From Vulcanimicrobiota bacterium (GTDB lineage: Bacteria; Vulcanimicrobiota; Vulcanimicrobiia; Vulcanimicrobiales; Vulcanimicrobiaceae): 64,000 bases of DNA. How positions within the stretch are numbered: the stretch's first letter is position 1; each line of letters opens with the position of its first letter. The notes beneath the pieces are model-generated. The model searched no databases and had not been told where the DNA came from. It saw nothing but the letters and a program-made list of their open reading frames with translations. Shown one piece after another: positions 1 to 64,000 of the stretch. Both the position numbers and the translations under genes were made by a program. The DNA is taken from contig CAWHWQ010000001.1 in NCBI GenBank assembly GCA_963833095.1, forward strand, positions 832,001 through 896,000, written 5' to 3'.

Positions 1-2410
1 GACCAAGATGCGCATGCATCCGATCCTGATCTTTCCCGGAGCGATCGAGCGCCACGACGATATGGAGTGGGTGCCGCGTCCCAATGCTTCGCGCGTGCTC
101 GAGTGCCGGCCGGTCGAGCACTTCAATCGGCAAATCGAACTTTTTTCACAAAGCGTGCGCGAGTGGATCGCCGCCGGTGAGTCGTTGCACATCGTCAGCA
201 GCGCCGTGTCGCGCACAGCCGACCTGCTGCGCGCGGCGGGCATCGCCCAGGATCGGGTCGACGTCGTTCACGGATCGATCGAGGCTGGGTTTGCCATTCC
301 CGATCTGCGTCTGCGCGTGCTGGGAGATCGCGAGATCTTCGGCGCCCCGCCCAAGCGCGTCAAACTACGCGCCGTCAAAGAGGGCGTTCCGGTTACGCTG
401 GCCGACCTTCGGGTGGGCGATTACGTGGTGCACGCCGTGCACGGGATCGGTCAATACTTGGGTTTGCGCACCGAAACGATTTTGGGCGCGACGCAAGACT
501 ATCTCGATCTGGCCTACGCGGGTTCCGATCGCATGCTGGTCCCGGTCACGCAAATGCACCAGGTCACCAAATACTCATCGACCGAGGGGCAGCAGCCGCG
601 TCTTTCCAAGATGGGCGGTGCCGATTGGGCGCGCACCAAGTCCCGCGTCTCCGAGTCACTGGCAAAGATCGCCGACGGTCTCGTACATCTGTACGCCGAG
701 CGTGAGTTGAGCCGTGGTTTTCAATTCGGTCCCGACACGCCGTGGCAAGCCGAGATGGAAGAGGCGTTTCCGTACGAGCCGACACCCGATCAGGGCAAAG
801 CGATCGACGCGGTCAAGGGCGACATGGAAAAGGCCCAGCCGATGGATCGTCTGGTGTGCGGCGACGTCGGCTACGGCAAGACCGAAGTTGCGATGCGCGC
901 GGCGTTCAAAGCCGTCGCCGAAAAAAAGCAAGTCGCGGTGCTCGTGCCAACCACCCTGCTGGCCGATCAGCACTACCGCAATTTCAGCGCGCGCTTCGCG
1001 GGTTTTCCGCTGCGCATCGAAGAGCTCTCGCGTTTTAAGACCAAGGCTGAAGCGCGCGCAATTCTAGCCGATTTGGCGCTCGGAAAAGTCGACGTCGTCA
1101 TCGGCACGCACCGTCTCTTGCAAAAAGACGTCGCCTTCGCCGACCTCGGCCTCATCGTCATCGACGAAGAGCAGCGCTTCGGCGTCATGCACAAGGAGCG
1201 CCTCAAGGAATATAAGACCTCGGTCGACGTGCTCACCCTCTCGGCGACGCCGATCCCGCGCACGCTGCATATGTCGCTGATGGGTGTGCGCGATCTCTCG
1301 TTAATCCAAACCGCGCCGAAGAACCGCATGTCGGTCAAGACGGTGGTCGTACCGGCCAGCGATGCGATCGTCCAGCGCGCGATCACCGCCGAACTCGACC
1401 GCGGCGGTCAGGTCTACTATCTGCACAATCGCGTCGAATCGATTTTCGCGGTGAAGAACGCGCTCGAGCGGCTCGTCCCGCGCGCGCGCATCGCCGTCGG
1501 ACACGGGCAGATGCACGAGAACGAGCTCGAACCCGTGATGCAATCCTTCATCGACGGCGAGACCGACGTGCTGGTTGCGACCACGATCATCGAGAACGGC
1601 ATCGATATTCCCAATGTCAACACGATGATCGTGAGCGACGCGGATAAATTCGGCCTCGCGCAACTCTATCAACTGCGCGGACGTGTCGGTCGCTCGAATC
1701 ATCAGGCGTATTGTTATCTGCTCTACCAGGGGCACAAGGCGTTGACCGAAGAGGCCAAAGCGCGGCTCGAGGCGATTCGCGAATTCACTCACCTCGGATC
1801 GGGACTGCAGATTGCAATGCGCGATCTCGAGATTCGCGGTGCGGGCAACTTGCTGGGCGCTGCGCAGTCGGGATTCATCGGCTCGGTCGGCTTCGACACC
1901 TACTGCCAGCTCTTGGCCGACGCGATCGCCGAACGCCGCGGGATGGCTGCCTCGCTGGATGACCGCCGCGAGGCGGTGATCGACGTCAAGATCAGCGCCT
2001 TCATTCCAAACGATTACATCCCCCAGGTCTCGCAAAAGATCGCAGTCTATCAGCAGCTCGCCAAAGCCCGCTCGCAAATGGCAGTCGAGGAGATAGCCGC
2101 TGGGGTGCGGGATCGCTTTGGACCTCTGCCGCTACCGCTCGAGCGACTGGTGGAACTAACCAAGCTGCGGGCGATCGCTCTAGAGCGTCGGGTTACGCGC
2201 GTGGTCGTCGACGAGCGGCGCCTGACCCTAGGCGTAGGCACCGGGTTCGAGCTCGACCCGGCGGCTATTCCCAAGCTCCAATCGCTGACCAAGAACCGCT
2301 TTCGCTTCGCCGAGGGCAAGATCGTGGTCGACTTGCCCGCGCTGCCGGCCGCCGAGGCGCCCGAGACGACGTGGATGCCGTTGCTCAGAAAGCTCCTCGA
2401 AGCTCTTTGA
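1..2410 (+). CDS. mfd: Transcription-repair coupling factor (5' end outside the window)
   Basis: CarD-like region (VGDYVVH..HGIG), Walker A GDVGYGKT, DEEQRFG, TLSATPIPRTL, QLRGRVGR, C-terminal TRCF domain. Confidence 0.97.
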   Translation, partial: TKMRMHPILIFPGAIERHDDMEWVPRPNASRVLECRPVEHFNRQIELFSQSVREWIAAGESLHIVSSAVSRTADLLRAAGIAQDRVDVVHGSIEAGFAIPDLRLRVLGDREIFGAPPKRVKLRAVKEGVPVTLADLRVGDYVVHAVHGIGQYLGLRTETILGATQDYLDLAYAGSDRMLVPVTQMHQVTKYSSTEGQQPRLSKMGGADWARTKSRVSESLAKIADGLVHLYAERELSRGFQFGPDTPWQAEMEEAFPYEPTPDQGKAIDAVKGDMEKAQPMDRLVCGDVGYGKTEVAMRAAFKAVAEKKQVAVLVPTTLLADQHYRNFSARFAGFPLRIEELSRFKTKAEARAILADLALGKVDVVIGTHRLLQKDVAFADLGLIVIDEEQRFGVMHKERLKEYKTSVDVLTLSATPIPRTLHMSLMGVRDLSLIQTAPKNRMSVKTVVVPASDAIVQRAITAELDRGGQVYYLHNRVESIFAVKNALERLVPRARIAVGHGQMHENELEPVMQSFIDGETDVLVATTIIENGIDIPNVNTMIVSDADKFGLAQLYQLRGRVGRSNHQAYCYLLYQGHKALTEEAKARLEAIREFTHLGSGLQIAMRDLEIRGAGNLLGAAQSGFIGSVGFDTYCQLLADAIAERRGMAASLDDRREAVIDVKISAFIPNDYIPQVSQKIAVYQQLAKARSQMAVEEIAAGVRDRFGPLPLPLERLVELTKLRAIALERRVTRVVVDERRLTLGVGTGFELDPAAIPKLQSLTKNRFRFAEGKIVVDLPALPAAEAPETTWMPLLRKLLEAL

Positions 2411-2517
2411 ACCACCCCTCTCTAGAGGGCCTGGCTCGAGGCCGAACGAACCCCAGGCCCCATCGGCGGAGCCCAAAATGCTCCGCTTTCCTACGCACCG
2501 ACCTTTCCTAGTCTGGA

Positions 2518-3504
2518 GTGATCATGTCGAACCTCTCCCGCGTCGCCGCGGGTCTAGCCACGCTGCTCTTGGCCATTGCGGTCACCGCTTGTTCGAGCGG
2601 CGGCACGCTGGCGACCGTCAACGGGCAGGCCATCAGCACCTCGGAATTCGATAACAAACTCGAGGCGAGCCCGACCGCGATCTCGACGCTGCAGCAGATG
2701 GTCCGCGAAATTCTGCTCGAACAATACGCGCAGAAGAACAATATCACTGTGAGCGATGCCGACATCGCCGCGCGCGAGGATCAGATCAAAGCAAACTTCC
2801 CGCCGGGATCGTGGAGCGACATGCTCAAGTCGCGCGGCCTGACCGAAGACGACGTGCATAAGCTCCTACGCGATCAAATCATCATCGACAAGGCCGTCGG
2901 CAAGAACGTCAAGGTCTCCGACGCGCAGATCGCGGCATATTTCGCGAAGAACCACGCCTCGTTCGATAAGCCCGCGCAGGTGCAGGCGCGCCACATCTTG
3001 GTCGCCGATCTCAAGACCGCGCAGAAAGTCGAAACTGACCTCAAGGGCGGCGCGAACTTCGCGACCGAGGCGCAGAAATATTCGATCGATCCGGGCAGCA
3101 AAGACAAAGGCGGCGAGCTCGGTCAGATCCGCCACGGGCAGATGGTGCCAGCTTTGACGCAGCCGTGTTCTCACTGCCGGTGGGCGTGATTAGCGCACCG
3201 GTCAAATCGCCGTTCGGCTACCACATCATTCAGGTTGAAAGCCGTACGCCGGGCACGACCGCGACGCTAGCAAACACGAAGGACAAGATCGCCGACATGT
3301 TGCGTCAGCAACAGGAAGCGCCGTTGATTCAGCCGTTCCTTACGGATCTGCAGAGCAAGGCGAACATCCAGATCAACGATCCGCGGTTCCAGGCAGCCTT
3401 CCCGACGCCCGAACCGACGCGCCGGGCGGGCACCGGCCGCCGCCGCGCCCAACGGTGCAGCGCCCAACGGCGCGGTATCGCCGGCAGCGACCGCCACCCC
3501 GTAA
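2518..3504 (+). CDS. prsA: PrsA-like parvulin peptidylprolyl isomerase lipoprotein (two apparent frameshifts)
   Basis: Lipobox VTAC; ARHILV, SIDPGSKDKGGELG, PVKSPFGYHII split over two frames near 3150; Pro/Ala tail in a third frame ends at TAA 3502-3504. Confidence 0.88.
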
Positions 3505-3521
3505 CTGCCGTGTAAAGGTAG

Positions 3522-3540
3522 GGCCCCCGAATGGGGGCCT
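3522..3540 (+). terminator. GC-rich hairpin after prsA
   Basis: ggccccc-gaat-gggggcc followed by only a weak T-tract. Confidence 0.4.
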
Positions 3541-3566
3541 TCGCTCTATCTCGAACCAGATTTCGC

Positions 3567-4760
3567 ATGCTCGTTCGTATCGTTGGACTTGGACCCGGTG
3601 ACCCCGGATACCTGACGGTCGGAAGCCTCGACGCTTTGCGCGAGTGCTCGCGAGTGGTTGCGCTGCTCGCGCCCCCGGACTTGGTGAAGGCGCTCGAATC
3701 GAACGGCATTCCTGTCGATCGCGCGCTGATCCCCGACGCAACCTCGCTCGCGCACGGCAGTGCTGACGCAATCGCCCAGTTCGTCGCCGCGCTGAGTTCG
3801 CTGCCGATCGAAGCCCTCGGTCTTGGTGTCCTCGGTAATCCACTCTCCGATCTGCCCGGACTTCCGCCGCTCTTACGCGCACTCGAAGCGCAGGGTCATA
3901 CGACGCGCATCACCCCGGGGATGCCGCACGCAACGCTCTCCGCGGCGATCGCCATGCCGCTCGTCCCGTTGCCGCCGCAGTCGCAACATTATTCGTGGGA
4001 CGATCTCGTCGAGATCATGGCCCGTCTGCGTGACGGATGCCCCTGGGATCGCGAGCAAACGCATCGCACGCTGGTACCCTATCTGATCGAAGAGACCTAC
4101 GAAGTCGTCGAAGCCATCGAGGCCGAGGATCTGGGGGCGCTCTGCGAAGAGCTGGGCGATCTCTTGCTGCAGATCGTTTTCCACGCGCAACTCGGCTCGG
4201 AGACCGGCAAGTTCACCGTTGCCGACGTCGTCGACGCACTTTCCAACAAGATGGTCCGCCGTCATCCGCATGTCTTCGGCGACGCTGTGATCGAGGATGT
4301 CGATTCACAGTGGCGCAGTTGGGAGACGCTCAAAGCCCAAGAAGCCACCGGACAAAAGCGCAAGAGCCGGCTGGAAGGCATTCCTAAGTACATGGGCGCG
4401 CTGCAGCGCGGGCAGCGCATGCAAGAGAAAGCCTCGCGCGTTGGATTCGATTGGCCGAACATCGGCGGCGTGCTCGACAAACTGCACGAAGAACTTACGG
4501 AACTCACCGAGGCGCGGCGCCTCAAAGCCGATGATCCGCACGTGCGCGAGGAGCTGGGCGACGTGCTCTTTACGGTCGTCAATCTCTCGCGCGCGCTCGG
4601 CATCGACGCCGAGACCGCGATGCGTGAAGCCAACGAGAAATTCTACCGGCGGTTCGCCTTCATGGAAGAGCGCGCCGCCGCAAACGGCAAGACGCTTTCC
4701 GATCTCTCGCTCGACGAACTCGAGGAACTGTGGCAACTGGCAAAGACCCAAGCAGCATAA
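3567..4760 (+). CDS. mazG: YabN/MazG nucleoside triphosphate pyrophosphohydrolase with a degenerate methylase-like N-terminus
   Basis: IVGLGPGD N-terminus; [30 protein letters not shown], second EELGD. Confidence 0.93.
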
Positions 4761-5137
4761 CCGCGTTCATTCGTCTGCGGATGAGCGCGCACGACGCGCA
4801 TTACGGCGGAAACCTCGTCGACGGCGCGCGAATGCTCGCCCTCTTCGGCGACGTCGCGACCGAGCTGCTTATTCGTCTCGACGGCGACGAGGGGCTGTTT
4901 GTCGCCTACGACAAGGTGGAATTTCTCGCACCGGTCTACGCCGGCGACTACATCGAAGCGCATGGCCGCATCACCGGCGTCGGCAACACCTCGCGCGCAA
5001 TGGAATTCGAAGCGCGTAAAGTGATCGCGGCACGAAGCGACGTGGGCGCGAGCGCCGCGGACTATTTGAGCGAGCCGATAGTCGTTTGCCGCGCGAGCGG
5101 CACCTGCGTCACGCCGAAAGATAAAAAACGCAAATAA
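4730..5137 (+). CDS. kal: Hotdog-fold protein, 3-aminobutyryl-CoA ammonia-lyase-like
   Basis: [38 protein letters not shown] signature; GTG start with GAGGA RBS. Confidence 0.8.
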
Positions 5138-5139
5138 CC

Positions 5140-5376
5140 CTTGTCATCCCGAGCGTAGGGAACGTAGTGACCGTAGTCGAGGGACCACAACTACCTACTG
5201 CCCTCGAAGACGCTCGTCGCATCACATCCTGTGCCGCTCCTGCTGCGCGAGTTTTGCGCCACAACCAAAGGAAGTTCGCATCCTGCGAATGGCGCAAAAC
5301 TTCGAGCCTTCTCCGGCCGCAGGTAGTTGTGCTTCCCTCGACTACGGCGCTTCGCGCCTACGCTCGGGATGACAAG
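5140..5376. mobile_element. About 237-bp non-autonomous palindromic element (MITE/REPIN-like)
   Basis: Two inverted units CTTGTCATCCCGAGCGTAG..GTAGTCGAGGGA at 5140-5184 and 5334-5376; internal inverted repeat gttttgcgcca/tggcgcaaaac. Confidence 0.75.
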
Positions 5377-5377
5377 A

Positions 5378-6768
5378 TCAAACCAGACGTGCGTGCGTTT
5401 TCTTCTTCCAGAAGAACTCGTAGTATGTAAACTGCGCGCACAGCATGAAGCAATAGTACGCCGGGTATCCGGCCCACACTCCGGGAAGACCGAAATGTTT
5501 CATGCAGAAATACGCCACGGGGACCTCGATCGCCCAGATGCCGACCAGGCCGTTGAGCGTGGGAACGAGCACCGTACCGCTACTGCGCATCACGCCGCTG
5601 ATAATCGCACTGTTTCCGAAGATCAAATACGACCAGAGCGTAATCATCAGCAGTTCATGCGCGATTTGTACCGTCGGCGGGTCGGTGATAAAGAGCTCCA
5701 ACAGCGGAGTAGCGAGCAGATAGCAAAGTGTCACTAGAATTCCGCCGACCGCATAGTTCAGGGTGACCGCCGAACGAATGACGCTGCCCAACTTATCCTC
5801 GCGGCGCGCGCCAATGCACTGCGCGCCAAAAATCGACGCGGCAATGCCGATGGAGATCGCGGGGAACTGCACGTAGTTGACGATCTGGTTGACCGCACCG
5901 TATGCGGCGGTTGCGTGGGGGCCATAGTGATTCACGAAGCTGATGATTGCGATCTCGGCAAGTGAGACCATGATGACCTGAATGCCCGTCGCGACGCCGA
6001 TCCGAATGACATTCCACAAGATATGCGGGTCGATGATCATGTCGCGGGCCATCTCGAGGTCGAATTTCAGCGGGCTCTTTCGACGCGCGAGCAAGACCAA
6101 GAGTCCGACAAGGCCGACGAAGTTCGCGATAATGCCCGAAACCGCGGCACTGACGACGCCGAGATGCGGCAGACCGAACCATCCTTGGATGAATGCCGGC
6201 GTAAAGAAGACCGCGAGCACGGAGCTTACGATCAGGAAGTAGAGCGGTGTCTGCGAGTCGCCGACACCGCGCAGAAACGTCGTATAGACCAGATAGGGAA
6301 AGATGATCGGCGCCGTGAGGAAGATCACGCGCGTGTAGTGGTCGGAATCCTGCAGAATGGCCGCAGGCGTGCCGAGTACCTGCAACATCCATGGCGAAAT
6401 CAGCGGGCCAACGATCGCGATGGCAATCGCAAAGAGCATCGTCGCGCCCAGAACGGTGCCCGCAATTTTCTTCACCTTGTGTTCGTCGCGCGCACCGAAG
6501 GCCTGGCCGATCAGGACGGTGCTGCCGCTGGCGATGCCGATCAGAAACGAGAACAGCAAAAAGACGACGGGGAATACTGCCGACACCGCGGCCAACGCGT
6601 TGACACCGATCATCCGTCCGAGAAAGATCGCGGCGAACGTCTGCGAAGCCGATTGCAAAATATTGCTGATCATCAGCGGCACAAGAAGATCAACAAAAGC
6701 TGCCACATCGGCTTGCTCTCGTCGAAAATGTTGACGCCCATGCGCCGGGCCGGGGTCGCTTGTGCCAT
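5378..6768 (-). CDS. MATE family efflux transporter (apparent frameshift near 6683)
   Basis: About 12 TM segments, LRGVGDSQTPL, IGQAFGA; a plausible N-terminus MAQATPARRMGVNIFDESKPMWQLLLIFL reads from ATG 6768 in another frame. Confidence 0.9.
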
Positions 6769-6857
6769 AAGCCCTACTCGTTGGCACGCGGGCGAGAAAC
6801 TCCCGGGACCCATAGCGCTGTTTTCTTAATCGTGCCGTGGTAAGCTAGGGCATTGCA

Positions 6858-7133
6858 ATGCGGTTGGATAAGTTCATGAAGATATCCCGTCTTTCGAAAC
6901 GGCGCAGCGAAGCGCACGAGGCGCTGGAACACGGCCGGATCACGAAAGACGGCAAGCCGCTCAAGCCCGCATACAATGTCAAGCCCGGCGACGTGCTCGA
7001 GATTCACTACGCGACCCGCTTCGTCACCGTGCGCGTGCTCGACGTGCCGCTGCGCATGACGCCCGGCGTCAAAGCCGCCGAGCTCTACGAAATCGTCGAG
7101 ACGCGCAAAGACGAACCGGCCGAATGGGTGTAA
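6858..7133 (+). CDS. S4-domain RNA-binding protein (YabO/Hsp15-like)
   Basis: MRLDKFMKISRLSKRRSEA..KPAYNVKPGDVLEI. Confidence 0.9.
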   Translation: MRLDKFMKISRLSKRRSEAHEALEHGRITKDGKPLKPAYNVKPGDVLEIHYATRFVTVRVLDVPLRMTPGVKAAELYEIVETRKDEPAEWV

Positions 7134-8014
7134 GTCCGGATGAGTGCGTCTCGATCTCCGCAGACACCAAGGACGCGCTGGCACGCGACATGCCGCAGGC
7201 GGCGCACTGCCGATCGGCGCTGCTCGCCGGGCTTGCGCTCTACGGCGCAACGCTGCTCGCACCGTCTTCGTCACGCATCGCAACGTCGATTGCGCGTCTC
7301 TTTTGGTCGCTGCTCGACGATCGAAAGTCGCATCCGATCGAGAGCGCGCGCGGCAACGCGCCTTGCGCGCCTGCCGACGTTCGCGATCGCGCTGCCCGCG
7401 CGGCTGCGCGCGCATCCGCCGAAGCCAACGCTCAAGTGCGACCGCTTGATGGAGATTCGCGCGGCTTTCCTGGCCTGCGGTTCGCTCGCCGCCGGAGCGC
7501 ACGGCTACCACTTGGAGTTCGTGCTGGCCGACGCCCGATCTCGCCGCGCGTCTGGCATGGATGCTCCGCAGCACCGGACGCGCGCCAAAACAGACGCTGC
7601 GTAAAGCGCCGCGACGTGCTCTACTACAAGGACTTCGAAGCGATCGTCGAGCGTGCTGACGCTGATCGGCGCGTTCGCCGCCGTGCTGCATCTCGAAGAC
7701 GTCCGCGCGTTGCGCGAGACCAAGAACCGCATCCATCGCTGGTCAATACCGAGGCCGCCAATATGGAGCGCGCCGCCGCCGCCGCCGCCGATGCAGCGGC
7801 GGACCATCGAATACGTGGCCAACGCCTACGGCTCTGCGAGCTTTCGCCGGCGCTGCGCGAGATCGCGGAGCTGCGGCTGGCCCATCCCGACGAGTCCCTG
7901 GCGGAGCTTGGGGCGCCGTTGCAATCCGCCGATCGCCAAGCCCACGGTCAGCAGCCGCTTGAGCGCGCTGAGCCGGCTGGCCGGCGCGCCTGCGCAGCGG
8001 CAGGGGCGCGCTAA
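7124..8014 (+). CDS. whiA: DNA-binding protein WhiA (multiple apparent frameshifts)
   Basis: Fragments [57 protein letters not shown] spread over frames. Confidence 0.85.
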
Positions 8015-8042
8015 CCACGGCCCGGTATGGTTGCGCAGGGCT

Positions 8043-9061
8043 ATGCGCATCGGGATCAACGGCTTCGGCCGCATCGGCCGGAATTTTGCCAAGGCGCTGC
8101 TGCGAGCGCCATCCGCAACGTCGAGATCGTCGCCGTCAACGACCTCACCAGCGCCGCCGAATGCGCGCACCTCTTCAAGTACGACAGCAACTACGGGACG
8201 TTCGCGGCAGCGTCAGCGTCGACGGCGACACGATCGTCGATCGACGGCAAGCGCATCAAAGTGCTGGCCGAGCGCGACCCGGCAAGCTGCCGTGGAAGGA
8301 TCTCGGCGTCGACGTCGTCATCGAATCGACCGGCCTCTTCACCGATGCCGACAAAGCGCGCGCGCACATCGACGGCGGCGGCGCCAAAAAAGTGATCATC
8401 TCCGCGCCGGCCAAAGGCGAGGACATCACGATCGTGCTCGGCGTCAACGAGAACACTACGATCCCGCCAAGCACAACGTGATCTCGAACGCCTCGTGCAC
8501 GACGAACTGCTTGGCGACCGGCGGTAAAGCCGATGGTCGATCATCTCGGCTGGGTCAAGGGGTTCATGACGACGATTCACTCGTACACCAACGATCAAGA
8601 ACATCCTCGACGCGCCGCACAAGGACATGCGCCGCGCGCGCAACGCCGCGACCAACATCATGCCGACGCTCGACCGGCGCCGCGAAAGCGCTCTACCTGA
8701 CGATTCCCGAAGTCAAAGGCACGTTCGACGGCTTCGCGCTGCGCGTGCCGACGCCGACCGTCTCGATGATCTATCTCGTCGCGCACGTCAAGAAGGCGAC
8801 GACCCGAGACGAGCTCAACGCGATTCTCCGCGCCGAAGCCGAAGGCCCGCTCAAGAAGTACGTCCAGTACACCGAGGAAGAGCTCGTCTCGAGCGACTTC
8901 AAGCGCATCCCCACAGCTCGATCATCGACGCAAAGCTGACCAACGCCAACGGCGACCTGATCCAGATCGGCGCGTGGTACGACAACGAGTGGGGCTACTC
9001 GTGCCGCCTCGCCGATCTCACGGCGATGGTGCTCGCAAAGCTTCCGAGCAGAGCGTGTTGA
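8043..9061 (+). CDS. gap: Glyceraldehyde-3-phosphate dehydrogenase type I (apparent frameshifts)
   Basis: [43 protein letters not shown]. Confidence 0.95.
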
Positions 9062-10272
9062 ACTTTCGCACTCTCGACGACCTCGACGTGCGCGGCAAGC
9101 GCGTGCTCGTTCGCGAAGATCTCAACGTTCCGCATGGAGGACGGGAAGGTCGCCGACGACACGCGCATCGACGCGGCGCTGCCGACGCTGCGCTGGCTGC
9201 ACGAACGCGGTGCGCGCGACGATCGTGCTGTCGCACCTCGGCCGGCCCGAGGCCCGAAGCCCCTCCGGGGCACCTCAGGGTGACATGCTCAAGTATTCGC
9301 TGCGACCGGTCGCGGCCGCGCTTGCGCAGCGGCTCGGCAGCCGGTCGCGTTCGCCGACGACTGCGTCGGTCCGACGCTGCGGGAGCGCGGTCGCACGCTG
9401 TCACGACGGCGACGTGCTGCTGCTCGAGAACGTGCGCTTTCACGCCGGGGAGGAGCGCAACGATCCGGCGTTCGCTGCCGAGCTCGCCGAGCTCGGCGAC
9501 CTCTACGTCAACGACGCGTTCGGTACCGCGCATCGCGCGCACGCCTCGACCGAAGGCGTCGCGCACCTGCTGCCAAACGCGGCCGGACTCTTGATGGAAG
9601 CCGAACTCGCCGCGCTCGCGCGGCTGACCGACGATCCGGTCAAGCCGTTCGTGTGCGTGATCGGCGGCGCGAAGGTCAAGGACAAAATCGGCGTGTTCAC
9701 GCACTTGATGAACAAGCGTCGACGCGTTCTGTATCGGCGGCGGCATGGCGAACACGTTTCTCGCCGCGCTCGGCATCAACGTCGGGAAGTCGCTGCGCGA
9801 CGACGATCTCGAGCCGGCGCGGCGATTCTCGACGCTGCCGCGCACAGCGGCGTCGCGCTGCACCTGCCGACCGACGCGGTCGTCGCGACCTGCGTTCGAT
9901 GCCGATGATCGGGCGCACACCGTCGCGATCGACGCCGTCGGCGACGCGATGATCCTCGACATCGGGCCCGCGACCGCCGCAGGCGTATGCGGCGGTATCA
10001 GCGCGCGCAAGACGATCGTCTTCAACGGCCCGATGGGCGTCTACGAGAAAGCCGCCGTATCGAGACGGCACGAAGGTCGTCGGCGAAGCGATCGCGCGCG
10101 CGACAAGCGCGCGGCGCGACCAGCGTCGTCGGCGGCGGCGATGCGGCGGCGGCCGCGCACGTGCTGGGCTTCGCCGCGGCGATGACGCACGTCTCGACCG
10201 GCGGCGGCGCGACGCTCGAGTTTCTGGAGGGCAAGACGCTGCCCGGCGTCGCGGCGCTCGGAACGAAGCTGA
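9055..10272 (+). CDS. pgk: Phosphoglycerate kinase (apparent frameshifts)
   Basis: [55 protein letters not shown]. Confidence 0.95.
9246..9285 (-). repeat. Palindromic REP-like unit inside the pgk coding sequence
   Basis: Reverse complement TGTCACCCTGAGGTGCCCC-GGA-GGGGC; lengthens the HLGRP...KYSL loop ([12 protein letters not shown]). Confidence 0.5.
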
Positions 10273-11025
10273 TGCCGCGCACGATCGTCGCCGGCAACTG
10301 GAAGATGCACAAGACCGCCGCGGAGACGCGCGCGTTCTTCGATGCCTTTCTTCCGCTGCCGCCGAGCTTCCCGAGCGCATCGACATCGTCGATCGCTCCG
10401 CCGTTTACCGCGCTCGCCACGGCGCCGAGATCTTGCGCTCGGCACCCGCGCATCGCGCTCGGCGCGCAAACGATGCACTGGGAACTGCAAGGCGCGTTCA
10501 CCGGCGAGATCAGCGCGCCGATGCTGCTCGAGTTCGGCGTGCGCTACGTGATCCTCGGCCATTCGGAGCGGCGCGCGTACTGCGGCGAGACCGATCGCAC
10601 CGTCAACTTGAAAGTGCAAACGCGCGCTCGCGCACGGCCTCACGCCGATCGTTGCGGTCGGCGAGACGCTCGAGGAACGCCAAGCGGGGCATACGGACGA
10701 GCGCGTCATCGCGCAGACCGCGCGGCCTTCGACGGCGTCTTGCCCGCCGACGAGCTCGCGCGCGTCGTTGTCGCCTACGAGCCGATCTGGGCGATCGGCA
10801 CCGGGGCGAATTGCGAACCGTCGAAGCCGATCGCGTGATGGGCGCAATTCGCAGCTGCGTCGCCGGGCTCGAGCGACGCGCCAATGCTCTACGGCGGCAG
10901 CATGAAGCCCGACAACATTGCCGTCGTACGCTGCGCAGCCCAACATCAACGGCGCGCTGGTCGGCGGCGCAGCGCTCGATCCGCAACGCGTTCGCGATGC
11001 TGATCGAAACGCCGCGCGACGATGC
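10272..11025 (+). CDS. tpiA: Triosephosphate isomerase (apparent frameshifts; end approximate)
   Basis: [40 protein letters not shown]. Confidence 0.93.
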
Positions 11026-12559
11026 ATACGACCGCTCGTGCTCGCGGTGCTCGACGGCTGGGGCTGCAGCGACGGCGTACGGCAACGCGATCGCAGCCGC
11101 CAAACTGCCGCACTGGCGACGCCTTCTTCGAACGCTATCCATGGACGACGCTCGAAGCGTCCGGCGAAGCGGTCGGACTGCCCAAAGGCATCATGGGCAA
11201 CAGCGAAGTCGGCCACATGAACATCGGCAGCGGCCGCGTCGTGCCGCAAGGCGTCGTCCGTGATCGACGCCGACATCGCCGCCGGCGCGTTCGCAAGCAA
11301 CGCGACGCTGCGTCGCAATGCATCGAGCACGTCAAGCGCGCGGGCGACGCTGCACCTCATGGGCTTGCTCTCCGACGGGCAAGTGCACAGCTCGATCGAC
11401 GCATCTCTTCGCGCTGATCGACGCGGCGGTCGAAGCGGCCGTGCCGCTCGCCATCCACGCCTTTCTCGACGGCCGCGACGCGCCGCCGCGCTCGGCGCAC
11501 GTCTATATCGAAGCGCTCGAAGGCAAGCTCGACGCTTGGGCGCGCCGGGCTCGATCGCCACGATCTGCGGCCGCTTTTACGCGATGGATCGCGACCAGCG
11601 CTGGGAACGCACCGAGGCCGCCTACGACTCTGCTGGCTGCGCGGCCAAGCCGCGTATCACGAACCGACGCGCTTGCCGGCCTCGACGCCGCGTACGCGCG
11701 CGATGAGAACGACGAGTTCGTCCTGCCGACGATCGTCGGACCCACGCGAACGGTGCGCGACGGCGACGCGTGTATCTTCTTCAACTTCCGCCCCGATCGC
11801 GCGCGAATGACGAGCCTTCGACGCCAGCGCATTCAACGACGTTCAGCATCCTGGCGCAACGGCGATCTTCTGCGACCATGACGCAGTACGAGGAGAAGTT
11901 CCCCAATCCGGTGCTGTTCGGTCCGCGCCCGCAGTACGACACGTTCGGCGAGATCGTCGTCGCGCGCCGGCCTCTCGCAGCTGCGCCTGGCCGAGACCGA
12001 AAAGTACGCGCACGTCACGTACTTCTTCAACGGCGGCCGCGAGGAGGTGTTTCCGGGCGAGGATCGCGAGCTCATCCCCTCCGATCGTTCGGTGGCGACC
12101 TACGATCTCGCGCCGGCGATGCGCGCGCGCGAGATCACCGACATCGCCGTGCACGATATCGAACACCACGAGCACGACGTGATCGTCATGAACTACGCCA
12201 ACGCCGACATGGTCGGGCACACCGGCAAGTGGGAGCCGACGGTCGAAGCGGTCGAGATCCTCGACGGCTGCCTGCAGCGTCTCGCCGACGCCGTGCTCGC
12301 CGCCGGCGGGCTGCTCGCGATCACCGCCGATCACGGCAACGCCGAAGAGAAACTCGATGCGGACGGCAATCCGCTCACCGCGCACACGACCAATCCCGTG
12401 CCGTTCATCCTCATCTCGAGCGACATTCGCGGCGCGCTCGCGTCCGGCGGTAAGCTGGGCGATATTGCACCGACATTACTCGCGTTGGCCGGACTGCCGG
12501 TTCCCGCTGCTATGACTGGAAAGAATTTGTATGATCGATCGCCGATCCCCCAACGATAA
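11022..12559 (+). CDS. gpmI: 2,3-bisphosphoglycerate-independent phosphoglycerate mutase (apparent frameshifts)
   Basis: [51 protein letters not shown]. Confidence 0.93.
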
Positions 12560-13343
12560 ACTTCTCTCGGTCGATGCTTCGCGGATCGAAGAGACCGCCG
12601 GTGGTCCGATCGATCTCGCGATCATATTGGGAAGCGGCCTCTCTTCTGCGTTGCGCGAGGCATTCGCGCACGTCTCGATTCCCTACGATACGTTGCTCGG
12701 GATGCCGGTTGCGACCCTACGCGGTCACGCGGGCGAAGTGCTCGTGGGAACCTGGCAGGGCAAACGCGTCGCGGCATTCGCCGGACGCGTGCATCTCTAT
12801 CAGGGCTTTTCAGCCGTGCAAGTGACGACCAACGTGCGGCTTGCGCATGCTGCGGGCGCGCGCATTATCATCCTCACCAACGCCGCCGGCTCGCTGTCGG
12901 AAAAACTGCAGCCAGGTGACATCATGATGATCAGCGACCACCTCAACCTCACGGGACGCAACCCGCTCGTCGGGTGGCCGCACGACAATCCGTTCGTTGA
13001 CATGGCCGATGCGTATTCGTCGCGATTGCGCGCAATCGTTCATGCCGCCGCGAAGCCCGAACACCGGTTGCGGGAGGGCGTGTACGCGGGGCTGCTGGGA
13101 CCCAATTACGAGACGCCGGCGGAAGCCCACTACTTGCGCACGATCGGCGCCGACGCGGTCGGGATGTCGACCGTGCTCGAGACGATCTTCGCACGTTTCC
13201 TGAGCATGGGCGTGCTGGGCTTTAGCATGATTACCAACATGGTCGCGGCGGTGGGGACCAGTCACGGCGACGTGACCGAGCAAGGCGCCCATACCGGGCC
13301 GCTCCTGGCCGATCTCATCGGCGCCTTTCTCAAGAAGATTTAA
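12531..13343 (+). CDS. punA: Purine-nucleoside phosphorylase (trimeric type)
   Basis: [39 protein letters not shown]. Confidence 0.92.
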
Positions 13344-13390
13344 TCTGGGTCAAGGACCCTATCAGGAAGCCGCGTCATACTCGTGCGTGA

Positions 13391-13465
13391 CGCAGGATGC
13401 GGAAGAAGGTCCGGAGCGCAGGATGCGGGGCCGCCTTTAGGCGGTCGGACCATCGGGAGTGGCAC
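13391..13465 (+). promoter_or_regulatory. Structured 5' leader with two CGCA-GGA-TGCG hairpins (possible CsrA sites)
   Basis: CGCAGGATGCG at 13391 and 13417; enclosing stem ggtccg/cggacc; hairpin gccgcc-ttta-ggcggt. Confidence 0.45.
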
Positions 13466-13585
13466 ATGTTCAAAAATTTGCGAACCGCGTCCGATGAAAT
13501 GATCCTGGCCGAGGCCCTGATCTACTTCGTGTTTATTGGGACGCTGACGCTGGCTGCCACCCTCGCGTCACAATTGATCAAATAG
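13466..13585 (+). CDS. 39-aa single-TM small protein
   Basis: GGGAG RBS; MFKNLRTASDEMILAEALIYFVFIGTLTLAATLASQLIK. Confidence 0.6.
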   Translation: MFKNLRTASDEMILAEALIYFVFIGTLTLAATLASQLIK

Positions 13586-13586
13586 A

Positions 13587-15098
13587 TCACCCACGCCAGC
13601 TAGGCAACCATAAGCGTTGCAGCCACGCGCTTTGCGAAATCGTCATCGACGAGAGGATCGGGAAAAAGTAGATGAACGCGAGCGCCACCAGACCCAGATA
13701 GCCGGCCACGATCCAGCGAGCCGCCTTGGGATCGAAGCTACCCATTTTCTCTAGAATATACTGCATCATCACCGTGTTGCAGATCGCGATCAACGGAATA
13801 TCGACGTAGAAGTGATACAGGAACGCGATGCGCGGCGAGAACATCCACGGCAGCCATTGCAGCAGATACGCCAGTACCACCAAGGCGTAGCCCCGATTGC
13901 GCCGCAGGAACGCGAGCACGCCCACGAGCGGAACCGAAATGAGCCCTGGCCAGAGCAGCAGCGGGTTGGGAAATGAGTAGATCATCGCGGCTGTCGTTGC
14001 GTCCTGATTTCCCGTACCGCCGTACTGCGCGCTGTAGAGCAAGGGGCGCAGATCAAGTGGCCACGTCCACCACGACGATGCGTAGGGATGCGTCGCGCGC
14101 AGGTGATCGTGATATAAGAATGCGTTGACCTGCATCGCAACCACGTCGCTTACCGTATATGGTCGCGGTGGAAGCGTCTGAAGATCGCGCAGGCCAATGA
14201 AGTGTGGAATGTACGCAAGCGCATAAACGATGCCCACGCTGCCGATCACGGTCGCCGCAACCAGATCGATCGGGAAAGGCGAAGCCCGCCGCGCAGTCCA
14301 GGCGCGAATCGCGGCGTAACCGACGACCACGGCCGCGACCCCGTACGCCATCACGCCATACCATTTGCTCGCGACGAGCAACGCAGCCGCAAACGCAAAG
14401 GTCAACAGCCACGCCGCACCAGGCGGACGCTCGCGCCACAGCCGGTACGCAGCATAGAAACAGGTGGAAAAAATGACGAGAAGCACGATGCGTGCCGCCA
14501 ATGTTTCGTGACCGAAGCGCGCCAAGACGATGATGACGCCAAGCGCGAGGCTTGCGATTCCCTCGAGCCCTCGTTCTTTCCAACCACGATGGCCGATGGG
14601 TTGTTCGGGCGCCTCCACCACCGCGTCCCAGTAACGGCAAAACGCGTAGAGCGTCAGCATCGAAAAGCAGACGACGAACGCTTCGGGGGTAGCGATGCGC
14701 GACTGCGCGTAGTGCATCCCGTCGAGACCGAACAGGACGGCGGCGTACGCGCCGAAAAGGGTCGAGCGTGTGATACGCTTGGCTAGGTAGAAGCAGATCA
14801 CGACGGCGAGTGCGCCGGCAACGACGTTCAAGAAACGCCAGCCGTACGACGTGTCGCCGTTCGGCAATCCGCCGAACATGATGACCGAGAGCGTGATCAA
14901 CAGTTTGGTCACCGGCGGGTGCGTGTTCTCGTAAATGTAACGCCGTTGGAGATACTCCTCAGCGGCCCGCGCGAAGTAGACTTCGTCGAAAATCTTCCCG
15001 GGCGGCACCCAATAGCGAATGAAGAGCAGGATGAACGAGGCGATGCCGAGTGCCGCAGCGACCGCAGCATCACGGAGGCGTTGAGCGCGCGCGATCAC
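13587..15098 (-). CDS. Protein O-mannosyltransferase-like (GT39/PMT) membrane glycosyltransferase
   Basis: IFDEVYF, ENTHPP, GWRF, SKW, HPYAS.WW.WPL, FLYHF; multi-TM. Confidence 0.85.
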   Translation of the reverse strand: MIARAQRLRDAAVAAALGIASFILLFIRYWVPPGKIFDEVYFARAAEEYLQRRYIYENTHPPVTKLLITLSVIMFGGLPNGDTSYGWRFLNVVAGALAVVICFYLAKRITRSTLFGAYAAVLFGLDGMHYAQSRIATPEAFVVCFSMLTLYAFCRYWDAVVEAPEQPIGHRGWKERGLEGIASLALGVIIVLARFGHETLAARIVLLVIFSTCFYAAYRLWRERPPGAAWLLTFAFAAALLVASKWYGVMAYGVAAVVVGYAAIRAWTARRASPFPIDLVAATVIGSVGIVYALAYIPHFIGLRDLQTLPPRPYTVSDVVAMQVNAFLYHDHLRATHPYASSWWTWPLDLRPLLYSAQYGGTGNQDATTAAMIYSFPNPLLLWPGLISVPLVGVLAFLRRNRGYALVVLAYLLQWLPWMFSPRIAFLYHFYVDIPLIAICNTVMMQYILEKMGSFDPKAARWIVAGYLGLVALAFIYFFPILSSMTISQSAWLQRLWLPSWRG

Positions 15099-15349
15099 GT
15101 GGCGAGCGGTACGGGGGCAGGGGCGGGTATCGCGGCGATGCTCGCAGGCGGGGCCGTGACCGTCCCGTATCCGCCGGCAACGATCGCGAGCGTTGCGACG
15201 AAGGCAGCCGCCGCCAGCATCGATCGCGCGCGCCGCCGCTCGCGACCACGCGCTTGCGCGACCGCTCGTGCTCGCACGCCTTGCGCAGCAAAGGGCGGAA
15301 TCGTAACGTCGAGCGCGCCACGCAGGGCGGCGCGCAGGTCAACCGGCAT
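15095..15349 (-). CDS. Putative single-TM anti-sigma factor (84 aa)
   Basis: Overlaps the ECF sigma stop; Arg cluster (RRRAR), one TM helix, short Pro/Ala tail. Confidence 0.6.
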   Translation of the reverse strand: MPVDLRAALRGALDVTIPPFAAQGVRARAVAQARGRERRRARSMLAAAAFVATLAIVAGGYGTVTAPPASIAAIPAPAPVPLAT

Positions 15350-15911
15350 CGAAGAGAACCTCGGCAAGGGGAGAGGAGGAGCGATGCGTCGAGAGCAGCG
15401 CTTCCAGGCGCCGACGCGCGAGGGCAAGATGATAGCGAACCGTGCCGTCGGGCATCCCGACGATCGCGGCAATTTCCCGGCTATTCAAATCTCCGTAGTA
15501 ATGCAGCGCGATGAGCGCGCGTTGAGCCGGCGGCAACTTCCCAAGGGCGCGCAACACGTCAACGCGGATCAGTACGTCGGTCAGCGGTGAGGCTGAGGCG
15601 AGCATTCGAGAATCGAGCGAATCGTGAACGCGCGTCCGTCGCTCGATAGCAAGCGCTTCGCGCACTACCAACCGGTAGAACCACACACCGAAAGCTGCGG
15701 GCGAACGCAGACCCGCAATCGCGCGCACCATGCGCGCGCAGGCTTCTTGCGCCGCGTCTTCAGCGGCCATGGGATGCCGCAAGATCGACAACGCGATGCG
15801 GTACGCGTGCGGCCAGGTTGCCGACAGCAGCGCGTCGACCGCAGCCTCGTCGCCCGATCGCGCAGCATTGATTGCCTCCGCGTGCTGATCCCACTGTTGC
15901 ATGCTGGCCAT
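15339..15911 (-). CDS. ECF RNA polymerase sigma-70 factor
   Basis: AEDAAQE, FGVWFYRL (region 2); LP..QR..L....DL..REIA...G...GTV (region 4). Confidence 0.92.
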   Translation of the reverse strand: MASMQQWDQHAEAINAARSGDEAAVDALLSATWPHAYRIALSILRHPMAAEDAAQEACARMVRAIAGLRSPAAFGVWFYRLVVREALAIERRTRVHDSLDSRMLASASPLTDVLIRVDVLRALGKLPPAQRALIALHYYGDLNSREIAAIVGMPDGTVRYHLALARRRLEALLSTHRSSSPLAEVLFDAG

Positions 15912-15950
15912 CTCTTCATACTAGAGGCGCCAACTCCCCCAAAGTGTTGG

Positions 15951-16259
15951 CTACTCGGCGCGATAGCTGCCGCTGGGATCGATCGAGACGCGGCTTGTGC
16001 CGATGAAGGCGCTGCGAACGCGGTGGTCCCAAAAGGTGAGAATCTTCACGACGACGGGCCGCAGGCGCGCAATGATCTCGCGCGCGCGCTGTGAGACGGT
16101 GACCGCGTCGCGCGCCCACTTGGGATGATCTCGCGGGAGCAGCGTCGACTCGGCGTCGCTCTCGTCAACCGGCGTAACCGCCTGCTCGGGCGCTGCGGCG
16201 CCCGCGTACGACTGGGGCGCCTGCGCGCGGCCCTCGTCGCCGTCAAGGCGCCGTAGCAT
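15951..16259 (-). CDS. Hypothetical protein downstream of fliA (weak FlgM-like motif)
   Basis: ATG overlaps the fliA end; DAVTVSQRARE motif. Confidence 0.5.
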   Translation of the reverse strand: MLRRLDGDEGRAQAPQSYAGAAAPEQAVTPVDESDAESTLLPRDHPKWARDAVTVSQRAREIIARLRPVVVKILTFWDHRVRSAFIGTSRVSIDPSGSYRAE

Positions 16260-16914
16260 GCAGACTCCGGCGGAGTTTTTTCATGGCAGCGATATGCAAC
16301 TGCGAGGCTCGCTGGGGCGAAATGCGCAGGCGCCGCCCCACCTGACGCAGGGACCATTCACCGTAGTAATGATCGCGAATCACTTGGCGCTGGCGCGGCG
16401 GAAGCGCGTCGACGGCGCAAGCGATCGTTTCGCGGTCGCAACGCTCTTCGAGGAGGAGGGCGGGATCGTTGCTCCAGTCACTGCAGATGCGCTCGCCCTC
16501 GGGAAGCGGACGATCAAGCGAGAGCGGCACGCCCTGCGCGACGGCAAGTGTTGCACGAAGAAATCCGGGGCGCCGCTGCTCCATCTCCGTAAGTGTCGGC
16601 ACGCTACCGCGCTCCCCGGCAATCGCAAAGCGTTCGATCTCGCCGTCGCGCATCGCGCGGCGCGTTCGCTCGGCGACGGGATCCATGCGCCGAATCCCGT
16701 TGAGCATCGCGCCCGAAATCAGGTGGCGCGCATAGTGCTCCAGCGATGTCCCGCGCGCGGGATCGTAGTTGTCGACCGCGCGGATCAATCCGATGCTTCC
16801 GTCGCCGACGAGATCGTCGTAGTCGCACGGCACCAGGCGGCTAATCCGCCGGGCGATTCGCTTGACCAGCGGCAGCAGCGCGCGTATTTGCGCCTCGCGC
16901 TCGAGTTCACTCAT
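16243..16914 (-). CDS. fliA: FliA/WhiG family sigma-28 factor
   Basis: LPLVKRIA, DDLVGDGSIGLIRAVDNYDP.RG, GAMLNGIRRMD, ISPQRASQLH; adjacent to flg genes. Confidence 0.82.
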   Translation of the reverse strand: MSELEREAQIRALLPLVKRIARRISRLVPCDYDDLVGDGSIGLIRAVDNYDPARGTSLEHYARHLISGAMLNGIRRMDPVAERTRRAMRDGEIERFAIAGERGSVPTLTEMEQRRPGFLRATLAVAQGVPLSLDRPLPEGERICSDWSNDPALLLEERCDRETIACAVDALPPRQRQVIRDHYYGEWSLRQVGRRLRISPQRASQLHIAAMKKLRRSLHATAP

Positions 16915-17101
16915 GACCTTCCAGCCGCGCAGCGATCAACGATCCGAAACCGTGGGCGTCGCGTTGTGCGATCGATTGCGCCAGCGCGCCGACGCCGTAG
17001 TCGCCAAGGGCATCGAAGCCCGCCGCGAGCGGCTTGAGCGTCGTCGCCAAAAAGAGCGCTTCCAGCGTCATGCCGACGCGCTGCGCGGAGAGACTATCCA
17101 C
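16907..17101 (-). CDS. Stand-alone FlgJ rod-binding-domain-like small protein
   Basis: LEALFLATTLKPL...LAQSIAQ...GFGSLIAARL resembles the FlgJ N-terminal pattern; coupled between flgG and fliA. Confidence 0.5.
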   Translation of the reverse strand: MDSLSAQRVGMTLEALFLATTLKPLAAGFDALGDYGVGALAQSIAQRDAHGFGSLIAARLEGHE

Positions 17102-17819
17102 GTTGCAAGTTGTTGGCGATGCGCAGCATTTCATCGGCCGCCTGTATGCCTTTGGCATTGGCCTCGTAGGCTCGCTGCGCGGTGAGAATCTGCATCATCG
17201 ACTCGACGATCGAGACGTTGGATTGTTCGAGCATACCAAAGCGCAGCTTGGGGCCGTTCTCGTTGCCGGGCGTGATCCAGCGCGGCGACCCCGACTGGCG
17301 CGTCTGCGTGAACAGCGCACCGTCAGCGCTCTGCAGCTTCTCGGGTGCCGGAAACTGCGCGAGCTGCAGGTGCGCGACGGTTTTCACTCCGTCTACGGCG
17401 GTAATCGTCACCGCGCCGTCTTCCCTAACGCTTGCCGAAAGCGCGTCCGCGGGAATATGTACGCCGGCAAGCTGCCATCCTTGCGCGTTGCGCAATGTGC
17501 CGTCGGCGGCGCGCGCGAACTCGCCCGCGCGCGTATAGGCGCGACGCGAGCCGTCGGTCACGAGGAAAAACCCCTCGCCGTCGATCGCGACGTCAAACGG
17601 TCCATTGCTGCGCTCGAGCTTTCCGGCTTTGAAGAGCGGATGCTCGCCGCTACGCACGGTCCCCGCGCCCGATTCTCCCGGTGCGGCAAGCGCGGTGAAT
17701 TCGTCCTGCGAGCCCTTGAAGCCGACGACGTCGGCGTTGGCGAGATTGTTGGCAATCGTGTCGAGGTTCTGCTGCTGGGCCGCCATGCCGGTCGCGGCGG
17801 CGAAAAGCGCGCGGTCCAT
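17094..17819 (-). CDS. flgG: Flagellar basal-body rod protein FlgG
   Basis: ALFAAATGMAAQQQNLDTIANNLAN, DVAIDGEGFF, YTRAGEF, LEQSNV, QRAYEAN. Confidence 0.9.
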   Translation of the reverse strand: MDRALFAAATGMAAQQQNLDTIANNLANADVVGFKGSQDEFTALAAPGESGAGTVRSGEHPLFKAGKLERSNGPFDVAIDGEGFFLVTDGSRRAYTRAGEFARAADGTLRNAQGWQLAGVHIPADALSASVREDGAVTITAVDGVKTVAHLQLAQFPAPEKLQSADGALFTQTRQSGSPRWITPGNENGPKLRFGMLEQSNVSIVESMMQILTAQRAYEANAKGIQAADEMLRIANNLQRG

Positions 17820-18422
17820 CTACTTGATCCTCGCCACGTCGTTGCTGCTTTTTTGGCGCACGCCGTCGATAGCGGCCACGACCTTCTGCGCGCTCTCGAA
17901 CGAGCGCTGGGAGGTGAGCACGCCGATCATCTCTCCGATAGCGTCGACGTTGGCGGTCTCGATGAAGCCGCCGCGCAGCGTGGCATCTCGTCCAACGACG
18001 ATACGATCGATCAGCTTACCCGCGAGCAACACGCGCCCGCGCTCATCGATCGTTGCCCCAAGCGGGACGCGAAGCGGCCCGCGCAATCCAAGCAGCGCGC
18101 GCCCTTGCTCGTCGCGCAGCGCGCCGAACCGATCGCGCTCGAATGCTCCATTGCGCGTGGCGCTTACCGCGCCGCCGGGATATTGCACGCGGAACGCGCC
18201 TGGGCCAACGATTGCAAAATCGAAAGGCCGGCCGGTGTGCCGGTACGCGCCGTGACCCGGTGCGCTCGCCCGCGTAATCTCGACGCCGCGGTCGGTCAGG
18301 CGTCCCCGCGCCACGGCAGCATGAAAGCCGTCGCTCGAGACGTTGGCCAAATTTTCGGTTGCAATATCGAGTCTGCTCCGCGCCGCAACCATGGCGCTCG
18401 ACGCCCACGCGATTCCATCCAT
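17820..18422 (-). CDS. flgF: Short flagellar rod protein, FlgF-like
   Basis: LDIATENLANVS..GF, TGRPFDFAI.G.G.F, TRNGAF, IETANVD...EM...QRSFE. Confidence 0.78.
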   Translation of the reverse strand: MDGIAWASSAMVAARSRLDIATENLANVSSDGFHAAVARGRLTDRGVEITRASAPGHGAYRHTGRPFDFAIVGPGAFRVQYPGGAVSATRNGAFERDRFGALRDEQGRALLGLRGPLRVPLGATIDERGRVLLAGKLIDRIVVGRDATLRGGFIETANVDAIGEMIGVLTSQRSFESAQKVVAAIDGVRQKSSNDVARIK

Positions 18423-18466
18423 GCGCGCATGGTAGACGGCGTCTATGGCCGAATCGTGAACGCCAT

Positions 18467-18832
18467 ATGGCAAACCTATGGTTGCGCGCAGGCCTCGGGT
18501 TGACACTTCTGCTCGGCGCGGCGTGCGCGCCGCATCCGACCGCGCAAGAGCAAATCGACGCGACGGAAACGACGGCGCTCGCGCCCCTCAAAGCTAAGTA
18601 TCCCGACATCGTCGTAGCGTTCGACCCCAAAGGGACGCGCCTGGATATTTCGATCGATGCGAACGGCTACATATCGATCAGTGACGACGACGTCGAGCGG
18701 TTCAAGGCCGGCGCGTCACGCGACTGGCTCGCAGCTTGGACCCTGGCGCATCCGCATCAGCATGCGCAGCTCACCGTGCGACTGGTGGATTTCATGGGAC
18801 GCGTCTGGGTGACCGAGCACACGAAGGCTTGA
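18467..18832 (+). CDS. Hypothetical lipoprotein
   Basis: Signal peptide with lipobox GAAC. Confidence 0.7.
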   Translation: MANLWLRAGLGLTLLLGAACAPHPTAQEQIDATETTALAPLKAKYPDIVVAFDPKGTRLDISIDANGYISISDDDVERFKAGASRDWLAAWTLAHPHQHAQLTVRLVDFMGRVWVTEHTKA

Positions 18833-18891
18833 GGCTTCTTAATATGGGCGTTCGGCCCCCAGGGGGTTCGACGTGCTATCATCGACCCAGA

Positions 18892-19221
18892 ATGAAAACA
18901 CTTTTCTTCGCGCTATCGGCGGCGGTCGTGCTTCTCCTAACGACTGTACCTTCGACGGCGCTTGCGGAAAACGATATCACCATTACGAATCGAAGTTCAC
19001 GGGTGATCCAGTTCATCTACATATCGCCCTCGGGTGAAAAGAACTGGGGCGAGGACTGGCTCGCTGCAGCAAAGTACGGTGTTATCGTGCCGGGCGATCA
19101 TGCCATGTTCAGAATCGATCAGGGTTGCATGGAGGACATCAAGGTCACGTTTACGGACTTCAGTTCGAAGGTGTGGTATAACTTAGACACGTGTAAAAAC
19201 GATATTGCGGTAACTGACTAA
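18892..19221 (+). CDS. Small secreted beta-rich protein
   Basis: Sec signal ending ALA; ITITN.S...I..IYISP....WGEDWL; two Cys. Confidence 0.75.
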   Translation: MKTLFFALSAAVVLLLTTVPSTALAENDITITNRSSRVIQFIYISPSGEKNWGEDWLAAAKYGVIVPGDHAMFRIDQGCMEDIKVTFTDFSSKVWYNLDTCKNDIAVTD

Positions 19222-19226
19222 AGGTC

Positions 19227-20216
19227 TTAAAAGAGCGCCACACAGCCCGAGGAGACGAGACCGCCGCCGAAGCCCATGATCAGCACCCGATCCCCGGGCT
19301 TCACGCGGCCATCGCGCAGCGCCGGAATCAGCGCCAGCGGAATACTCACCGCCGAGGTGTTCCCGAACTCGGTGACCGAGAGCAGCGTTCTCTCGATCGG
19401 AAAACCGATACGCTTGCACAACGCTTCGATCATGCGCTCGTTCGCGCTGTGCGGCACAAACCAATCGATGTCGTCGAGCGTCAAACCCGAGCGTTTGAGT
19501 ATCCGCTCGATGTCGCCCGGAATGTTTTCCAGCACCCAGCGGTAGACTTCGCGGCCATTTTGCCGCAGTTGCTGCGATTCGTCGACTTTACCATTGATCT
19601 CGCGCCGCACGCCGGTTCGATAGAGAAACCGGCCGCCGGTTCCATCCGAGCCGTGGCTCATGCCGAAAATCTGCGGTTGGTCGCTTCGCTCGATCAGCGC
19701 CACTCCGGCGCCGTCGCCGAAGAGCACCGCCGTCGAGCGATCGCCGTAATCGACACTGCGCGTGAGCGCTTCGGCGGCAATGGCCAGCACGCGATCGCAC
19801 TCGCCGCTAGCAATCAGTCCGCACGCGAGATTGATTCCGTAGGCAAAGCCCGCGCAGGCGGTTGCAATGTCGAGTGCGCCAACCGTCTTGGGCAGATCGT
19901 AGTGCGCCTGCAGCATTGCCGAGAGGCTGGGGTAGGCATAATCCGGTGTGGTCGAGGCCACGATCAAGTAGTCGACGTCGCGCAGCACAACCTGCGGATG
20001 ATGCGCGAGCAGATCGTCGATCGCGCCGACCGCGAGGTGACTCGAATATTCGCCCTCGCTCACCACGTGACGCACACGAATGCCGGTGCGCTGGACGATC
20101 CACTCGTCGGTCGTCTCGAACATCTTCTCGAAATCTGCGTTCGTAAGAACGCGCTGCGGCACGTACATGCCGGTTGCGCCGATGCGCGCGGGCGCGCTGA
20201 CGAAGTGGTCGCGCAA
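19227..20216 (-). CDS. fabH: Beta-ketoacyl-ACP synthase III
   Basis: EWIVQRTGI, ACAGF, LFGDGAG, PHSAN, GNTS, FGGG. Confidence 0.93.
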   Translation of the reverse strand: MRDHFVSAPARIGATGMYVPQRVLTNADFEKMFETTDEWIVQRTGIRVRHVVSEGEYSSHLAVGAIDDLLAHHPQVVLRDVDYLIVASTTPDYAYPSLSAMLQAHYDLPKTVGALDIATACAGFAYGINLACGLIASGECDRVLAIAAEALTRSVDYGDRSTAVLFGDGAGVALIERSDQPQIFGMSHGSDGTGGRFLYRTGVRREINGKVDESQQLRQNGREVYRWVLENIPGDIERILKRSGLTLDDIDWFVPHSANERMIEALCKRIGFPIERTLLSVTEFGNTSAVSIPLALIPALRDGRVKPGDRVLIMGFGGGLVSSGCVALF

Positions 20217-20217
20217 C

Positions 20218-21291
20218 CTAGAGTCCCGCGAGGACCGCGTCGGTAAAGGCGATGGTGGACAGTGCCGGCGCGCCGGCGGCGACGTCGGCCGTGCGCTTTC
20301 CCGCCGCATAGGCGGCTTCGACCGCGCGTTCGATGCGGGCCGCGCTGCGCTCGTCATCCAGGCTCATGCGCAGCAGCATTGCCGCAGACAGAATCGATGC
20401 CGTTGGATTGGCGATGCCTTTTCCAGTGATGTCGGGCGCCGTGCCGCCGATCGGCTCGTACATCCCGAATTGCCGGCCAGGCGTGCCTCGTTCTCCTAAG
20501 CTCGCGCTCGGCAACGTGCCGATGGAGCCGGTCACGATCGCCGCTTCGTCGGAGAGGATGTCGCCGAACATGTTCTCGGTTACGATCACGTCGAAATCGG
20601 CCGGGCGCCGCACGAGCTGCATCGCTGCGTTGTCCACCAGCAAATGCTCCAGACGAACGTCGACGTACTCCGGCGCAATGCGCTCGACGACGCGTCGCCA
20701 CAGGCGTGAGGTATCGAGCACGTTTTGCTTATCGACCGAGGTAAGATGTTTACGCCTCCTGCGCGCGAGTTCGAAGCCGGTGCGCACGATGCGCTCGATC
20801 TCAGGCGCGCGATAGATCATCGTGTCGGTCGCAACTTCGACGCCGTTCTCGATGCGCGTCTCCTTAGCCCCGAAGTAGATCCCTCCGGTCAACTCGCGTA
20901 CGACGATCAAATCGAGACCGCGCACCAGCTCGGGTCGCAGCGAAGATGCGTCTTCGAGACCCGGAAAAACTCGAACTGGGCGCAGGTTGGCATAGAGCTT
21001 GAAGCCGCTACGCAACGCAAAAAGCGCGGCTTCCGGACGCTGGGCCATCGGCTTATCATCGTATTGCGGCAGACCGACGCTGCCGAACAAAATTGCATCG
21101 CTGCGCTCGCACAGCGCGCGCGTTTCTTCTGGAAGTGGAGGCAACCCGCGTTCCAGGGCGGCGCCGCCGACAGGCGCTTCGATATAAGTAATGTCGGGCC
21201 GAAGCCGCGCGAGCACGCGTAGGGCTTCGCGCGTGACTTCGGGGCCGATCCCGTCGCCGGGAAGCACCGCGATGGTTGGCGTTTGGTTCAC
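20218..21291 (-). CDS. leuB: 3-isopropylmalate dehydrogenase
   Basis: LPGDGIGPEV, VRELTGGIYFG, NMFGDILSDEA, EPIGGTAPDI. Confidence 0.95.
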   Translation of the reverse strand: MNQTPTIAVLPGDGIGPEVTREALRVLARLRPDITYIEAPVGGAALERGLPPLPEETRALCERSDAILFGSVGLPQYDDKPMAQRPEAALFALRSGFKLYANLRPVRVFPGLEDASSLRPELVRGLDLIVVRELTGGIYFGAKETRIENGVEVATDTMIYRAPEIERIVRTGFELARRRRKHLTSVDKQNVLDTSRLWRRVVERIAPEYVDVRLEHLLVDNAAMQLVRRPADFDVIVTENMFGDILSDEAAIVTGSIGTLPSASLGERGTPGRQFGMYEPIGGTAPDITGKGIANPTASILSAAMLLRMSLDDERSAARIERAVEAAYAAGKRTADVAAGAPALSTIAFTDAVLAGL

Positions 21292-21296
21292 AGTTG

Positions 21297-21833
21297 CTAG
21301 TGGACTTCGATGCGCGTCGTGTCGGTGTTGGGTGGCGCTTCGGCAGGCGCGGCCGACTGCGCAGCGAGCTGCGCTTGTTGCAGCTGATTGTGCGTGCCGT
21401 CAAGGAGCGCGAGGTGCGTTGTCAGCAGGTTACGTAGCTCGCTCTTTGCCTTTTCGCAGGCCTCGACGGCGCGTTGATGCTCGCGCCGCACATCGCCGAT
21501 GGCATCGTTGTACGAGGCCATCTCACGATCGGCGGCGAGGCGAGCCTGCTCGCGGATCAGGTCGGCCTCTTTATGCGCGGACGCCTTGACCTCGTCGGCC
21601 GTGCGTTGCGCCAGCACGAGCGTGTTGTGCAGCGATTCTTCCATCGCCTTAAAATGGCTAATGCGCTCTTTGAGATCGGCGATCTCCGCATCGAGCGCAG
21701 CGCGATGCTGCGCGTCGTCTTCGAGCGTCTCGATCACGTCATCGAGGAATTGATCGACTTCGGCGCGATCGTAGCCTTGCAACGCCTTTTTGAAGGTCTT
21801 GTGCTGGATGTCGACTGGTGTAATTTTTTCCAT
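21297..21833 (-). CDS. divIVA: DivIVA domain protein
   Basis: ITPVDIQHKTFKKALQGYD..EVDQFLD followed by coiled coil. Confidence 0.92.
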   Translation of the reverse strand: MEKITPVDIQHKTFKKALQGYDRAEVDQFLDDVIETLEDDAQHRAALDAEIADLKERISHFKAMEESLHNTLVLAQRTADEVKASAHKEADLIREQARLAADREMASYNDAIGDVRREHQRAVEACEKAKSELRNLLTTHLALLDGTHNQLQQAQLAAQSAAPAEAPPNTDTTRIEVH

Positions 21834-21842
21834 CGATATCGA

Positions 21843-22259
21843 TCAACCGCGTCCCGACATGAAATCGAGGGTCGAGTCGCCCATCATGGTATCGCGCAAG
21901 CCTGCGGCGTTGACCACGACACCCGCCGGAACCACCAAATAGATCGCTTCGGCAAGCTTTTGAATTTTGCCGTCGATCGTGTACGCGACACCCGAAGTAA
22001 AATCGACCACACGTTGCAGCAGCGTGCGATCTGCATTTTGCAGATTGACGATCACGACTTGCCGATTCCGCAATGCGTCGGCGATTTCAACCACGTCCTG
22101 AAAGCTGCGCGGCGAATAGACGCTCACTTCGGTGCCGGCACGACGCCCTGCATTCGAGAGTGGAACGACGCGCCCCGACGGCGCCGGCTCGTCCTCGTAG
22201 AGGTCCTCGTCCTCATCGCGTATCGAGAAGAACGATCCGAGTTTGCTAAACATGCTCAT
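21843..22259 (-). CDS. sepF: Cell division protein SepF
   Basis: P.SF.D...IAD.L, VIVNL, RVVDFTSG..Y.IDG. Confidence 0.93.
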   Translation of the reverse strand: MSMFSKLGSFFSIRDEDEDLYEDEPAPSGRVVPLSNAGRRAGTEVSVYSPRSFQDVVEIADALRNRQVVIVNLQNADRTLLQRVVDFTSGVAYTIDGKIQKLAEAIYLVVPAGVVVNAAGLRDTMMGDSTLDFMSGRG

Positions 22260-22939
22260 TGTGCCATGCGCTCCCCAAAAAGGGCGGTGCCGATGCGCAC
22301 CATCGTGGAGCCGGCGCGAACCGCCTCGCGCCAGTCTCCCGACATGCCGATTGAGAGCGTACTTCCACCTATGGCAGCAAACGTCTTGGCGGCTAGCTCG
22401 AAGGCGCGAGCGATTTCATCCGGCCCCGCGCCCAGGGGCCCGATCGCCATCACGCCTTCCAGGCGCAGGCCCGCTTCGGCCGCGACGCGCTCGGCCAGCT
22501 CGGGCGCTTGCGCCGGCGGGCACCCGAAGCGCTCGGCGGGCGAGATATTGACCTGGAGCAGCACCGGGAGGACCAAGCCCAACCGCAGCGCCGCTGCACC
22601 AAGCGCGCGCGCCGCGTCGGCGCGATCGACGCTTTGCACCACATCGAACAGCTCCACGATCGTTTTGGCCTTATTGGTCTGGATGTGGCCGATAAAATGC
22701 TTCTCGAGAGGTACTCCGGCGAGCACGGGGTCGGCGAATTTTGCTGCCGCCTCCTGCACGTAGTTTTCCCCGATTGCCTCGAGGCCGGCCAACGCGGCAT
22801 CGGCAATCAACGCAGCCGGCTGTTTCTTGCTGACACCGAGGATGCGCACCGCGCCGGGCGGACGGCCGCACGCGCGCGCCTCCTCGTCGATCTGCGCGCG
22901 CAGCGAACTAAGCCGCTGCTGTATCAGTTGGGGTGACAT
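22256..22939 (-). CDS. yggS: YggS PLP-binding protein
   Basis: VSKK, GENYVQE, HFIGHIQTNK, LSIGMSGD, GSTMVRIGT. Confidence 0.95.
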   Translation of the reverse strand: MSPQLIQQRLSSLRAQIDEEARACGRPPGAVRILGVSKKQPAALIADAALAGLEAIGENYVQEAAAKFADPVLAGVPLEKHFIGHIQTNKAKTIVELFDVVQSVDRADAARALGAAALRLGLVLPVLLQVNISPAERFGCPPAQAPELAERVAAEAGLRLEGVMAIGPLGAGPDEIARAFELAAKTFAAIGGSTLSIGMSGDWREAVRAGSTMVRIGTALFGERMAQ

Positions 22940-23786
22940 CGGTGGGCGTGACGTCGGTGCGACGCCCGCGTTTGATGCAGTACCAGAGTCCGATGATCCC
23001 GATCGGAATCATCGGCAGCGCGTAGAGTTGACCACCGGTGAACGGGCCGAGCTGGAAATCGGCGTGGCGCCAGATTTCAGCGATGCTGCGGGTGATGCCA
23101 TACATCAAAAACCAGCTCCAGCCCACCACGCCGTCGGGCGGACGGCGCCGATAGATCAGGAGAAGAATCGGCAGCGTTATGAGGTCGAGTACCGCTTCGT
23201 AGAGTTGAGCGGGATGGCGAGCGTACGGACCCCAGATGTCGATGTCGCCCGGACGGTTGGGCGTCATGCACCAGGGACGATCTGGATTACAAATGTCACC
23301 CCACAATTCGTCATTGATGAAATTGACGATGCGGGTGAGCGTGATGCCGATCGGCAGCAGCACGACGACTTCGTCACCGAGCACGGTGTATTTGAGCTGC
23401 GGATGTTTTCGTACGAAGAGCCAAATGGCGATGAGCACGCCGACCATGCCGCCGTGGAACGCCATCCCGCCCTGCCACACCGCAATGATATTGAGCGGAT
23501 TGCTCGTGTAGTACGAGAGATCGTGCTTGGAGATGATGTCGTTGATGACGAAAAACGTCCGGCCGCCAACCAAAACGCCGATCAATGCGTAGAAGAGGAA
23601 GTCCTGGATTTGGTCGCGCGTAAGACCAAGCCGCCGCCGGCCCGCCGGGCGGCTCATCCACAGGTAGACGGCGATGAAGCCGGCGAGATACGCGATTCCG
23701 TACCAGTGGACGCCGATGAATCCGAGGCGGATCGCTATCGGGTCGACATTTGTCGGATAGTTAAACCAATGCGACATCACGAACAT
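22908..23786 (-). CDS. lgt: Prolipoprotein diacylglyceryl transferase
   Basis: HWYGIAY, GGMAFHGG, RIVNFINDELWG, HPAQLYE. Confidence 0.95.
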   Translation of the reverse strand: MFVMSHWFNYPTNVDPIAIRLGFIGVHWYGIAYLAGFIAVYLWMSRPAGRRRLGLTRDQIQDFLFYALIGVLVGGRTFFVINDIISKHDLSYYTSNPLNIIAVWQGGMAFHGGMVGVLIAIWLFVRKHPQLKYTVLGDEVVVLLPIGITLTRIVNFINDELWGDICNPDRPWCMTPNRPGDIDIWGPYARHPAQLYEAVLDLITLPILLLIYRRRPPDGVVGWSWFLMYGITRSIAEIWRHADFQLGPFTGGQLYALPMIPIGIIGLWYCIKRGRRTDVTPTDVTPTDTAAA

Positions 23787-23794
23787 TCTCTAGC

Positions 23795-24529
23795 ATGACG
23801 TCACCGGCGCACATTTCGGTAGGTATTGCATTTCTAGCCGGGCTCGTTTCCTTCGTCTCTCCGTGCGTCCTCCCGCTGGTTCCGGCGTATCTCTCGCTCC
23901 TCACCGGAAGCAGCCTGGAAGAACTCCAAGGGAAGGAAGACAGCGGCGCGTTGCGAGCGCTTGCAATCGGGCACGCCATTGCCTTCATCATCGGATTTAC
24001 GCTGGTTTTCGTCACGCTGGGTCTGACCGCTAGCGCCCTCGGCGGGGCGCTCAATGCCCATCGCATGCTCGTCGCGCAAATTGGGGGTGTGATCGTGGTC
24101 ATTCTGGGCCTGCACATGATGGGGATGCTGCGCCTTCCGGTGTTGATGCGCGACACGCGGGTCCACGTCCAACACGAACGCCGCACCTACTGGACCTCGG
24201 GCCTGGTCGGGATCGCCTTCGCGGCTGGTTGGTCGCCCTGCATCGGGCCGATTTTAGCGGGAATTCTTGCGATTGCGTCGCAGCAGCACAACGCCGAGGC
24301 GGCGCTGCTGCTCTTGGTCTACTCTCTGGGATTGGCCGTGCCGTTCTTGCTGACCGCAGTGGCGATTGGCGCGGTACTGCCGGTGCTTAACCGGATCAAG
24401 CGCTTCCTTCCGGCAATTGAATTCTGCGCCGGGCTTTTCTTGGTAGCGGTCGGGCTCGTTCTGGTCAACAATGCTTTCTACACCGTCGCAGGGTGGTTCT
24501 ATCAATTTGTCCCGGCTCCGAACCTTTAA
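23795..24529 (+). CDS. ccdA: Cytochrome c biogenesis protein CcdA
   Basis: SFVSPCVLPLVP, GWSPCIGP, YSLGLAVPF. Confidence 0.93.
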   Translation: MTSPAHISVGIAFLAGLVSFVSPCVLPLVPAYLSLLTGSSLEELQGKEDSGALRALAIGHAIAFIIGFTLVFVTLGLTASALGGALNAHRMLVAQIGGVIVVILGLHMMGMLRLPVLMRDTRVHVQHERRTYWTSGLVGIAFAAGWSPCIGPILAGILAIASQQHNAEAALLLLVYSLGLAVPFLLTAVAIGAVLPVLNRIKRFLPAIEFCAGLFLVAVGLVLVNNAFYTVAGWFYQFVPAPNL

Positions 24530-24987
24530 CGCAAGCCTGCTGATCGCGGTCACCGCGATCGTCGCATTCGCGCTCGACCAATGGTCGAAGCATCTGATTA
24601 CAACCAAACTCTACTTCGACGCGCGCTGCATGCCGTGGTGCGGACATAAGGTCCTTATCCCCGGGTGGCTCGAGCTCGCCCCGATTCCCAATACGCACGG
24701 CGCGTTCGGGATGTTCGGCAGCAGCAAACCGATGCTCGTCGTGCTTGCGATTATCGTGCTCTTCATCTTCTGGTGGAGTTTTCGTGAAGCGGCAGCGCGC
24801 TCGCGATTGGTCTGCGTTGCCTTCGGGCTGATCGTCGGCGGCGCGCTCGGCAACATCGTCGACCGCCTGCATTACGGCTACGTGATCGACTTCATCGACT
24901 TCTATCGCTTTCCGCAGATTTGGCGCTTCACGTTCAACGTGGGCGACTCGTGCATTACGATCGGCGTCATTCTGCTGCTGATCTCCA

Positions 24988-25016
<29 letters not shown>
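24507..25016 (+). CDS. lspA: Signal peptidase II (start approximate)
   Basis: LDQWSK, N.GAFG, GGALGNIVDRL..GYVIDFI, FNVGDSCI. Confidence 0.93.
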
Positions 25017-25896
<880 letters not shown>

Positions 25897-26947
25897 CGCG
25901 CGGCGCGGTTCGCTGCGCCTCACCCACGGCGTGGTCGAAACGCCGACCTTCATGCCGGTCGGGACGGCGGCGACGGTCAAGGCGCTCACGCCGGACGAAG
26001 TCCGCAGCGCGCACAGCCAAATCATTTTGGCAAACACCTACCATCTGTGGCTTCGCCCGGGAAGAGACACGATCGTCGAGGCGGGCGGACTGCATCGCTT
26101 CATGGCGTGGGACGGTCCGATCCTCACCGATTCCGGCGGCTTCCAAGTCTTCAGCCTGCAAGAGCGGCGCAAGCTCGACGACGACGGCGTGACGTTCCAA
26201 TCGCACATCGACGGCAGCACCCACCGCTTTACGCCCGAAACGGTGATCGCCTTCGAAGAAGAGCTCGGCGTGGACATCGCGATGGTGCTCGACGTCTGCG
26301 TCAAGCTCCCGGCGACGCGCGAGCATCTGGCGGCGTCGGTGCGGATGACGACCGACTGGGCGCGGCGCTCGCGCGGCAGCGTGGCAGAACGACAAGACCG
26401 CAGTGTTCGCCATCATGCAGGGCGGCCTCGATCTCGAACTGCGCGAGCAAAGCGCGCGCGAACTCGTGCCGCTCGATTTTCCCGGCTACGCGATCGGCGG
26501 CCTTTCCGTCGGCGAGACCCGCGAAGAGATGTATGCGATGGCGCGCGCAGCGGCGTCGTTTCTACCCGTAGAAAAGCCGCGTTATCTGATGGGAGTCGGT
26601 ACGGTGCGCGACATCATCATGGCGGTCGACTGCGGGATCGACATGTTCGACTGCGTCTATCCGACGCGCTGCGGGCGCAACGCGCGCGCGATGACGCGCG
26701 GGGGCGAGTACAATATTCGCAACGCTACCTACGCGCGCGACTTCACGCCGGTCGACCCGTCCTGCGATTGCTACTGTCTGCACGACCTATACACGCGCGT
26801 ATCTGCATCATCTCTTCCGCGCCAACGAAATGCTCGCCCCGCGCCTGCTTTCGTATCACAACGTCTACGTGCTCAACGATCTGATGCGCGGCGCGCGCGA
26901 CGCCATCGAACGCAGCGAGTGGTCAGCCTATCGCGACAAGGTGCTTA

Positions 26948-27007
26948 CCTTGTCATCCCGAGCGTAGCGAAGCGTAGCGCTACGCGCCTACGCTCAGGAG
27001 GACAAGG
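26948..27007. repeat. 60-bp palindromic REP-like element between convergent tgt and ileS
   Basis: Arms CCTTGTCATCCCGAGCGTAG and CTACGCTCAGGAGGACAAGG (18/20 complementary). Confidence 0.85.
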
Positions 27008-29811
27008 AATTTACGACCGCGGCGCAGTCGGCGCAGATCGACGGATGCGCCGGGTCGGTGCCAAGCTCGCGGAATTTCCAGCAGCGCGCGCATTTTTCGC
27101 CATGGCGCTCGAGATGAGATCGCAAGCCCGGGATCGTCACCGCCGGAGTTCGTGGCTCAAGGTCAAGCTGCGATGACAACCAGCGCGTCACGCAAGTTGT
27201 CGCCTAATGCGTACGCAAGCGCGTCGTAGTGCGCTGCAGGCGCCGCAAGCTCGACACGTACATCGAAATCGCGGATCTTGGAGACGCGGCAACGTCGCGA
27301 GCGCAGATCGCGAAGCGAGTCTGCCCACAGATCTCGCAGGCTCGCCATATCGGTTTCTCGACGCCGACGCCTGTGGGCGCCGAATGCCGAATCGAAGACG
27401 CTACGTTCGTCGCCGCGTAAGGCCTCGGGAATTTCTTGCCAGGCTTCTTCTGCGGTAAATGAAAGAATCGGGGCGATCGCGGTTAGCATCCGCTTGAGCG
27501 CATAGAGCAGCGCCGACTGCGCGCTGCGCCGGCGGTGGCTGTTCTCGGCCAGCGAATAGAGCGGGTCCTTGAGCGCGTCGAAATAGAAGCTCGACATTGC
27601 GCTTTCGAATGCCACTATGCGCAGATATGCATCATGGATTGCGAAGCCCTCGTAGAGCGCCTTCACGTCGGCTACGAAGGTGTCGGTGATCGCGCAGGCG
27701 AGGCGATCGAGCGGCTCGAGCTCTTCGCGCGGGAGAACGTCTTGCGCCCCGAGGTCGTCGAGATTCCCAAGCATGAAGCGAATGCGGTTGCGGATGTTGC
27801 GATAGACGCGGCCGACTTGCTCGACCACATTGGGCCCGAAGCGCACGTCGTCGACGAACTCAACCGAGGCAGACCACAAGCGCAGGACGTCCGCGCCCCA
27901 TTTGTTCATCGCCTCAACCGCGTCGATGCCGGTTCCGCGCGATTTGGACATCGGGCGGCCTTGCTCGTCGTTGACCCAGCCGTTCTTGACCACACGTTTG
28001 TAGGGCGCTGCGCCCTTGATCGCAACGCCGGTCAGAAGCGAACTCCGGAACCAGCCGCGGAACTGATCCCCGCCCTCCAAATACATGTCGCACGGCCACG
28101 GCACGCCGTCGTGCCCGAGCACGGCTAGATGCGTCACCCCCGATTCGAACCAGATGTCGACGATATTCTTCTCTTTGTCGAACGCGGTGCCGCGACACTT
28201 CGGGCAGTGGAAGCCGGCCGGCAGATAGGTTTGCACCGGGTCGACCCACCATGATCCGGCGCCTACCTCGGCAAAGCGTTTCGCTACGTTGCGCGCGACG
28301 TGCGGATCGAGAATCGATTCATTGCAGGCGGTGCAGATAATCGCGGGAATCGGCGTGCCCCAAATGCGCTGACGCGAGACGCACCATTCCGGATGCGTCT
28401 CGATCATCTGGCGCTGACGCACGCGGCCCCATTCCGGGACATAGTCGACGCCGTCAACAGCTTCGATCGCGCGAGCGCGCAACCGGTTTTGATCCATCGC
28501 GATGAACCATTGCGCCGTGGCGCGAAAAATCACCGGATTGTGACAACGCCAGCAGTGCGGATACGAGTGCTCGTAATCTTGCGCTGCAAACAGCGCGCCG
28601 CTGGAGCGCAAATCCTCGACGATCTGCTTGTTGGCTTTGAAGATGAACTGCCCGGCGTAGGGACCGGCTTCTTGGGTGAAGTGACCGGCAGCATCGACCG
28701 GATTGAGAATCGGCAATCCGTATTTCACGCCGGTCTCGAAGTCGTCGGCGCCGTGCCCCGGTGCCGTATGCACCGCGCCCGTTCCCGTTTCGAGATCGAC
28801 GTAATCGGCGAGCACGACCAGCGAGTCGCGATCCATGAACGGATGACGCACGCTGGTTCCGTCGAGGCGTTCGCCCGGAACGCTCGCGAGCAACTCCGCG
28901 TCGACGAATCGTTCGCCGAGCGCCTTGGGCGCAAGCGCGGTCGCCAGAATCAGTAGCTCATCGCCAAGGCGATACAGTCCATAGGTCGCGTCGGCCCGCA
29001 GCGCGATCGCGACGTTGGCCGGCAGCGTCCACGGCGTCGTCGTCCAAATTAAGATCGAGGTTTCCTCGGTCCCTCGACTACGCGGCTCCGCCGCTACGCT
29101 CGGGATGACAAAGGCGGACAGGATCTTTTCGCGCTGTTCATCATTTGCCGCGAAGCGGACGTAGACCGAGGGCGAGACTTTCGGCTCGTATTCGATCTCG
29201 GCTTCGGCTAGCGCCGTCTCGTCGTGCACGCACCACAGCGTCGAACGCAAGCCCTTGTACAACTGCTCTTTCTCCGCCAGATCCGCGAGCGCGTTGACGA
29301 TCGTGGCTTCGAACGACGGGTCGATCGTTCGATACGGACGGTCGAAATGCCCGAAGACGCCCATGCGTTGACGCGCATCGCTTTGGCGCCCAAGCCAAAA
29401 GAGCGCGCGCTCCTTGCACTTCTCGCGTAGTTCCAGCGGATCGATCCCGTGAAAATCCTTGATGCCCAAGAACTTGAGCGTCTCGAGTTCGATCGGCAAG
29501 CCGTGCATATCCCAGCCGGGAACGAAATCCGCCCACTTCCCGTCAAGCAACGCGATCTTCACGAACACGTCCTTCAACACCATGTTCAGGAAGTGGCCCA
29601 TGTGCAGCTCGCCGTTTGCATACGGCGGCCCGTCGTGCAGAATCCAGGGTCCGTTCTTCCGATTGGCATCCAGGCGGCGCTGGTAGATGCCTTGCGTGTG
29701 CCACCACGCGATGCGATCAGGCTCGCGCTTGGGCAGCTCCGCCTTCATCGGAAAGGCGGTCTTGGGTAAACGCAAGGTCTCGCGATAATCGCGTTCGACA
29801 GTTTCGCTCAT
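26994..29811 (-). CDS. ileS: Isoleucine--tRNA ligase type 1 (apparent frameshifts near the 3' end)
   Basis: [38 protein letters not shown]-terminal CARCW...CADC zinc finger. Confidence 0.96.
29068..29111 (-). repeat. REP-like unit inserted in frame in ileS
   Basis: TGTCATCCCGAGCGTAG-CGGCGGAGCCGC-GTAGTCGAGGGACC, same ends as the intergenic copies; encodes [14 protein letters not shown]. Confidence 0.88.
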
Positions 29812-30890
29812 GGGTCGCGCATCAGTTCGCCGAGCACGTCGAAATTTCGTGCTGCGGCGGCGCGAATCTCGTCGACTTTGTCTCGCAGCTCTGCCGCGAG
29901 CATGTCGCGCTGCGACATCAGTCGGTCGACAAGCGCATCCACGGCCGGATCCGAGGGCACCGGCTTGCCCGGCGTCCAGAGTGGATCCAGCGGATAGCCC
30001 AGGTCGTCGCAGAGGGCCGCAACCTTGGGGTCGTAGGGGATGGCGAGAAACGGTACGCCGAAACGCGCCGCCAAGATCAGCGCGTGCAGGCGCATGCCGA
30101 TCACAACGCGCGCACCGCGCAGAATCGCCGCCGCTCGTACGAGCGGACACTCCGGCAAGAGCATCGGCGCACTCTTGCACAAACGAATGATCGTGGTCGA
30201 AACTTCGGCATCGCTCACTCCGCCCAGGGGGAGGAATGCCACGCGCACGCCGTGCGTCTGCGCCAGCCGATCGACCGCACGGGCGATCGCGTGTTGACCG
30301 TCTTTGAGATTCGATACCTTTCGTACGCTTACCACGGCGTACGGCTCGCTTCCGAGTCCCTCCGACGAAAGATCGACGTCTTCTATCGGGGCGTCGTACA
30401 AGAAGACCGGATCGGCCGTTTGCTCGACCGGCGTTTCGGGAACCAGCGATTGTAACAAGCGTAGAGAGCGCGCGTCGCGCACCGTTGCGCAATCGAGACC
30501 GCGGCAAAAGCTGCGCACCACAACTCGACCGAGCAAGTCGAGCGGACCGATCGATTGCGCGAAAATCATCGATTTGCGCCGCTGGCGAATCGCTTCACGC
30601 AAGATCCCGGCATAGTACACGATGCTGCGCGCGCTGGTCGCCGTCTGCAAGAGGCCGCCGCCACCCGAGAGCACGACGTCAGCGCGCCCAATCGCTTCGC
30701 GCACGCTGCGCATGCTCCAGCGCGGCGTCGCCTCGACGCCATACTCCTTCGCCGTTGCCTGCGGCGTTGCCGAGAGGACGTCGAGCTGCATCGAGGGATA
30801 GCGCGCCCGCAATTGCGTCACGATCACCTCGAGCAACGCCTCGTCGCCGAGATTACCGAACCCGTAATAGCCCGAAAGCAATACACGCAC
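29808..30890 (-). CDS. csaB: Polysaccharide pyruvyl transferase CsaB
   Basis: SGYYGFGNLGDEA, GGGGLLQ, GMRLHALI, YDPKV. Confidence 0.92.
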   Translation of the reverse strand: MRVLLSGYYGFGNLGDEALLEVIVTQLRARYPSMQLDVLSATPQATAKEYGVEATPRWSMRSVREAIGRADVVLSGGGGLLQTATSARSIVYYAGILREAIRQRRKSMIFAQSIGPLDLLGRVVVRSFCRGLDCATVRDARSLRLLQSLVPETPVEQTADPVFLYDAPIEDVDLSSEGLGSEPYAVVSVRKVSNLKDGQHAIARAVDRLAQTHGVRVAFLPLGGVSDAEVSTTIIRLCKSAPMLLPECPLVRAAAILRGARVVIGMRLHALILAARFGVPFLAIPYDPKVAALCDDLGYPLDPLWTPGKPVPSDPAVDALVDRLMSQRDMLAAELRDKVDEIRAAAARNFDVLGELMRDP

Positions 30891-32895
30891 GGCGGTAAAT
30901 CCAGATCGCGAGGATGCCGATGATCGCACCGATCACCAAACCGTTGCCGGTTCGCTGAAGCGAGATCGTGATCGGCGTGTGCAAATGCGAATAGGTGTCG
31001 AGCACGTCGCCGATGCCGACTCCGGCGCCAAGCGCCAAGAGCCATCCCGCCATGCGTCGATGCGCAAGCGTGAGCGCAGGCAAGAGCATCAGCGCGGGGA
31101 AGCCGATGAGAAACTCCTTGAATCGCGGGCGAACGCTGAGTATGACGGTCAAGACGTGCCGCAACGCCAACTCGAAGTGCGACGGAGCGATGTCGCTGTC
31201 ATTCCCGCTGCGCATGAGCAGCAACACACCGGCAGCCACGATCGCAATACCAATGAAGAGCTGATAGACGCGTATCGGAGCGGCTAGCACGTCCGAGGGC
31301 CGTTCGATGCCGGAGTTGAAACGCCGGTCGAAGAGATAGAGCACAAGCGCGATGAGCGGGGGCAACGCGAGCACGAGGCGCACGCCGCGGAAACGTTCGA
31401 TTTCTTCCATCGTCAGCGGCGAGCTCATCACCCCAACGATGACTAGCGCGCCGACCAGCGTTACGCCCAGCGCGAGCAGCGTCCAGCCTAAACTCCGCAC
31501 CAGCTGATCCGAAAAGCGCGGCGCCGGTTCTTCGCTACAGGCCTTGGCGATCGAAAGAAACGCCGCGGTAGCAAAGAGCAGCGCGCCCACGAGCGCGATC
31601 ACCGATCTTGCAAAGATGTCGTGGTGACTGAGGACTCCGGCCAGATAGAGGAGCACCGTTGCGCCGTAGGCGGCCGTTGCGAGCCACAGACGATACCATC
31701 CAAACACTCCAAGGAGCAGGACGAAGATCGAGGGGACCGCGAGCGCCGCAATGCCGACCAGGATGCGATTGTTCCCGCGATATTGCGGAATAGGCGTCGC
31801 GCGGCCCAGCTTAAACCCGTGGCCTTTGAGTTGGTCGGCGATCTCCTTGACCATCTCGACGTTCGTCGCTTCGATCGAAAGACTGCCGTCTTGATGCGCC
31901 CATGGCCGCAGATACACCACGCGAATGTTTCGTTCGCGCACACCGAGCACGTAGCGCGCCACCACGTCGTCAAGCGTAATCTTATCGAGTTCGGTTTTGG
32001 CGATCGCTTGAACGCGCACCGTCTGACCCTCGATCGCCTTAGCCAGCGTGTCGTTACCCTTCTGGATCTGGCTGTCGTCGTACGTTTCGATCATCCCGAA
32101 GTTGAACGGTGCGCCTCTGTGCTTGACCGCCTCCGCATTGTGCTCCCGAAACACCGCCGCCGCATCTTCTAGATGATCGGGATATCCGAAGACCTGATTG
32201 CGCAAGCCAAAGAAGATCACGGTGGAAACCTTGCGGTCCTGCGTCAGCACGCCGTTGAACGCGTTCTCCATCTGCGGCTGCGCGTAACGCTCGTCGTTTT
32301 GGAAGCGCGGAACAAGAAGCAGACCTAGACGTTTTGCAAGCGCAATCTGATCCGAGGGAATGCCCAGCGCCGTCGCGTTGAAGTAGTCGATCTGCGTGCG
32401 CACTTCGAGTATCCACGGTTTGGAGGCGCGCAGCACGCGCACCGTCTTGCGTTCGAAGTGCAATGCAAGTTGTTGCTTGTACCGTGCATATTCCGCCGGA
32501 TCGTCAATGATCAAGTACACGGCGTCGCGCGCGATGTGATTCGAGCGCACCAGCGACTCGAGCAACGGATCGGAAAGCGGTGAGATGCGCGCTTGATTGA
32601 GCAGCGCCGCCCCGGTGGTCGCATAGGCGCGGCCGTTGTCGCCGACGTTCGCCCCCAGTTCCTCGGTCAATGCAAGTGAGGTGAGGCCGGCGCGGCGCAG
32701 CGCGATCAGGAAGGCCGCCGGATTGTAGTTGTACGAGCGCGCGAGTTGGATGAAATCGGTATAGTCCATGGCAATCTCCACCCGCCGAGTCTGGGACTCG
32801 GTGTGGACCCGAAAGACGGCCACGGCAAGCGACGCGAGCAGCGCTATGAGCAAGATCAGCGCGGCATAGCGCGTTTTGGTATGAGGACGAATCAC
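30853..32895 (-). CDS. DUF5693-family membrane protein
   Basis: N-terminal TM, large extracytoplasmic domain (ERNIRV), C-terminal TMs with FRGV, RPRFKEFLIGFP, HLHTP; upstream of csaB. Confidence 0.8.
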   Translation of the reverse strand: MIRPHTKTRYAALILLIALLASLAVAVFRVHTESQTRRVEIAMDYTDFIQLARSYNYNPAAFLIALRRAGLTSLALTEELGANVGDNGRAYATTGAALLNQARISPLSDPLLESLVRSNHIARDAVYLIIDDPAEYARYKQQLALHFERKTVRVLRASKPWILEVRTQIDYFNATALGIPSDQIALAKRLGLLLVPRFQNDERYAQPQMENAFNGVLTQDRKVSTVIFFGLRNQVFGYPDHLEDAAAVFREHNAEAVKHRGAPFNFGMIETYDDSQIQKGNDTLAKAIEGQTVRVQAIAKTELDKITLDDVVARYVLGVRERNIRVVYLRPWAHQDGSLSIEATNVEMVKEIADQLKGHGFKLGRATPIPQYRGNNRILVGIAALAVPSIFVLLLGVFGWYRLWLATAAYGATVLLYLAGVLSHHDIFARSVIALVGALLFATAAFLSIAKACSEEPAPRFSDQLVRSLGWTLLALGVTLVGALVIVGVMSSPLTMEEIERFRGVRLVLALPPLIALVLYLFDRRFNSGIERPSDVLAAPIRVYQLFIGIAIVAAGVLLLMRSGNDSDIAPSHFELALRHVLTVILSVRPRFKEFLIGFPALMLLPALTLAHRRMAGWLLALGAGVGIGDVLDTYSHLHTPITISLQRTGNGLVIGAIIGILAIWIYRRACIAFGLLRVR

Positions 32896-32935
32896 GGGGG
32901 AGGGGTGTTCGCGCTGTGGGTGCGTCTACCCCCAC

Positions 32936-32968
32936 AAAACATAAGGGCTCGCGTAGCGAGCCCTTATG
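32936..32968 (-). terminator. Intrinsic terminator
   Basis: Perfect 13-bp stem cataagggctcgc/gcgagcccttatg followed by TTTT on the minus strand. Confidence 0.75.
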
Positions 32969-33080
32969 CCGTCGCGTATGCGGTTGCCCGCATACCGGGT
33001 GTGGGCGACGTCTTTATACGGATCGGCTCACAGCGAAATGCCCACGTCTTCTAAACGCTGCGGCGATAATAACTCCGTGA
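32936..33080 (-). ncRNA. Candidate structured ncRNA or cis-regulatory leader (family unknown)
   Basis: Extended -10 TG-A-TAGAGT at 33093-33085; closing helix 33069-33055/32977-32964; helix gtgggc/gcccac; hairpin gtatgcgg-GCAA-ccgcatac; terminator. Confidence 0.5.
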
Positions 33081-33141
33081 CTACACTCTATCAAACCCGG
33101 ACCGTCCGCGAAAGCAGTCGGCTCATTTTTTTACACGCTTG

Positions 33142-33921
33142 TCAGACAGGCCAGTGAGGCGCCCGCTTGCCCAGAAAGGCCGCCATGCCTTCCTGCGCAT
33201 CCTCCAACTGGGCATTTGCGACCATGACGCCCTTTGCGTAGGCGTAGGCGGAGGACTCGTCCAGTTCCGCTTGCCGGTAAAAGGCCTCCTTCCCCAGTCC
33301 TACAACCGTCCGGCTGGCGCCGGCGATCTTCGCTGCCAGCGCTCGGGAGGTGGCCCGCAACTCGCCTGGGTCGACGACCGCGTTGACCAGACCCCAGGCT
33401 AGGGCCGTAGGCGCATCGATCGGCTCGCCGGTGAGCAGCATCTGGAAGGCGCGCTTACGGCCGATATTGCGGCTAAGCGCGACCATCGGCGTGCTGCAAA
33501 AGAGACCGATCTTTACGCCCGGCGTCGCAAATCGCGCATCGGTGGAGGCAACCGCAAGATCGCAGGCGGCCACGAGCTGGCAGCCGGCGGCGGTTGCGAG
33601 CGCGGCAACCTCGGCAATCACCGGCTGAGGAATCCCGGCAATCGTGGCCATCAGGGCAACGCATTGGTCGAAGATTTCGACGTACGCCGCTTCATCGCGA
33701 TCGCGCAACTCGCGCAAGTCGTGACCCGCAGAAAATGCAGGCCCTTCGCCCGCGAGAATGATCGCGCGCACCGAACGGTCGGCGCCAAGCTCCCCCAGGG
33801 CAGCGTCGAGTTCACGCATCATGGCAAGAGACAGCGCATTGCGCCGCTCCGGCCGGCGCATCGTAACGATCGCCGCCTCACCGTCCCGCTCAATGGTGAT
33901 CTCGGTCAACGCTTCAATCAT
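33142..33921 (-). CDS. Enoyl-CoA hydratase/isomerase family protein
   Basis: RRNALS, AFSAGHDL, ATAAGCQLVAACDL, FATPGVKIGLFC. Confidence 0.92.
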   Translation of the reverse strand: MIEALTEITIERDGEAAIVTMRRPERRNALSLAMMRELDAALGELGADRSVRAIILAGEGPAFSAGHDLRELRDRDEAAYVEIFDQCVALMATIAGIPQPVIAEVAALATAAGCQLVAACDLAVASTDARFATPGVKIGLFCSTPMVALSRNIGRKRAFQMLLTGEPIDAPTALAWGLVNAVVDPGELRATSRALAAKIAGASRTVVGLGKEAFYRQAELDESSAYAYAKGVMVANAQLEDAQEGMAAFLGKRAPHWPV

Positions 33922-33967
33922 GATATTGCGCCCCTTTACACCGAATTTACGTTTTCCGATTCACTTC

Positions 33968-34049
33968 TCCGCCAGCGCAGTTTTAGGAGGCGAGCCCCGC
34001 CGTGTGCTTGGCACTCAAGGGGCGAGCCGACGACAAAATGCGCGGCGGA
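33968..34049. repeat. 82-bp imperfect rod-like inverted repeat next to the tRNA 3' end
   Basis: Nested pairings tccgcc/ggcgga, gcgca/tgcgc, tttt/aaaa, gcccc/ggggc, gtgc/gcac. Confidence 0.55.
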
Positions 34050-34051
34050 AA

Positions 34052-34124
34052 TGGGCGATGCAGGGTTCGAACCTGCGACCTTTGCCTTGTAAGGGCACTG
34101 CTCTCCCAGCTGAGCTAATCGCCC
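34052..34124 (-). tRNA. tRNA-Val(TAC), CCA not encoded
   Basis: GGGCGAT-TAGCTCAGCTGGGAGAGC...CT-TAC-AA...GGTTCGAACCC...ATCGCCC-A cloverleaf. Confidence 0.97.
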
Positions 34125-34190
34125 GCAACCTGCGGCACGCTTGGCGGCCCGGACGCGATCTTCTTCTACGCGAAGCACGTCTTCGGCCTC

Positions 34191-34217
34191 GTTTGTCCAC
34201 TTCGAGTGCGAGGGTAT
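34191..34217 (+). promoter_or_regulatory. SigB/SigF-type promoter candidate
   Basis: GTTT-N17-GGGTAT ending 10 nt before the RsbW-like ATG. Confidence 0.5.
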
Positions 34218-34227
34218 AGCGCCACTA

Positions 34228-34632
34228 ATGACACCGAATTTTCGAGCGACGTTTAGCGGCGAACGCAGGAACGTCCCACTCGCTCGGAACGCTATCGCGG
34301 GCTTTGCCCGGATCTGCGGCTTCTCGAGCGAAGAGATCGCCGACATCCGGATTGCTTCGGGCGAGGCGCTTAGCAACGCCGTCGAGCATGGGTTCAGCCA
34401 CCGCTCGAGCGGCTTTTCGGTGCGCTGTTCGTTCGACGATGACGAGAAGCTCACGATCGAGGTTCGCGACAACGGCGACGGGTTTCTTCCGCCGAGCGTG
34501 CTTGTCCCCGCGGCGACGGAAGAACCGGACGATCGCGGCTTCGGCATTCTGCTGATGCGCCGCCTGATGGACGGCGTGCAGTTTGACCGCAACGGAACGT
34601 GCGTGCGCTTAACGCGCCATAAAGCAGGCTGA
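34228..34632 (+). CDS. RsbW/SpoIIAB-like anti-sigma factor kinase (HATPase_c_2)
   Basis: IASGEALSNAVEHG, VRDNGDGF, RGFGILLMRRLMD. Confidence 0.9.
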   Translation: MTPNFRATFSGERRNVPLARNAIAGFARICGFSSEEIADIRIASGEALSNAVEHGFSHRSSGFSVRCSFDDDEKLTIEVRDNGDGFLPPSVLVPAATEEPDDRGFGILLMRRLMDGVQFDRNGTCVRLTRHKAG

Positions 34633-34642
34633 CGTACCTCGC

Positions 34643-35986
34643 TTAGGGTGTGCGTACCGCGGCGATCTTTTTCTGCAAGAAATCGAGCGCCGCGCGCAGT
34701 TGCGGATCTTTGAGGGGATCGCCGAAGCGGGCGTCGTGCGGTTCGGCCACCGCAAGATCCGGCGCGATACCCTTGAGATTGATATCGTGGTGATTCGGCG
34801 TGAGATAGTGGGCAGTCGTGATCTTGATTGCAGCGCCGTCGGCAAGCGGTGTGAGCGTCTGCATCACGCCTTTCCCGAACGTGCGCGTTCCAATGAGCGA
34901 CGCGATGCCGTCATCTTGAAGTGCGCCTGCGGTAATCTCGGAAGCCGAAGCCGTATATTCGTTGACGAGCACGGTCACCGGAATATCGACTTGCACGCCG
35001 TCGTCGTCGGCGGTGACGGTCGTGTCCGGGCTGCCCCGCTCTTCGACCGTTAGCAACGGCTTGTGCGCGATGAAGCGCTCGCTAATCTGCAACGCCGACT
35101 CTACGTAGCCGCCACCGTCGTTGCGAAGATCCAGAACGAGAGCCTTGGCGCCGGCGGCTTTGACCCGCGCGATCGCTGCATCAAATTCATCCGGCGTGCT
35201 CTGTCCGAACGCGAGAACGTAGACGTAACCAATCGAGCCCGGAAGCATCTTATAGACGACCGTCGGCGGCGTGAGATCGCTACGTGTAATGGCGACATCG
35301 AGCGGCGCGCTCGATCGCACGATTCCCAAGCGCACCGAAGTGCCCGGCTTGCCGCGCAACACCTTGCTCGCAGCTTCCGTCGTAAAGCCCTTCGTCGACT
35401 GCCCGTCGATGGTGGCGATCGCGTCGCCGGGTTGGAGTCCGGCCCGGTCGGCCGGCGTACCCGGAACCACGTACGAGACGTCGATCAAGCCGGTGGTTTC
35501 GTCGGGCGCGATCAACACGCCGATGCCGGAAATTTTCTCTGGGTCGAGCGCGTCCTTGAACGCCTTGTATTCATCCGGCGTCATAAACTGCGTATACCGA
35601 TCGTCAACGGCCTTTGCCATGGCACCGATGGCCGCGTACGCGAACTCTGTCGTCGAACCGTGCGTCGCCGCGGACGCATCTGCAATCGCGCTGTCGAGCG
35701 CTGCGACGGTTCCCGAGGCATCCACACTGACGCGAATCGGCGCGAGCTCGATTTTCGATCCGTGTTTACGCGCGAGATCCACGAGCGCGTCGTGCGCCTT
35801 GTCGACCAGCGTCTGCGGATCGACCGGGCGAAAGTACGAGGTCGAAAGCAGGTGGTAGCTCTCGCTCACGTCTTGCGCGGTCGTCGCGGGGAGAGGCGCA
35901 GAAGCCGACGCCGGCAAGACGGCAGCAAAACACAGGGCAAAGGCGCTGACTGCGGCGCGCACGCGAGAGGTAAAAGGCACGTTCAA
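34643..35986 (-). CDS. ctpA: S41 carboxy-terminal processing protease with PDZ domain
   Basis: GIGV, PADRAGLQPGD, LDLRNDGGG, TASASEI, TFGKG. Confidence 0.93.
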   Translation of the reverse strand: MNVPFTSRVRAAVSAFALCFAAVLPASASAPLPATTAQDVSESYHLLSTSYFRPVDPQTLVDKAHDALVDLARKHGSKIELAPIRVSVDASGTVAALDSAIADASAATHGSTTEFAYAAIGAMAKAVDDRYTQFMTPDEYKAFKDALDPEKISGIGVLIAPDETTGLIDVSYVVPGTPADRAGLQPGDAIATIDGQSTKGFTTEAASKVLRGKPGTSVRLGIVRSSAPLDVAITRSDLTPPTVVYKMLPGSIGYVYVLAFGQSTPDEFDAAIARVKAAGAKALVLDLRNDGGGYVESALQISERFIAHKPLLTVEERGSPDTTVTADDDGVQVDIPVTVLVNEYTASASEITAGALQDDGIASLIGTRTFGKGVMQTLTPLADGAAIKITTAHYLTPNHHDINLKGIAPDLAVAEPHDARFGDPLKDPQLRAALDFLQKKIAAVRTP

Positions 35987-36157
35987 TACCGGATCCTTAA
36001 TTTTGGAGGTAGTCGCTTCTGTGGATACTATGGCGTAGTGGAATTGATCTTATCTGAGAACGGCCGCCTCTGCTTCAACCTTGTTCCATATTTGAAAGTC
36101 TTTTAACTTTGTACCGCAAAGTATCCTTTGGCGTTGATCCGGGTTAGGGAGCTTGGA

Positions 36158-38236
36158 ATGAGCATCACCGAACTCGAGATCCGTGGGATGACCTGCGCAT
36201 CCTGCGCGGCCCAGGTCAGCCGGGCCCTGCGCGGGGTACCCGGCGTCGAGGATGCTGCCGTCAACTTCGCGACCGAGCGAGCGACCGTGCAGCACGAAGC
36301 CTCGGTTGACCCCCGCGTCATGATTACGGCGGTGGAGCTGGCCGGCTACGCGGCCAGCACCGAGCTCGACCCGGATCAGCAGGCTGCCGACCGGCAGACC
36401 GCCATGGCGCAGCGCGCCCGGCTGCTGGCGATGGCGGTAGCGCTCTGCGTCCCGACCGTGGCCCTCGCGATGTTCGCGCCGGACTTTCCCTTCAAGGCGT
36501 GGGTCTTGGCGGCGCTAGCGTTTCCCGTCTGGGCGGTCGTTGGTTGGGACTTCCATCGCAGCGCCTTTGACGCGCTGCGCGCGGGCAACGTCACCATGGA
36601 CACGCTGATCTCGCTGGGATCAAGCGCGGCCTACACCTTGAGTATCTACGGCGCGCTCACCGGAGGCGCGACCTACTTCGAAACGGCGAGCGCGATCGTC
36701 ACGCTGATCTACGCGGGCAAATATCTCGAGGCGCGGGCGAGCGTACGCAGCTCCGCGGCGATGCGCGCGCTGCTCGAATTACGGCCCGCGCTTGCGCACC
36801 GTCGCAAAGCCGACGGTAGCATCGAAGAAGTGCCGGTCGAACTCGTGCGTGTCGACGATCGCCTCACCGTCGCGGCCGGCGAGCGCATTCCGGTCGACGG
36901 CGTTATCCTCGAGGGAACGAGCACGATCGATCGCGCGATGCTCACCGGCGAATCCATGCCGCTCGACGCGCAACCCGGGTCGGCGCTCGAGCAAGGCACG
37001 CTCAACGGCGACGGTGCGCTATTGATGCGCGCGACCGCAGTCGGCGCCGGAACGCAACTTGCCCGCATCGTCGAGATCGTGCGACGGGCTCAGGGCTCGA
37101 CCCCGCCGGTGCAGCGACTCGCCGATCGCATCTCGGCGATTTTTGTACCCGCGATCATTACGATCGCGTTATTCACCTTTGCGGGCTGGTTTTTCATCGC
37201 GCATCGCAGCGTGAGCGACGCAATCGTCATCGCAGTTGCCGTGCTGGTCGTCGCCTGCCCGTGCGCACTGGGTCTGGCAACGCCGACCGCAATCATCGCC
37301 GGCGTCGGCGTCGCCGCAAAGGCAGGCGTGCTCTTCAAGGATGCCGATGCACTCGAACGCGCGGCCTCGGTTACGATCGTCCTCTTCGATAAGACCGGTA
37401 CGCTCACGCGCGGGGAACCTTCCGTCGTCGGAGTGAGTTCTGACGAAACGCTTGCGCTCGCGGCATCGCTCGAATCGGCCTCGACGCATCCGCTCGCAAA
37501 GGCGATCGTCGATGCGGCCCGCGCGCGTTCTTTGTCCGTCGACACGCCGCGCAACGTGCAGGTCGTGCGCGGGAGCGGCATCAGCGGTAGCGTCGGCGAG
37601 CATCGTGTCGCGATTAACGGCGCGCAAGGCGGTGACGCGACGCGCGTGCTCGTCACCAGCGACGGCCACGCAGTCGGGACGATCGATCTGCAGGACGCGC
37701 TTCGTCCCGAGTCGGTGCAAGCCGTGCGCGACTTGCGCGCACTGGGCGTCGAGATCGCGCTCGTCAGCGGTGACACCGACGGCCCGGTGCGGGCGGCGGC
37801 GGCGGGCGCTGGAATCGAGCGTCATTACGCGCGCACGTCGCCCGAGCGTAAGGCCGAGATCGTACGCGAACTGCAGTCGCAAGGTCAGCGCGTCGCGTTC
37901 GCGGGCGACGGCATCAATGACGCACCTGCGCTGGCGGTCGCCGAGATCGGATTCGCGATGGGCGGCGGCTCCGCCGTCGCGCTGGAAACCGCGGGCGCGG
38001 CGTTGCTGCGCAACGACCCGCGCGCGGTGGCGTCCGCAATAGCGGTCGCACGCGCGACGATGCGCACCGTCGCACAGAATCTTTTCTGGGCCTTCGGCTA
38101 CAACGTCGTGCTGGTGCCGCTTGCGGCCTTCGGCATCGTGCAGCCTGTCCTTGCGGCCGGCGCGATGGGCCTCTCGAGCCTCTTCGTCGTCGGAAACTCG
38201 CTGCGCCTAACGCGACGCTCGACGATCCGCGAGTGA
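36158..38236 (+). CDS. copA: P1B-1 Cu(I)-translocating ATPase
   Basis: GMTCASC, TGES, CPCALG, DKTGT, HP, GDGINDAP, YN and MxxSS TM ligands. Confidence 0.9.
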   Translation: MSITELEIRGMTCASCAAQVSRALRGVPGVEDAAVNFATERATVQHEASVDPRVMITAVELAGYAASTELDPDQQAADRQTAMAQRARLLAMAVALCVPTVALAMFAPDFPFKAWVLAALAFPVWAVVGWDFHRSAFDALRAGNVTMDTLISLGSSAAYTLSIYGALTGGATYFETASAIVTLIYAGKYLEARASVRSSAAMRALLELRPALAHRRKADGSIEEVPVELVRVDDRLTVAAGERIPVDGVILEGTSTIDRAMLTGESMPLDAQPGSALEQGTLNGDGALLMRATAVGAGTQLARIVEIVRRAQGSTPPVQRLADRISAIFVPAIITIALFTFAGWFFIAHRSVSDAIVIAVAVLVVACPCALGLATPTAIIAGVGVAAKAGVLFKDADALERAASVTIVLFDKTGTLTRGEPSVVGVSSDETLALAASLESASTHPLAKAIVDAARARSLSVDTPRNVQVVRGSGISGSVGEHRVAINGAQGGDATRVLVTSDGHAVGTIDLQDALRPESVQAVRDLRALGVEIALVSGDTDGPVRAAAAGAGIERHYARTSPERKAEIVRELQSQGQRVAFAGDGINDAPALAVAEIGFAMGGGSAVALETAGAALLRNDPRAVASAIAVARATMRTVAQNLFWAFGYNVVLVPLAAFGIVQPVLAAGAMGLSSLFVVGNSLRLTRRSTIRE

Positions 38237-39088
38237 AAGTGCCACGAGGCCGCTAACAATCAGCACCATGCCGATCGCGGAGAGGCGTGTCGGTGCTTCA
38301 CCGAGTTGCAGCCATGCCGCCAGCGTCCCCACGACCGGATTGGCAAGCGTACCCATTCCCGCATCGCGTGCCGGTAAGACGTCGAGCACGTAAATCCAAA
38401 GCACGTAGGCAAGCGCCGTTGCAAGGATGATGTTATAGGTAATTGCAAGCACGTACGGTGTGTTCCACGTCGTCGCGTGTCCGGGCGCCAGAACTGCGAC
38501 GATTGCGAGCACCAGCCCACCGAAGAGCATCTGCCACATCGTCATTCCGAACAGATCGACGTTCGCGCGCTGCTGCAAGCGCTTGGTCAAAATAATTCCG
38601 ATCGCCCAGGCGAAACCGCCGATCACGGCAAGCCCTTCGGCAAGTCCAACCGAGCGCAGCGGCCCAATCATGCATGCGATTCCGGCGACCGCAACCGCAA
38701 TCGCAACGCCCTGCCGCGGGCCGAAGCGCTCGCCGAGGAACGGCCAGGCGAGAAGCGCTACCCAAAGCGGCATCGTATACGCCAGCATCGCTACTTGCCC
38801 GGCGCCCGCGCTCACCACGGCCCACGTCACCAAGCCGACGAAACACGCGGTCTGAAAGAACCCGATCAAAAAAAACGCTGCGGGAAATTGCGGCCGCAGC
38901 GGCTTGCGCAGCACCAGCGCGGTAGCAACCAGGGCAATCCCTCCGCCCAACGTCCGCCACGCCGCAAACGTAAACGGCGAGGCGTCGTGTACGGCGATTT
39001 TCATCACGACCCAGTTGTAGCCCCAAATCAGCGAAAGTACGGCAAGCGCGAGGAGGGCGGAGGCACGGCGGTCACGCACGGCCGGCAC
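38207..39088 (-). CDS. EamA/DMT transporter
   Basis: About 10 TM segments, IWGYNW, FLGER, LGEAP. Confidence 0.88.
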   Translation of the reverse strand: MPAVRDRRASALLALAVLSLIWGYNWVVMKIAVHDASPFTFAAWRTLGGGIALVATALVLRKPLRPQFPAAFFLIGFFQTACFVGLVTWAVVSAGAGQVAMLAYTMPLWVALLAWPFLGERFGPRQGVAIAVAVAGIACMIGPLRSVGLAEGLAVIGGFAWAIGIILTKRLQQRANVDLFGMTMWQMLFGGLVLAIVAVLAPGHATTWNTPYVLAITYNIILATALAYVLWIYVLDVLPARDAGMGTLANPVVGTLAAWLQLGEAPTRLSAIGMVLIVSGLVALSLADRRASR

Positions 39089-40028
39089 GCTGCAACCGAT
39101 CCATGATCGCGATGCCTACGCCTTGCGGCGGAACGCGTTCCGCGTCGATCCGCGCTGCGCCCAGGCAATCGAGTTCGTGAAGATAATCGAACAGATGCGC
39201 GGCGGCTTCGCGTAGATCGCCTCGTTCGCTTAAGACGCGCACGGCGCGATAGCCGGGCACGGGTGCGCGAAAAGCGAGCAACACCGCGTCGGCGCGCTCG
39301 CGCTCCGGCACGTTTTCTGGCACGTCAACGACGCGTACCGGCGTGTGCGGTGCGTAATGCTGCGGCAAGCGCCCCGGCGCGAGCGGCTTATGTTCGTCGG
39401 AAAGCTCGCGTTCGAGCGGGCCAATCATCGCTTCGATCGCGTCGACCGGAATTGCCCCGTGCCGAAGCAGCGTCGGCCGCGGTTCGATCATAACGATCGT
39501 CGACTCGACGCCGTGCTCGGTTGGACCGCCGTCGACGATCAGATCGACACGTTCCCCAAGCATGCGTACCACGTGTTCCGCGCGCGTGGGACTCAAATAT
39601 CCAAACGGATTCGCGCTGGGTGCAGCAAGCGGCAGCGCCGCGCGTTCGATCAGCGCGCGCGCGACCGGGTGCGCCGGCATTCGTACCGCCACGGTGCCCA
39701 GACCCGCGGTGACCAGTTCGGGAATTTGCGAACGCTTGCTCAGCACGATCGTAAGCGGTCCAGGCCAAAAGTGCTCCATCAGCACGCGCGCCTTCTGGGG
39801 AACGTCCTGCGCGACGAGTTCGAGCATATCGTTATCCGAAATGTGAACGATGAGCGGATCGAATGAAGGGCGCGCCTTGATCTCAAAGATGCGCGCGACC
39901 GCGCGCGCGTCTAGTGCGTTTGCGCCAAGGCCATACACGGTCTCGGTCGGAAAGGCAACAACCGCACCGCCGCGTAAAAGCGCGGCGGCACGATCGAGTT
40001 GTTCCGAAGTCGCCGGAACGATCGGCAC
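39072..40028 (-). CDS. sua5: L-threonylcarbamoyladenylate synthase (Sua5 type)
   Basis: AFPTETVYGLGA, KARP..DPLIVH, AAPSAN, C-terminal Sua5 domain (APG...HYAP). Confidence 0.95.
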   Translation of the reverse strand: MPIVPATSEQLDRAAALLRGGAVVAFPTETVYGLGANALDARAVARIFEIKARPSFDPLIVHISDNDMLELVAQDVPQKARVLMEHFWPGPLTIVLSKRSQIPELVTAGLGTVAVRMPAHPVARALIERAALPLAAPSANPFGYLSPTRAEHVVRMLGERVDLIVDGGPTEHGVESTIVMIEPRPTLLRHGAIPVDAIEAMIGPLERELSDEHKPLAPGRLPQHYAPHTPVRVVDVPENVPERERADAVLLAFRAPVPGYRAVRVLSERGDLREAAAHLFDYLHELDCLGAARIDAERVPPQGVGIAIMDRLQRAGRA

Positions 40029-40033
40029 GGAGG

Positions 40034-40594
40034 TTAGTGCGACTGACGCCGCGAGACCGACAAGAGCTCGACCTGGATGTACGATCCCGCCGGCACGTCG
40101 ACGTTCTGGCGATTGTTCTTGGCGAGCAAGAACCCGCCGGCCGCGCCGATCGCTCCGCCCGCGCTGCCGCCGAAAAGTACTTTGCCGATAGCGTTTCCAA
40201 CGAGCATGCCGGCGAGCGCACCGCCAGCTTCCTTGCCAGCGTTGCTCTTCGTCTGCACGTTGACATTCGTAACGCGGCTATCGATCGAGTAACGCGCGCC
40301 GTTGCCATTCACAAGCTCGGTGAAACGAAAGCGGATTTTGCCCGGCGTCCCTTGGCCGGCCTTTTGCACGGCATACACATAGCCGTACATCGTGGCGTTG
40401 CGGACCGAGCCGCTGCCGTCGTCACTCCTTACGTTCGAAACCGTAACGGACTGTCCGGCGTAGGCGTGATTGCTCGAGTAATCGCCATTGATCGTTCCAT
40501 CGAGCAAAGTTCCTTGCGTCAAAGCGGCGCTAGCTGCAAGTGTCGTTGAAAACACAAGTGCGATCAGCGCGGTGATCGTGGTGCGAAGTCGCAT
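40034..40594 (-). CDS. Secreted hypothetical protein with glycine zipper
   Basis: GGAGG RBS, signal peptide, GGALAGMLVG..GGAIGAAGG. Confidence 0.8.
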   Translation of the reverse strand: MRLRTTITALIALVFSTTLAASAALTQGTLLDGTINGDYSSNHAYAGQSVTVSNVRSDDGSGSVRNATMYGYVYAVQKAGQGTPGKIRFRFTELVNGNGARYSIDSRVTNVNVQTKSNAGKEAGGALAGMLVGNAIGKVLFGGSAGGAIGAAGGFLLAKNNRQNVDVPAGSYIQVELLSVSRRQSH

Positions 40595-40675
40595 GCGACA
40601 TCCTCCCTAGGGAATGGGCAAAAAGAGTTCGTTCTATATGCGAACCCTTTACCCAGAATTTGGAAGGATGCCTGT

Positions 40676-40711
40676 CTTACGAAAAGTATGCGAAGCGTAC
40701 TTTATCGTAAG
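40676..40711 (-). terminator. Imperfect hairpin after the small secreted-protein gene
   Basis: cttacgaaaagta...tactttatcgtaag. Confidence 0.4.
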
Positions 40712-40714
40712 GCA

Positions 40715-40990
40715 CTACTGGATCGTAAAGACCGGGACTTTTCCCTTGACCAGCGAGATCTTGAGCGTGTCGTTGGCCTTGACTTTGCTGAAGTCGATGC
40801 CTTGCGCGACCAGCGTCGTCTCGATGCCGTTCTGCATCATCACAAGCAGATGCTGGGCATCTTGGACTTTTTCGACCTTGACGACGTAAGTGCCGTCGGG
40901 GACCAGCGCGGCGTCAACCAACGCAGCCGAAGCGACGGACGGGGCGAGCATGGCAAATGCAAAAAGCACCGGGATCAAAATAGAGCGCAC
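40715..40990 (-). CDS. Small secreted hypothetical protein
   Basis: GGAGG RBS with GTG start, signal peptide ending ASA. Confidence 0.75.
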   Translation of the reverse strand: MRSILIPVLFAFAMLAPSVASAALVDAALVPDGTYVVKVEKVQDAQHLLVMMQNGIETTLVAQGIDFSKVKANDTLKISLVKGKVPVFTIQ

Positions 40991-41120
40991 GAGTTTCCTC
41001 CGAGAGTTGCTAACGCCCGCTAGCATGGCTACACCCTAAAGAACAGGATACGACAGAAGCTGCACCTGCGCACGGGTTGCCCTCCATTCTTTACAGTGGG
41101 CCCGGCGCTTTCCACGGGCT

Positions 41121-41882
41121 TTACGGTGTGGCGATCGAGACGTTGCCCTGTTCGGCCAGCATGAAGACCAGCGGCGCCTTAGCCACACCATGCAAGGGGT
41201 TGGTTACCCGCCCCGACCCCGACGCGAGGTCGTAGTGAGCTCGAAAGTTCGAGGGGACCGCCAAATGCAGGTTGCCGTTGGAGGCCTCGAGGCGGACCAG
41301 CGTGCCACGCCAGTTTGGCGCCAGCGTCGCGTTCACGTTGCCGTTGCCGACTGTGAGGGTTAGCGAGTCGCGCGCATTGGTCACTGCAATGTCGCCGCTG
41401 TCGGCGTCGGCGGTCAGGGGCGAGGCCGCATCGTCTACGACGATGTTTCCGTTCGCATCGTAAATCTGCATCGATGCCGTAACGCTATCGACGTGTACCC
41501 GTCCGGCGAACTCACGTAAGTCGAGATGCATGCTTGCCGGGTAGGAAAGCTGCAATTCGTAGCCGCTCGCCCCGACGAACGGCAGCATCGACTCACTCGG
41601 GCCCGAAATCGCGACGTTCATCCGAGCGCCCGTTCGCGAACTGCTCACCTTCATCGGCGGCGTGGACGGACCGCTGTCGATCACGTGCAATTTCACACTC
41701 CGCAGACCGGCAACCGGCATGACGTGAATGGAACCGCTGACGTTGAGACGTAGCGTCGTGGTCGTGCCGACCGGAATTTCTCGATCGGTAACTTGCGCGG
41801 AGGCGTGCGGAGCTATCGCAAGAGCGACGCCGGCAACAAACGCGCCTGCGAGCAATCTCTTCATTGGGATCACGGGGATCAT
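41121..41882 (-). CDS. Secreted DUF4097/adhesin-like beta-repeat protein
   Basis: Signal peptide; repeats ANGNIVV, DSGDIAV, GNGNVNA, SNGNLHL, GSGRV. Confidence 0.7.
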   Translation of the reverse strand: MIPVIPMKRLLAGAFVAGVALAIAPHASAQVTDREIPVGTTTTLRLNVSGSIHVMPVAGLRSVKLHVIDSGPSTPPMKVSSSRTGARMNVAISGPSESMLPFVGASGYELQLSYPASMHLDLREFAGRVHVDSVTASMQIYDANGNIVVDDAASPLTADADSGDIAVTNARDSLTLTVGNGNVNATLAPNWRGTLVRLEASNGNLHLAVPSNFRAHYDLASGSGRVTNPLHGVAKAPLVFMLAEQGNVSIATP

Positions 41883-43246
41883 TGTAGCACGCCTGGGAGA
41901 GGCGCATCGAAACACGCCGCCAGCGTCGCCGCCAACTCTGCTGCTTGCGCGCGGATCTCGGGCATCGCCGTCGTTTCGATCAGCGTTCCATACCGCACGG
42001 GACCGATGCAAAAGACTGCGGACGAGCCGACGCCGTTCGCGTCGCGAAGCGCACCGTTCGGCGCGACATCGACGCCGATCCCCGTCGGCAACGGCTGCAT
42101 GATTCCCTGAGCGAGCAGATTGCCGATTAGCGGATTTTCGAGTTGGCGAAAATCGTGCGCGGGCCCGCTGCAATTGATAACGCGACCGACCTCGAGCTCG
42201 AGCGTACGGTTTTCTCCGCGCACACGAATGGGAACGCGTAAGCCTTTGCCGGTTTGCGTGAACGTGCCGGTGCGTCCGGCAAGCATCCGCAAACCGCCGG
42301 TCGAGATCTCGCCCGCGATCGTCTTCGCGACCTCCGGAGCCATGCGGTGCCGGTGCACGTTCCAGTAGGGCATCATGTGGCGCACGAAGCGGCGCTGGTC
42401 GTTGACCGATAGCGCCTGCCATAGCATGTTTGTACGCGGACGCAGACTATCGAGCGCCGCGCGCCATGCGCGCGGCCGGCCCGCACCAGCGCGAAATGCG
42501 CCGAGAAGATCGTGCATTGACGTCGCGTCCGGCTTCGCGTCCGGCGGCGCGTCGAAGAGCCGGTGTTCGTGAGGAAGCAAGCCGCGCCGTGAAACCATCC
42601 AGATCGTGCCACGGTGACCGTTGCTCCGCAAGCCTATCACCGCGTCGACTGCAGTCAGGCCGGTCCCGAGCAGAAGCACACCTTCACCCGGATCGGCCGG
42701 AATCAACGCGTTCTCGTCCCACACCGAGGCGAAGAATCGCTCTCCGGAAACGATGTCGGCGGTTGCCCGGAACCACGGGGCCGGGTTCGCGTTTCCCGTC
42801 GCCACGACGAGTACCTCGCCGCTAAGGACGCGTCCGTCTTCGCAAATAGCGCGCACCTCCGATTTCTCAACCGTGGCGGCGAGAATCGTCGACTGCACGG
42901 ATTGGAAGCGCGCGCCGGCAAATGCGCGCGACTCCCGCGCAATCGACTCGAGGTAATCTCCATACAGCGGCCGCGGAACGAAAGACGCCTCGTTATACCG
43001 CTGCCCGAGGCGTCCCCGTAAGAAGTTGACGAAGTGTTCGGGATCCTCCGCGAATGCAGACATGCGCCCCGCGGGAACGTTGAGTAAATGTTCGTAATGC
43101 GATGTGGAATAGGCCATACCGCGCCCGAGAAGCTTGCGCGGATCGACCACGATTACGTTCGCATCGGCGCTCTGACGTAACAGACGAGTGGCCAGGAGCA
43201 CACCACTGGCACCACCACCGGCAATGATCGTGGTGAAGTTAGGCAT
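41879..43246 (-). CDS. FAD/NAD(P)-binding oxidoreductase (NAD_binding_9/YdhS-like)
   Basis: GGGASG, GRGMAY..HLLNVPA.RMS, GTGLTAVD, SRRGLLP, WNVHRHRMAP, ETTAMPE. Confidence 0.85.
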   Translation of the reverse strand: MPNFTTIIAGGGASGVLLATRLLRQSADANVIVVDPRKLLGRGMAYSTSHYEHLLNVPAGRMSAFAEDPEHFVNFLRGRLGQRYNEASFVPRPLYGDYLESIARESRAFAGARFQSVQSTILAATVEKSEVRAICEDGRVLSGEVLVVATGNANPAPWFRATADIVSGERFFASVWDENALIPADPGEGVLLLGTGLTAVDAVIGLRSNGHRGTIWMVSRRGLLPHEHRLFDAPPDAKPDATSMHDLLGAFRAGAGRPRAWRAALDSLRPRTNMLWQALSVNDQRRFVRHMMPYWNVHRHRMAPEVAKTIAGEISTGGLRMLAGRTGTFTQTGKGLRVPIRVRGENRTLELEVGRVINCSGPAHDFRQLENPLIGNLLAQGIMQPLPTGIGVDVAPNGALRDANGVGSSAVFCIGPVRYGTLIETTAMPEIRAQAAELAATLAACFDAPLPGVLQ

Positions 43247-43805
43247 CGTAGCGGAGGTCAACGCGACGCGCCGTCCACCAGCCGTCATCACCCTGTGCAA
43301 AGGATTGCGCGCTTTTCAAATCTCCGCCGTAAACGTGAAATGAGTGCGCCACAGTCGTTCCCGCGTTTCCGAAGTCGTGGTACTCGAGCGGCGGAATCAA
43401 CACGCCCACCGTGCCACGGCCCGAGACACGATGCATTCCACGCTCAAAACGGTAGCCATCGTCGACCCCGCGCTCAACCAAAGAAAACATCGTTTCGCTC
43501 ATCACGCCGTCGACGATGATCTCGGCGCCCCACAAGCCCGCGTGATCGTGCAGCGGGCTGCCTTGGCCAGGTGCCCAGGTCATGCCGACGACGATGAACC
43601 GGTCCTCGGGGTCATGCCAAATCAGCTTTCTCGAATAGTGATCGACGCGAGCCGGCGCAAACAACTCCGAGGTGAATGCACCTTGCTCGCAGAGCTGGGC
43701 GAGCACCCTGGCAAGCGACGTCACGCGGTCATCGCGCACGGCCCTTGCAATGGGAGTGATTAAATCGGCTAACGCAGCGTTCGCACCGAACGTTTTCATG
43801 ACCAT
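43239..43805 (-). CDS. Cysteine dioxygenase family protein
   Basis: YSRKLI, W.PGQGSPLHDH, third His (YHDF), SFHVY triad. Confidence 0.88.
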   Translation of the reverse strand: MVMKTFGANAALADLITPIARAVRDDRVTSLARVLAQLCEQGAFTSELFAPARVDHYSRKLIWHDPEDRFIVVGMTWAPGQGSPLHDHAGLWGAEIIVDGVMSETMFSLVERGVDDGYRFERGMHRVSGRGTVGVLIPPLEYHDFGNAGTTVAHSFHVYGGDLKSAQSFAQGDDGWWTARRVDLRYDA

Positions 43806-43834
43806 TTAGGTATCGGCATGACGCCGGATACCGC

Positions 43835-44560
43835 CTAGGATGCGAGTTCTGATGCGGTGAGCCCCATGAGGTCGGCGATACGCTTGCGATCGGCTAGTAG
43901 CGTCGCTGCCTCGCCCTGATAAACGATCCGGCCGGCATCCATCACGTAGGCACGATCGGCAATCTTGAGGGCCAGAAGCGCGTTCTGTTCGACCAGTACG
44001 ATTGCCACGCCGCGCGCCTTGAGCTCGGCGAGTATCCGATAGACGTCCTCAACGATCATCGGCGCCAGACCCTGCGACGGCTCGTCGACGAGCATGAGGT
44101 CCGGATTCGAGACGAGCGCGCGGCCGATCGCAAGCATCTCCTGTTCGCCGCCGGAAAGGCGCCCGGCCTTACGGCCCGCCAGTTCCCTGAGCTTAGGCAG
44201 ATGCTCGAGTACGCGCGCAATCGACCATTCGCCGCTGCGGCCGTTCTCGGCAAGCTGCAGGTTCTCGAGCACCGAGAGTTGGGCGAACATGCGGCGGCCT
44301 TCGGGAACGTAGCCGACGCCCAAACGCGCGATCCGATAGGGCGAACGCCCCGCGATTGCTGCACCGTTAAAGGTGATCTCACCGTTGCGCGGGCGCGTAA
44401 GCCCAAGAATACTGCGCAACGTCGTCGTCTTGCCGGCACCGTTGAGCCCGAGCAGAGCAACCAGCTCGCCTTTGCCGACGGCGAGACTCACGTCGTGGAG
44501 AATATGGCTCTTGCCATAATACGTGTTGAGCTTCTCGACCTTCAAAAACATCTCAGACAT
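43835..44560 (-). CDS. Liv-type ABC ATP-binding subunit (LivF-like)
   Basis: GLNGAGKTT, LSGGEQEM, DEPSQGLAP. Confidence 0.93.
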   Translation of the reverse strand: MSEMFLKVEKLNTYYGKSHILHDVSLAVGKGELVALLGLNGAGKTTTLRSILGLTRPRNGEITFNGAAIAGRSPYRIARLGVGYVPEGRRMFAQLSVLENLQLAENGRSGEWSIARVLEHLPKLRELAGRKAGRLSGGEQEMLAIGRALVSNPDLMLVDEPSQGLAPMIVEDVYRILAELKARGVAIVLVEQNALLALKIADRAYVMDAGRIVYQGEAATLLADRKRIADLMGLTASELAS

Positions 44561-45323
44561 GCTCGACGACCTCTTTGCCGATGTAGGCGTCGCGCACCGC
44601 TTCGTTTGCGCTAATCTCGGTAGGCGTCCCTTCGGCAAGGACCTTGCCACGGTCGAGCACCATGATGCGCTGCGCAAGTGAGAGTACGACGCGCATGTTG
44701 TGCTCGACGAAGAGCACCGTGAGCCCAAGCTCGCTATGGAGCTTGCGGATTACCTCGACAACGCGCTCGGTCTCGGCGTGCGCAAGTCCCGCCATCGGCT
44801 CATCGAGCATCACCAGCACCGGGTCCGTCGAGAGGCTCATCGCAATCTCGCATAACCGCTGACTTCCGTGCGCGAGTTCGGCGACGGGCCGGCGCGCCGA
44901 TGCGCGAAGGTTCACGAAATCCAGCAGACGTTCTGCCTTGTCTGCGATGCTCTTGTGCTGCGCCGGGCTGATCGGGCGGAAGCGGAACGCCAACTTCGCC
45001 GCGCTCTGTAGGCCGATCAAGAGGTTGTCGTAGACGGAAAGATTGGGGAAGACGCTGGAGGTTTGAAACGTGCGCCCCATGCCCATCGCAATGCGATCAT
45101 GAATGGGTGATGTCGTGATGTCGACGCCCTTAAACGTAACCTTGCCGCTGTCGCATTTGTAAAACCCCGAGAGCGCATTGAAAAATGTCGACTTCCCCGC
45201 GCCGTTGGGTCCGATGACCGCCTGAATCGACCCCGCGTTAACGAACAACGAAACGTTTTCGACGGCGCGTACGCCGCCGAAGTGCTTCACCACGTTCTCG
45301 GCTTGAAAAATGACGTCGCTCAC
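44553..45323 (-). CDS. Liv-type ABC ATP-binding subunit (LivG-like)
   Basis: FGGVRAV, GPNGAGKST, LDEPMAGL, VEHNM. Confidence 0.93.
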   Translation of the reverse strand: MSDVIFQAENVVKHFGGVRAVENVSLFVNAGSIQAVIGPNGAGKSTFFNALSGFYKCDSGKVTFKGVDITTSPIHDRIAMGMGRTFQTSSVFPNLSVYDNLLIGLQSAAKLAFRFRPISPAQHKSIADKAERLLDFVNLRASARRPVAELAHGSQRLCEIAMSLSTDPVLVMLDEPMAGLAHAETERVVEVIRKLHSELGLTVLFVEHNMRVVLSLAQRIMVLDRGKVLAEGTPTEISANEAVRDAYIGKEVVEHV

Positions 45324-46336
45324 GGTTGAATTTCCCGCTCGGAGAGCACGGTGCCGTGCAGTGTGTCGCGAGCCTCGTAGCCAAACCCGCCACGCCGCCG
45401 TTCAATGGCATCGAGAATCGTGCCGAGGATGCCTTTGGGAAATCCGAGCACGCACGCGACGAAGAGGGCGCCGAGCGGAATCTGCCACCACGGTATCGCG
45501 CTCGAAAGGATGTCGTTGCCGATCACAAAGATCAGCGCGCCGAGGAACGGCCCGAAGATCGTGCCGGTGCCACCGAGGATCGTCATCAAGACGATGTTCC
45601 CCGATTCATGCCAGTCGAGCATAAGCGGATACGCAAACATGATCGAGAGCCCGTAGCAAGCGCCGGCCAATCCCTCAATCGCCGCCGAGATCAATATCGC
45701 GACGAAGATAAACCGGTCGGTATTGAGCCCGAGATAGCGGGCACGCGTTTCGTTCTCTTTGATCGCGATCAGCGAGCGTCCAAACGGCGAGCGGACCAAG
45801 AGCCAGAACAGGCTTACGACGACGATAAAGAACAGCAGCATCGCGTAATAAAAAGACTCGTCCTTGAGTTGCAAGCCCAAGCCTTCGACCACGGGACGCG
45901 CAAAGTTCATGCCGTCTTCACCTCCGGTGATATCGGTGAAGCGGTAGGCCAGAAAATAAAAGACCTGCCCAAAAGCGATGAACAACAGCGAGAAATAGAT
46001 GCCACGCCGGCGCAAGAGGAACGGCCCGATCAAGAGCGCGCCGATGATCGCTGCAAGCACACCGTAGCCGAGAGAACCCAAGAACTTTGCATGCCAAAAT
46101 TGGATCGTGAGACCGGCGCCATACGCCCCCAGCCCGAAGAACGCCGCGTTGCCGAAGGGCAACACGCCGGTATAACCGACGAGCAGGTTCACGCCCATTG
46201 CTGCAATCGCGAAGAGCAGCACTTCGGTGCATATCGAAATGGCCAAGTGCAAATGCGGCGCAAGCTGAGGTATAAAGATGAGCAACACTAAGAGGACGAT
46301 CACCGCGATCAACCCAGCGCGATTGCCGATTTTCAC
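45320..46336 (-). CDS. Liv-type ABC permease (LivM-like)
   Basis: NLLVGYTG, AFFGLGAY, TGGEDG, SPFGR, LGGTGT. Confidence 0.92.
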   Translation of the reverse strand: MKIGNRAGLIAVIVLLVLLIFIPQLAPHLHLAISICTEVLLFAIAAMGVNLLVGYTGVLPFGNAAFFGLGAYGAGLTIQFWHAKFLGSLGYGVLAAIIGALLIGPFLLRRRGIYFSLLFIAFGQVFYFLAYRFTDITGGEDGMNFARPVVEGLGLQLKDESFYYAMLLFFIVVVSLFWLLVRSPFGRSLIAIKENETRARYLGLNTDRFIFVAILISAAIEGLAGACYGLSIMFAYPLMLDWHESGNIVLMTILGGTGTIFGPFLGALIFVIGNDILSSAIPWWQIPLGALFVACVLGFPKGILGTILDAIERRRGGFGYEARDTLHGTVLSEREIQP

Positions 46337-47202
46337 CCGAAGATGCCCTCTTCACCGAAGAGCCCGCGTGGACGGATGAGTAAGATGACCGCCATCAAGA
46401 CGTACATCACGATTTCGCTAAAGGCCGGCAAATAGAGCGTCGTCACGCTGATCGCAACACCGATGAGCAGACCGCCTACCACCGCACCCCAGAGGCTGCC
46501 CATCCCGCCAACAATGACGGTGACGAACGCCGGCATCAAGAGCGCGTTGCCGCTTTGCGGATTGAGGCCCAGCAGGCACGCCGCCAGCACGCCGGCAAGC
46601 CCCGCGATGAAAATGCCCAAGCCAAAGTTGAACATGTAGAGCACTTGGGTGTTCGTGCCGAGCGCGGCGATCATCTCATGGTCTTGCACGGCGGCGCGCA
46701 AGCGCAACCCCATGCGCGTGCGTTGCAAGAACAGCACCAAGGCCACGATGATGACCAGGAGCGCGCCCGCAATAAACAGCCGAAAAGCCGGGAAGTACGT
46801 GAACCCTAGTGAGACTGCGCCCTGCAACGCGGGCGGCGGTGAAAATGGGACGCCATTCGTGCCCCAAATGAGACGATATGCCTCTTCGGCGATGAGGGAG
46901 AGCCCGAAGGTGAGTAGGAGACTGTAGACCGGGTCGCGCCGATACAGCGGACGCATCAGCGTTCGCTCCATCGCTATACCAACGATCACCGTCAGGATTG
47001 GTGCGACGGCCAGCGCGAACCACCAGTTCGTGCCCGCGCCTACCAACGCAAAGGCGAGATACCCGGAGAGCGTCATGAACGATCCATGGGCCATGTTGAT
47101 CGTGCCGGTTAGGTTCATGATGAGCGAGAGCCCGATGGCTACGACCGCGTAAAACGCGCCAAGGATCAAGCCGTTAAAGATCTCGGGGGCGACGTGTGCC
47201 AT
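46333..47202 (-). CDS. Liv-type ABC permease (LivH-like)
   Basis: NGLILG, INMAHG, G..LRA, VGGMGS. Confidence 0.92.
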   Translation of the reverse strand: MAHVAPEIFNGLILGAFYAVVAIGLSLIMNLTGTINMAHGSFMTLSGYLAFALVGAGTNWWFALAVAPILTVIVGIAMERTLMRPLYRRDPVYSLLLTFGLSLIAEEAYRLIWGTNGVPFSPPPALQGAVSLGFTYFPAFRLFIAGALLVIIVALVLFLQRTRMGLRLRAAVQDHEMIAALGTNTQVLYMFNFGLGIFIAGLAGVLAACLLGLNPQSGNALLMPAFVTVIVGGMGSLWGAVVGGLLIGVAISVTTLYLPAFSEIVMYVLMAVILLIRPRGLFGEEGIFG

Positions 47203-47217
47203 GTGCTACTCCAGGTG

Positions 47218-47245
47218 AGGAACCTCTGCTTTCGCAGAGGTTCCT
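47218..47245 (-). promoter_or_regulatory. Stem-loop after the substrate-binding gene (mRNA stabiliser or attenuator)
   Basis: Perfect 12-bp stem aggaacctctgc/gcagaggttcct with a GAAA loop on the minus strand. Confidence 0.6.
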
Positions 47246-47254
47246 AGGGTTTCC

Positions 47255-48529
47255 TTAGGCGGGCCAGTTCATCTTGCAGACTGCCTTCTTCTCTGCAACG
47301 CTCTGTTCGATGTCGGCGGCCTCTTGCCGGTCGACGATATCGAAGATGTCATATTGATCTTGCGGCGTCCCCTTTGCCCGGATCGAGCCGAGCCACATGG
47401 GCCACATCAATTGATGGTCGACGTCTCGATAGTAGCCGCCGCCTTCCCAGATCGAGTTGAAGTGGGCGCCTTCGAGCGCCTTGGCCATCTTCGCGGCATT
47501 CGTCGACTTGGCCTGATTCACGGTCCAGAGCAGACGATCCATCGTGATGTAGCCGAAGGCGCTGCGCGCCGTCGGCGGCGTTCCGTACTTCTTGCGATAG
47601 TTGGCGACGAAGTCATTGGCCAGCTTGTTGTTGGTACCGATAACACTCGCGCCCTTGTAGTACCACTCGACGCCCCAGTAGCCGACGCGCGCTTGCTCGG
47701 GCAACGCCCAGACCGCTTCGAGCTCGACCTGCGGTCCGCCGATCGGGATTTTTCCGGCGATACCATATTGGTTCGTCTGCTTGAGACAGTTGACGAAGTC
47801 GTCGCCTTGCACCAGCACGAGTAAGAGGTCCGGCTTTGCGGCGAGCACTTTGGTAAGGTACGGGCTGAAGTCGGTCGTGCCAAGCGGCGTGAGGTCTTCG
47901 CCGACGAACGTGATCCCCATTTTCTTGGCGACATCGTGATAGCCGGCTTGCAACGCGTGTCCGAACGCGTAGTCGGGAATGATCATGTACCATTTCTTCC
48001 CGAACTTCTTTTCCAGCGAGTATCCCGTCGCGTGCGTTTCCATCCACGTGCTGTGGCACGTGCGGAAGGTGCTATATTCGCACTTCTCTCCGGTCACCGC
48101 GTCAGCGTGACCACCGGAGTCGACGTAAAACGTGTTGAGCGCATTGGCCGCTCCGCTGATCGCAAGCGAAACGGAGCTGTTGATCGAACCCATAAGCACC
48201 GGGCACTTATCGACCAGGATGAGCTTGCGCGCTTTCTCGACTGCGTTCCCGGGATTGTTGTTGTTGTCTTCTTTAACAACCGAGACTTTCGTCCCACCCA
48301 TGACGCCGCCGCGTGCGTTCCACTCGTCCATTGCCATCACCGCGCCCTGCGTTTCACTTTGCGCGTACGATGCGTAGACACCGGTGTATTCATAATCGAG
48401 TCCGACATTGAGTACGTCTGCCGCGAAAGCGCGGCTTGGAAGAATTGCGGGGAAGCCGGTAACGAGTCCAGCCGACGTAATAGCTGCCGTCGTCAGAAAC
48501 GACTTCCGGTCCAGTTTGCCATCCGACAT
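47255..48529 (-). CDS. Liv-type ABC substrate-binding protein with Tat-like signal
   Basis: DRKSFL..AFA signal; PDYAFG, TPLGTTDFSPYL. Confidence 0.9.
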   Translation of the reverse strand: MSDGKLDRKSFLTTAAITSAGLVTGFPAILPSRAFAADVLNVGLDYEYTGVYASYAQSETQGAVMAMDEWNARGGVMGGTKVSVVKEDNNNNPGNAVEKARKLILVDKCPVLMGSINSSVSLAISGAANALNTFYVDSGGHADAVTGEKCEYSTFRTCHSTWMETHATGYSLEKKFGKKWYMIIPDYAFGHALQAGYHDVAKKMGITFVGEDLTPLGTTDFSPYLTKVLAAKPDLLLVLVQGDDFVNCLKQTNQYGIAGKIPIGGPQVELEAVWALPEQARVGYWGVEWYYKGASVIGTNNKLANDFVANYRKKYGTPPTARSAFGYITMDRLLWTVNQAKSTNAAKMAKALEGAHFNSIWEGGGYYRDVDHQLMWPMWLGSIRAKGTPQDQYDIFDIVDRQEAADIEQSVAEKKAVCKMNWPA

Positions 48530-48774
48530 TTCACATGCTCCTATTGGCGCCGCATAGTGCGCGACGCATAGTAGTCCAGGAACTAGGACAATGAATCGCG
48601 CTTACCATTAGTTGTTCCTTTTGGCGCAACGCCTGCGGCCAAACAATCGTTCCGTCGAGATGCAATGCGCGCCTAGCAGTCAATAGCGTGCATCTAGCAT
48701 GAAGAGCGGAAGAATCGTATAACAAGAGCGACTCACACCGCGGACATCACCGATCACAGTTCGAGGAGAGACCT

Positions 48775-50031
48775 ATGCGCGTATCTCGTCCCGTCTGGCT
48801 GCTTTCAGCCGCCGTCATCATGCTTGCCGCCCTGGGCCTCGCCGGTCCGTTGCGCCCGGCGCTCGCGGCAACCGCGCCCAGCGAGATCAAAATCGGCACC
48901 CTGTACGCGAGCACTGGAACCTTCGCCGTTGCTTCGCAGGGGCAGTATCAAGGGCTGCAATATTGGGCCGCCGCGATCAACAAGGGCGGCGGGGTATTCG
49001 TAAAGGCCTTTAATAAGAAGATTCCCGTCAAGGTCATCGCCTACGACGACCAGAGCTCGACGACGACCGCAACCACGCTCTACAACCAGCTCATCACTCA
49101 GGACAAGGTCGACGTCCTCATCGCCGACTTCGGGTCGGTATTGACGTCGGTCGCGATCCCGCTGGCCGCGGAGCATCACATGCTGCTGATCGACCCGACC
49201 GGTTCGGGCGCGAACTTCTTCACGCAGAAAACCGACTATCTCGCGGACGTGAGCATCCCGTCCTCAGCGGTGTGGCCGGTTCCGCTCGGTAAGTTTATCT
49301 TGGAGCAGAAGATCGCGCGCGTCGCGATACTCTACGACTCGAACGACTTCGACGCTTCGCAAGCCGAGACGCTCAAATCAGGTCTCGCCGCCGGCGGCGT
49401 GACACCGGTCTACTACAACGGCGTGCCGACCACCGAATCGAACTACTCAGTGCTGCTGCACACCATCGCAGCGCAGAACCCCGACGCCGTTATCGAATTG
49501 GGCTACGCTCCAAACGATATCGCGTTCCTACGCGATCTCGCCTCGAGCGGACTGCACTTCAAGATGACGTTCACCATCTTTCCCGGACAACTCATCTCGT
49601 TGATTACGAAGAACGTCGGAGCCAAGGCCCTAGCCTACACCTATACCTATCCGACCCCGCCGCTCGTGCGCTTCGACAGTGTGACGCTGGGCGTCAACAC
49701 CGATACATTTGTCAAGGACTTCACTGCGGCGAGCAAAGCGGCACCGAATTTTCTCAACGCCGCCGGCTACAACAACGGCTTGATCGTACAGCAAATGCTC
49801 GCGATCGCGCCGGCATTCACTCAACTCGATTTCCATCAGGCATTGATGGAGATGTCGGGCAAAACGCGCACGCTCCTCGGCGACTTCAAAATCAACGAAA
49901 ACGGAGCGCAACTCGGCGAACTTCTCCCGGTCGCGCAAATCGTGCCGGAGGGCGACGGGACCAAGTTCGTGGTCGTCTATCCTCAAGACAAAGCCACCGG
50001 TAAGGCCGTCTATCCGGCGCCGCAACCGTAA
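48775..50031 (+). CDS. Liv-type ABC substrate-binding protein
   Basis: Signal peptide; IKIG, IN..GG, YDDQS, LITQDKVD. Confidence 0.9.
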   Translation: MRVSRPVWLLSAAVIMLAALGLAGPLRPALAATAPSEIKIGTLYASTGTFAVASQGQYQGLQYWAAAINKGGGVFVKAFNKKIPVKVIAYDDQSSTTTATTLYNQLITQDKVDVLIADFGSVLTSVAIPLAAEHHMLLIDPTGSGANFFTQKTDYLADVSIPSSAVWPVPLGKFILEQKIARVAILYDSNDFDASQAETLKSGLAAGGVTPVYYNGVPTTESNYSVLLHTIAAQNPDAVIELGYAPNDIAFLRDLASSGLHFKMTFTIFPGQLISLITKNVGAKALAYTYTYPTPPLVRFDSVTLGVNTDTFVKDFTAASKAAPNFLNAAGYNNGLIVQQMLAIAPAFTQLDFHQALMEMSGKTRTLLGDFKINENGAQLGELLPVAQIVPEGDGTKFVVVYPQDKATGKAVYPAPQP

Positions 50032-50049
50032 TACGCGGCGATCCCGCCG

Positions 50050-50931
50050 ATGAGCTTGCTCGAATACGCACTGATCGGCGGGATCCTGTACGGGATCTTC
50101 TTCGCACTGGTCGCAGTTGGCCTCAATCTGATCTTCGGCGTGATGCGCATCATCAACATCGCGCACGGACAGTTCGTGCTGCTCGGCGGCTACGGTGCCT
50201 TCTTGCTCAGCTCGCGGGCGCACCTCAATCCGCTCTACGGCGTACCGCTCGCGATGTTCGGCGCTATCCTCGTGGGCGTTCCACTCTACGTCGCCGTTGT
50301 ACCGCGTCTGCAAAAGAGCGCAAACCCTGAAATGCTCTCGTTCATCCTGTTTTTTGGAATCGCGCAGATGATCGACGCCCTTACGACCATCGTTTTCGGT
50401 GCGGATCAGCGCTCGCTGCCCGAAGACGCCCTCGGAGCCGGCAGCATTGCCGTCTTCGGTCAGAGCTTTCCGGATAGTTGGTACGTTGCCGCCGCAGCAA
50501 GTGTGCTCGTTTTGGTAGGGCTCTATCTCTACTTTACCCGCACTCGGCTCGGCTTTGCCACGCGCGCAATCATGGCGAGCCGCGAGGAGGCGCTCGCGAC
50601 CGGCATCGACGTGAATCGCGTTTCAATGATCTCCTTCGTGATCGGCCTGTCTCTGGCGGGCATCGCCGGCGTCTTCGTCCCGTATATGCTCGGGTCGCTC
50701 TCTCCCGATATCGGAAACGAGCTGACGACGACGTCGTTTGCCGTCATTATCATCGGCTCACTCGGAAATCCGCTGGGTACCGGCATTGGTGGGCTCGTGT
50801 TTGGCATCGGCACGCTCGTGATGCAAACGTTTTTCCCGTCCTGGTCGAATCTCGTGCCTTACGCGCTGCTCGTGTTAATCGTGCTGGTACGCCCCGCGGG
50901 TCTTCTAGGCAAATCCGTTCGCATCGCATGA
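50050..50931 (+). CDS. Liv-type ABC permease (LivH-like)
   Basis: GLNLIFGVM.IINIAHG, RPAGLLG. Confidence 0.92.
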   Translation: MSLLEYALIGGILYGIFFALVAVGLNLIFGVMRIINIAHGQFVLLGGYGAFLLSSRAHLNPLYGVPLAMFGAILVGVPLYVAVVPRLQKSANPEMLSFILFFGIAQMIDALTTIVFGADQRSLPEDALGAGSIAVFGQSFPDSWYVAAAASVLVLVGLYLYFTRTRLGFATRAIMASREEALATGIDVNRVSMISFVIGLSLAGIAGVFVPYMLGSLSPDIGNELTTTSFAVIIIGSLGNPLGTGIGGLVFGIGTLVMQTFFPSWSNLVPYALLVLIVLVRPAGLLGKSVRIA

Positions 50932-51836
50932 GAGCCGCTGCAATTACGCTCGCCGTCATCGGCGCGACGTTTCTGATCGTTCCGCATATCTACGGCAACC
51001 GGACGCTGCTTTTTTCGATGATGACCTTCATCGTGCTGGCGCAAGGGCTCAATTTGCTCTACGGATTCACCGGCTATCTACCGTTCGGATACGTCGGTTT
51101 TTTCGGCACGGGCGCCTACACGACATCGCTGCTGGTGTTGCACACGCACCTTCCGGTGCTGCTCTGCGTCGTCGGCGGCGGCGCCGGCGCATGCGTCATT
51201 GCAATGATCCTCGGCCCACTCTTGCGCCTGAGCGGCGCCTACTTCTCGATCGCCAATCTCGCGGCTTCGCAGATCATTTACAACGTGGTCTCCAACCAGG
51301 ACCTCTCGAAGATTACCGGCGGCCCCTACGGCCTCAAGATCGATCAAGTCTACGACCCCGGCGCAAGTTACTACACGATGCTCGTAATCTTGCTGCTCGC
51401 GACGGGCCTGGCAGCCTACTTCCGTATCTCGCGTTTCGGCATGGCGCTGCGCGCGATGAATGCAGATCCGACGAGCGCGGCAATGGCGGGCATCGACGTC
51501 GTGCGAACGCGGTTGATCGTGTGGCTGATCTCGGCTGCAGTCGCCGGACTTGCCGGAGGCGCGTACGCCTGGAACCTTTCGGTCTTTTATCCCGATGCGG
51601 TCTTCGCGCTGCAGATATCCGTGTTTGCCATCGTGTTCGCGCTCTTCGGCGGCGTCGGGACGGTCGTGGGCCCGGTGATCGGCGCGATCGCGCTCTACGC
51701 GTTGTACAATGGCGTCGGCATCTCGGCACCACAGTATTTTGAGTTCATCTATGGATTCCTGATCGTCGTCCTCGTGCTGTTCCTACCCAACGGCCTCATG
51801 TCGCTGCTCGCTCGGCGAGGTATACGTGTCCTCTGA
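50928..51836 (+). CDS. Liv-type ABC permease (LivM-like)
   Basis: NLLYGFTGY, LSGAYF, TGG..G, FGGVGT. Confidence 0.92.
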   Translation: MRAAAITLAVIGATFLIVPHIYGNRTLLFSMMTFIVLAQGLNLLYGFTGYLPFGYVGFFGTGAYTTSLLVLHTHLPVLLCVVGGGAGACVIAMILGPLLRLSGAYFSIANLAASQIIYNVVSNQDLSKITGGPYGLKIDQVYDPGASYYTMLVILLLATGLAAYFRISRFGMALRAMNADPTSAAMAGIDVVRTRLIVWLISAAVAGLAGGAYAWNLSVFYPDAVFALQISVFAIVFALFGGVGTVVGPVIGAIALYALYNGVGISAPQYFEFIYGFLIVVLVLFLPNGLMSLLARRGIRVL

Positions 51837-52533
51837 ACCTCTCCTGGCGCTGGACGGAATTGCCAAACGATTCGGCGGACTCGTTGCGCTCGATCGTGTA
51901 AGCTTCAGCGTTGAGCCAAGCGAGATCGTCGGCCTTGTGGGACCGAACGGTTCGGGTAAGACCACAGCGATCAATGTGATCTCCGGCATCTACCAAGCTG
52001 ATTCAGGGAGCTTACGTTTTGCGGGGCAGCGAATCGATCGCGTGCCGGCATTTCGACGGGTACCGCTCGGCATTAACCGTACCTTTCAGGTGCCAAAGCC
52101 CTTCGCCGACATGAGCGTACGCGAGAATGTGGCAGTGGCCGCGTATTTCGGCGCGCACGTGCCGGCGGACATCGATGCCGTGCTCGCCGAGATCGATCTG
52201 GGCAGCCACGCCGACGTGCTCGCCTCGCAGCTCACGGTCAATCAGCAAAAGCGGCTCGATCTCGGACGCGCGCTGGCGACACAGCCCAAGCTGCTGCTGA
52301 TCGATGAGATCGGCGCCGGACTCAATCCAGGCGAACTCGGCGTGGTCGCCGATTTGCTGCTGCGGCTCGCTAAGCGCGGCATCGCGCTCATCGTGGTCGA
52401 GCACGTCCTTGATTTTCTCAATCGCATCACGGATCGCGTCATCGTGCTCAGCGCCGGGCGCATGCTTTTCGAAGGGCCGCTCGAAGACGCATCGCGCAAT
52501 CCCGACGTCGTTGCCGCGTTCATCGGAGGTTGA
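51826..52533 (+). CDS. Liv-type ABC ATP-binding subunit (LivG-like)
   Basis: FGGLVAL, GPNGSGKTT, IDEIGAGL. Confidence 0.92.
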   Translation: MSSEPLLALDGIAKRFGGLVALDRVSFSVEPSEIVGLVGPNGSGKTTAINVISGIYQADSGSLRFAGQRIDRVPAFRRVPLGINRTFQVPKPFADMSVRENVAVAAYFGAHVPADIDAVLAEIDLGSHADVLASQLTVNQQKRLDLGRALATQPKLLLIDEIGAGLNPGELGVVADLLLRLAKRGIALIVVEHVLDFLNRITDRVIVLSAGRMLFEGPLEDASRNPDVVAAFIGG

Positions 52534-53237
52534 CGATGGCGTTGCTCGAGGTTACTGGAATCGAATCCGGTTATGGTGCGATGAAGATTCTTTGGGGTAT
52601 GGATCTCGCGGTGCAGCCGGGCGAAACGGTCCTGCTCTTGGGAGCCAATAGCGCCGGCAAGTCGACGCTGCTGCGAACGATCATCGGTCTCTTGCCCGCG
52701 TGGAGCGGCGCGATTCGCTTCGAGGACGAGCCGATCGAACATCTCTCGCCGGACCAACGTATACGTCGCGGCATTGCGTACATGTCGGAGCAAGGTGTCT
52801 TTGCAACGCTGACGATCGAAGAAAACATCCGGCTCGGCGGGTACTTCTTGAGCGGGGCTGAGGTGCGGCGGCGCAGCGTAAAGCTCTTCGAACTCTTTCC
52901 CGACTTGGCCAAGAAACGGCGCGATGTGGCCGCGTCTCTTTCCGGCGGCCAGCGCAAGATGCTCGGAATCGCAAAGGTGCTGGTTTCCGAGCCGAAGCTG
53001 CTGCTGATGGACGAGCCCTCCTCCGGTCTTGCACCGGTTTTTGTGAAACAAGTCGTCGACGTGCTACGCACCGCGATCGGCGAAGGTACGGCCCTCCTTA
53101 TCGCCGAGCAAAATGTCGCGTTCTTGCCGCTGGCGGATCGCGGTTATCTCATCGACGGCGGGCGCGTGCGGCTCTCGGGAACGCGTGAACAGCTCGAATC
53201 GAGCGGCGCGGTGCGGGAAGCGTATTTCGGTCTTTAG
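52530..53237 (+). CDS. Liv-type ABC ATP-binding subunit (LivF-like)
   Basis: GANSAGKST, LSGGQRKM, DEPSSGLAP. Confidence 0.92.
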   Translation: MTMALLEVTGIESGYGAMKILWGMDLAVQPGETVLLLGANSAGKSTLLRTIIGLLPAWSGAIRFEDEPIEHLSPDQRIRRGIAYMSEQGVFATLTIEENIRLGGYFLSGAEVRRRSVKLFELFPDLAKKRRDVAASLSGGQRKMLGIAKVLVSEPKLLLMDEPSSGLAPVFVKQVVDVLRTAIGEGTALLIAEQNVAFLPLADRGYLIDGGRVRLSGTREQLESSGAVREAYFGL

Positions 53238-54721
53238 ACCGTAAATGCGAGCGTAAGCAGCGTACGTTCGGACGTGGAGGATACTTCCACGTGCTTCGCG
53301 CAGGCGCGCATGATCGCGATGCCCCGGCCACGATCCTCATGCGAGGGCGAACTGCGCCAGTGCCCGTCGCTCTCGACGCGCACTACCACTCCGTCCTCGC
53401 TCGTAGAAAGCTCGACGCTGAACGTGGTCTCGGGCCCGCGCGCGCCATATTCGATCGCATTCGCGACGGCCTCTCCCGCCGCGAGGATCAAGTCGAACGC
53501 GCGCACGGGCGCTACGCCCCGGCGCTCTGCGTACGAGCGAATCGAATCTCGCGCGAGCCGGGCGGAACTCGGTAACGCGCTGAACGTGTAGCGCTCGAGC
53601 GGCGCGGCCTCATCGTCGTGCAGGCGCAGCACGAGCGTCGCACAGTCATCGAGATTCGCGGCATCGCCGATGATCTGCGCATGAAGATCCCTTGCACTGA
53701 TCAGATCGCGTTGCGCCAAATACTCGATCGCCGCGAGCAGACGCTCTTCGCCCGCAAGCAGATCGCGTTCGTGTTCGGTGAGGCCATCGGTATAAAAGAA
53801 ACACGACGCGCCCGGAGCTATCGTGATCGTCCGTTCGGGCGACGCGGCAGGTTGTCCAAGGCCGAGTAAAAGGCCGCCACCGGGAAGGAGGTAGGCATCG
53901 CCCTTTGCGGTTACCAGCACCGGCGGCGGATGCCCGGCGCACGCGTAGCGCAACACCCGCGTGGCAGGATCGAAAATGCCCACGATGGCCGATGCCACGC
54001 CGAGGCCCTGCGCACTCACCATCGTTTCAACGGCATTGATGAGCGCTGCCGGCGATCCGTGCATCGCGGCGGCGGCGCGAATCGCGCCGCGAATCTCGCT
54101 CATGGTTACAGCCGCTTCAAGTCCGTGCCCGGTCACGTCTCCGACCGAGATACCGATCTTTCCGTTCCCGGCTTCAAAAGCGTCATACCAATCGCCGCCG
54201 ACTTCGGCATCCCGGCTTGCGGGACGGTAGGCGGCGTCGAAGGCGAGGCCGTCAACTTGCACCAGCCGCTCCGGAAGCATGGCGCGCTGAAGCCGCTCCG
54301 AGACGCGGTGATGGAAGGAGAGCTGCGAGGCCTGCGCCATCGCGCTCGAGAGAATCGCGGAAACGGTCTGCGCGATCGCGGGCGTGACTTCGGTCAAGAG
54401 GTTCGATGCGCTCGTCCCGAGGATCACGCTGCCGATCGTCGTTCCTTCAACAACGAGTGGTTGATAGACCAAACGATCGATGCCGGCTTCGCGCGCACGT
54501 TCCGTGTAGAGATCGTCGAATGTCGCCTCGCGCAGAGCGGCAAATTCTCCCGGAACGCGCGTGAAAAAAGCGACCGGCCCGCCCGGTGAGCTGCGGACAT
54601 AAACGGCACACAGATCCGCCAACGCGTCGGCACAAAGCCGCGCGATGTGATCGACGATCAGGGGTTGCGGCGATGCAGACGAGCGAGGCCTGCTCTCGAT
54701 TGGGTCAAGGCCCTCGATCAT
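53234..54721 (-). CDS. GAF-like + SpoIIE/PP2C phosphatase + RsbW-like HATPase fusion
   Basis: LQRAMLP, VGGDWYD, GDVTGHG, AGHPPP, YTDGLTE, DDCATL; C-terminal GEAVANAIEYG, RGRGI. Confidence 0.9.
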   Translation of the reverse strand: MIEGLDPIESRPRSSASPQPLIVDHIARLCADALADLCAVYVRSSPGGPVAFFTRVPGEFAALREATFDDLYTERAREAGIDRLVYQPLVVEGTTIGSVILGTSASNLLTEVTPAIAQTVSAILSSAMAQASQLSFHHRVSERLQRAMLPERLVQVDGLAFDAAYRPASRDAEVGGDWYDAFEAGNGKIGISVGDVTGHGLEAAVTMSEIRGAIRAAAAMHGSPAALINAVETMVSAQGLGVASAIVGIFDPATRVLRYACAGHPPPVLVTAKGDAYLLPGGGLLLGLGQPAASPERTITIAPGASCFFYTDGLTEHERDLLAGEERLLAAIEYLAQRDLISARDLHAQIIGDAANLDDCATLVLRLHDDEAAPLERYTFSALPSSARLARDSIRSYAERRGVAPVRAFDLILAAGEAVANAIEYGARGPETTFSVELSTSEDGVVVRVESDGHWRSSPSHEDRGRGIAIMRACAKHVEVSSTSERTLLTLAFTV

Positions 54722-54754
54722 GGTCCCTCTTCAAACGAAGATGTTACGCTCATC

Positions 54755-54821
54755 CTGCCCGCTTTTGGGGTCCAATAAACTGGCTGGCGGTACGCTGTTT
54801 GGCCTGGCCCACAGCGGGTAA
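54755..54821. promoter_or_regulatory. Back-to-back SigB/SigF-type promoter candidates
   Basis: + strand GTTT-N15-GGGTAA (54797-54821); - strand GTTT-N16-GGGCAG (54780-54755). Confidence 0.55.
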
Positions 54822-54862
54822 GAGGTTTCTTACCAAGTAGCCATGGGGGCGATGCTTCGTTT

Positions 54863-60468
<5,606 letters not shown>

Positions 60469-60484
<16 letters not shown>

Positions 60485-61341
60485 CCACCGCCGGTTCCGT
60501 CGCGCCGGAACTGCATCTGCGGCGCGACGATCTCGCCGATATCGAGCTGCAGCTTCTGCTCGATGCGCTGTTGCGGTACGGAGCGGTTGATTTCCGTTGT
60601 GTCAGCCCAACCGTGCTCCGGCGCCGAGTCGCCGATGCGATGCGTTCGGAAGGCGTCGCGACGATATCGGGATTGCAGGAGCGGCTTCTTCACGATGAGC
60701 AGGCGTTTGCGTCATTCGTGATTTCGATCAAAGCCGCGACTTCCCAACCATTTGCGGATCCATCGTTCTTTCGCGCGTTTCTCGCAAACGTCGTGCCGCT
60801 GCTTCGCACCTATGCGTTCGTTCGCGTGTGGGTGCCGAGCGCCGGGCCCGGGGCTGATGCGTATGCGCTCGCCGCACTTCTTGACGAGGCCGGCCTACTC
60901 TCGCGCACGATTCTCTATGCGACCTTCATCAACGATCCATCGGTGGCCATTGCCAAAGCCGGTTCCTACAAGCACGCCGGACGTGCCGGCGTCGAAGCAT
61001 CCGCGCGCGCGGCCGGGTTGGAGTCGCCGCTCTCCCGTTACTTCGAAGTCGATGACGAGTTCGCGACGCCAAAAGAGGGCCTCCGGGAGAGCGTGATGTT
61101 CGCTCGGCACAATCCCGCCTCAGATGCGTCGATCAACGAATTCCATGCAATCGTCGCGCGCGGCTTTTTACCGCTGCTCAACGGCGTCGCGCAATTCAGG
61201 CTGCAGGCTTTGCTCTACGAGAGCCTCATGCATCTTGGGTTCCTGGGCCTCGGGAACGGGGAGGGCGTCGCGCACAGCGCCCATGAGAGCGCCTTCCGGC
61301 AGGTCGTCAACGACCAGCCGATTTTTCGTCGCCTTCACTAG
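60469..61341 (+). CDS. CheR-like protein with degenerate SAM-binding motifs
   Basis: [32 protein letters not shown]...D.S.NEFH.I, GFLGLG. Confidence 0.75.
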
Positions 61342-61408
61342 ATTTTGCGATTCTCGGCTCCCCCCGACGTGGCTTTGCCGTCATGCTTAGCCAAGGAGGA
61401 GCTCGAAA

Positions 61409-62083
61409 ATGAATCGTTTTAGTCTTTCACTACTTGGCAGCGTAGCGATCGCAGCGCTGTCGATCTCCGCGGCCCTCGCGGCCCCGCCGAACATCGCCGG
61501 GACCTGGAACATTCAGCAGACCGGAAACAACGGCACCACCACGACCACAATCATGCTGACGCAGTCGGGCGACGGAGTCGTCGGGAACAACGCCTCGACC
61601 GGAAACGGATTCACCGGCACGTTCGTGGCCGACGGCAAGATCAATGGCAAGTGGCATGGCCCAGGGGGCGCCGGTTGGCTCACGATCTACGTGAGCGAAA
61701 ACGGTCACAGCTTCAACGGCACCTGGGGCTACAACGGACGCCCGGCAAACGGGTCGTTTGTCGGAAATAAAGTTCTGCCGCCGTCGCCGATTACCGCCGC
61801 GGGGACGTGGCACATCAGCGGCGCCGGTGGTCCCAATGCGTTCATCGGATTGATGCGCTGCACGCAATCCGGACCATCGGTTCTCTGTCACGCGGGCGAC
61901 ATCGTGCTCAACGGCAAGTTCCGCGCGAAGGATAAGGTACGCGCAACCTGGACCGGCAGCAACGGAACCGGATGGTTCTCGTTCTGGTTCAACGGCGATA
62001 ACAACAGCTTCAACGGCGTCTGGGGGAGAGGCAAAGATACGACGCCCCCGGTCGGACGTGTGATCGGGCAACGCGCACTCTAA
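61409..62083 (+). CDS. Secreted protein with two Gly/Trp-rich beta repeats
   Basis: AGGAGG RBS, signal peptide; AGTW...G.W....G.GW......SFNG.WG occurs twice. Confidence 0.8.
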   Translation: MNRFSLSLLGSVAIAALSISAALAAPPNIAGTWNIQQTGNNGTTTTTIMLTQSGDGVVGNNASTGNGFTGTFVADGKINGKWHGPGGAGWLTIYVSENGHSFNGTWGYNGRPANGSFVGNKVLPPSPITAAGTWHISGAGGPNAFIGLMRCTQSGPSVLCHAGDIVLNGKFRAKDKVRATWTGSNGTGWFSFWFNGDNNSFNGVWGRGKDTTPPVGRVIGQRAL

Positions 62084-62104
62084 AATAAACCAGCCCACAA
62101 ACGA

Positions 62105-62143
62105 AAGCGGCGCACCTCCAATCGGAGATGCGCCGCTTATTTT
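62105..62143. terminator. Bidirectional intrinsic terminator
   Basis: aagcggcgca-cctcc-aatc-ggaga-tgcgccgctt-atttt between convergent genes. Confidence 0.7.
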
Positions 62144-62160
62144 GCGCCTGCCGCAGTAGG

Positions 62161-63360
62161 CTAGTAGTTGAAGAACAGACCCAAGCCGGCGAATGCCGCG
62201 CTATTGGTGTATCCAGGTGTCACTGAATTGGCTTTGGCGTTTCCACGGTTGCCTGCATAGCCAACGTCAATGAAGAGCGGCTTGAAGACCGACCACGTCA
62301 GCCCGACTTTGTAGGTTTGCAGCGAGTACTGCATCGAGAGCGATGACGCACCGCTGCCCGCATATGTGCCGCGGACGTTCGGGTAGTAGTAGAAACTACC
62401 GTAGTAGGAGATCGTGTTGTCGAGATCTGGGAGTTTTTCCGCGCCGATTCCGGCGCCGGTGAAGTTCGGATAGCCGTAGTTACCGGCGTTGAACTCCCAG
62501 GCGACGGCGACATACACACGCGGATTGAACACTTTGTATCCCAAGTGCAACTCGGTGTACGTGTCGCGCGCCGTGAAGCCCGGTACCGCCGTCGAGCCGT
62601 TGTTGCCCACGACCGTTACGTAACAATCGCTCGTCGGGATCGTGATGTTGATGCATCCGTGCGGATAGCGATACTGCGCGTAGTCGACACCGAACATGAA
62701 GTTGCTGTATTCGGCCGCGCCGCGTCCGAACCACGATCCAGTCGAGCGGTTTCCCGGGCTGAACTCGTTGTAGGTCTTGCCGCCGAAGAAATAGTCGCCG
62801 GCGATGAACGCCTCGTTTGCGGGTTTAGGAACCGGCGTGGGAGAGGGAGTTGGCGGCGGGGGCGGAGGCGCTGTCGGCGCAGCCGTTGGCGCGGGCGTGG
62901 GCGGAGGCGTCGCCGGGATATAGCGCACGACGACGATTTGACGATCCGGCACCCACTGGACGTACGCTCCCATGCCCTCGGAGATTACACGCACGGGGAC
63001 GACGATAACGCCCTGGTAGATTTCCGGCGGCACGTCTAACGGCCGTTTCTCGCCGTTGATCGTAACCTCCGGAACGCCGACGGTGACTTCCACGTCGGCG
63101 CCGGCTTTGGTGACGTGAACGGTCTTGCTGCCGGCGTCGTATGTTACCGTGGCACCGGTTTGCTCGAACATCGAGCGCAACGGAACCAGGATGGTGTCGC
63201 CCCGGACGAGAGCTGCGAGCACGCGTCCCTGCTTCAGCGTATCTGGGCTAGCATAGACGTGGTGATCGTTGAACAGGATGGGAATTTCTTGCGCTGGTGG
63301 ATCTGACTTCGACATCGACGCCTGTGCCGTCAGGACCGCGCTCAATACTATGTGAATCAT
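62161..63360 (-). CDS. Copper amine oxidase N-terminal (stalk) domain + Pro/Thr linker + probable beta-barrel
   Basis: ILVPLRSMFEQTGATVTYD, VPVRVISEGMGAYVQW; PPPTPAPT linker; amphipathic strands ending GLFFNY. Confidence 0.8.
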   Translation of the reverse strand: MIHIVLSAVLTAQASMSKSDPPAQEIPILFNDHHVYASPDTLKQGRVLAALVRGDTILVPLRSMFEQTGATVTYDAGSKTVHVTKAGADVEVTVGVPEVTINGEKRPLDVPPEIYQGVIVVPVRVISEGMGAYVQWVPDRQIVVVRYIPATPPPTPAPTAAPTAPPPPPPTPSPTPVPKPANEAFIAGDYFFGGKTYNEFSPGNRSTGSWFGRGAAEYSNFMFGVDYAQYRYPHGCINITIPTSDCYVTVVGNNGSTAVPGFTARDTYTELHLGYKVFNPRVYVAVAWEFNAGNYGYPNFTGAGIGAEKLPDLDNTISYYGSFYYYPNVRGTYAGSGASSLSMQYSLQTYKVGLTWSVFKPLFIDVGYAGNRGNAKANSVTPGYTNSAAFAGLGLFFNY

Positions 63361-63424
63361 TCCAGAGACCTTTTCAAGCAAACGCGCATACAGCGTCAGT
63401 GTACAGGATTGGAAAAGGCGAGAA

Positions 63425-63895
63425 TTACCCAGAATCGCGGAAAGGAGGCGTGCGCTTGGCAAGGTCTCGCTGGACGCGCGCATCGACCGCGCGGATCAGC
63501 GGCTCGACCGCAACATTCAGGATGATGATGGCTGCCGCGCCGGCCATTGCCTGACGGTAATAGCCGAACGCGCACAATGCCCCAACCGCGGCCGTTGCCC
63601 ACATGGTCGCTGCGGTATTGAGTCCGGTCACGTTGGCTCCCGAGCGGAGAATGGCGCCACCCGCGATGAAGCCGACACCGGTCACGATGCCGGCGACGAT
63701 GCGCGTCGTATCGCCGGCCCCGAGCGTTTCGTCGAGCAGCGCAAACATCGCCGCGCCGATCGAGACCAAACTGCTGGTATGCAACCCCGCGGCGCTGCGG
63801 CGCCATTGGCGCTCGAAACCAATCGCGATGCCCAAGAGCGCTGCGACACCGAGGCGGATAAAAAAGTCGAGGGCGGTGAGCTCTGGTTGTTTCAT
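63425..63895 (-). CDS. MgtC/SapB family membrane protein
   Basis: IGFERQ...AGLHT, RIVAGIVTGVGFIAGG, GLNTAATMW. Confidence 0.92.
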   Translation of the reverse strand: MKQPELTALDFFIRLGVAALLGIAIGFERQWRRSAAGLHTSSLVSIGAAMFALLDETLGAGDTTRIVAGIVTGVGFIAGGAILRSGANVTGLNTAATMWATAAVGALCAFGYYRQAMAGAAAIIILNVAVEPLIRAVDARVQRDLAKRTPPFRDSG

Positions 63896-64000
63896 AACGC
63901 CGGAAGCCCGACCAGCCGAACGATCCCGTAGATCAGCGCGATGATGCCGAGTCCGACGATAATCGCGTGGCGCGGAAAGATCATCTTGGTGCTCATGCCG
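63892..64000 (-). CDS. 3' end of an unidentified membrane protein (truncated by the window)
   Basis: Open hydrophobic frame ..HAIIVGLGIIALIYGIVRLVGLPAL* whose TGA overlaps the mgtC ATG. Confidence 0.5.
   Translation of the reverse strand, partial: GMSTKMIFPRHAIIVGLGIIALIYGIVRLVGLPAL

Follow-up and report, generated by a model that had tools for sequence, protein, structure and literature searches.

A repeat unit inside ileS and at nearby gene ends

The window, the whole 64-kb stretch of DNA analyzed here, contains five copies of a short repeat unit: two single copies in inverted orientation to one another, a head-to-head pair, and one copy within ileS (Table 1). Exact matches to TGTCATCCCGAGCG occur at 5142 (+), 26951 (+), 5361-5374 (-) and 29097-29110 (-), and exact matches to GTAGTCGAGGGA at 5173 (+), 5334 (-) and 29070 (-). 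When mismatches were tolerated, end totals in the window did not exceed chance (19 versus a mean of 12.75 for TGTCATCCCGAGCG; 6 versus 4.08 for GTAGTCGAGGGA), so the end signal rests on exact, paired ends. The exact head occurs 95 times in 1.55 Mb (80 related loci plus the window), compared with 2-5 times in three Markov shuffles. An Rfam search of the window returned tRNA-Val as its sole match and no known RNA family for the unit. By its named homologues, the host belongs to Vulcanimicrobiota (Eremiobacterota). An earlier, sequence-only reading had described a unit with identical ends both between genes (5142 and 5374) and inside ileS, which the exact, paired ends confirm; it had overlooked the head-to-head dimer. 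The 150 nt separating the two inverted units (window 5140-5376) are themselves full of inverted repeats. Elsewhere in the window, 54863-60484 encodes a hybrid histidine kinase of 1873 aa, in which about ten HAMP repeats (276 nt each) accompany a GAF domain and three receiver domains.

Table 1. Repeat units and ileS segments in the window
Feature	Coordinates	Strand	Basis or remark
Repeat unit, 43 nt, inside ileS; encodes a 14-residue peptide (residues 235-248)	29069..29111	-	exact-end match, ORF translation, model
Intergenic unit directly 3' of a thioesterase-family ORF (4730-5137)	5141..5184	+	exact ends
Intergenic unit directly after a MATE ORF (5378-6787, -); pairs with the unit at 5141 as a 237-nt hairpin (z -15.6)	5334..5376	-	
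Repeat dimer, head to head (hairpin, z -5.9), where the ends of tgt and ileS converge	26950..27006	.	
ileS main ORF, 882 aa, IleRS; frameshifted near the 3' end in this assembly	27163..29811	-	
ileS zinc-finger end, in another frame; stop 26994-26996	26994..27104	-	final codons and stop come from a repeat copy

The ileS reading frame stays open across the internal unit, and the peptide there is repeat-derived, as the sequence-only reading had stated. Its picture of a 14-residue insertion following SVYVRF stood in part: there are 14 repeat codons, but 14 non-repeat residues, forming a lineage helix, separate YVRF from the repeat peptide, and the net gain is 9, the YVRF-to-WTTT segment being 30 residues long in empty orthologues and 39 in the window IleRS. 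Fourteen repeat codons with a net gain of nine residues indicate that ~5 host codons were replaced, that is, insertion with replacement, and no target duplication is visible at the ileS loop junctions. The spacing from EAEIEY to WTTTPW is 43-47 residues in 65 of 119 IleRS homologues, compared with 53 in the window. In an AlphaFold model of the window IleRS (mean pLDDT 83), the repeat segment lies between a helix (224-233) and a strand (250-257) that leads to WTTTPW, which we take to be the editing-site motif near the start of CP1, described as the IleRS editing domain. The segment is modeled at lower confidence (block mean pLDDT of 76 and 63), and the corresponding segment is short in solved bacterial IleRS structures. 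The homologue spacing and the model bear out the earlier assignment of the copy to a length-variable loop. At the other end of the gene, the terminal residues LSS and the stop codon are supplied by a repeat copy of the dimer, and the frameshift at window 27003-27300 probably reflects assembly indels.

The IleRS loop is filled recurrently across the phylum

We compared the DNA of the best 80 of 556 confirmed GTDB loci, ranked by similarity to the filled ileS query from the window, a sample that covers the ileS neighborhood. One locus (L078) lacks the region, so the 80 loops are those of 79 loci plus the window; two loci (L012 and L038) are cut by contig ends. With a filled loop defined as one containing the head motif with at most one mismatch, the repeat fills 26 of the 80 loops (best 80 of 556 loci) in these soil bacteria, and the initial picture of a one-off insertion was an understatement. 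We found 36 units in 7,831 bp of loop DNA and none in the remaining 199,821 bp of ileS; the flanks, 1.34 Mb in total, contain 70 (2 of these being L012 loop copies that precede the aligned start). The loops comprise 10 sense-VILS, 8 antisense, 7 with both, 2 sense-RHPE (one of them, L007, assigned by eye), 2 type B (both assigned by eye) and 51 with none. Filled loops are read in the sense frames VI[LP]S and [RC]HPE and in the antisense frame AQ[DH]D, with an extra sense frame, LSSR, in protein P0111, one of the 119 IleRS homologues; among these homologues, 33 loops match some signature, of which 6 are unexplained type B and about 3 are doubtful. Fillings come as singles, tandems, nested forms and dimers, and the YVRF-to-WTTT length ranges from 30 to 54 residues. 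Different orientations and frames at a single loop indicate that mobile DNA, and not ordinary inheritance, determines which amino acids the loop contains. Across the phylum, this loop is a hotspot, occupied by the repeat again and again.

Another loop insert, type B (GADLAEGQNATG; GADLAEGQNATGLGK), has a perfect hairpin and is present in 6 of the 119 proteins; it lies at L010:9615-9675, and L001 carries what looks like a remnant or collapsed form. There being no intergenic copy in 1.55 Mb, we do not class type B as a mobile repeat.

A search for orthologues with an empty site, which the sequence-only reading had proposed, succeeded among close relatives: L002, L004, L005 and L006 have short, empty loops, yet the first three have a copy of the repeat at the 3' end of ileS. 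With the loop left out of the tree, the filled or empty state changes 20 times, gains and losses not being distinguished, and 87 of 500 shuffles need 20 changes or fewer; the count lies within the shuffled range, so no phylogenetic clustering of filled loops was detected. Within the 12-member clade of the window, AU tests rejected monophyly both of the five VIPS carriers (p 8e-51) and of the two loci that carry type B, with groups named from their loop sequences but after the loop-free tree had been seen. The left junction is identical in the five VIPS carriers (window, L003, L008, L009 and L011), a basal clade member included, which one old insertion plus later loss or conversion could explain. 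The records of L003 and L048 are titled Acidobacteriota or Babeliales, yet their ileS genes are nested within Vulcanimicrobiota on the tree; mislabeling is the simple reading.

Silent sites in the unit ends do not vary among genomes that are only 52-67% identical at four-fold sites (joint p about 8e-5, codons treated as independent), indicating that the unit DNA is young, converted or constrained, and the repeat-encoded part includes the rare codons GTA (5%), AGT (6%) and CGA (3%). Loop and flank copies have the CCCGAG variant of the clade in common in the window and L011, and short loops in L029, L050, L074 and L079 resemble eroded remnants. Three filled loops (L011, L017 and L030) are out of frame in their assemblies, compared with 0 of 54 unfilled loops, and we tentatively read these as sequencing errors. 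The association of a filled loop with repeats in the flanks (16/24 versus 15/45) gave a Fisher p of 0.011 and, for independent pairs, a median p of 0.29. Occupancy of the loop (26/80) is higher than the 10/75 at the ileS 3' end, 6/45 at the tRNA-Val 3' end and 12/69 at the rluD-tgt junction, these being the busiest nearby intergenic sites, picked after the fact, with rows that are not independent and a query that is itself filled. Occupancy above that of intergenic hot sites is not obviously predicted by pure neutrality.

Repeats outside the loop lie at gene junctions and termini

Of the proposal that a REP-like family adds segments to conserved proteins, the data bear out no more than the IleRS loop and gene termini: the conserved coding sequence of the flanks, 960,154 bp in all, contained no other internal in-frame site, and the real copies there all lie at a gene junction or terminus. 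Twelve candidate matches inside conserved genes were rejected, 5 as apparent chance matches by eye and 7 as lying at gene junctions. Junction copies supply stops, terminal residues and, apparently, start codons. A profile search with the repeat peptides, of low power such that real cases could escape it, yielded 50 proteins, and in none of these did a Pfam family exceed its cut-off; apparently these are spurious ORFs over repeat arrays (14 were read). A blastn search of the repeat DNA against plasmids gave no match.

Several sites near ileS have features of their own. At the tight junctions L027:14342, L058:18757, L041:13800 and L056:14050, an antisense repeat end apparently gives the start codon of the next gene, which is tgt or leuB-like. 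The tRNA-Val(TAC) 3' end is a second recurrent site (L031:2191, L035:5186, L042:2057, L043:2065, L045:5788 and L059:4008), where a copy of the last ~12 tRNA bases often comes after the unit; in the window, the corresponding position (34052-34124) is empty. In L036, L039, L042, L055, L057 and L032, the rluD-tgt junction contains long palindromic elements of another kind, with no sequence relationship to the unit; in the scattered genomes L026, L029, L034, L043, L053 and L077 it contains a common cargo of 550-780 nt.

Anatomy and folding of the unit

Units in the sampled loci are 25-100 nt long and consist of a TGTC head and an imperfect hairpin, with a short stem that closes on a core of tandem G.A/G.A pairs (GAG/CGA) and a variable inner hairpin; GTAG words occur internally. 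Among 43 simple units, stem changes are compensatory (T-A 34 versus C-G 7; C-G 32 versus G-C 6; counts not phylogenetically independent), and 19 contain a C-GNA-G motif, a triloop. In single-stranded DNA, both tandem G.A pairs and GNA triloops form stable structures, which standard folding leaves unscored. Single units gave no significant Watson-Crick hairpin (DNA z 0.3-0.7, three units) and no significant RNA fold (z -0.7 to -1.5 and +0.8). The strong DNA folds are those of the dimer and the inverted pair (Table 1), a correction to the sequence-only reading, which had called the unit palindromic and its variable middle often hairpin-forming.

A small GIY-YIG nuclease is associated with the repeat

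The sequence-only reading had also suggested looking for a nuclease gene flanked by the repeat, and a GIY-YIG gene was found in the lineage. There is none within the window; among the 80 loci (best 80 of 556) one, L079, has such a gene, located in the rluD-tgt junction with its 3' end running into a unit, and in other genomes this junction is empty or contains a bare repeat or other cargo. The L079 nuclease (PF01541) is a standalone, single-domain protein of roughly 100 aa. An atlas search confirmed the GIY-YIG assignment and added nothing further. The only PDB relatives of the nuclease are UPF0213 proteins, suggesting that it may fall outside cd10448. Each of the predicted catalytic residues (Y/Y/R/H/E) is retained in 93-101 of 101 homologues. 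The antisense repeat peptide ends 51 of these 101 homologues, compared with 27 of 2841 control ORFs, the stop often coming from the repeat, and one homologue (P0128) starts with the window's own repeat variant. The nuclease has 14 plasmid matches, 7 of which were inspected: related units lie on both sides in 3 of the 4 best and in 0 of the 3 weak ones. A tblastn search of phages gave 22 weak matches, with 35-38% identity among the 10 matches listed. A crude HUH motif scan of 14,658 ORFs of the sampled loci gave one unconvincing match. As judged from these sequence comparisons, a GIY-YIG subfamily is associated with the repeat; by analogy with Ssn/SRM, it is likely to be the mobilizer.

How the loop may be filled

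We consider it fairly probable that the unit belongs broadly with the CGTC/TGTC REPs, as a strand-specific hairpin repeat that does not move autonomously but is spread in trans by the GIY-YIG nuclease, and that it refills a tolerant IleRS loop. The standalone ~100-aa nuclease, whose gene is flanked by the unit, would spread the unit in trans, nicking single-stranded DNA beside the hairpin as Ssn does, and repair would copy the unit in while trimming host bases, giving replacement with no target duplication. Insertions elsewhere in ileS would be purged, and the exposed loop would tolerate extra residues, acting as an intergenic spacer inside an essential gene that is filled, remodeled, eroded and refilled. 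The repeat-encoded peptide is probably near-neutral.

An unlikely account, but one that several of the data fit, is that one or a few old insertions have since been renewed or replaced, either through gene conversion by intergenic copies or through loops exchanged laterally between relatives, and often lost, with no ongoing nuclease-driven insertion. The left junction common to the five VIPS carriers, the CCCGAG variant common to loop and flank copies, and the eroded look of four short loops all favor it, and silent-site invariance fits old insertion with conversion; however, the opposite orientations and three or four frames need separate events, and the filled state is unclustered on the tree. 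Also unlikely, in our judgment, is an actively maintained landing site, in which a UPF0213-like ssDNA nuclease recuts beside the resident unit and repair from other copies rewrites the loop. If this were true, IleRS would carry a hypervariable peptide cassette, perhaps gating which incoming ileS alleles recombine, and a second GIY-YIG/repeat system, reading G.A-mismatch hairpins, would stand beside Ssn.

Selection might instead act on the nucleic acid, the unit being a nuclease site that gates recombination of ileS alleles, as for NTS/SsnA, or an mRNA structure that tunes translation, with the peptide a by-product. Invariant silent sites, loop occupancy exceeding that of intergenic hot sites and the Ssn precedent (PMC11893778, in the parts available) speak for this, but 54 of 80 loops have no recognizable head, orientation is mixed although Ssn-type recognition is strand-specific, and single units have no significant RNA fold, making it improbable. 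Mobilization by a RAYT/HUH tyrosine transposase, as for GTAG REPs, is very unlikely: GTAG words lie inside the units and RAYTs mobilize REPs, but the terminal tag is TGTC/CGTC, CGTC REPs are reported not to flank RAYT genes (both statements from the available parts of PMC3733652), and the HUH scan gave its one unconvincing match while the flanked gene found is GIY-YIG. Assembly artifact or chance resemblance, to which the indel errors near the ileS 3' end of the window might point, has a negligible chance of being correct given near-identical inserts at the same junction in the independent records P0002, P0003, L008, L009 and L011.

This locus bears on how CGTC-type repeats spread and how REP DNA turns into protein sequence: it offers dozens of naturally occurring alleles, filled or empty, that can be compared at a single homologous position, together with a candidate enzyme of ~100 residues. 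It provides a structural substrate hypothesis for the candidate nuclease that can be tested with oligonucleotides, and it points to a further family of programmable-type ssDNA nucleases. The data also serve as a warning that in these genomes the repeat encodes the IleRS loop, gene termini and many small ORFs.

Comparison with known systems

The closest resemblance is to the CGTC-tagged REPs described by Di Nocera et al. 2013 (PMC3733652, from the parts available), which have in common with the unit a CGTC/TGTC/CCTC head, head-to-head dimers, positions at gene 3' ends and in-frame intragenic copies, among them a CGTC-1 dimer in E. litoralis IleRS (residues 467-488), which by its numbering does not coincide with the loop described here. 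The CGTC REP stem, however, is 8-9 bp and begins with complementary A/T pairs, whereas the unit has ~5 Watson-Crick pairs plus tandem G.A and one G-C, with A-T as the first stem pair in just 12 of 43 units. The CGTC REP loop is 4-5 nt, compared with about 5 nt in minimal variants here and inner parts of 17-23 nt in the window copies, and the unpaired tail of CGTC REPs, mostly CCA, is not evident by eye in the 95 listed units. As far as the available parts of that paper go, REPs in genes of one functional class occupy different sites (recB excepted), whereas the same ileS site is filled in 26 of the 80 genomes compared here, and no dedicated mobilizer was found for CGTC REPs.

The SRM/NTS repeats and Ssn GIY-YIG ssDNA nucleases of Chenal et al. 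2025 (PMC11893778, consulted as text parts and 12 of 14 supplements) likewise combine a YGTCAY head with a small, standalone, repeat-flanked GIY-YIG gene. According to these parts, SsnA cuts ssDNA a few bases upstream of its repeat with strand-specific recognition, NTS/SsnA gates transformation in Neisseria, and NTS rarely lie inside genes (2%). The published degenerate SRM pattern is matched by 0 of 95 units here, and the same text parts and supplements contain no match for this repeat or phylum. The RPEs of Rickettsia, as portrayed in the available portion of a review (PMC10969869), also give palindrome-derived in-frame peptides in housekeeping proteins, but they are ~150 bp long, encode a conserved peptide and are spread over many unrelated genes within a single genus, while the units here are 25-100 nt and fill one loop in several frames across a phylum of soil bacteria. 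GTAG REP/RAYT systems have a terminal GTAG and a flanked RAYT gene, in contrast to the TGTC head and the lack of a convincing HUH ORF (crude scan) here. As for the MITE traits of target-site duplication and terminal inverted repeats, the unit shows a 3'-end duplication at the tRNA-Val site only.

The literature covered, which leaves out most subscription journals, contains no description of this repeat family, of its nuclease association or of an IleRS loop that is filled time after time. Both REP-type insertion in frame and repeats associated with GIY-YIG genes have been published before; new here are the recurrence of a repeat at a single site of an essential enzyme, in multiple frames and across a phylum, and a repeat-nuclease pair outside the SRM definition.
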